Source: the human T2T-CHM13v2.0 reference genome, Homo sapiens. From it: a stretch of DNA of 64,000 nt. Under the pieces are notes generated by a model. That model was not told where the DNA came from and searched no databases. It saw only the letters and a list, made by a program, of their open reading frames with translations. The stretch is taken from NCBI RefSeq assembly GCF_009914755.1, contig NC_060936.1. One strand, written 5' to 3'. The stretch's first letter is position 1. Each line of letters begins with the position of its first letter. Shown here in pieces: positions 1 to 64,000 of this stretch. The position numbers and the translations under genes are program-made.

Positions 1-1040
1 TTAATATTCCCATTTTGTTCATATGTAATTTTCTTAACTTTCTCCATGTCCTTATTTAGTTCTTTGAGCATATTTAAGACAGTTGTTTAAAGTTTTTCTC
101 TAGTAGATCTGCCACCAGGTCTTTTTCAGAAATGGTTTCTGTTGATTTGTTATTTTTTTCTTTAAATGAGCCATACTTTTCTGTTTTTTTGTATGCTTTG
201 TGAGTTTTTTGAAATATTTGCATTTCATAATATGGTAACTTTTGAAATTAGATTTTCCCTCTTCCTAGGGTTTGCTGTTTTCTCTGATTCTTTATTATTT
301 TGATTGTTGTGCCAAGGATCAGCCTGAGATGTAAACTTAAGGCCTTTCAGCTCTTTTCTGAGCCTGTGACTTTCCCCGGTTATGTGTACTTGCCAACTTT
401 TCCCATATGTGCAGTTTTTATTTTTATTTTATTTTTATTATACTTTAAGTTCTGGGATACATGTGCAGAATGTGCAGGTTTGTTACGTAGGTATTCACAT
501 GCCATGGTGGTTTGCTGCACCCATCAACCCATCATCTACATTAGATATTTCTTCTAATGGTATCCCTCCTCTAGCCCTGCACCCCCCAGCAGGCCCCAGT
601 GTGTGATGTTCCCCTCCCTGTGTCCATGTGTTCTCATTGTTCAACTCCTATTTATGAGTGAGAACATGTAGTGTTTGGTTTTCTGTTCCTGTGTTAGTTT
701 GCTGAGAATGATGGTTTCCAGCTTCATCCATATCCCTGCAAAGGACCTGAACTCATCCTTTTTTTTATAGCTGCATAGAATTCCATGGTGTATATGTGCC
801 ACATTTTCTTTATCCATCCTATCATTGATGGACATTTGGGTTGGTTCCAAGTCTTTTATGCAGTTGTTTTGAATGTCCTAGTTTTCAGTGTCTCACTCCC
901 AAAAAAAAGAACAGGAAGTCACAGGCCTTCAATAGACTCTAGAGTTCTAAATAGTTCCACCAGACAAATTCTACCACTGCAGTGTTGTTCAAATGAAGAG
1001 ACAGACTCCTGGTGCTTCCTACTTCATCATCTTCCCAGAA
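1..1040 (-). mobile_element. Ancient L1M-type LINE fragments (interrupted by L1PA at 415-855)
   Basis: T-rich L1 antisense-like composition; ends in 'catcttcccagaa', resembling an L1M 5' end. Confidence 0.45.
415..855 (-). mobile_element. L1PA7-like 3' fragment (5'-truncated)
   Basis: poly-T tail, L1 3'UTR 'ttatactttaagttctgggatacatgtgcag', ORF2 C-terminus [20 protein letters not shown]; degenerate TSD around tgcagtt. Confidence 0.93.
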
Positions 1041-1170
1041 TCTGCTCAGATTATAAGCGTTAATGAAATAAAAAGCAGTTCTCCCAAAGGGATATAATTG
1101 AAGAAGTTTATTCATTCAGTATTTATCATTGGGTACCACCCTAAGTGCTGATGAGATATGAAGTCACAAC

Positions 1171-1620
1171 TGTCGTAGCCAGGGTTCACCCCAAGAGCAG
1201 AGCCTGACAAGATCTCACTGGTAGGGAGCTTTGGGAAATAAGCAGGAGTGGGATTTGGAAATAATATAGGAAAGTGTTATGAGCTGGTTTACCACTGTGG
1301 GCACCTGGAATTCAATTCCATGGGGCCTCTGAGAAGCTGTGTAGGATGCCCCTCAGAACTGCCCCCTTGAGACATGGAAGTGGCGGTATTCAATCTACTG
1401 AATAAGGATTGCCCTTGGGAGTGTTAACTCCCTCAACTTCCAAGTTATGCAAGAAGCAGAATGGCTGAGTGTCTCCAAGCAAAGGCAGATTGCCCATAGT
1501 AGAAAGCAAGAGACAGTGGTGCAGCTGAGATAATGTGCTGTCAGTTTTCATCTGGTGCTTGCCTTGGCCAAGGCTGGACTAAAAAGTGAGCTAAGAGGCT
1601 GTGAGATGAGGACGAAGTAG
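1171..1620. mobile_element. Old MaLR (MLT1-family) LTR
   Basis: 'gggttcaccccaagagcagagcctga' MLT1 end motif. Confidence 0.55.
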
Positions 1621-2112
1621 AGAGTCATAAAACAGCCCGTGTGGTCATGGACCCTATTTAATGAACTCAGACACTAGGCAATTACAAAGAATATAGTGTG
1701 ATAAGTGATAAGGAAATAGAGAGAGTTTATCAGTTAGAATTGGGATACATGCAACAGAAACCCTACAGTAGAGGCTTAACCCAGTGGTTTAAAAATAAAC
1801 CTATTTTTCTCATGTAAAAAGAAGTTCAGAGCGAGGAAGTTTGGCACTCAGGGAAGTCATCCAGTACCAGGCTCCATCCAGCTTCCTGCTCTTCCATCCT
1901 TAGTGTCTGGCTTTCATCTTCATAGTTGGTCTGATTGTGTTCTAGGCAGGAAGACAGGGAAGACAGGCAGAGGACATGTGCCAGCTGAGTCTGTTTTTAT
2001 TAGGAAAAGCATAGCTTTCTTGGAAGCCCATCCAACAGGATTCTGCTTACATATCATTGAGTGTAGTAGCTCACGTGGTCACTCCTGGCTTAAGGGAGTC
2101 TGGAAGATGAAT

Positions 2113-2280
2113 TATTTTTATTTTTTGAGACAGTGTCTTGCTCCCTTGCCCAGGCTGGAGTGCAGTGACACTACTCTAGGTTGCTGCAACCTCAAACTCT
2201 TGGGCTCAAGTGATCCTCCCACCTCAGCCTCCCAAGTTGGGACTAAAAGTATGCACCATCATGCTCAGATAATTTTTTAA
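2113..2280 (-). mobile_element. AluJ right-arm fragment
   Basis: cccaggctggagtgcagtg...ggctcaagtgatcctcccacctcagcc. Confidence 0.9.
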
Positions 2281-2289
2281 TTAATTAAT

Positions 2290-2615
<326 letters not shown>

Positions 2616-2714
2616 TAACTGGACACATCAGACACTGAACAGAATTGGAGTACTAATAGTAAGAAAGACAGCAGAAAGGATTTTGAGTAGGCAACTTACA
2701 GTATCTGCCTCAGA

Positions 2715-4200
2715 AGTCTAAGTGGTATGGGAGCAACAAGGAGGGGCCCAACACCTGAACTAGGGATAAGAGAGGGAGGTCAGAGAAGGTCCTTGAAGGT
2801 AACCCTTAGGTGGATCTTGAAATATGAGCTGTAACTGGCCAGGTAGATAATATGTAAACTTTTGTTGATGTATGGTGGCAGGAGGCAGGAAAGGGAATGG
2901 TTGGAAGAACAATCTAGACATTACGTAGAAGGACATGAAAATATGAAAGATTATAGGACCGAAGAAGAATTTTGGAGAGATACAACAGGCTAGAGAATTG
3001 AGCACAAATAGGTAGTGGTAAGGTACTACTCTGACAGGTGTTATGGGACCAGACTAGACCAGAGACGGCCTTGTATACCATCATAAGGAATATAGATTTT
3101 ATCTGGAAGCCTAATAGGAAGTTTTGAAATATTTTAGGCAGGCAGGTAATGTGATAAGATCTACATTAAAAATCAATCTGAAAAATGTTTGGAGAATGGA
3201 TTGGAAGATATGATGTGGCAATAATCAAGGATTTGCCATAATATAAGGAAAAATGATGTAGGATTAAACTAACAAGGATAGAGAGAAGAGGACAGACTTG
3301 AGAAAAGTTTTGAAGAGAGGTTCGATAGGGCTTGGTGGATAACTGTGTGATATAATTTCTCTAAACCAACAACACTTGAGGGGGAAAAGTAAATTTCCAA
3401 GGTAAGATGATAAATGGACATGCTGAAGTGGAGGCTCCTATGGGTCAGTGAAGCGGTGATATCCAGTAGATAGGGGGAATGCTGGAACTGAAACCTTTGT
3501 AAGAGATTGGAGCTGGAATTCTAGATTAGAGGTCATTGGCATATGGTGGCAATTGAAGTCCTTGGTATGGGCAGGGTCACACAGATGGAGTGAATATAAG
3601 AAAGAGGAGCCTGGAGGGCAGTACTACTGGGCACATTAGCATATGGACATAAGAAGATGAGATTAAAAAAGGGATGGGGAAGGGGAGTGAGAGAGATCCA
3701 AATGACTCTAGGAGAGAGTGATGCATGGAAAGCCATGGATGAGAGAGAGAGACTCAACATATGGTGTAGTGGTGAATAGTATGAGCTTCAGAGTCAGACA
3801 GACCTCATTTCCAGCCCAGGGTCTACCTAATTGTATGACCTATGACAAATGTCCTTATCCTCTCTATGCCTCAGTCTGTTTCCTCATTTTGAAAATGGGG
3901 ATCATAACAGTACCTACTTCAGCACTGTTTTGATAATTAAATGAGATAATGTATAAAAAGTGCTCAGCACTCTGCTTGGTACACAGTTCTCAAAGAGTGG
4001 TAGCTATCACACTAATATGATGAGTGTCTCTTTAAGAGTGGCAGGAGATTCAGACAGATCAGAAGAAGGATGTTGAAAAAAGGCTGGAAAGAATCCATTG
4101 GATTGTGATTCAAGAGGTCAATGGGAATCCTTGATGAGTTTCAATGGCATGGTGGGGACAGAGACAGAATGTGGGTAGGATGGGGGAATTTGAGAGGGGT
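2715..4200 (-). mobile_element. L2 LINE remnants (with MIR inserted at ~3765-4010)
   Basis: Purine-rich L2 antisense motifs, e.g. 'ggccttgtataccat..taaggaat.tagattttat' and 'ccattggatt'. Confidence 0.7.
3765..4010 (+). mobile_element. MIR SINE
   Basis: Core 'gcctcagt..tttcctcattt.gaaaatggggat.ataacagtacctac'. Confidence 0.85.
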
Positions 4201-4534
4201 GACTGGATTGCGAACAGGTGGATGATGATGAGTATGTGGAGTTCATTATTTTATTCTCTCTACTTTTGGGATGTTTGAATATTTTTATAATAAAAATAAA
4301 GGGCCTAATAATTGTAAAAAATATATATTTTTTCTCCAAAGTGCTCAACACATAATAGAAATAGCAGAAGGCATTGGTGAGTAGGAGGACTTAAGCTTTG
4401 CCTGGTGGAAAGAATTTGGCCACAGCCCACGTAGGATGATTTCCAGACTTATGATGCTGCCAAAAGGAAACTCAATTGTTTGTACGTATCAATCAAACTC
4501 AGAGTATTATGTATGTATCAATCCCTACACCTGC

Positions 4535-4728
4535 GTGGGCTTTGAAGTCAGACTGCTACATTTAAATCCTGTCTCGACCATTTGCAAACTATGAGATCTT
4601 GGGTAACTAACTTATTTAACCACTCTGTGCCTCATTTTCCTTATTTATAAAATAAGGATAATAGTTCCTGCCTCACATGGTTGTTATCAGGAATACATGA
4701 GCTAATACACACAAGGTACTTAGAATGG
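4535..4728 (+). mobile_element. MIR SINE (continues after 5432)
   Basis: 'ctctgtgcctcattttccttatttataaaataaggataata' core. Confidence 0.8.
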
Positions 4729-5432
4729 TGTCTTGGTCTGTTTGGGCTGTTATAACAAAATATCATAGACAAGGTAGCTTATAAACAACAGAATTTTATT
4801 TTTCACTGTCCTGGAGGCTGGGAAGTCTAAGATCAAGGTGCTGACAGATTTGGTGTCTGGTGAGGACCTACTTCCTGGTTTATAGAATGGCACATTCTTG
4901 CTGTGTCCTCATGTGGTAGAAGGGGCAAAGCATCTCTCTAGAGTCTCTTCTTATAATGGGACCAATCCTATTCATGAGGGCTCTGCCTTCACATCCTAAC
5001 CACTTTCCAAAGGCCCACCTCCAATTACCATCACATTGGTAATTAGGTTGCAATACAAGAATTTTGCAAGGGTGGCCAGGCACGGTGGCTTACGCCTGTA
5101 ATCTCAGCATTTTTGGGAGGCCCAGGTGGGCGGATCACCTGAGGGCAGGAGTTTGAGACCAGCCTGGCCAACATGGTGAAACCCTGTCTCTACTAAAAAT
5201 ACAAAACTTAGCCAGGTGTGGTGGCACACGCCTGTAGCCCCAGCTACTTGGGAGGTTGAGGCAGGAGAATCTCTTGAACTCAGGAGGCGGAGGTTGCAGT
5301 AATCAGAGATCGCGCCCCTGTACTCCAGCCTGGGTGGCAGAGCAAGACTCTGTCTACACACACACACACACACACAAAAAAAAAAAAAAAGAGAATTTTG
5401 CCAGGGGCAGACACAAACATTAGGCCATAGCA
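4729..5432 (-). mobile_element. MST/MLT1A-type MaLR solo LTR interrupted by AluS
   Basis: tgtcttggtctg...ataacaaaatatcatagac...ccatagca termini. Confidence 0.85.
5074..5391 (+). mobile_element. AluSx-like with (CA)n-A tail
   Basis: Full Alu; TSD agaattttgc(a/c)aggg at 5058-5072 and 5392-5406. Confidence 0.95.
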
Positions 5433-5798
5433 TACAGTGTTGGGAAGATACTTACTAAGTGCTAAAAAATGTTGTATTTCATTGTACTATAATTTTATTT
5501 TTCTATCTAATATATGTTTTTCCACTTAAAACAATATTGTATTGAATAATTTTTTTCCCTAAGGAAATATAGAAATTGTGTTGTTTTTCTTACTATTGCC
5601 TTTCTTAGGATAGTGGTAAGTATGACAGTGATGTTTCTCATAACACATACGCTCACACACACTTACTATATAAATACATACTATAAGGTGCACACACACA
5701 CATCCCCAAAACACATTACCCTTTCACTCCTGGCATACATACATGAACACATAAACAACTACTATTGAAGCTGTGAGCCTTGACATTTTTCTGTTCCA

Positions 5799-5969
5799 CT
5801 TTTTTTTTCTTTAAAAGACAGGGTATCACTATGTTGCCCAGGCTGGAGTGCAGTGACTATTTACAGGCACGATCATAGAGCATGACAGCTCCAGATTCCT
5901 GAGCTCAAGCGATCCTCCAACCTCAGCTTCCTGAGTAGCTGGGACTATAGACATGGCCACAGTGTCTGG
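5799..5969 (-). mobile_element. Alu monomer (FAM/FLAM-like)
   Basis: 'gtgactatttacaggcacgatcatag' free-monomer signature; TSD ttctgttcc. Confidence 0.8.
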
Positions 5970-6517
5970 TTCTGTTCCGTTCCAAAACTGTCAGAGATTT
6001 TCTGGTGGGGGCATAGGAATACGTCAATTTAAGTAGGAGATGGATCTTTTGGAATAGCCCAAGTCCCTGTCTGGGGACTATGCATTCACACAAATACTGA
6101 AGAAGCTGGCTTGATGTAGTTAAGTGTGGAAAGGGAGAAACACTTTCCAATTAGTAAATTCATAGAGAGTCTTGGCCTGGGGTTGTGGTTGTCCACTCCC
6201 CTACGTACTAAGGGAGGATGGAGCTGAAATTGAGCATCTTCGGTTTTCATCAACAATTTTTATCAAAGGAATGTGTTTATTAAATCATACAATGTCCTAG
6301 AATGGTCACAGTAACAACCTGTTTCTCTGGTGTGTCATGATCTCTCCACTTTCTTCACTTTCCAAATCCTATCTCTCCTTTAAAGTCAAGCTGAAGCCTT
6401 GAGTTTGAGGGAATAAGTGAAGGTCGCTTTTCCCATGAGAATCATGAGACACGTTGATGTAGGAGTCAGGCGGAAGTAATTCCTTGGAGATATACATCAT
6501 GTAATTGTGACAACCAA

Positions 6518-6942
6518 TACATGTTAGGGCTGCAGTAACATATTAGCCTTCACTTCTCAGTGGCCTATCCCGTAAAGCTTTCTTTTTCTGTTCCAGCTGC
6601 ACATCCAGTGTGAGTGGGCAGATGGCAGGCGGGGAATGTGGGGTAGAGTGGTCGTGATGGAGCTCTGCCCAGTCAGTCACTCAGGGATCAGCCTGACAGC
6701 AGCTCCACCATCTTGCTCCATCAGTGCAAAAGAGAAACTGGAGAGAGGCTGAGTAATTGCACAGGAGTTTGTCATTGCCTCAGCCCACAAGTGACACAAG
6801 TCATTTCTCTCATTTTATTGGCCAGAACCAGTCAGATGTCCCCTTCTAACTGCAAAAGGGCTGGGAGCTGTAATCTTCTGAATGCCCAGTGAGTGAGAAG
6901 ATAAATCTGTGTATCGATGAGGATGGGCAATGTCTACCAAAG
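6518..6942. mobile_element. Old MaLR (MLT1J/K-like) LTR
   Basis: 'ttattggccagaaccagtca..tg..ccc.tctaactgcaaaagggctggga' motif. Confidence 0.6.
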
Positions 6943-9027
6943 CACATCAGTATTTAAGCCACCAGGGTAGCTGCTCATAGGTGGAAGGGACAATGTGAGT
7001 ATCATGGCTTTTATTCTTATAGGAGTCACTGAGACTTCTGGGTAATAGTTAAGTACACTTGGCTGTATCTGGCCTTTGGATAATGAGGTAAACTAGAGTT
7101 AAAACCCAATTTCATGTCCTGTAGAAGCCCAAAGCCTCAAGTAGATGACTGAGAATAGACTGTGCATGCCAAAGAGACTTACTAGAGCATGCAGCAAGAG
7201 AAAATCAGTATCACCTGATCCCTAATGGCTCACAGGAAGAGTTCTGAGCCTAAAACCCAGGACACTGAGGTATCACTTTTTTGGTTAGTAGCTTGTCTTT
7301 TACCTTAACATTTGGCTTTAGTTGGCAGACAATAACTGTGACCAATAATAAATCAATTAGAGTCAGCTGCCCAGCAGTTTAGGTTATAACATTTAAATGT
7401 AGGCAAATGCTAATTTATTCATTTATGCCTGTCTAACCGCTAAAGACATGGAAATATACCCTTTCATGTAAATAGAAAATAGCAACCAAAGTGCCCTTGG
7501 CAAAGAAGCAGATCCTGCTCCCGTCTACCCCTCACTGAGATATCTTTAAAATAGAACTTGAATTGGCTTTTAATATTTACATAAAACGTTGAAAACATTA
7601 TTAAAACTGAGCCAGGGATGAAGGAAGTCTGATCAGGGTAGATTGTGTTAGTAGAAAGCATATGAATAATTTTTTTTATGTGCCATTGTTGGCTTGAATG
7701 AATAATTTTTTAACGTAATTGAGCCAAGAATTCTAGTGGCATGAAATCTTCAGGGGCAGTGTCCCCTCTAAGCAGGATTCTCTGATTCCTCTCCTTTGAC
7801 ACATTTCCTGCCCCCTCCCTACCTCTTCTTTTTTGTTTTTAGAGAATAATGGTGAGTACCTCATGCCCTACCCTGTAGAAAACCCTTTAGTGTGATGGCT
7901 TGTGGTTTCCTCCTAGAAGATATTACCTGGCCAAACTCCTCAGTGGGCTAACAGATGATGATAACACAGTCATTCATTTTTTTTCCTTTTAAGTTACCTA
8001 GAGTCTGAGAAAGTAGGGTCCTCAAGAGAGGATGTCAAGGTGGTCCATACAGCATTTACTGCTGCAATGACTGTAAACTCAATTTTTTTCTTTCTTTACT
8101 TTTCAGCATGTGAATTTGGAAGCAATGTATTCTAGCTGAAAATCTGAGAAGTTGATTCCATGCCAAAAATTAGCTGTAACCTCAGTTGACTGCATTTTAT
8201 GTTTTCACCAGAGTGTTTCCTTTCCATGTGGCTGGCAGAAGGAACAAATTTAACTGAGGCTTTACATTTGTGAATAATCAATTTCAACATTCTTGTAGAC
8301 CTAAAAATGTAACCTCGACAACTGCTTGGGCAGTAGACATCTGGCTGGCAGGATAGACCATGGGTCTAATCAGGCTGGAAACACTGAATAATCAAGAGAG
8401 AAGATTAAGCTTCTGATCTGATGGGCAGGGAATTACTCCAACAGCAAGGGAAGTTTGAAGTGGGGACTAATTTTGTTGGTGGCCAGTTCATTAGGGAATT
8501 ATTTCTAGTTTGAACAACTTTTCCTTCCTGTGTACTTGGGGTCTAGAATGAATATGCTGAAAACGAGAGTTCTAATAGGTCATGATATGTCTGCTCACAT
8601 TCCATTCCAAAGCAAGTCATTTGGCCATTTCCAAAGTACACGACACCCAAGGAAGTGGTGGGGGAGGGAGTGATTAATTTTGAGCAGTAATCTAAAATAG
8701 CATTGAAGACAGCCATGAGGCACGCAGAAGGTGCCTCTCCATCCTCTCTGCAGAGCAGATGGCAAGTAGAAGCAAGTCCTGCAGCGGGTAGTGGGGGTGC
8801 AGAATGATGATGGGGAAAGCCCTGTTAGGGGCCCTAAGTGGCCTGGGTGTTTTATTGAGCTGGGTCTCCATATTACATTTTGGGGTCATTTATAGCACTT
8901 GGGAGACCCATCATTTTTAGTTCATTTACTATATATGAATATATTAAGGACATTTAATGTAAATAAATACCATTTATTGAGCCTCTACTGTATGCCAAGC
9001 ATTATGCTAAGTGGTTTTCATGCTTAT

Positions 9028-9356
9028 CTCAACCTTTTTCTGTTTAGGGCCAGATAGTAAATATTTTAGGTTTTGCGGGCCATAAAGTCTCTATTGCAGC
9101 TGCTCACCTCTGCTGTTGTAGTGTGAAAGTGGCCACAGACAATGCAAAAATGAATGACTGTAGCTGGGTTTCAATATCATTTTATTTATGGATTCAGATT
9201 TGAATTTGTTATAATTTTTATACATCATGAAATACTGTTTTTCTTCTGATTTTTTCCAACCATTAAAAAATGTAAAAACCATTCTCATCTTGTGGGCTGT
9301 ATAAAAATGAGTGGTGGGTCACATTTGGCTTGTGGTTCCTGGTTTGCTGACCCCTG
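9028..9356. mobile_element. MER58B (hAT-Charlie) DNA transposon inserted in a MIR
   Basis: 'gggccagatagtaaatattttagg' and terminal 'gtttgctgacccctg'. Confidence 0.85.
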
Positions 9357-11176
9357 CTTTGTCTCATTATATTCGCACAATAAGCTTCATTAGGTAGTTA
9401 TATTATCACACATTATAGATAAGTATTTCAGAGGTTTAGTATTTCTGCTAATCTCTGGCAATCAGATAGTATCCCACCAAGAAATTAGAGTTTTTTGTTG
9501 TGTTTAACTAATTATGTGTTCATAATATGTAACAGAACAATACTTCCCAATGTTTTTTGTGTATTTTAAATGTTACCTATTAATATACCACAGAATATAT
9601 ATATTTCTTATTTTCTGTGATTTTGAAAGTGAATTGTTGATTCTTAAATTATTTGATTATGACATATAATAAATAATTTATTTCAGACTTCACCATAAAA
9701 TTCTGTTTGGTTTAGGCTAAAGTTAAAATATACTGATTTCTCCTGAATACACTTTAAGGAGAGATGAGGTTGGTTCTGAGAGATGGCAAGAGAAACCAAT
9801 GTGGGGTGAAACTTTACCACTTTACATGCAATTAATTGAAAGAGGGCTAAATGTAGACAAATATGAATGCATGTATGTGCGTGCATGTGCACACACACAC
9901 ACACACACAAAACACATGCTCTCAAGGGAAAGGATTGCCCCTGAACTTGGCAAAGCCTAGAAAAATACAAAGAGAGGTTTCCCTCTTTTGCATACTCAGT
10001 GTGGTGCATTATTGATATCTCAGTGAGTTGAAATAAAAGAACTAGACTCATAATAATTAATACATATTTCCAGCATATTAAATTTTACACTATAATAAAA
10101 TTCTTATATAATATAGATTTTTTTGGTTAAATGGGTTTAGATAGAATATGAGCCAAATAATGTTCCTTGAAACACAGTGTCTGCATACAATAAAGATCTG
10201 ATCCATCACAGATATTACTTTTAGCTCCCAGTGTTCTCCTATATTTAGAAAATTGAAACTTCTTATTTAAATAATAGGCAATTAAAAATTTCAGAATGTA
10301 TCAATTTGCATATGACCAAGACATTTAGACCAAAAGGGCTATATACAAGGACTAAATAATCTCATGTGCTAATGAACAATAATATATTCACTGTTTGTAC
10401 ATTAAAAAAATGTAAATTACCCCAAATGGCTGTGTTTAATTGCATATCACTATATCAGTGGGTAATTGTGCTTTCTATGAGAAAAAATTGTTCCAAAGTC
10501 AAAATGTCACCTTGCTGTCAAATAATCCCACAGATTACTATAAACAGAGCTAAAGAAATTGTGCTGTGACTGAAAAGGTGTGATGTAAATCCTGCTCATT
10601 ACCCAAGACATGACTTCCATTGTAATTATCTGTCTATCACAATAGCTTCCTCTGCCATCTCCAGCTTACCTGATGCCATACACACAACTCATTAACATTT
10701 GGTCCATACACTACCATTGGTACAGTTAACCTCTGAGCACAGTGGGGTCATTACTTCATTATGATGGATTCTGTAATAACACAACAACTTGCATCAAAGA
10801 TTAATATTTTTCTTTTCTTCATTTATGGTTAAATTAATAATTAGTCTAACACCTGGATTCCATTATATTCTTGTTTTTGTGATCTTGTCAAGAATTCAGT
10901 TGGTTTAGAGGAAACTTCAGAACTCTGTTGCCAAAGAAGAGTTACACTCCTCTCTGGCTGACATCTATTTTTAAAAAGAGAAAAAATATTTGGCAACCTG
11001 TGTGGTCTGAATATGAAAGACATTGGTAATGTAAAATGAACTGAAGGAACACACAGGCTAGAAAGTCTATTGTGGTTTTTGGAAATAGAGATTAAACTGG
11101 ATGAAAGTTCTAACAATTTGTTTATTGTGATGAGAAACTTGAGAGTGAGTTAATTCTGGTGGTTTTTAAAAATTTA

Positions 11177-11484
<308 letters not shown>

Positions 11485-11494
11485 GGATGTTGAA

Positions 11495-11612
11495 TGGCGA
11501 GAGGGTCTTGCCATGTTGCCCAGGTGGGTCCTGAACTCCTAGGTTTAAGCGATCCTCCTGCCTTGGCCTCCCCAAATATTGGGATTACAGGCATAAGCCA
11601 CCATGTCTGGCC
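11495..11612 (-). mobile_element. FLAM/AluJ left-monomer
   Basis: gggtcttgccatgttgcccagg...ctggcc; flanking attctgg..ttttt repeats at ~11153 and ~11615. Confidence 0.85.
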
Positions 11613-12139
11613 TCATTCTGGCATTTTTAAGCAAAGTATACAGATCTCAAGTTTGAGTTTTATTTTCACAGTTCTTTAGCACAGCATCCGATTCCATTTG
11701 GTAAGCTCTTGTAAACAGCTGCATTTAATGTAAAGAAGTGGTTTATTTTCCCTTAAGTAGTTATTTGAATTTTCTAAGTTGGGAATAGAATTATTATAGC
11801 AAGCTACTTTTAAGAGGAAAGGGGATTTCACTTTAAAAGTCATCTCTCATTTATGAAGAACAACAAAAGTCAGGGAGAGGCATCATAGGGAAAGCTAATA
11901 TTTCCAAGAGTCTCTATTAACCTTTGGTGTTTTTTCCTGTAACTCTGGAATATTGTTTAAAATTTCCATTGTCATTAATAGAACATTTGATGAAGCTTTA
12001 TTTTATGCTACCATAACTGTCTTTGGAATGAAAGTTTGAATTAACTTAGCATGCTAGCAATGTCCACCACGGGCAGGTGAATAAAACCCCTAATGATATC
12101 AAAGCAGTGTAATTCCCAGATCCAGGCCATCTTTTAAAA

Positions 12140-12355
12140 TAGATGCTTTTTCTGGGGCAAGTATTTTACTAGGTGTTCTATACAGTAACTTTAAATCCTG
12201 CAAAGTGGGTGTTATTATCCCAAGCAAGAGATGAGGAAATTGAAGCTCACAGAGATACAATGATCTATTTAAGGCCACACACCTGGCAAGTGGTGGAGTC
12301 AGAACTTAAAATCAAGTCTGTCTGACATAGAGCCAGTGCTTTTTCCATCATGATG
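12140..12355 (-). mobile_element. MIR SINE
   Basis: 'agatgaggaaattgaagctcacagag' core. Confidence 0.8.
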
Positions 12356-12759
12356 TATCTTATTCTGCCATTCTTCATAATGATCAAGTAAAGGTAGACA
12401 ACAATTATGTGCTTATCTCAGAAAGAAAAAATACCCAAATATCAAGAGGCAAGAATTTAAAGTGAATACAAATCATTTGAATTCATGATTAGATAGAACA
12501 CCATGCATCCAAACCTATGCAAAACATTCTTTAACGAGGGAACTCTCCAAGGCCTGAAATAGACATTCATGTATAAGTGTAGAATTTTCAGACCAGATAG
12601 ATATACTTTTCAGAACCTGGAGCTTCACACTTACGCATGGTTTTGGATTTCTTTGGGTGGGAGAGTACCTTGCAATGGAAAGTAGCAACGTTTACAGAAG
12701 TATAATATTGCAGTTAATCAATAGTTAACACTTGAATATTGTATTCAAACAAGAACAGA

Positions 12760-13515
12760 TTGTTTGCCAGTTACTAATTTACTGCTTCTCAGGTTTGAAT
12801 GTACTATTCACTGCTTGCTCTATGAAAATGGAGATGGGCCCTTGAAATTTTTCTGTTTTGCCAGCTGGCATGATGTTAAGCTTTGTGAATAGAGGGTGCT
12901 GGAGGAATATTGGAGAAGAATATGTTTTTCTTCCTGATTCCAGTGCCCTTTATTGACAGGCTCCTGCTCTATGCATGGCTTCTGCCTTGCCATTCTGTCA
13001 GTGTAGGGCACAGCTTTCTTCAGTACTCAGTTTCTGCAAAGTATGTCTCCTCCAGCATTGCGCTCCTTTAGTGAATGGCTTCTCCGTGCTCAGCTTCTGC
13101 AGTTCATGGCAACCAACAGCATTCCAGCATCCAGCATCATCCCATGGTAGTCCCTTGGCAGTTCTGCAACAAGTTCCAAGGCATGACATCTCCCTGTGTA
13201 TGGCTTTCTCTGGTGCTCCAGATGGTAGATTTCCAGAAAGTTCCACCAGTATGGCACCTGGGCGACTTCTCTCTATCCAGTGAGCTATGGCAGTGCTCTC
13301 TCCAACAAGGTCTGGATCTCAGCCCTAGAAGGAGGGGAGTTCTTTCTTGGATACTCTGTCTCAGCCTAGGGGTGGTATTTGTAATATCTGTATTCTTTAG
13401 AATTTTCTTTATGTCTTATTAGCTTGTCCATCAGTACTCTAATCCTCTGTTATACACTTTCCCTGTTAAAATTGTTATGTAGTTTCTGTCTCCTGGTTGG
13501 ACATTGACTGGTATA
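12760..13515 (+). mobile_element. ERVL LTR (LTR41-like)
   Basis: 'ccagctggcatgatgttaagctttgt...agagggtgctgg' and end 'gtttctgtctcctggttggacattgactggtata'. Confidence 0.6.
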
Positions 13516-13539
13516 GTTGAGTAGGTTACATTATTTCTA

Positions 13540-13828
13540 CTTTTTTTTTTTTTTTGGAGACAGAGTCTCTCTGTCACCCAGGCTGGTGTGCAGTAGTGTG
13601 ATCCTAGCTTACTGCAGCCTTTGAACTCCTGGGCTCAAACAATCCTCCCACCTCAGCCTCCTAAGTAGCTAGGACTATAGGAATGTGCCACCACACCTTT
13701 TTATTTTTGTAGAGCTAGGATCTTGCTATGTTGCCCCAGCTGGTCCCCAATTCCTGGCTTCAAGTGATCATCCTGCCTTGGCCTCCTAAAGCTCTGGGAT
13801 TACAGGCATGAACTACTGCACCCAGCCC
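13540..13828 (-). mobile_element. AluJ
   Basis: J diagnostics; TSD att(t/g)ctactt. Confidence 0.92.
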
Positions 13829-14264
13829 ATTGCTACTTCTTCATCTGATTTGCCTAAATGCCTTCAGTCTAACAGGATTAAAATGCACTACTGAAAGTTG
13901 GCTTTTTAATGTTAAATATTCAATACCTTACCAAGCATATTTTCTACAAAATAACTTATCCAGGCATACTGCTTTCAATCTATATAATATACAAATTCTC
14001 TTCTAATGATAAAGTTAATTATTTAATCAGTTAAGATGATTTGGTTGCAAGAAGTAGAAATGGCCTGGCTAACTTAAGCATAAAAAGGAATGTATGGGAA
14101 GAAGACAATGCCTGGCTATTGCAGAAATCTTTGGTCGTCTAGAAAGAGTAGAGATAGGCTTTGAGAGCTAGAGGGAAGAGAATATCTTAGTTTGACAGGT
14201 TTTGGAATAGAAAGATGATTCAAGACAAGGATAAATTTTTGGGTGTGACATTAATTCTCTGCAG

Positions 14265-14710
14265 CATAGGTTTCCCATGTCACTTAGAGAAAAAGCCAAA
14301 GGCTTCACAGTGGCCTACAAGGCCTCATGTGACTAGGCTCAATGCCTTGCACTTACTGGAATACCTTCTTCCTGGAATACTTTCCTTCAGATATTTGCCT
14401 GACTTACTCCCTCTCTTCCTACAAGTCTTTGCTCCACTGTCATCTCAGTAAGATCTTTCCTGCCACTCTCTTTAGATTCACAGCCCTGACCTGGTACTCC
14501 CTATCAGTCTTCCCTTATTTGCTTTTCTCTGTAGCAATTATCACCTTCTAAGATATTACATAACCTACTTATTTTGTCTTTTGTTTGTCTCCCTCTAATT
14601 AATATGTAAGTTCTGCAAGGCAGGGCTTTAAAAACATTTTTTTTTCAGTGATGCATCCTTATTATTTAGAACAGTGTCTAAATATTTGTGGATAAATAAA
14701 TGAATGAACT
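14265..14710 (+). mobile_element. L2 3' end
   Basis: Ends in 'aaatatttgtggataaataaatgaatgaa'. Confidence 0.8.
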
Positions 14711-15796
14711 TCCTGTATTATTAGGCTGAATATGATTCACATGTACATACTTTATAATTTTTACTCATATTTTTTGGGTGTGTATGTATATGTGTCTTCA
14801 ATTATATAACCAGAACTAAAGAGGTAACAGGCTTTGTGTTATGAACGACTTTCTTGGTGGCCTTATTCAACTTCTTGAATGAGGGATTCCCACAATTGGC
14901 TTGCTTTTAAGTGGTATTTTGCCCATATTTTAAAAATTAATTATTGCAGTGAACATTTGCTATTCTTGCCTCCTACCAGCTATCCTTCTTCTTAACAGCA
15001 CCCTAGTTTTGCTTTGGTGGGGCTATCAATCAGTGATCTGATGACTGGAAGGCATTTACATTCTTGAGAAGAGTGATATAAACACCCAAAATGGCGGGCA
15101 TTTTTCCTTCGTAATCTCTGCAGTACTCCCTGAAGTTACATGCATCAGGTTACCCTTCTGCTTTTGCCTGGGGTTGCCTTAGTTCCTGCCCTTTCTGAGT
15201 GTGTTTATTCCCCATTCAATTCCATTTTGTGAGTTATCCCATCTTTCCCCCATACATTTCTTTTTCTGCATAAGTTAGCCAGGCCATTTCTATTTCTTGC
15301 AACCAAATTATCTTAACTAATAAAATAATTCACTTTATTATGGGAGGAGAATTTGTATGCTATTATATATAATGAGTACAATATGCCTGGATTAGTTACT
15401 TTATAAAAATATGCTTTTTAAAATACTGAATATTTGACATAAAAAAATCCAACTTTCAGTAGTGCATTTACATCCTGATAGACTAAAGGCATTTAGGCAA
15501 ATCAGATCAAGAAATGCAAATGATGTAACCTCTGCTGATGTTGTATTAGACACAATATATGAAGTTCTGGGTGCCTTCTCTAGATTTATTGTCACCATCA
15601 GTAGTTTTAGAATGAATAGTTGATACACTTAGACACAGGTAAAGAAGGGCTCAGTAATACAGAGATGAGGGAATCTGAAGTCAATTTATGTGACAAAAAA
15701 GCATGTTACTTACTGTTTTGCTATCCAGAGAGCATCTTCATTCTATGAAGAATAAATTTTACAGATTAATGGAGAAGTGCTCCACAAACCTCATTT

Positions 15797-21942
<6,146 letters not shown>

Positions 21943-22034
21943 CATAATATCATAATTATAAATGGTGTAAATCATTGTAAAAATGTAATAAAATCTTGAA
22001 AAGGATATTTGATACCTATAGAAAATAGGGTATT

Positions 22035-22567
22035 CCAAAGGATTATGAATCATGCTGCTATAAAGACACATGCACATGTATGTTTATTGCAGCACTATTC
22101 ACAATAGCAAAGACTTGGAACCAACCCAAATGTCCATCAATGATAGACTGGATTAAGAAAATGTGGCACATATACACCACGGAATACTATGCAGCCATAA
22201 AAAAGGATGAGTTTGTGTCCTTTGTAGGGACATGGATGAAGCTGGAAACCATCATTCTCAGCAAACTGTCGCAAGGACAGAAAACCAAACACTGCATGTT
22301 CTCACTTACAGGTGGGAATTGAACAATGATAACACTTGGACACAGGGTGGGGAACATCACACACTGGGGCCTGTCCTGGGGTGGGGGGAGGGGGGAGGGA
22401 TAGCATTAGGAGATATACCTAATGTAAATGATGAGTTAACTGGTGCAGCACACCAACATGGCACATGTATGCATATGTAACAAACCTGCACATTGTGCAC
22501 ATGTACCCTAGAACCTAAAGTATAAAAAAGAAAAAAGAATCAGAACACACACACACACACACACACA
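22035..22567 (+). mobile_element. L1PA5-like 3' fragment
   Basis: TSD agaaaat(a/c)gggtatt at 22020-22034 and 22568-22582; A-rich tail then (CA)n. Confidence 0.95.
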
Positions 22568-23009
22568 AGAAAATCGGGTATTGGGAAAATGTATTCTCAA
22601 TAATAGCATTGTTTCCAGACCAAATGATTTTTTTTCCTGAAAAATTAATAAAGATGTTCAACCAATGGTACATACAAAATAAACTTTTGGTGGGTAAGCT
22701 TCTGTCTTACTACTACTAATAATGATTTTTTGAAAAGCCCAAGACTATACAAAAATGTGTATGCTAGTCATTTGTTTAGAGTTAGGTAATAGACCTAATA
22801 AGCATTTCAAAAGAGGTTGTTTTCATTTGCATTTTAAAATGTGTGTGCTATAGGAATGTATCATACTCCAATGAAAACAATTGATATTGCCTGAAAGACA
22901 CTGCTTATTGGTGTGGCCACTTTGGGAATCAGATTTAAAAAACTCAACTTTTTACTATATAAGAATTTCAAACATATAGGAGAGTATACAGAGAGAGAGA
23001 ATAATGTTA

Positions 23010-23172
23010 GTGTCCATTAAAATAACCTGGAAGGCTCATAAAAACAGATTGCTGAGATTTATTCCCAGAGTTTCTGTCAAGAGATATGAAGTGGGGCTTG
23101 CAATTTGCATTTCTAACAAGTTTCCAGGTGATGCTGATGCTGCTGGTCCAGGAGCCACATTTTGAGAACCAC
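23010..23172. mobile_element. MER5A DNA transposon
   Basis: 'atttgcatttctaacaagtttccaggtgatgctgatgctgctggtcca'. Confidence 0.85.
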
Positions 23173-23342
23173 AATTATAATGAATTCCTGTTTCCATCCT
23201 CAGCTAATAATCAACACATGACCAACTTGGTTTCATTCATACTCTCCACTCACGTTCCCCTCCTTTCCAATGTAAGGTTTAGGAGCAAATTCCACACATT
23301 TTATACTTTCATCTATAGGCTCTTCTGAATGTATCTCTGAAA

Positions 23343-23900
23343 CAGAGATTGGCAGAATTCATGGAGTCGCCTGTTTTTGTAAATAATGTTTTATTGGAAC
23401 ACAGCCACACCTATTTGTTTATGTGTTTATGGCTGCTTTCAGGCTATAAAGATATAGTTGAGTAGTTGCAACAGGGACTGTAGACACACTGCCTTTTCAT
23501 GCTAAAATCCGTTTTCATGCTGCTGATAAAGACATACCTGAGACTGGGCAATCTACAAAAGAAAGAGGTTTATTGAACTTACAGTTCCACATGGCTGGGG
23601 AGGCCTCATAATTGTGGTGAAAGGTGAAAGGTGAAAGGCACATCTTACATGGTGGCAGACAAGAGAAGAGAGCTTGTGCAGGGAAACTCCTCTTTTTAAA
23701 ACCATCAGATCTCGTGAAACTTATTCACTATCATGAGAACAGCATGGGGAAGACCTGCCCCCCCATGATTCAATTACCTCCCACTGGGTCCCTCCCACAG
23801 CACGTGGAAATTCAAGATGAGATTTGGGTGGGGACACAGCCAAACCATATCAACACAAAGCCTAAAACATTTGCTATCTGGCCTTTTTCAGGTATTTGTC
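23343..23900. mobile_element. MER58A-like element split by a THE1 LTR
   Basis: 'tttattggaacacagccacac' ... 'aaagcctaaaacatttgctatctggcc'. Confidence 0.8.
23508..23852 (-). mobile_element. THE1B/C solo LTR
   Basis: 'tcatgctgctgataaagacatacc...gacacagccaaaccatatca'. Confidence 0.92.
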
Positions 23901-24497
23901 AAGTACCTGCTCTGTGCCAGGCATGTATACATAAGAACAATTCTAGTTCTGCTGCTACTGCTGCCTGCCTTGACAAGGAGCCTCATCATTGTCCTCTGGT
24001 TGTTACCCTCCTTCAAAGTGCTAGTTTATGTGCTGAGGCTGCTATCTGTCATTGCTTGCAAACCTAGCAGTCCTGGTTTTGTCAGGTTTTGGACAGCAGT
24101 GGGAAGATTTCTCCTATCTTGGTTGCTGTCATTTATCATGTGGGTTCTGGTAGAGTACCATTTGGTAACCTGAGTCTCACTAAGTCTTTCAGGAAAACAA
24201 GCTTCTTCACCTTTTGACTTCCTAATTTTTTCTACTGGGGCTTAAAGCACATAATCCATTGTTCTTGTCTCCTCTTTTCTTTCCAAACACCCACACACCA
24301 AACCCCTTATTCTTTAGCAAATTAAACCAAATCACAACTGCAAACAAATCAAACAAAGCAACCTTTCCATCCATCCTTATGTCAATTTATAAAAATAAGT
24401 TTCTGGAGGGGTCACTAGCTTGTCAATTTCACAGTAAGATCATTGCTTCCCAAACTTTAATGAGCAGATTTACTACCTGAAAGTATCTCGTTAAAAT

Positions 24498-24930
24498 TAT
24501 CAAAAGACAAAATTACAACTAATTAAGTTTAAAGATCTAATTTGCTTTATTAGCGATTCATGAATCAGGCAGTGTCTCATCTATAAAAATAGATAGGCGC
24601 TCCGATGAACTGAGCAGATGAGATTGGCTTTATAGGCAAGAAAATACTGAAGAAAGCAGAAACAGGGAACAAAAAGCAAATTGGTCATTTAAAAGTTACT
24701 TTCCTTATACGGTTAATATAGAGGTTACTTCCTTATCATGCTGGCTTAGGTAACTGGGCCCCTTCTGATTGGTTGCTGTGAATTTCCTGGTTTTGGAAAA
24801 CTGGTCGGTTTCAAAGTCCAGTTTAATTACATGGCACCTAGCATAAGTGACTCCATTCTGGTTTGGGCTGGTCTATTGGGCCTAGTGCAGGAGCTCAGTC
24901 CAAAACAATGGCCTTCCATGAATTTCACTG
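24498..24930 (-). mobile_element. ERV1-class solo LTR (MER93-like) inserted in a MER5
   Basis: 'tcaaaagacaaaattacaac..ttaaagatctaatt'; MER5-like sequence on both sides (~24445 to 25050). Confidence 0.55.
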
Positions 24931-25371
24931 AATGAAATGCAGATCCTGATTCAGCAGGACTGGGATGGAGCTGATACTCTGCCTTCTTAACAAGCTCCCA
25001 GGTTATGCTGCTGTTGCTGGTCTAAGGACTACATCTTGGGAGTAGCGAGGAGCTAGACTTTGCATTCCAGTTGTGGCTCAGCTGAGACACTCTACTAAAC
25101 AACCAACATACATGGAAATTTATAGCAAATTGTATATTTTGGGTCACATTTGGGTTTTGATACAAAACCCAAATTCCCCAGTAAGAAGCCATCACAAGAT
25201 GTGACTGTGCTGTCCAGGGGCTGCTGATCTTCATCTGTTGATTTGCTCTGGGAGGTTTCTTTCTGCAAACAAGATCCTAATCTACAGTCTCTGTTTATGA
25301 ACTTTCTCCATGTTCCCAGTCAGCTGTTCTCAGTCCTGGCTGTGTATCAAAGTCCCTGCTGGAGTTCTTAA

Positions 25372-25769
<398 letters not shown>

Positions 25770-26586
25770 AGAATCAGTGTTTTAAATATGAAGTTTTTCG
25801 TTTCAGTGTTGCTAAGGTGATTTGCTCCCTCAAAAATGGCCCTACAAAAAGCCCACTGTTAATCCTTGTGAACTTGGGAACCCTACTCCATTTGTGCAGC
25901 ACCATGGTTCTGCTTTTTTCCAGTGCTGAGCTCATTGAGGACACGGATTCTGCTCTCTTTTTATACCTACTGCTCAAATGGAAAGATGATTTTATTTCAC
26001 TGTCTTTCACAAGATGAACAACTTCTCTATTGTGGTGCAAGTTGGAAACAGGGTCTTCCCATTAGGCAGAAACATGGAGACCCAGAAATGTCCTGAGCTG
26101 TTAAAAGGCTGGTTGGGTATTCTCAAAAGGTTTGTGTTGGGTGTTTTTCCTGATATTAACAGTGGACAGAGTTTTTAGGCCTGTCAAAACAGAGGCAGCA
26201 AAGTCTGTTGCAGACTTCAGCCAGGAGGAGGAAAACAGGAATGGAAAGGCCAGTTGCTGTTTAGGATTTAAAAAGCTTTAAAAGTTTGCCAACTGAGAAA
26301 TGAGTTGTGCTGTTGCCCAATTATCCATCTACCTTCTCTGGTCCACTGGCTCCCTGGTATTTGTGCATTGAGAGAAATAAATGATCCTAGGGCAGAGATT
26401 TGAAAACCAACCTTTAGAACTGTTTGCCAGATTCTAACATTAAATAGGCTGAAGTTCAGCCCTTTTCAGTTACTGGAAGCATCCCTTTGTGTACTGAGCA
26501 CTGGGTTTAAATGCTTTTTTTAAAAAAGTGAAATACGTACATTCCGGCTCTATCCCTTTCTTTCCTACACCAAACAAACCAACAAA

Positions 26587-26742
26587 ATATATGTATATGT
26601 GTGTCTCTATATATATTTTTACATATCTATATATACATATACACATATACATATACATATATACATATACATATATACATACATACATATATACATATAT
26701 ACGTATATATACACACACATATATATATGTGTATATATATGT
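26587..26742. repeat. (TA)n/(TACA)n compound microsatellite
   Basis: Direct reading. Confidence 0.95.
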
Positions 26743-27143
26743 TTTTTTCAAACCTTTCCCTCACCAGGAAAAAAAGAAAAACCCTATTAAAAAAAAAAAA
26801 GGATAAGAGACTGACTCTGACATCCTGCTTAATTTAAACTGTGCTTGTAAAGGTAGGTCTCTGAAAAGAACAAGTGTTAAAGTCATTTCGGGTTTGAACC
26901 ATATGATTTGAACCAGTGGTTAATGGCTTCTCCATTCCTGAAGTGGCATTGTGAAGTAAAAGGTGAGGTATAAATCACCGTCAACCTGGACATGCCCATT
27001 CACTGAGGGAAAGCATTGCTGTACAGTCAGGGCTGAGAGGAGCAGAGTGTGTGGAAGAGTACAGTTAAGCAGAATTGAAGTGAATCCAATGATTAAACGC
27101 TGGAGGCAGGGCTGTTTAGACCTGTGAGAAAACTGCTTCAGAA

Positions 27144-28201
27144 TCAAGAAGAATCTTAGCTTCTATTAAATAAATGGGGCCCAGCCTTGGGAGTTAGGCC
27201 ATGTTCCAGTCACACCTGACTCAGAGGTTTCATTGTCCAGAACGTTACAGTATTTTCCTAGTTTTCTGTGAGAATATACCTGGCCAAACAACTCATATAA
27301 CAAAATGGGAAGGAGAGTGAGTTCCTTTGTGGGGAAGTGACATGCCCCTTGACATTCTCTCTCCCCACAGAATTTCCTTGTGCAGCTGCCTGCCATTTGC
27401 AGTCTTAGAAATGCCAAGTTAAGGGATGTGGGGGTGGGATGGGGGATGGAACATGTAGGAGAAGGCTGGAGGAGATCAAAACTTGCATAAGAAACTGACT
27501 TTGCTCTACTAAGGGAAAGAGAAGGGACTGAGCATTTATTGAGCATCTGTTATATTTTTGGTGCTTTATAAGTTATTGTATTAATCCTTATATAACCATC
27601 TGAAGTTGATGTTAAGGAACATTAAACAGCAATTTTAATATAAGACTTTTCATATTTTAATATGAAACTTAAATTGAAAGTGAATGTGGCAGATGGGACA
27701 TTTTGTTTTTTCTCTTTCCCATTTTCACCTAAGGATGTCAAAACAGAATGGCTTTGCATGGCTGCGAATGTCCAAGTATTTGCAGAATGGCTATTCATTT
27801 TATCTTCCCAATGCTCCAAGGAATTTTTTTAGCAATTCCTTCTCATTTCCTAACAAACACCTTCTCTTCCCTCTTCCTTCATTTTCCTGATAGGAACCAG
27901 CTTCACTAATATGGACAATGAAGGTCTAGTAACTGCTTTCCCCAAAGAACAATGGAAGACCTAAATCAAATTTTAAATCATGGACTATCAAAGGAGATAA
28001 AATCTCTGGGCAAGACAGCCCCAGAAACCTTTTCTTCCCATTTGTTATATGGGTTGTTGGACCAGGTATTTCCTCACAGAAGACTAGGAAAATATTGTAA
28101 CATTCTGGATGACATACTCTCTGAGTCAGGTGTGTCTGGAACATAGCCTGACTCCCAAGGCTGGGCCGCATTCATTTAATAAAATCTAAGATACTTCTTG
28201 A
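27144..28201. repeat. Inverted repeat: arms 27144-27312 and 28034-28201, ~720-bp spacer
   Basis: Hand alignment of arm 1 to the reverse complement of arm 2 gives ~24 differences in ~169 nt. Confidence 0.93.
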
Positions 28202-28269
28202 CCAAACATTTTTGTCTTTTTTAAACCTCCAGACTCTGACAACTAAAAGGAAAGCCTAGACTCCTGGAG

Positions 28270-28420
28270 CTTTAAATATTATTATTTTACCAATGCAGAA
28301 TCTGAGGCTCAGGAAGGTTATGTAAAGTGGCCAAGTGAACATCATTGGTGAGAGATGGAGTTGGAGCCGGAGCCCAGACGTGTCTGACTGTAAGGTCTGT
28401 GCCCCTTTACATCACACCTC
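28270..28420 (-). mobile_element. MIR SINE
   Basis: 'attttaccaatgcagaatctgaggctcag' core. Confidence 0.75.
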
Positions 28421-28817
28421 ATGTTGTAGGATCATTTTAAGGTGAGGCTACTTGAAGTCGGGGTTTGGGCTAATTTAGGCTTCTAAGTCTTTTTTACTTT
28501 ATTCTCCAGAAAATATTAAGACCCATCAGGTATTTTAGAGAAAAATCAAGATGTTCTACTTGACATGCTTCTTGTGCTTTGTTATTCTGCTAGTCCGATT
28601 CTGTTGAAGAGCGTATCTAAACCTACCCACACCCACAAATAAGCCCCCATACACAAAACCAAACTTACACACAAATATTATATCCACAAACACTATTTGA
28701 ACTCATTAAGCACAAACCTAATAAAACCCAGGTGACTTCAGGCAACAGCTTTTCCTTAGTAATTACCCTTGTAATTAGTAGTTACACTTGATACCCGATA
28801 ACCTGTGCAATCAAACC

Positions 28818-29079
28818 TGTATCAGTTATATACTGCTGCCTAACAAATTATCTAAAAAACCTAAAGGTTTAAAACAGGGATCAAAATGTATCCTTTGTAG
28901 TTTCTGTTGATCAGGAATTTGAGAGTGCGTGATGGCTTTGGGATGTGTCAACTTGGTGAGGTTGAACAATATTCCTCAGAATTCCCTTTCTAGTGTGTTT
29001 CCAGATAGAGTGAGCTGCTAGAGACATTGTCTCTTGAGAGTGGGAGGATAGAAAAGCAGCAGCAGCCATATTGTAGTGT

Positions 29080-29121
<42 letters not shown>

Positions 29122-30015
29122 CTTCTCCCAGTCATTCAGTCAAACACAAATCTAGGTGCTGCTGTGAAGGGATTTTGCAGATGTAATTGAAGTCCCTAAT
29201 CAGTTGACTTTAAATTGGGTGGGCCTGACTTAAACAATTGGAAGCGCTTAAAAGAGGGCTTAAGACTTTTCTGAAGCTGGGAGAGAGGGGAGAAAGGGAG
29301 AGAGAGGAGATTTCCATTTGTAGATAACAGCTTTGGCCTGTGCCCATGTAGTTCCAGCTTGCTTGTTTGTGATCTTCCCTTGTTGTTGGCCTGTGGACAA
29401 CAGCTGGGGTTCCAAGCCAGCTTGCTGGTGAGCTTCTCTTTCTGAAGGCCGCTCTATGGACTTCAGACTTGCCAAGCTGGCCCCCACCCACAATTTCATA
29501 AGCGAATTTCTTGTAATAAATTCATATATTGCCAACTGGTTCTGCTTCTCTTTCTGAACCAAAATTATAATACAGAGCAGCTTAGCTAGGCTATTATGGT
29601 TTGGAGTTTCTCATGAGGGTGTAGTCAAGATGTTGGCCAGTGTTGTAGTCATCAAGGCTTGACTGAGACTGAAAGATCTGTTTCCAAGATGACTCATTCA
29701 TATAGCTGGCAAGCTGGTGCTAGCTATTTTCAGGAAGCCTTAGTTCCATGCCACTCAAACCTCTCCATAGACCTACTTGAATATTATCATGGCATGGCTG
29801 CTGGCTTCCTTTACGGTGAGTAATCCAAGAGAGCAAAAAAGCAGAAGCAGAATTGTCTTTGCTCATCTAGCATTGGCAGTCACACACCATCACTTCCACT
29901 GGTTTCTTTTGGTCACCCAGAGCAAGCCTGAAATGATATGGAAGGTGACTATACAAATGCATAAGTACCAGAAGGCAAGGATCAATAGCAGTCATCTTGG
30001 AGGCTGGCTACCACA
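28818..30015 (-). mobile_element. MLT1(F/G-like) LTR, split by an MLT2 LTR
   Basis: TG...CA termini with 5-bp TSD aaacc (28813-28817 / 30016-30020). Confidence 0.8.
28928..29574 (+). mobile_element. MLT2 (ERVL) solo LTR with internal (CA)n
   Basis: 'gtgatgg...tgtgtcaacttgg' start, 'taataca' end; TSD gagtg/gagca. Confidence 0.85.
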
Positions 30016-30863
30016 AAACCTTTCTCATTTCAATTCATTATTTTGGTGCCATGTAGACACGGCTATAGTGTAATGGCTAAACATATTTTATGATTAAAAA
30101 TTTTAAAAATTTAGATAGAATTTAATAAATTTTAAATAATCAATTTTAAAGATCATTTAAATAAAACAAAACATTTATATATAGAAATTTTAAATAAAAA
30201 AGTAATGAACCTATCACCGAGATTAATCACATTTAAAGAGTTGGCTAATTTTGTCTTATCTATTACTTTTACTCCACTTTTTTTTTTTGCTACAATATTT
30301 AAAACAAATTCCTAAAATCAAGGTATTTCACCTGTAAATATTTTCTTTTTTTTCCCTTCCAACTTTAATTTTAGGATTGGGGGTACATATGGAGGTTTGT
30401 TACATGTACAAATGTAAATGTAACATTGTAAACATGTATCACTGGGATTTGTTGTATGCGTTATTTCATCACCCAGGTAGTATGCATAGTATCCAATAGG
30501 TAGTTTTTCAACCTTCACCCTCCTCCCACCCTCCACTGTCAAGTAGGCCCTGGTGTCTATTATTCCCTTCTTTGTGTTCATGTGTACTCCATATTTAGTT
30601 TCCACTTATAAGCGAGAACGTGTGGTATTTGGTTTTCTGTTTATGTGTTATAATAATTTGCTTAGGATAATGGCCTCCAGCTGCATCCATATTACCACAA
30701 AGGACATGATTTCATTATTTTTTATGGCTATATATAATAGTATTTCTTGGTGTATATGTACCACTTTTTTTTATTCAATCCACAATTGATGAGCACCTGG
30801 GTTGATTCCATGTCTTTGTGACTATTCACTATTGTGAATGGTGCTGTGATGAACATATGCATG

Positions 30864-33800
30864 TGTATTAGTCCATTTTTACACTGCTATAAAGAACTGC
30901 CGGAGACCTGGGTAATTTATAAATAAAAGAGTTCTAATTGACTCACAGTTATGGATGGCTGGGGAGGCCTCAGGAAATCTACAATCATGGCAGAAGGTGA
31001 AGGGGAAGCAAGGCACATCTTACATAGCGGCAGGAGAGAGAGAGAGCAAGTGGGGAAGTGCCACAAATTTAAACCATCAGATCTCATGAGAACTCCCTAA
31101 CATGAGAATAGCATTGGGGAAATCCACTCCCATGATCCAGTCACCTCCCACCAGGCCCCTCCCTGACACGAGAGGATTACAATTCAACATGAGATTTGGG
31201 TGGGAACACAGAGCCAAACCATGTCATTCTTCCACTGGAGCCTCCCAAATCTCATGTCCTTCTCATATTTCAAAATACAATTATTCAGTCTCAACAGTCC
31301 CCCAGTCTTTTTTTTTTTTTTTTAAATGGAATCACAACTTTAATGAAAACTTGTTTTAAGTAGCTGCCTATTTTGTGCCAGATGTTTTGTCAGGTACTTT
31401 GAATGTCTTTTTAAATTTATTATTTTAACAAACCAGTGAAGTGAGTATTCTTCTTCCCATTTTACAGATAAAGACAGTCTCAGAGAAAGTTTGTGGCTTG
31501 TCATTTACACACCTAGGAACTGTCAGAATCAATTAGAACCCAGGTCAATTTGAAGGTTCTTTCCACTACATCACCCTGCCTCTCACATTTTAGATACTGA
31601 GTAATAAACGTTCAATATTTAAACACAGAAGCATAATACTGCAGACATTAGAGTAAGAAGAGCATTATTTCATATAAATATAACCCTTCTCCTTTAAAGG
31701 AACTCCGAAATTATTCTTAGGTTTGGTAATTTAACATAATCCTATTTTTGATTCTTTTTTCTTTGTCTTTGTAAATTGGGTTAATTCAAAAGCCTTGTTT
31801 TCAAGCTCTGAAGTTCTTTATTCTACTTGTTCAATTCTATTGTTGAAACTTTCCAGTGTATTTTGCATTTCTCTGTGTTTTTCATTTCTAGAAGTTGTGA
31901 TTTTTTAATTTATGATATCTGTTTCTCTGGAGATTTTTTCATTTATATCCTGTATTTTAAAAAATGTCTTTAAGTTGTTTTTCACCTTTCTCTGGTGCCT
32001 CCTTGAGTAGCTTCATAATTGACCTTCTGAATTATTTTTCTGGCAATTCAGAGATTTCTTCTTGGTTTGGATCCATTACTGATGAGCTAGTGTGAACTTT
32101 TGGGGGTGTTATAGAACTTTGTTTTGTCATATTATGAGAATTGTTTTCTGTTCCTTTTCATTTGGGTAGACTATGTCAGAGGAAAGATCTGGACTCAAGG
32201 GTTGCTGTTTAGATTCTTTTGTTCCATGGGGTGATCCCTTGATGTGGTGCCCTCCCCACTTCCCTAGGCTTGGGGCTTCCTAAGAGCTGGGCTAAAGTGA
32301 TTGTTATTGCTCTTCTGGGTGTAGCTACCCAGCAGAACTACCAGGCTCTAGGCTGGTACTGGGGAGTGTCTGCAAGGATTCCTGTGATGTGATCCATCTT
32401 CAGGTCTCTCAGGCATAGATACCAACACCTGCTTTTGTGGAGGTAGCAGGAGAGTGAAGTGGACTCTGTGAGAATCCTTGCTTGTAGTTTTGTTTAGTGC
32501 ACTGGTTTTCTTAAATGCTGGTTATGCTAGCAGTGAAGTTGTTAAGTGGACAGACTCAAGACCTCTGGTTATCCAGGTGGTTGAATTAGCCATTGTTTTC
32601 TCTTTCCTTGGAGTTCAGTTGGTTGGCCTTCTCTTTCCTTGGAGTAGAATTGGTTTCCTAATGACTTGAGTTGGTTGGCTTCCAGCCAGGAGGTGGTGCC
32701 TTCAAAAGAGCATGAGCTGTGGTAGTATAGGGGGGATTCAAGCTTGCCCTAAGGTTGCCTGGATAAGTATTTGGGTTTCTCAGGTGATGGGCAGGGTCTT
32801 AGAGTTCCCTTCAGTTTATGTCTCTTGTTGTTGTTTTGTTATCAGCTACCAGGGTGGGTAGAGAAAGACCATCAGGTAGGGGCAGGGTTAGGTGGGTCTG
32901 AGCTCAGACTGTCCTTGGGTGGGGCTTGCTGTGGCCATTGTTGGGGATGGCGTGGTTCTCATGCCAATGGAGTTATGTTCCAAGGGGGATTATGGCTGCC
33001 TCTGCAGCTTCATACAGGTCCCCAGGATGGTTGGAGAAAGCCGGCAGTGACAGGCCTTACCCAGCTCTCATGCAGCCAGCAAAGCTAATCTCACTCCCGC
33101 TGTACTCTCCCAACAGCCAACAGAGCTGAATTTATATCCAGGTCACCAGTGTGCGGGGCTGAGATCTTGCCCCAGGCTACAAGCCTCCCTGCTGAGAAAG
33201 CAAGCAGGGCTTTCAGTACTTGCTACTCCCTGACTGCCATGGCTTCTGTGCTAATATCTGTACTTCCTGTTTGACCCCTGGCTACTGCCCAGGAAAATTC
33301 ATGCTTTGTCAAAATTATTACAAAGTTCAGCTTAAAGTCTCCTTTTCCCTGTGGCTTTTCCCCAATTCTACTGGCTGCTGTCCCCAGAACCCCCATGAGA
33401 TAAAGTTAGAAATGGCTTCCCTGGAGACCAGGAGTGCCTACATAGCTCTTCCTACTGCTGCTTTTATTTTATATTTTGCTTGGCTCTCTAAATTCATTTC
33501 AGCTCTAGTTAAGGTTAGATCCTTCTCCTGTGATCTGGATTTTCAGGTTCCTCAGGATGTGTGTTCAGAGGCAGACTTTCACCCTCTCACGCTTTGGGCA
33601 CTTGCAGTTTTTTGGCTGTCTCATGGAGTTTGCAGCAGCAAGCTGCTTCTTTGAAAGGGTCTATGAAATTTTTTGTTTTCTTGGTATGTTCCTGCAGTGG
33701 TTCTTGCAGCAATATTTTACATTGTGAGTCTCCACATACTGTCTGTCCATTTGAGTGGGAGCTACATCCATTTGAGTGGGAGCTACAAGTTAGTCCTACC

Positions 33801-35742
33801 TCCTTTCCAGATTTTTTTTCTTCTTTCAGTCTCCCAGTCTTAACTCATTTCAGCATTAACTCAGAAGTTCAAAGTCCAAAGTTTCATCTGAGACAAAGTA
33901 AGCCCCTTCTACCTATGAGCCTGTAAAATCAGAAACGAGTTAGTTACTTTCAAGACACAGTGTGGGTACAGGCATTGGGTAAGTGCTCCCATTCTGAATG
34001 GGAGAAATTGGCCAAAACAAAGGGGCTACAAGCCTCAATGCAAGTTCATAATTTAGCAGGGCAGTCATTAAATCTTAAAGCTTCAAAATAATCTCCTTTG
34101 ACTCCACATCCCACATCCAGGGCACACTGATGCAAGGGGTGGGCTCCCAAGGCCTTGGGCAGCTCCTCCCCTGTGGCTCTACAGGGTACAGCCCCTGTAG
34201 CTGCTTTCACAGGCTGGTGTTGAGTGCCTGCGTCTTATCTAGGTGCATGGTGCAAGCTGTCAGTGGTTCTACTGTTTTGAGGTCTGAAGGACAGTGACCC
34301 TCTTCTCACAGCACCACTAGACAGTGCCCCAGTGGGGTCACTGTGTGGGGGCTCCAACCCCACATTTCTCCTCTGCCCTATGCTGTAGAGGTTCTCCATG
34401 AGGGCTCTGCCCCTGCAGCAGACTTCTGCCTGGACATCCATCTATTTCCATACATGCTTTGAAATCTAGGCGGAGGTTCCCAAACTCTTGCCTTCTGCAT
34501 ACCCACAGGCCCAACACCACATGGAAGCTGCCAAGGCTTGGGGCTTGCACCCTATGAAGCAATGGCCTGAGCTGTACCTTGACACCTTTTAGCCATGGCT
34601 GGAGCTGGAGCAGCTGGGACACAGGGTACCATGTCTCGAGGCTGCAGAGAGCAGCATGGCTCTGGGTCTGGCCCATGAACCCATTTTTCCCTCCTAGGCC
34701 TCCAAGCCTGTGATGGGAGGGGCTGCCACAAAGATCTTAGAAATTCCCTGGAGACATTTTTCTCACTGACTTCACTATTAACAATTGGCTCTTTGTTACA
34801 TATGCAAATTTATATAGCTGTCTTGAATTTCTCCCCAGAAAATGGGTTTTCTTTTCTGCTACAGGGTCAGGCTACACATTTTCCAAACTTTTGTGTTCTG
34901 CTTCCCTCTTAAATATAAGTTCTAATTTCAGACCATCTCTTTCTTCATGTATATGAATGTACACTTTTAGAAACAGCCATGTTACATCTTGAGTGCTTTG
35001 TTGCTTAGAAATTTATTCTGTCAGATACCTTAAATCATGTCTCAAGTTCAAGTTCCACAAATCTCTAGGGCAAGGGCAAAATGCTGCCAGCCTCTTTGCT
35101 AAAGCATAGCAAGAGTGACTTTTACTCCAATTCCCAATAAGTTCCTCATCTCTAGATGAGACCACCTCAGCCTGGACTTTATTGTCCATATCACTATGAA
35201 CATTTTGGTCAAAACCATTCAACAAGTCTCTAGAAGGTTCCAAACTTTCCCACATCTTCCTATCTTCTTCTAAGCCCTCCAAACTGTACAAACCTCTGTC
35301 CATTACCCCATTCCAAAGTCATTTCCACTTTTCAGGTGTCTTTATAGCAGTGGTTCACTCTGCTGGTACCAATTTTCTATATTAACCAATTTTCACACTG
35401 CTATAAAAAGAACTACCTGAAACTAGGTAACTATAAAGAAAAGAGTTCTAACTGACTTACAGTTCCACATAGCTGGGGAGGCCTCAGGAAACTTACAATC
35501 ATGGCAGAAGGTGAAAGGAAAGCAAGGCACATCTTACATGGTGGCAGGAGAGATAGAGTGAGGGGAGAAGTGCCACACTTTTAAACCATCAGATCTTGTG
35601 AGAACTCAGTCAATATCATGAGACCAGCATGGGGGAAATCCACCCCCATGATCTAATCACTCCCATCAAGTCCCTCCCCTGACATGTGAGGGTTAAAATT
35701 TGACATGAGATTTGGGTGGGGACACAGAGCCATACCATATCA
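30864..35742 (-). mobile_element. Complete THE1D-like MaLR provirus (LTRs 30864-31226 and 35378-35742; internal region ~1.6 kb, split by an insertion)
   Basis: Two direct LTRs; 5-bp TSD gcatg (30859-30863 / 35743-35747). Confidence 0.93.
31310..33826 (-). mobile_element. Chimeric retrocopy: L1PB-type 5'UTR + 5' part of ORF1 (33826-31690) joined to a non-L1, MIR-containing 3' segment, ATTAAA and poly(A)
   Basis: TSD cagtc(c/t)cccagtctt at 31295-31309 and 33827-33841; T-run 31308-31323; tttaat at 31339-31344; MIR core at ~31360-31580. Confidence 0.88.
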
Positions 35743-35832
35743 GCATGTACGTATCATTATGTAGTATGATTTATATTCCATTGGGCATATACCTAATAAT
35801 GGGATTGCTAGGTCAAATGGTTATTCTATTTC

Positions 35833-36084
35833 ATTTTTTTATTTTTATTTTTTATTATACTTTGAGTTTTAGGGTACATGTGCACAACGTGCAGGTTTGT
35901 TACATATGTATACATGTGCCATGTTGGTGTGCCACACCCATTAACTCATCATTTAACATTAGGTATATCTCCTAATGCTATCCCTCCCCACTTCCCCCAC
36001 CCCACAACAGGCCCCAGTGTGTGATGTTCCCCTTCCTGTGTCCATGTGTTCTCATTGTTCAATTCCCACCTATGAGTGAGAACA
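35833..36084 (-). mobile_element. L1PA4/5-like 3' fragment
   Basis: Young L1 3'UTR with T tail; no clear TSD. Confidence 0.92.
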
Positions 36085-36320
36085 TTAAGTTCTTTGAGAA
36101 GTCTCCAAATTGCTTTCCAGAGTGGTTGAACTAATTTGCATTCCCATCAGCAGTGTATAATTGTTTCCTTTTCCCTGCAACTTTGCCAGCATCTGTTATT
36201 TTTTGACTGTTTAATAATTGCAATTTTGACTGGTGTGAGATGGTATCTCATTGTTGTCTTGATTTGCATTTCTCTAATGTTTAGTGATGTGCAACATTTT
36301 TCAAAATGTTTGTTGGCTGC

Positions 36321-36730
36321 CCAAATGTCCATCAGTGATAGACTGGATTAAGAAAATATGGCACATATACACCATGGAATACTATGCAGCTGTAACAAAG
36401 GATGAGTTCATGTCCTTTTTAGGGACATGGATGAAGCTGGAAACCATCATTCTCAGCAAACTATCGCAAGGACAGAAAACCAAACACCGCATGTTCTCAC
36501 TCATAGGTGGGAATTGAACAATGAGAACACTTGGACACAGGAAGGGGAACATCACACAACAGGGCCTGTTGTGGGGTAGGGGGAGGGCGGAGAGATAGTA
36601 TTAGGAGAAATACCTAATGTAAATGATGAGTTAATGCATGCAGCACACCAACATGGCACATGTATACATATGTAACAAACCTGCACATTGTGCATATGTA
36701 CCCTAGAACTTAAAGTATAATAATAAAAAG
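36321..36730 (+). mobile_element. L1PA5-like 3' fragment
   Basis: Perfect 18-bp TSD aaaatgtttgttggctgc (36303-36320 / 36731-36748). Confidence 0.96.
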
Positions 36731-38349
36731 AAAATGTTTGTTGGCTGCTTGTATGTCTTCTTTTGAGAAGTTTCTGTTCATGTCCTTTGCCCACTTTTTA
36801 ATGGGGTTGTTTTTTGTATGTTGAATTGCTCCTTATAGATTCTGGATATTAAAACTTTGTCAGATGCAAACTTTGCAAATATTTTCTTCCATTCTGTAGG
36901 TTGTCTGTTTACTCTGTTGATAGTCTATTTTGCTATGCAGAAGGTTTATTAGGACTCACTTGTCAATTTTTGTTTTAGTTGCAATTGCTTTTGGTGTCTT
37001 TGTTATGGAACCTTTGCTAGGGCCTATGTCCACAGTGGTATTTCCTAGGATTTCTTCTAGGATTTTTATAACTTTAGACTTTACATTAAAGTCTTTAATC
37101 CATCTTGAGTTGATTTTTTTTATATGGTGAAAGGAAGGGATCTAGTTTCAATCTTCTGCATATGGCTGCCAGTTATCTCAGCATCATTTATTGAATAGGG
37201 AATCCTTTCCCCATTGCTTGTTGTTGTTGACTTTGTCAATGCTCAGATGGTTGTAGGTGTGTGGATTTATTTCTGGGTTCTCTAACCTGTTCCATTGCTC
37301 TATGTGTCTGCTTTTGTACCAATACCATGCTGTTTTGATTACTGTAGCCTTGTAGTATAGTTTGAAGTTGGGTAGTATAATACCTTTGACTTTGTTCTTT
37401 TTACTTAAGTTTGCTTTGGCTATTCAGGCTCTTTTTTGTTTCTATATACATTTTAGAATAGTTTTTTTCTGACTCTGTGAAAAGTGTCCATTGGTAGTTT
37501 GATAGGAATAGCATTGAATCTGTAAATTGTTTCGAGCAATATGGTCATATATTCTTCCTATACATGAGCATGAAATGTTTTCCCATTTGTTTATGGCATC
37601 TCCGATTTCTTTCAGTAGTGTTTTGTAATTCTCATAGTAGAGATCTGTCACTTCCCTCGTTAGCTGTATTCCCAGGTATTTTATTTTATTTTTGTGGCTA
37701 TTGTGAATTGGATTACATTCTTGATTTGACTCTCAGCTTAAAAATTGTTGGTGTATAGAAATGCTACTGATTTTTTATACATTGATTTTTTGTCATGAAG
37801 CTTTGAGGAAGTTGTTTATCAGATTTAGGAGCCTTTGGACAGAGACTATGGAGTTTTCTAGGTATAGATTTGTATCATCTGTGAAGAGAGATAGTTTGAC
37901 TTCCCGTCTTCCTATTTAGATGCCTTTTATTTCTTTCTCTTGCCTGATTGCTCTGGCTAGGACTTTCAGAACTGTGTTGAATAGGAGTGGTGGGAATGGG
38001 CATCCTTATCTGTTCCAGTTCTCAAGGGGAATGCTTCTAGCTTTTGCCTGTTCAGTATGATATTGGCTGTGGATTTGTCATAGATGGCATTTATTATTTT
38101 GAGGTATGTTCCTTCAATGTCTAATTTGTTGACAGTTTTTATCTTGAAGGGATGTTGAATTTTATCGAAGGCCTTTCCTGTGTCTATTGAGATGATCATG
38201 TGGTTTTTGTTTTTAGTTCTGTTTAGGTGATGAATCACATTTATTGATTTGCATATGTTGAACCAACCTTGCATCCCAGGGATAAAGCCTACTTGATCAT
38301 GGTGGATTATCTTTTTAATGAGCTGCTGGATTTGTTTTGGCAGTATTTT

Positions 38350-38697
38350 TAAAAATTTTTTTATTATACTTTAAGTTCTAGGGTACATGTGCACAATGTG
38401 CAGGTTTGTTACATGTGTATACATGTGCCATGTTGGTGTGCTGCACCCATTAACTCGTCATTTACATTAGGTATATCCCCTAATGCTATCCCTCCCCCCA
38501 ACCCCCACCCCACGACAGGCCCCAGTGTGTGATGTTCCCCTTCCTGTGTCCAAGTGTTCTCATTGTTCAATTTCCACATATAAGTGAGAACATGCAGTGT
38601 TTGGTTTTTTTGTCCCTGTGATAGTGCGCTAAGAATGATGGTTTCCAGCTTCATACATGTCCCTACAAAGGACATGGACTCATCCTTTTTTATGGGA
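38350..38697 (-). mobile_element. L1PA5-like 3' fragment
   Basis: 14-bp TSD tttggcagtatttt (38336-38349 / 38698-38711). Confidence 0.95.
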
Positions 38698-41600
38698 TTT
38701 GGCAGTATTTTGTTGAGGATTTTTGCATCTATGCTCATCAGGGGTGTTGGCCTAAAGTTTTAAAAAATTTTTTTGTCTCTGCCAGGTTTTGGTTTCAGAA
38801 TGATGCTGGCCTCATAGAATGAGTTACGGAGGAGTCCCTTCTCCTGACCTTTTTTTTTTGGAATAGTTTTAGTAGGATTGATACAGTTCTTCTTTATATG
38901 CCTGGTAGAGCTTGGCTGTGAGTCTGTCTTTTTCAGGGCTTTTTCTGGTTGGTAGGCTTTTTATTACTGATTCAGTTTTGAAACTCATTATTGGTATGTT
39001 CAGGGTATTAATTTATTCCTGGTTCAATCTTGGGAGGTTGTATGTTTCCAGGAATTTATCCACTTCTAGGTTTCCTAGTTTGTGCGCATAGAGGTGTTTG
39101 TAATAGTCTCTGAGGGTTTCTTGTATTTCTATGGGGTTGGTAGTAATGTACCCTCTGTCATTTCTGATTCTGTTTATTTGGATATTCCTTTTTTAAATTA
39201 GTTTAGCTGGCAGTCTATCTATCTTATTTATTCTTTAGAAGAACCACTTTTGATTTTGTTGATCTTTTGTATGGTTTTTCACATCTCTGTTTTGTTCATT
39301 TCAGGTCTGATTTTGGTTATTTCCTGTCTTCTGCTAGTTTTGGGGTTGGTTTGTCAGTTCCTTATTTTTAAAGTTCCTCTAGGTGTGATGTTAGGTTGTA
39401 AATTTGAGATCTTTCTAACTTTTTGATGAGGGCATTTAGCACCACAAACTTTCCTCTTAACACTGCTTTAACTGTTCCAGGGATTCTGGTATGCTGTATC
39501 TTTGTTTATATTAATTTCAAAGAATTTCTTGATTTCTGCTTTAATTTCATTCTTTACCCAAAAGTCATTCAGAACCAGATTGTTTAATTTTCATGTAATT
39601 GTATGGTTTTGAGAAATCTTCTTGTTATTGATTCTATTTTTATTGTGCTGTGCTCCAAGAGTGTGGTTGGTGTGATTTTGGTTTTCAAAAAGTTGTTGAG
39701 AATTGCTTTATGGCTGGGCATGTGGTCAGTTTTAGAATATGTACCACGTTTAGATGAAAAGAATGTATATTCTTTTACTGTTGGCTTGAGTGTTCCATAA
39801 TCTGTTAGGTCCATTTGGTGAAGTGTCAAGTTTAGGTACCAAATATCTTTGTTAGCTTTCTGCCTTGATGATCCACCTAGTACTGCCAGTGGGTTGTTGA
39901 AGTCTCCTGCTATTGTTGTGTGGTTATCTAAGTGTCTTCAAATCTTTTCTAAGAACTTGTTTTATGAATTTGGGTGCTCCAGTATTGGCTGCATATATAT
40001 TTGGGACAGTTCAGTCTTCTTGTTGAATTGAACTCTTTATCATTATGTAATGCCCTTCATTGTTCCTTTTGATTGTCATTAAAATCTTTTTTGTCTGAAA
40101 TAAGAATAGCAACTCCTATTCTTTTGTGTTTCCATTTGCTTGAGAAATTTTACTCCACCCATTTACTTTGAGCTTATGGGTGTCATTGCATGTGAGATGG
40201 GTCTCTTGACGGCATACATTTGGGTCCTGCTTCTTTATCCAGCATATCACTCTGTGCATTTTAAGTGGGGTGTTTAGCCCATTTATGTTCAAGGGTAATA
40301 TTGATATGTGTGGATTTTATCCTGTCATCATGTTGTTATATACTTAAGTGTATTTTTGTGGTGGCCGGTAATGGTCTTTCCTGTCCATGTTTGACATGAC
40401 CTTAAGGACCTCTTGTAAGACAAGTTTGGTGGCAATGAATTCTCTTAGCATTTGCTTGTCTGTAAAGGATTTTATTTCTCCTTTGCTTATGATGCTTAGT
40501 TTGAGTGGATATAAACTTCTTGGTTGGCATTTTTTTTCTCTTAGGCTGCTGAAAATAGGCCCTCAATCTCTTCTGGTTTGTAGGGTTCTACTAAAAGGTC
40601 TATTATTACCCTGATGGAGTTCCCTTTGTAGATGAAAGCCTCTTCCCTCTGGCTAGATTTACTATTTTTTCTTTTGCATTGACCCTGGAGAATCTGATGA
40701 CTATGTCTCCTGGGGATGGTAATCTTATATAGTATCTCATAGGGGTTTTCTGAATTTCCTGAGTTTGAATGTTGACTTCTGTAGCAAGGCTGGTGACATT
40801 TTCATGGGCAGTATTCTCAAATATGTTTTCCAAGTTGCTTGTTCTCTCTTTCTCTCTTTTTGGGATGCCAATGAGTTATAGGTTTTGTCTGTTTATATAA
40901 TTCCATATTTCTCAGAAATTTTGTTCATTTTTAAAACTTCTTTGTTTATTATTTTTGTCTGACTGAATTTATTTGAAAAACTGGTCTTTGAGCTCTGAGA
41001 TTCTTTCCTCAGCTTGGTGTATTCTGCTGTTAATACTTCTGATTATGTTATAAAATTATTGTAATAAGTTTTTCAGCTCTATCAGATCAGTTTGGTTCTT
41101 TCTTAAAATGGCTGTTTAATCTTTCAGCTCTTGAATCATTCTACTGGATTCCTTAGATTCCCTGGATTGGGTTTCATCTTTCTCCTGCGTCTCAGTGCTC
41201 TTAATTGCTATCCAGATTCTGAATTCTATGTCTGTCATTTCAGCCATTTGAGTCTGGTTAAGAACCATTATTGGGGACCTAGTGAAGTCATTTGGAGGTA
41301 AGAAGACACTCTAGTTTTCTAGCTTTTAGAGTTTCAGAGTTTTGTGCCTTTAAAAAAATATATATGTTTGGGCTCATGTTTCTTTAATCTTTAAAGTTGC
41401 TGTTTTTTTTTGGATGGGGCTTTTTGCTTTCATATTCTTTGATGCACTTGAGGGTTTGATGGTAATATAAGTTGGGTTTAGCTGACTGGCTTTGTTTCTG
41501 GATGATTTCAGGGGGCCGAGGCTCAGCTCAGCATTCTTGTACTATGTGCTGTGACCCTGGGGGTCTGGGACTAGGTCCATGGCTTTGTTCTCCATCCCCT

Positions 41601-42565
41601 TGAGGTTAAGCACCTACAGGACTGCAGGGGCTGAGATATTCCTGGTCTTCTGGTAACAACACTCTGACTGCAGAAGGTGCTGGCAAAACTACTTTGTCAG
41701 GGCAGTGACTGCAGAGCCTGTGCTTACATACACAAGCCAGCAATAGCAGGGTGGTTGTGTGGTAGGGTCTGCACCCATGCACTAGTGGCAGTGGTATGGT
41801 GGGGTCCCCATGTACATGTCAGTAGCAGTAGGATGATGGGGTTTGCGTGTGGACACATGTACCATCAAAGCAGTGGGGGGAGGCTGAGAGTGAGTGCATG
41901 TTGGCAAAGTGGTGGTGGTGGGGGTGGCTGTGGGTATGTGTGTGCTGGTGGGGGCCCATCTGCAGAAGCTTTCTAATGGTTAGACAAGATCTGCCTGCAA
42001 AAGAGTTATAGCAGTGACCACTGGGAAGCACTCTGGTTGGGCATCTTGAGGCTGCACTACAAGTGGGTGCAGCCAGGCAGGGCCCCTGGCAGAAGCCAGC
42101 AGATAGAAGGGTGCTTAGATCAGACTGGCCCCATCTCATGGGCAAGATAGCTCTGTTCTGTCCAAATCCAACAGTTAAGAAAGGCCAAATCCACGTAGAA
42201 GAGCCTGATGAGCCTTGGGGATACATGTCCCTGGCCATGCTCCACTGCAACCATTCCTATGCCAAACTCTCTGGGCTCCATGCAGTCCAATCTGATATAT
42301 TGTAATACATGTTATATGAATAGGGACCATGGGGTGGAGTTTCTGCAGTGACAGGAGATCTTTAAGATGGGTTACCACTATGTTACATTGTAGACAGAAT
42401 TCATAGAAGTCAGATTCTAGTCATGGCTAAATCTAGGCAAAATTGAAGTAGACATTATTCTTTTGTCTTTTCCCAGTTTCCTTATCTATGCTTTTCCCCC
42501 TTTCCTGAGTCTTCAACTCTGCTTGCTCAGGGTTTGCAGATGCTACTTTATTTCTTCTCACTTAG

Positions 42566-42618
42566 GAAAAAAGCTCATTCACATTTATGTTGTTACGGAT
42601 GACCATCCAGGGGAAACA
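42566..42618 (+). other. Candidate internal exon A (53 nt)
   Basis: Acceptor ctactttatttcttctcacttag|G; donor ACA|gtatgt; open in two frames. Confidence 0.35.
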
Positions 42619-42966
42619 GTATGTTGTAGGGGAAAAGAGCAAGCGTTTTAAGGCAGATGAAACAGGGTTTCAATCCTGTCTCTGCTTGTTGCATTTTATA
42701 AAAGGAATGCCTGGAAATGCCTGGATTGAGATTGCTGAACCCCAAATAATGTGTCACTAATGGAGAACTTTCAGGCACTGGGAAGGAAGATATTTCTGGG
42801 TTGAGGACACTTTTCACATGTCTCTCAAATTCTTCATTTAATCATTTAATTTTACATTTGGCAAGAAAATAAGAACTCTTTACAAAGTTTTCTCACATAA
42901 AAGAAAACATATTTGTAGGTGTTGAAAACAAAACAAACCCTTACAAATATCTCCTCATGTTGACAG

Positions 42967-43070
42967 GCATTACTACGTTTTTGTAGAAAGACTTTCAGAA
43001 GATGGAAAACCATACATCCTGTATGTCCAGGGGTTAAAGCAGACAGGACAGACTTTTTTTTGGCACTGGA
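42967..43070 (+). other. Candidate internal exon B (104 nt)
   Basis: Acceptor tctcctcatgttgacag|G; donor GGA|gtaagt; stays open when joined to A. Confidence 0.35.
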
Positions 43071-44519
43071 GTAAGTATGTCAAGTCTGGCCATATTTGCA
43101 TATGCTGTATTTTAAAATCATGTTTAAAAATGTCTCATATATTCTGAATCTGGCAAGTGGAAGGCAAGGAGGTCACCTGTACAGCTGGTGCAGGTAATAG
43201 AATTCCCATCAGGCACATTTTGAAGCTCCAAAGTAATGTGACAAATGGAACACTCCATCTGTTGGGAGCCCATTGAGATGAGCACCAGCTCCACAGACAC
43301 TTTAATATGGGTGGAATATTTTGATGGCAACCATTTATATTAAGTATCTTTAATTTCATTTACTTTCTGTGTAATTATTCTAGAAGTAGTCACAAATATG
43401 AACTGTACAGAAGCACATATGCTGGCAAGAATTTATAATATTTCTGTCTTAATGATACTACATGAAGAAAAATAATGGAAACATATTTTAACACAAGACA
43501 CTTTATAAATCATGCATTATTAAAAACTGTTTAATCAAAGCTTGGTGGCAGTTTACTCATAATATTCAAAATGACCATGAACAACTACATGAAGAATATT
43601 TAAGATAAGAAAATATAATAAACATTCTCTAAAACATGCTGTCATTTTAAACACCTTGGGTCACTAAAGAAAAAACATAGGTAATTAAACAGAAAAATCA
43701 TTTTTAGTGAATTATTAAATGTAATACATAACTGGATCTAGGTTTTCTCAGAAGAAGGGGCAGGCAAAAAAAATTTATCTGAATATAGGTGTTAGGATAG
43801 GTGAGATCACTGAAACTTCTACTAATAGTTAACACTTAGCTTCAATATTTGTACTGAACTCTGGTAGCCCTCATTTGGGAGCAGCAGTACTCAATCAAGA
43901 TACATCCTTTGTGAGGTGTGTCACAAGTAATTTATTATTAATAACAGTTACCCAAGTTTTAAAATGAATTACTTGTTAGAAATTATAGCAAATCCAAAGT
44001 GATCTGCATGATGATGTCATCCAAGGACATGGGTCTCTTTGGCACTTCTGTGAGTCTTCAAAGATGCGAGTGAGTTGGAGAAGGGGAAATTGTACACAAC
44101 CTGCAGCACATAACATCTGTACCAAAGCCCTTAATCTTGGTGCTACTCATGAATGCCATTCATCACGTATGTTGCAGTGGGTATAATAAGATTGGGAGCT
44201 GCCAAATACCTGATATGCAAAGGTTGGTTATGGTGCTAGAGATCCCTCGGGGGCTGGCCTGATAACCCTCCTGCTTCTTGCTTAGCTCTTCATAATCAGG
44301 GATGATGCTTAATGTTTCCAGAGGCTAGTGTTTCTGTTACTGTCTTTTAATTAAATGTCCTTCTACAACACTTGTGTGAAGAATGCTCACAAAGGAGAGC
44401 TCTTCCTTGGCCAGGAATGTATATTTTCCTGGATTATGGAGTCGGGGTCCAAGAAAAGCAAAATGTAACATCATTAGACGAAAGTAAGAAATAAAGCAGT
44501 GAGAAGCAATAATGGGCTC

Positions 44520-44720
44520 TTTATTGAGCTCTTTTTATGATTGATAATATTATATATTATTAAGTGCTTTAAACATACATTAATTGTTTCAACACTCCTC
44601 TGAAATAAGTATTACTATCTCCATTTTACCGATGGGGTAACTGAGCCTCAGGGAGGTTAAAAACCTCACTCAGGATTCCAGCCAGTGAGTGACAGAACCG
44701 GGTTGAAACCCATGACTTTG
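44520..44720 (-). mobile_element. MIR SINE
   Basis: 'ctccattttaccgatggggtaactgagcctcaggg'. Confidence 0.8.
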
Positions 44721-45764
44721 TGACAGTAATGGCCATAGTCATATCTGTTATGATGTATTGTTGCAAAGTAAGAGAAGTTCCCACACTCCATGAGTGTACC
44801 AGTTCAAAAGATGTAACAAAAATTGTCATTCTGTAATAACATTGACTTACACTTAAAAAAACTATTATGGATTTCAAAACTTTTCAAAGTTCTGGAAGAA
44901 AGACAGTCAGGAACTTTACAAATTATTGGTTTATAGTTCATACATTCAGTCTTCACAAAGTCCTAATTAGGCTTTCAGTATAGGGGACATTTTGAGGAAC
45001 AAGAGATGAGTCACGAGTTTGACCTCCAAAGATCAAGTTGTGGAGGTATCATGTATGATATATTTATGTGTGGAAATAACTTGAAACATCAAACCACAAG
45101 TTGAGCTTTCCTTCTCTTGTGACCATCCACCCATGTATTACCCAAGTCCAGACCCAATGGCAGTTTGCCAAGTGTGAGCCAAAATGAGTGTGGTCCCAGA
45201 AGAACTGGTTCATCTTCCTCTGGTCTGGAGGGGAAATACAAAGCCAGCAGAAGAGGCTTCTTTGAGACAGCAGAGTTCATGGAGTGTTACATTAGACACC
45301 TGGTCCCTTACCCTTTCTCCTTTCTGCAGGGGGTATGGAGGGTACTCGACCTGTTCTCTCTGCAACCCTCACCAGCCCAAGGGGTCCCAGGAGAGTGTTC
45401 CACGGGGTTTAAAGAGTGATTCTAGACATGGGGCTGCACGTATTTCTTGCCAGGAACTCTCACAAAGACTGGGGGCTGACAGTTTTACAGTACAATAGCT
45501 GAGTGGGAAACAACTGTGGAGTGGTGGAGCTGAGAGAGCTGGAGAGAGCGTGTGGCTCCCACCACATGACATGGCAAGGATACCTGACTTTTCTGCAGGC
45601 TCAGAACCACCTTCAGAGTTAGTGGGTCAGTGGCTGGTTTGCAATCCTGTCATTTCCCCCAGGATGTAGAGTCAGCAGGAAGGAAGAGAAAAATGCTGGA
45701 AAACAGATTTGGATGACATTGACTGTGATAGTAATTCCTAAATTAGATTAGAAAACACCACTGG

Positions 45765-46324
<560 letters not shown>

Positions 46325-46336
46325 CATGGACTTTCT

Positions 46337-48835
<2,499 letters not shown>

Positions 48836-50468
48836 ATTAAAATCATATTAAGTATCTTAGACCACAGTGGAGTAAAACTAAGAACCAATAATAAGAAGAA
48901 CTTTGGAAACTGTACAAAATACATGGAAATTAAACAACATGCTCCTGCATGACCACTGGTCAAGGAAGAAATTAAGGAGGAAAGAAAAAATTTATTTAAA
49001 CATGTGAAAATCAAAATACAACATACCAAGACCTGTGGGATATAGCCAAAGCAGTGCTAAGAGGAAAGTTTATAGCAATAAATGCTTTCATCAGAAAAGT
49101 AGAAAGATTTCAAATAGATAATCTAATGCACCTCAAGGAACTAGAAAATCGAGAAGAAACAAAATCCCAATTTAGTAGAAGGAAAGAAATAATAAAGATC
49201 AGATAAGAAATAAACAAAACAGAGACTAAAATCAAATAAGAGTCAACAAAATGAAAAATTGTTTGAAAAGATAAACAAAATTGATAAACTGCTAGCTAGA
49301 CTAACCAAACAAAAAGAGATAAGACCCAAATAAAATCAGAAATGAAAAAGGAGTCATTTCAACTGATACCAAAGAAATATAAATGATCATTAGATAATAT
49401 TATGAACAACTACACTAACAAACTGGAAAACCAAGAGGAAATTGATAAATTCCTGAACACATATAACCTACCAAGATTAACTGAGGAAGAAATAGAAAAT
49501 CTGAACAGACCAATAATGTGTAATGGGATTGAATCAGTAATCAAAAGTCTCCCAACAAAGAAAAGTCCTGGACAGGAAGGATTTACTGCTGAATTCTACC
49601 AAACTTTCAAAAAAGAACTAACACTAATTTTCCTCAAACTGTTCCAAAAAATTGAAGAGGAGGGAATTCTCCCTAACTCATTCTATGAGGTGAGCATTTA
49701 CCCTTATACCAAAACCAGACAAAGACTCAACAACAACAACAACAAAAAAAAAAAAAAAAAAGGGAAAACTACAGGCCAATATCCCTGATGAACAGAGACC
49801 ACACAACCCTCAACAGAATACTAACAAATTGAAACCAACAGCACATCAAAAATATAGTATATCATGATCAAGTGGGAGTTATCCTAGAGATGCATGAATG
49901 GTTCAATATACAGAAATAAACAAACATGATACATCACATCAACAGATGAAGGACAAAAATCATATGATAATCTCAGTAGATGCAGAAAAAGCATTTGATA
50001 AAATTAACCCTTTATGACAAAAATGCTCAAAAAACTAGACATACAAGGAACATACCTCAACATACTAAAGGCCATATGTGACAAACCCACAGCTAATATT
50101 TTATGGAATGGAGAAAAGCTGATAGCCTTTCCTCTAAGAACAGGAATAACTTTTACCACTCCTATTCAACATAGTCTAGAAGTCCTACCCAGAGCAATCA
50201 AGCAAGAGGAAGAAATAACAGGCATCTAAACTGGAAAAGAGGAAGTCAAATTGTCCTTCTTTGCCCTCTTTGCACATGATATGATCTTATATATAGAAAA
50301 ACCTTAAGACTCTCCCAAAAAACTCTTAGATTCAATACATTTGGTGAAATTGTAGAATACAAAATCAACAAACAAAAATGAGTAGCATTTCTATATACTA
50401 ATAATGAACTAGCTGAGAAACAAATCAAGAAGGCAATCCCATTTACAATAGCTACAAAAATACATGGA
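48836..50468 (+). mobile_element. Older L1 (L1PB/L1MA) ORF2 mid-fragment
   Basis: [20 protein letters not shown]; ends abruptly at the L1PA 5' end. Confidence 0.9.
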
Positions 50469-52546
50469 AATGGCGGTTCCAAGATGGCCAAATAGGAAGA
50501 GCTCCAGTCTACAGCTCCCAGTGTGAGAGACGCAGAAGACGGGTGATTTCTGCATTTCCAACTGAGGTACCGGGCTTGTCTCACTGGGGCTTGTCAGACA
50601 GTGGGTGAAGGACAGTGGGTGCAGCCCACTGAGCATGAGCTGAAGCAGGGTGAGGCATCGCCTCACCCGGGAAGTGCAAGGGGTCAGGGAATTCCCTTTC
50701 CTAGCCAAGGGAAGCTGTGACAGATGGCACCTGGAAAATTGGGTCACTCCCACCCTAATACTGTGCTTTTCCAATAGTCTTAGCAAATGGCACACCAGGA
50801 GATTATATCCCATGCCTGGCTCAGAAGGTCCCACGCCCACAGAGCCTCACTCATTGCTAGCATAGCTGTCTGAGATAGAACTGCAAGGTGGCAGAGAGGC
50901 TGGGGGAGGGGCTCCCGCCATTGCTGAGGCTTGAGTAGGTAAACAAAGCTGCCAGGAACCTCGAACTGGGTTCAGCCCACTGCAGCTCAAGGAGGCCTGC
51001 CTGCCTCTGTAGACTCCACCTCTGGGGGCAGAGCATAGCCAAACAAAAGGCAGCAGAAACCTCTGCAGACTTAAACGTCCCTGTCTGACAGCTTTGCAGA
51101 GAGTAGTAGTTCTCCCAGCATGGAGTTTGAGATCTGAGAATGGTCAGACTGCCTCCTCAAGTGGGTCCTTGACCCCCAAGTAGCCTAACTGGGAGAAACT
51201 CCCCAGTAGGGGCAGACTGACACCTCACATGGCTGGGTACCCCTTTGAGATGAAGCTTCCAGAGGAACGATCAGGCAGCAACATTTGCTGTTCAGCAATA
51301 TTCACTGTTCTACAGCCTCCACTGCTGATACCCAGGCAAACAGGGTCTGGAGTAGACCTCCAGCAAACTCCAACAGACCTGCAGCTGAGGGTCCTGACTG
51401 TTAGAAGGAAAACTAATAAACAGAAAGGACATCCACATCAAAACCCCATCTGTATGTCATCATCATCAAAGACCAAAGGTAGATAAAACCACAAAGATGG
51501 GGAAAAAACAGGGCATAAAAGCTGAAAATTCTACAAATCAGAGTGCCTCTCCCCCTCCAAAGGAATGCAGCTCCTCACCAGCAATGGAACAAAGCTGGAC
51601 AGAGAATGACTTTGATGAGTTGACAGAAGAAGGCTTCAGACAATCAAACTTCTCTGAGCTAAAGGAGGAGGTTCGAACCCATCACAAAGAAGCTAAAAAC
51701 CTTGAAAAAAGATTAGATGAATGGCTAATTAGAATAACCAGTGTAGAGAAGTCCTTAAATGACCTGATGGAGCTGAAAACCATGGCAAGAGAACTATGTG
51801 ATGAATGCACAAGCTTCAGTAGCTGATTCGATCAACCGGAAGAAAGGATATCAGTGATTGAAGATCAAATGAATGAAATGAAGCATGAAGAGAAGTTTAG
51901 AGAACAAAGAGTAAAAAGAAATGAACAAAGCCACTAAGAAATATGGGACTATGAGAAAAGACCAAACCTACATCTGACTGGTGTACCTGAAAGTGATGGG
52001 GAGAATGGAACCAAGTTGGAAAACACTCTGCAGGATATTATCCAGGAGAACTTCCCCAACCTAGCAAGGCAGGCCAACATTCAGATTCAGGAAATACAGA
52101 GAACGCCACAAAGACACTCCTCGAGAAGAGCAAATCCAAGACACATAATTGTCAGATTCACCAAAGTTGAAATGAAGGAAAAGATGTTAAGGGCAGCCAG
52201 AGAGAAAGGTCGGGTTACCCACAAAGGGAAGCCCATCAGACTAACAGCGGATCTTTCGGCAGAAACTCTACAAGCCAGAAGACTGTGGGGGCCAATATTC
52301 AACATTCTTTTATTTATTTATTTATTTATTTATTTATTATTATTATACTTTAAGTTTTAGGGTACATGTGCACAATGTGCAGGTTAGTTACATATGTATA
52401 CATGTGCCATGCTGGTGTGCTGCACCCACTAACTCGTCATCTAGCATTAGGTATATCTCCCAATGCTATCCCTCCCCCCTCCCCCCACCCAACAACAGTC
52501 CCCAGAGTGTGATGTTCCCCTTCCTGTGTCCATGTGTTCTCATTGT

Positions 52547-56371
<3,825 letters not shown>

Positions 56372-56434
56372 TATGATGTTAGCTGGTGATTTTGCTCGTT
56401 AGTTGATGCAGTTTCTTCCTAGTCTCGATGGTCT

Positions 56435-57451
56435 TTACATTTTGGCATGATTTTGCAGCGGCTGGTACCGGTTGTTCCTTTCCATGTTTAGCACTTCCTT
56501 CAGGAGCTCTTTTAGGGCAGGTCTGGTGGTGATGAAATCTCTCAGCATTTGCTTGTCTGTAAAGGATTTTATTCCTCCTTCACTGATGAAGCTTAGTTTG
56601 GCTGGATTTGAAATTCTGGGTTGAATATTCTTTTCTTCGAGAATGTTGAATATTGGCCCCCACTCTCTTCTGGCTTGTAGAGTTTCTGCCAAAAGATCCG
56701 CTGTTAGTCTGATGGGCTTCCCTTTGAGGGTAACCCGACCTTTCTCTCTGGCTGCCCTTAACATTTTTTCCTTCATTTCAACTTTGGTGAATCTGACAAT
56801 TATGTGTCTTGGAGTTGCTCTTCTCAAGGAGTATCTTTGTGGCATTCTCTGTATTTCCTGAATCTGAACGTTGGCCTGCCTTGCTAGATTGGGGAAGTTC
56901 TCCTGGATAATATCCTGCAGAGTGTTTTCCAACTTGGTTCCATTCTCCCCGTCACTTTCAGGTACACCAATCAGATGTAGATTTGGTCTTTTCACATAGT
57001 CCCATATTTCTTGGAGGCTTTGCTTGTTTCTTTTTATTCTTTTTTCCCTAAACTTCCCTTCTTGCTTCATTTCATTCATTTCATCTTCCATCACTGATAC
57101 CCTTTCTTCCAGTTGATCACACCAGCTCCTGAGGCTTCTGCATTCTTCATGTAGTTCTTGAGCCTTGGTTTTCAGCTCCCTCAACTCCTTTAAGCACTTC
57201 TCTGTATTGGTTATTCTAGTTATACATTTTTCTAAATTTTTTTCAAAGTTTTCAACTTCTTTGCCTTTGGTTTGAATGTCCTCCTGTAGCTCGGAGTAAT
57301 TTGATCGTCTGAAGCCTTCTTCTCTCAGCTCGTCAAAGTCATTCTCCGTCCAGCTTTGTTCTGTTGCTGGTGAGGAACTGTGTTCCTTTGGAGGAGGAGA
57401 GGTGCTCTGCTTTTTAGAGTTTCCAGTTTTTCTGCTCTGTTTTTTCCCTAT
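56435..57451 (-). pseudogene. L1 ORF1, 338 codons without stop, start codon ATG>ATA
   Basis: Translated by hand from 57451 (ATA GGG AAA AAA CAG...) in frame into the 249-aa track ORF. Confidence 0.88.
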
Positions 57452-57906
57452 CTTTGTGGTTTTATCTACTTTTGGTCTTTGATGATGGTGATGTACAGAT
57501 GGGTTTTTGGTGTGGATGTCCTTTCTGTTTGTTAGTTTTCCTTCTAACAGACAGGACCCTCAGCTGCAGATCTGTTGGAGTACTGGGCCCTGTGAGGTGT
57601 CAGTCTGCCCCTGCTGTGGGGTGCCTCCCAGTTAGGCTGCTTGGGGGTCAGGGGTCAGGGACCCACGTGAGGAGGCAGTCTGTCCATTCTGAGATCTCCA
57701 GCTGCGTGCTGGGAGAACCACTGCTCTCTTCAAAGCTGTCAGACAGGGACATTTAAGTCTGCAGAGGTTAATGCTGTCTTTTTGTTTGTCTGTGCCCTGC
57801 CCCCAGACGTGGAGCCTACAGAGGCAGGCAGGCCTCCTTGAGCTGTGGTGGGCTCCACCCAGTTCGCGCTTCCAGGCTGCTTTGTTTACCTAAGCAAGCC
57901 TGGGCA

Positions 57907-58215
57907 ATGGTGGGCGCCCCTCCCCCAGCCTCGCTGCCGCCTTGCAGTTTGATCTCAGACTGCTGTGCTAGCAATCAGCGAGACTCTGTGGGCGTAGGAC
58001 CCTGCGAGCCAGGTGCCGGATGTAATCTCGTGGTGTGCTGTTTTTTAAGCCCGTCGGAAAAGCACAGTATTTGGGTGGGAGTGACCCGATTTTCCAGGTG
58101 CTGCCTGTCACCCCTTTCTTTGACTAGGAAAGGGAACTCCCTGACCCCTTGCACTTCCCGAGTGAGGCAATGCCTTGCCCTGCTTTGGCTCGCGCAAGGT
58201 GTGCGCACCCACTGA
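57907..58215 (+). CDS. L1 ORF0 homologue (102 aa, C-terminally extended)
   Basis: MVGAPPPASLPPCSLISDCCASNQRDSVGVG..., Kozak context gcaATGG, in the antisense-promoter region; expression unknown. Confidence 0.5.
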   Translation: MVGAPPPASLPPCSLISDCCASNQRDSVGVGPCEPGAGCNLVVCCFLSPSEKHSIWVGVTRFSRCCLSPLSLTRKGNSLTPCTSRVRQCLALLWLAQGVRTH

Positions 58216-59206
58216 CCTGCGCCTACTGTCTGGCACTCCCTAGTGAGATGAACCCGGTATCTCAGATGGAAATGCAGAAATCACCCGTCTTCTGCGTCGC
58301 TCACACTGGGAGCTGTAGACCGGAGCTGTTCCTATTTGGCCATCTTGGATCCTCCCCCCTTTAACAGTCTTAAAGAAAAGAATTTTCAATCCAGAATTTC
58401 ATATCCAGCCAAACTAAGCTTCATAAGTGAAGGAGAAGTAAAATCCTTTACAGACAAGCAAATACTGAGAGATTTTGTCACCACCAGGCCTGACCTACAA
58501 GAGCTCCTGAAGGAAGCACTAAACATGGAAAGGAACAACCGGTACCAGCCACTGCAAAAACATGCCAAATTGTAAAGACCATCAATGCTAGGAAGAAACT
58601 GCATCAATGAACGAGCAAAGTAACCAGCTAACATCATAATGACAGGATCAAATTCACGCATAACAATATTAACCTTAAATGTAAATGGGCCAAGTGCTCC
58701 AATTAAAGGACACAGGCTGCCAAATTGGATAAAGAGTCAAGACCCATCAGTGTGCTCTATTCAGGAGACCCATCTAACGTGCAGAGACACACATAGGCTC
58801 AAAATAAAGGGATGGAGGAAGATCTACCAAGCAAATGGAAAATAAAAAAAGGCAGGGGTTGCAATCCTAGTCTTGGATAAAACAGACTTTAAACCAACAA
58901 AGATCAAAAGAGACAAAGAAGGCCATTACATAATGGTAAAGGGATCAATTCAACAAGAAGAGCTAACTATCCTAAATATATATGCATCTAATACAGGAGC
59001 ACCCAGATTCATAAAGCAAGTCCTTAGAGACCTACAAAGAGACTTAGACTCCTACATAATAATAATGGGAGACTTTAACACCCCACTGTCAACATTAGAC
59101 AGATCCACGAGACAGAAAGTTAGCAAGGATATCCAGGAATTGAACTCACCTCTGCACCAAGCGGACCTAATAGACATCTACTGAACTCTCCACCCTCAAT
59201 CAATAG

Positions 59207-60823
<1,617 letters not shown>

Positions 60824-60928
60824 TGAGGATACAAAATCAATGTGTAAAAATCACAAGCATTCTTATACACCAATAACAGATAAACAGAGAGCCAAATCAT
60901 GAGTGAATTCCCATTCACAATTGCTTGA

Positions 60929-61330
<402 letters not shown>

Positions 61331-61333
61331 TAA

Positions 61334-61669
<336 letters not shown>

Positions 61670-61672
61670 TGA

Positions 61673-61915
<243 letters not shown>

Positions 61916-63102
61916 TAAAAATGCTCATCATCACTGGCCATCAGAGAAATGCAAATCAAAACCACAATGAGATACCATCTCACACCAGTTAGAATGGCAA
62001 TCATTAAAAAGTCAGGAAACAACAGGTGCTGGAGAGGATGTGGAGAAATAGGAACACTTTTACACTGTTAGTGGGACTGTAAAGTAGTCCAACCATTGTG
62101 GAAGACAGTGTGGTGATTCCTCAAGGATCTAGAACTAGAAATACCATTTGACCCAGCCATCCCATTACTGGGTATGTACCCAAAGGATTATAAATCATGC
62201 TGCTATAAGGACACACGGACACGTATGTTCATTGCGGCACTATTCACAATAGTAAAGACTTGGAACCAACCCAAATGTCCATCAATGATAGACTGGATTA
62301 AGAAAATGTGGCACATATACACCATGGAATAGTATGCAGCTATAAAACAGGATGAGTTCATGTCCTTTGTAGGGACATGGATGAAGCTGGAAACCTTCAT
62401 TCTTGGCAAAGTATCGCAAGGACAAAAACCCAAACACGCGTGTTCTCACTCATAGGTGGGAATTGAACAATGAGAACACTTGGACACAGAAGGGGAACAT
62501 CACACACCGGGGCCTGTTGTGGGGTGGGGGTGGGGGGAGGGATAGCATTAGGGGATATACCTAATGTAAATGATGAGTTAATGGGTGCAGCACACCAACA
62601 TGGCACATGTATGCATATGTAACAAAGCTGCATGTTGTGCACATGTACCCTAGAGCTTAAAATATAATAAAAAAAAAAAGAAGAAGAAGGAAGTCCTGCA
62701 AAGGGCCCAAATTTCCCTTCAGAATCTCCACCACGGTACTCATCTATATTTTCAGTCCTTAATTAAATCTGGTTTCTGCTGTGCTTTTCATTCACCATTT
62801 AGTAAAAATGAAAACCTTTCTTAATAAATTTCAGAGATGGGAGATTAAATTACTTACATAAATGCTAATATGGCAATGGAATTTTTTACTAAATTTTTTC
62901 TTGTAAATACGTGATATGGCATCAATATAAATGAGTATGAATGAGTTTATTGGGCTAACCTGGGTACCTATCTGCATTTATAATACCATTTTTATGAGCA
63001 AATGCATTGTATCTTCCAGCAAACAGACTTGCAAGCTGATTTCTGGAAATCTAGTTTTCGAAAGTTGAACACTGTGTAATTCAATAAAAATATTCTAATG
63101 AG

Positions 63103-63500
<398 letters not shown>

Positions 63501-64000
63501 CTACAGCAAAATAGCTAAGTGAGGTTAAAGTAGAAGTTAGCTGGTCATTCCGGCATAAGTGAAAATGTAGAACTTAGAGTGTACCTTTGCTTAAAGTCAG
63601 TTTTCTTTCAGGAATTCATTTTAATATTGTGATAGTAGAGACCATGCGAAAAAATATGAAAAAACTCAAACAAGAAAATAATCTTTAAAGAAAATTTGAG
63701 AACCTTCATTTCCAAACTTTTATAAGTAGTTTTTACCAAAGACATGCTCATTAAGCTTTGCCAGGCCACTGTCAGTAGTGGATACATGATTAAATCCACC
63801 ACATGGCATTTCTTACGCTACATGAGTTATGGGATGCAGAATGACAGAATTTATGCAACCTTATGAAACATGCCAGCACAATGTAGCACTTAAGCTAAGA
63901 TATTTTAATGACCCAATTTGTTCAGACTGCTTGAGGATAAAAAGTGATTTCACAGGATTTGCTACTATTAATCACAGCAGCTTCTAGTATTTAGTACATA

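What the first reader, a model, noticed from the sequence alone, without database searches (positions are those of the whole stretch)
31295..33841. Non-autonomous 'half-L1' chimeric retrocopy carrying captured MIR-containing DNA, inserted into THE1D
Seen: the THE1D internal sequence breaks at cagtcccccagtctt and resumes at cagtctcccagtctt (15-bp TSD; TT/AAGA-type L1 endonuclease site on the minus strand). Read on the minus strand, the 2.5-kb insert starts at the 5' end of an L1PB-type UTR, runs through about half of ORF1, switches at ~31690 to ~370 bp of non-L1 DNA containing a MIR, then has ATTAAA 15 nt before a poly(A). It has no ORF2 and no L1 3'UTR. Established: MIR activity long predates THE1, so the MIR could not have jumped here by itself; normal L1 copies lose the 5' end, not the 3' end. 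Inference: a transcript driven by the promoter of a 3'-truncated L1 elsewhere read into flanking DNA and was retrotransposed in trans. It would carry its own internal promoter, like a HAL1-style non-autonomous element, and could belong to an unnamed family.
Basis: partly seen in the sequence, partly recalled or inferred. Interest (0 to 1): 0.85.

Follow-up and report, generated by a model that had tools for sequence, protein, structure and literature searches.

The report
One-off L1–host RNA chimeric retrocopy
This is an ancient, dead jumping-gene insertion whose front part is the start of an L1 element and whose tail was copied from an unrelated spot on chromosome 2; it is a single curiosity, not a new family of elements.

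Summary
A 2,517-bp insert (31310-33826, minus strand) sits in a full-length THE1-type element. It is flanked by a 15-bp target-site duplication (14/15 identical), and 7 of 7 uninterrupted paralogues carry that target once. It ends in ATTAAA, 15 nt, then A14, at a TT/AAGA site. The insert starts at the L1 family's canonical 5' end. It runs through a ~1.7-kb 5'UTR and the N-terminal part of ORF1, stopping 9 residues into the RNA-binding domain. It then switches to 370 nt of non-L1 DNA.

That tail has exactly one other copy in T2T-CHM13: chr2:190,596,427-190,596,788 (+), 90.8% identical, with no poly(A). No L1 abuts that site, and no L1 5'UTR/ORF1 lies within 100 kb upstream. No other locus shares the junction, so there is no family and no extant fusion source.

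The L1 and chr2 sequences share an imperfect ~20-nt microhomology (17/21) across the junction, and 17 of 18 L1 copies lack a GT at the break. My best reading is a reverse-transcriptase template switch from a polyadenylated chr2 RNA onto L1 RNA (about 0.5). The rivals are a lost DNA-level fusion allele (0.2) and splicing (0.1). It is not HAL1-like, because ORF1 is truncated and there is one copy. Interest is low to moderate.

The parts
30868..31226 (-). LTR of the host THE1-type element. It is the 3' LTR if the element is on the minus strand, as read.
   Evidence: 83% identical to a second copy at 35389-35742. The THE1 name comes from recall of the LTR termini. Subfamily D was not testable.
31227..31294 (-). 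THE1-type internal sequence, left of the insertion
   Evidence: Aligns with 7 of 7 paralogous copies.
31295..31309 (.). Left copy of the 15-bp target-site duplication
   Evidence: The target is present once in 7 of 7 uninterrupted paralogues.
31310..31323 (-). Poly(A) tail (14 A on the minus strand)
   Evidence: It is absent at the chr2 source, which has a T-rich run there instead.
31324..31693 (-). 370-nt tail copied from chr2:190,596,427-190,596,788 (+). It contains ATTAAA (31344..31339) and a MIR-like ancient repeat (about 31353-31616).
   Evidence: This is the only non-self genomic match: 2 of 2 candidates scored. 326/359 identical, K2P 0.098. Dispersed-repeat status.
31694..31697 (-). Four junction bases (ttaa on the minus strand) assignable to neither parent. 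They lie inside the L1/source microhomology.
   Evidence: Both L1 copies and the source have a single G here.
31698..32130 (-). Decayed N-terminal part of L1 ORF1 (N-terminal region plus coiled coil). It ends 9 residues into the RBD domain.
   Evidence: Translations. Relatives continue into PF02994 and PF17490. This copy lacks ~27-36 nt relative to the 18 aligned copies.
32131..33826 (-). L1 5'UTR (~1.7 kb), starting at the family's canonical 5' end
33746..33787 (-). 21-bp tandem duplication private to this copy, near the 5' end of the 5'UTR
   Evidence: It is absent in the 29 aligned copies.
33827..33841 (.). Right copy of the target-site duplication
33842..35388 (-). Remainder of the THE1-type internal sequence
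   Evidence: Colinear with paralogues at 78-83% identity.
35389..35742 (-). Second LTR of the host THE1-type element

Best explanation
What it is (about 0.95): a single, ancient L1-mediated retrocopy of two unrelated RNAs joined head to tail. The 5' part is an old primate L1 from its true 5' end through the 5'UTR and the N-terminal 433 nt of ORF1. The 3' part is the last 370 nt of a polyadenylated transcript from chr2:190.596 Mb (T2T). It is one insertion, not a family. It is long dead, with stops and frameshifts throughout.

How the joint arose (about 0.5, inferred):
1. L1 ORF2p nicked the THE1 target at TCTT/AA.
2. It primed on the poly(A) of the chr2 RNA and copied 370 nt.
3. The nascent cDNA end then re-annealed to L1 RNA at an imperfect ~20-nt microhomology in ORF1.
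4. Reverse transcription ran on to the L1 cap site.

In short, a template switch, possibly intramolecular if the RNA was an L1 read-through transcript. The insertion was then closed with a 15-bp TSD.

Shown: the TPRT hallmarks, the two origins, the single copy number, and the microhomology. Inferred: that the chr2 segment was an RNA 3' end, and that the joint was made by the reverse transcriptase.
For: - TSD, poly(A), ATTAAA spacing and TT/AAGA site. Empty-site paralogues, 7 of 7.
- The tail has one other genomic copy, on chr2. It is 90.8% identical, and homology stops at the poly(A) addition point. In the source this point is followed by a T-rich stretch, as expected downstream of a cleavage site.
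- The L1 part reaches the family's 5' end in register with 29 copies, as expected if RT ran to the end of the second template.
- No L1 abuts the source. There were no BLASTN hits of the insert to 100 kb upstream at E<=1e-5.
- No genomic L1 is as close to the L1 part as the source is to the tail. The best is 79-81% over >=1.4 kb, among the 40 scored of 3,443 candidates.
- Junction microhomology: L1 (as in copy L005) GGTGTTCCTGAGGAAGAAGAG against source GGTGTACTGAGGAGAAGGG, 17 matches. An in-register null reached this score in 1 of 195,149 random pairs, though I chose the window post hoc. A looser test, any local alignment in 40x40-nt windows, gave 0.012 for that copy.
- 17 of 18 aligned L1 copies have no GT right after the last L1 base.
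- Template switching and chimeras flanked by one TSD are documented (passages of PMC2104539; PMC4476161). So is template switching at an internal position of the acceptor RNA, as for U5 (PMC4476161).
Against: - Across the 10 in-register L1 copies the looser microhomology test ranges from 0.002 to 0.90. The strict test used a window chosen after seeing the match.
- The shared heptamer is not intact in the window: 4 bases stand where both parents have one G. A 2-nt insertion lies 9 nt upstream.
- Doucet et al. state that template-switch chimeras seem largely restricted to U6/U6atac as the second template, with L1 or a trans-mobilised mRNA as the first. L1 RNA as the acceptor is therefore not the usual case.
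- The present-day source has ATTCAA where the retrocopy has ATTAAA, and I have no transcript evidence for that poly(A) site.
- A microhomology-mediated DNA deletion would leave the same joint.
- The source has AG dinucleotides at two positions compatible with a splice acceptor.
Confidence: 0.5

Rival explanations
1. At some locus a 3'-truncated L1 came to abut the MIR-bearing chr2 DNA, for example by a microhomology-mediated deletion next to a polymorphic L1 on chr2. Its promoter drove a transcript that was polyadenylated at the chr2 site and retrotransposed in trans. The fusion allele was later lost.
For: The intact L1 5' end and promoter region. The microhomology would also fit end-joining at the DNA level. 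Progenitor L1s are often not retained, and none is identifiable here.
Against: No locus in T2T-CHM13 shares the junction. The chr2 source has unrelated DNA directly upstream, and no L1 5'UTR/ORF1 lies within 100 kb. The only nearby L1 is an older, 5'-truncated ORF2 fragment 1.8-5.5 kb upstream. The model needs an insertion, a deletion and an allele loss, none of which is observed.
Confidence: 0.2
2. Splicing. An L1 sense transcript was spliced, in cis or in trans, from a cryptic donor in ORF1 (ATTG|GTGTTC) to an acceptor at the chr2 segment (..TCTAG|GTGTAC..). The spliced RNA was then retrotransposed in trans.
For: Under this reading both sites obey GT-AG. Law and Burns propose splicing and trans-splicing for mRNA/L1 chimeras (abstract and passages).
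Against: The window keeps TTCCT after GG.GT, as L1 does, where the source has TACT. So both discriminating positions favour L1 continuing past that donor. Beyond TTCCT, 17 of 18 L1 copies have no GT. The stretch before the acceptor AG is not pyrimidine-rich (read; not scored). The ~20-nt L1/source similarity would be an unexplained coincidence. No sense L1 of this kind lies within 100 kb upstream for cis-splicing.
Confidence: 0.1
3. Two separate events, or a later rearrangement. For example, a full-length L1 carrying a 3' transduction inserted, and the interior was deleted afterwards on chr12. Alternatively the tail and the L1 piece arrived independently.
For: A microhomology-mediated deletion after integration would give the same joint.
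Against: One TSD pair brackets the whole insert and the target is single in paralogues. An L1 5' piece has no 3' end with which to insert alone. A transduction needs a progenitor L1 a few kb upstream of the chr2 segment, and none is there.
Confidence: 0.05
4. The tail is simply part of an L1 or THE1 consensus, for example an old L1 3'UTR. The insert would then be an internally deleted L1.
For: None found.
Against: A repeat consensus would have many copies, but the tail-only search found 2 candidates in the whole genome. The adjacent L1 part gave 832 to 3,443 candidates with the same tool. About 260 nt of the tail belong to a different, much older dispersed repeat.
Confidence: 0.01

Closest known systems
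Bipartite chimeric retrogenes / U6-L1 type chimeras made by L1 template switching (Buzdin et al. 2002/2003, known to me only through citations; Gogvadze 2007 PMC2104539; Doucet 2015 PMC4476161)
   Same: Two unrelated RNA copies are fused in the same orientation. One TSD pair flanks the whole. There is a poly(A) at the 3' end and an L1 endonuclease-type target. The 5' partner is complete at its own 5' end, and the 3' partner is a 5'-truncated RNA 3' end.
   Different: The polarity of the partners differs. Here a host RNA is the 3' (first-copied) part and L1 itself is the 5' (second) template, entered internally in ORF1. The described cases mostly have L1, or a trans-mobilised mRNA, at the 3' end and U6 or other small RNAs at the 5' end.
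mRNA/LINE-1 and other '3'-LINE-1 chimeras' (Law and Burns 2025, bioRxiv 10.1101/2025.02.02.635956; outline, abstract and passages seen)
   Same: L1 recombined with a host transcript and inserted as one TSD-flanked unit.
   Different: Their census looks for sequence arriving 5' of an L1 (section titles and passages). Here the host sequence is 3' of the L1 piece, so such a screen would not see it. I could not read their supplementary tables.
HAL1 (half-L1) non-autonomous elements (Kojima 2018 PMC5753468 and Hancks and Kazazian 2016 PMC4859970, passages; Bao and Jurka 2010 not held)
   Same: L1 5' region with ORF1 sequence and no ORF2.
   Different: HAL1 'encodes only ORF1p' and forms families. 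Here ORF1 stops 9 residues into its RNA-binding domain, and there is a single copy.
L1 3' transduction and orphan transduction
   Same: Non-L1 flanking DNA ending at a downstream poly(A) site is carried to a new locus.
   Different: No L1 3' end precedes the captured DNA, and no progenitor L1 lies upstream of the source.
3'-truncated L1/SVA insertions by premature polyadenylation, and composite elements that gained new 3' domains, such as LAVA and PVA (Hancks and Kazazian 2016, passage)
   Same: A retrotransposed RNA that keeps the element's 5' end but ends in a different 3' end.
   Different: The poly(A) signal here lies in foreign DNA from another chromosome rather than inside L1. There was no amplification.

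Membership tests
L1-mediated (TPRT) insertion | Target-site duplication flanking the insert | tested here: met
   15 bp, 14/15 identical. The target is single in 7 of 7 uninterrupted paralogues.
L1-mediated (TPRT) insertion | 3' poly(A) tail preceded by a poly(A) signal | tested here: met
   A14 at 31310-31323. ATTAAA lies 15 nt upstream.
L1-mediated (TPRT) insertion | Endonuclease-type target (TTTT/AA-like) | tested here: met
   TT/AAGA on the insert's strand, which is TCTT/AA on the nicked strand.
Bipartite chimeric retrogene (template-switch type) | Two parts from different genomic sources, same orientation, directly fused inside one TSD pair | tested here: met
   The L1 part has many copies. 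The tail has a unique chr2 source. There is one TSD pair.
Bipartite chimeric retrogene (template-switch type) | 5' part complete at its own 5' end | tested here: met
   It starts in register with 29 other full-length copies. Two of them, L030 and L031, share flanks.
Bipartite chimeric retrogene (template-switch type) | 3' part is the 3' end of a polyadenylated RNA | tested here: inconclusive
   Homology to chr2 ends at the poly(A) addition point, and a T-rich stretch follows in the source. However, the present source reads ATTCAA, and no transcript data are available.
Bipartite chimeric retrogene (template-switch type) | Usual partner arrangement (small RNA or mRNA 5' part, L1/Alu/mRNA 3' part) | tested here: not met
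   L1 is the 5' part here. Compare the passages.
HAL1 | Encodes a complete ORF1p and no ORF2p | tested here: not met
   ORF1 ends 9 residues into PF02994, and PF17490 is absent. Pfam finds no L1 domain in the window's own frames.
HAL1 | Multi-copy family sharing the same structure | tested here: not met
   The junction and tail are found nowhere else except the unfused chr2 source.
L1 3' transduction | Complete L1 3' end followed by flanking DNA of a progenitor L1 | tested here: not met
   There is no ORF2 or 3'UTR in the insert. No progenitor lies upstream of the source.
Spliced L1 chimeric transcript retrocopy | GT at the L1 break and AG before the captured segment | tested here: inconclusive
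   AG is present in the source. At the most parsimonious break, 17 of 18 L1 copies lack GT. An alternative break 9 nt upstream would fit GT-AG, but it contradicts two discriminating bases.
MIR (tail repeat) | Ancient dispersed ~260-bp repeat | tested here: met
   Iterative nhmmer converged on 13 hits, 11 of them besides the tail and its source. The first single-sequence pass found only 1. The family name is recalled, not tested.
THE1D (host element) | LTR-internal-LTR structure of a ~2.3-kb MaLR element | tested here: met
   LTRs at 30868-31226 and 35389-35742 are 83% identical, and the internal part is colinear with paralogues. The subfamily letter is not testable with these tools.

The most novel reading that the evidence does not exclude
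The locus is a fossil of a 'reverse-polarity' L1 chimera. ORF2p primed on a host poly(A) RNA in trans, then jumped by microhomology onto L1 RNA and copied it to the cap. This gave an L1 promoter and 5' region a foreign 3' end. Current censuses look only for foreign sequence 5' of L1, so a whole class of such chimeras may be uncatalogued. They would be the raw material from which HAL1-, SVA- or LAVA-like non-autonomous elements start.
Probability: 0.25. Interest if true: 0.5.

Novelty: new variant of a known kind. Interest (0 to 1): 0.3.

Why it matters
This is a clean, fully resolved example of an L1 chimera in the unusual orientation, with the L1 5' end joined to a host RNA 3' end. Both parents are identified and the junction lies in a microhomology. 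It shows that screens which look only upstream of L1 copies would miss such events, and it gives a concrete template for a genome-wide search. The locus itself has no sign of function and did not found a family, so its value is as a mechanistic footprint only.

Tried and rejected
- Extra copies or a family: none. The junction query gave 832 candidates, 40 scored, and none spans the junction. The tail-only query gave 2 of 2, self and chr2.
- A progenitor L1 near the source: none. BLASTN of the whole insert against chr2:190,496,427-190,596,426 gave 0 hits.
- A progenitor L1 anywhere: no copy stands out.
- Pfam on the window's own ORF1 frames, with X at stops: only sub-threshold coiled-coil noise. 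The N-terminal ORF of relative L011 also gets no L1 Pfam hit. The ORF1 assignment therefore rests on colinearity with relatives that run into PF02994 and PF17490.
- MIR check: plain BLASTN found only two weak hits, and single-sequence nhmmer found one. Only iteration gave a family. After iteration the E-values are inflated, because training sequences match by construction.
- Rfam scan of 30500-36000: 0 matches at E<=0.1.
- Bacterial promoter/terminator scan: at shuffle expectation and irrelevant here.
- RNA fold of the source around the switch point: z = -2.33, with 5 of 200 shuffles folding as well. A stem-loop is formed by the first ~45 nt of the captured segment. This is suggestive of structure near the switch but not decisive.
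- Buzdin 2003 and Bao and Jurka 2010: not held.
- Literature searches turned up no description of a 5'-L1/3'-host chimera. These were only four keyword searches of open-access text, so that is no proof of absence.


Full report
**The observation**

- The 15-mer cagtcccccagtctt (31295-31309) recurs as cagtctcccagtctt (33827-33841).
- Between the two copies lie 2,517 bp. Read on the minus strand, these end in ATTAAA (31344..31339), 15 nt, then 14 A (31323..31310).
- The minus-strand flank reads ..gagtt | aagactggg.., a TT/AAGA target.

To test whether the repeat is a true target-site duplication, I fetched other genomic copies of the host element (3,790 first-look candidates, 40 scored, 7 non-self loci kept).
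- In 7 of 7 the two flanks are contiguous and the target occurs once.
- The host is a complete LTR-internal-LTR element. Its LTRs are at 30868-31226 and 35389-35742 and are 83% identical.
- The host itself sits inside an older L1.
- 'THE1' is my recall of the LTR termini. The subfamily letter cannot be tested here.

**The L1 part**

- Window 33766->31698 is colinear with full-length L1 copies elsewhere (3,443 first-look candidates, 40 scored). 13 scored places span essentially the whole 2,069-nt query at 73-80% identity.
- The first 400 nt align with 29 fetched copies. Their mutual similarity begins within a few bases of the same position, and their upstream flanks are unrelated. So the insert starts at the family's own 5' end.
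- This copy has a private 21-bp tandem duplication at 33746-33787.
- ORF1 begins at ATG 32130-32128. It is riddled with stops and frameshifts and lacks ~27-36 nt present in 18 aligned relatives.
- ORF1 ends at ..DYVKLPNLRII/GVP. In better-preserved relatives (L013, L014) this motif opens the Pfam L1 RBD domain PF02994, which is followed by PF17490. The insert keeps only 9 residues of the first domain and none of the second.
- Pfam finds no L1 domain in the window's own frames. It also finds none in the N-terminal ORF of relative L011. The ORF1 call therefore rests on colinearity.
- The label 'L1PB' is untested.

**The tail**

- A query across the junction found many L1 copies for the L1 side. 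It found exactly one place for the other side: G000:C2:190596426-190596788 (+), i.e. chr2 of the same T2T assembly.
- The tail alone has 2 candidates in the whole genome, itself and that chr2 site.
- The pair is 326/359 identical (90.8%), with K2P 0.098 and 7 gap events. This corresponds to roughly 22-49 My for rates of 2.2 to 1.0e-9 per site per year.
- Homology begins at AGGAGAAGGG. It ends at ..GTGATTCCA, where the retrocopy has its poly(A) and the source continues into a T-rich run.
- The source reads ATTCAA where the retrocopy reads ATTAAA. Which is ancestral cannot be decided here.
- About 260 nt of the tail (31353-31616) belong to an ancient dispersed repeat. Single-sequence searches barely saw it. 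Iterated nhmmer over 288 kb of held DNA converged on 11 further loci. I take it to be MIR by recall.
- This refutes the idea that the tail is part of an L1 or THE1 consensus.

**The source neighbourhood**

- Directly upstream of the chr2 segment is unrelated unique DNA.
- BLASTN of the whole insert against the 100 kb upstream gives no hit beyond the tail's own source.
- The only nearby L1 is an older, plus-strand ORF2 fragment without 5'UTR or ORF1, at chr2:190,590,939-190,594,648.
- A TGF-beta-domain exon lies at chr2:190,546,624-190,546,908 on the minus strand. By recall this is MSTN, and the source would then sit in an intron of C2orf88 on its sense strand. This was not verified.

**The junction**

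The minus strand of the window reads ..aataatttcggagttcct ttaa aggagaagggtt... L1 copies read ..AATAATTGGTGTTCCTGAGGAAGAAGAG.. (this exact form is in L005). The source reads ..TCTAGGTGTACTGAGGAGAAGGGCC...

The two parents therefore resemble each other over about 20 nt across the break: 17 matches, 2 mismatches, 2 one-base gaps.
- In an in-register test against random 21-mer/19-mer pairs from the same loci, 1 of 195,149 reached that score. I chose the window after seeing the match, so the true significance is weaker.
- In a looser test (any local alignment in 40x40-nt windows) the value is 0.012 for the majority-type copy. It ranges from 0.002 to 0.90 over the 10 copies extracted in register. 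The other 8 of 18 were mis-registered by an indel and are uninformative.
- The window keeps TTCCT as L1 does, against TACT in the source, so L1 runs at least to 31698.
- Right after that point 17 of 18 L1 copies have no GT.
- Four bases (31697-31694) match neither parent.

**Mechanism**

- The TPRT hallmarks and the two separate origins are shown.
- A joint lying in a microhomology, with no canonical donor at the parsimonious break and no L1 at or near the source, is best explained by a reverse-transcriptase template switch. RT would start on the poly(A) of the chr2 RNA, jump to L1 RNA inside ORF1 and run to the L1 5' end.
- Such switches, chimeras inside one TSD pair and mosaic LINEs are described in PMC2104539 (passages) and PMC4476161 (passages). 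PMC4476161 also reports entry at internal positions of the second template, for U5.
- Against this, Doucet et al. note that validated switches are mostly onto U6/U6atac.
So would a jump within an L1 read-through RNA from a lost chr2 L1.
- Splicing fits only if the break is placed 9 nt upstream, against two discriminating bases, and it leaves the microhomology as a coincidence.
- I put template switching at about 0.5, a lost fusion allele at 0.2, splicing at 0.1, and two events or a later rearrangement at 0.05.

**Comparison with known systems**

- It works like a Buzdin-type bipartite chimeric retrogene but with the partners reversed. L1 is the 5', second-copied part.
- It is not HAL1. HAL1 'encodes only ORF1p' and forms families (Kojima 2018, passage; Hancks and Kazazian 2016, passages). 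This copy has a truncated ORF1 and is unique.
- It is not a 3' transduction, because there is no L1 3' end and no progenitor.
- Law and Burns (2025; outline, abstract and passages) catalogue '3'-LINE-1 chimeras', meaning foreign sequence 5' of L1. This locus has the opposite layout.
- My four literature searches found no description of this layout. Buzdin 2003 and Bao and Jurka 2010 were not held, so it may be in print.

**Verdict**

- It is a one-off, decayed chimeric retrocopy: a new variant of a known kind, with no evidence of function or amplification.
- Interest is 0.3. It is useful mainly as a well-resolved footprint and as a search image for an under-catalogued chimera layout.

Noticed in passing
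window 30565-30866 and 35751-35832: The THE1-type element itself interrupts an older L1. The two flanks map to adjacent positions of the large L1 at 51-62 kb of the window. A short direct repeat (GCATG) lies at both THE1 ends. This gives three layers of nesting: old L1 <- THE1 <- L1 chimera.
   Followed up: partly
window 33746-33787: A 21-bp tandem duplication near the 5' end of the L1 5'UTR, private to this copy (absent in the 29 aligned copies).
   Followed up: partly
window 12133-12394, 44553-44735, 3759-3946, 4546-4701, 28275-28428: Five further copies of the same ancient MIR-like repeat as in the tail, found by iterated nhmmer.
   Followed up: no
G000:C2:190590939-190594648 (loci L053/L054): A plus-strand, 5'-truncated and 3'-clipped older L1 ORF2 fragment (~74% identical to the window's L1s), 1.8-5.5 kb upstream of the tail's source. 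It has no 5'UTR or ORF1, so it is not the donor.
   Followed up: yes
G000:C2:190546624-190546908 (-): A TGF-beta-domain exon about 50 kb from the source segment. By recall this is MSTN, which would put the source in the MSTN/C2orf88 neighbourhood. The gene names were not verified.
   Followed up: partly
L030 (C20:66158510-66158853) and L031 (C12:48491-48834): Two full-length L1 5' ends with identical upstream flanks. They are probably one insertion copied by a subtelomeric segmental duplication between chr20 and chr12.
   Followed up: no
L002:1499-1543 (chr2 source): The first ~45 nt of the captured segment fold into a stem-loop whose purine-rich 5' arm is the junction microhomology. For the 180-nt region z = -2.33, and 5 of 200 shuffles fold as well.
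   Followed up: partly
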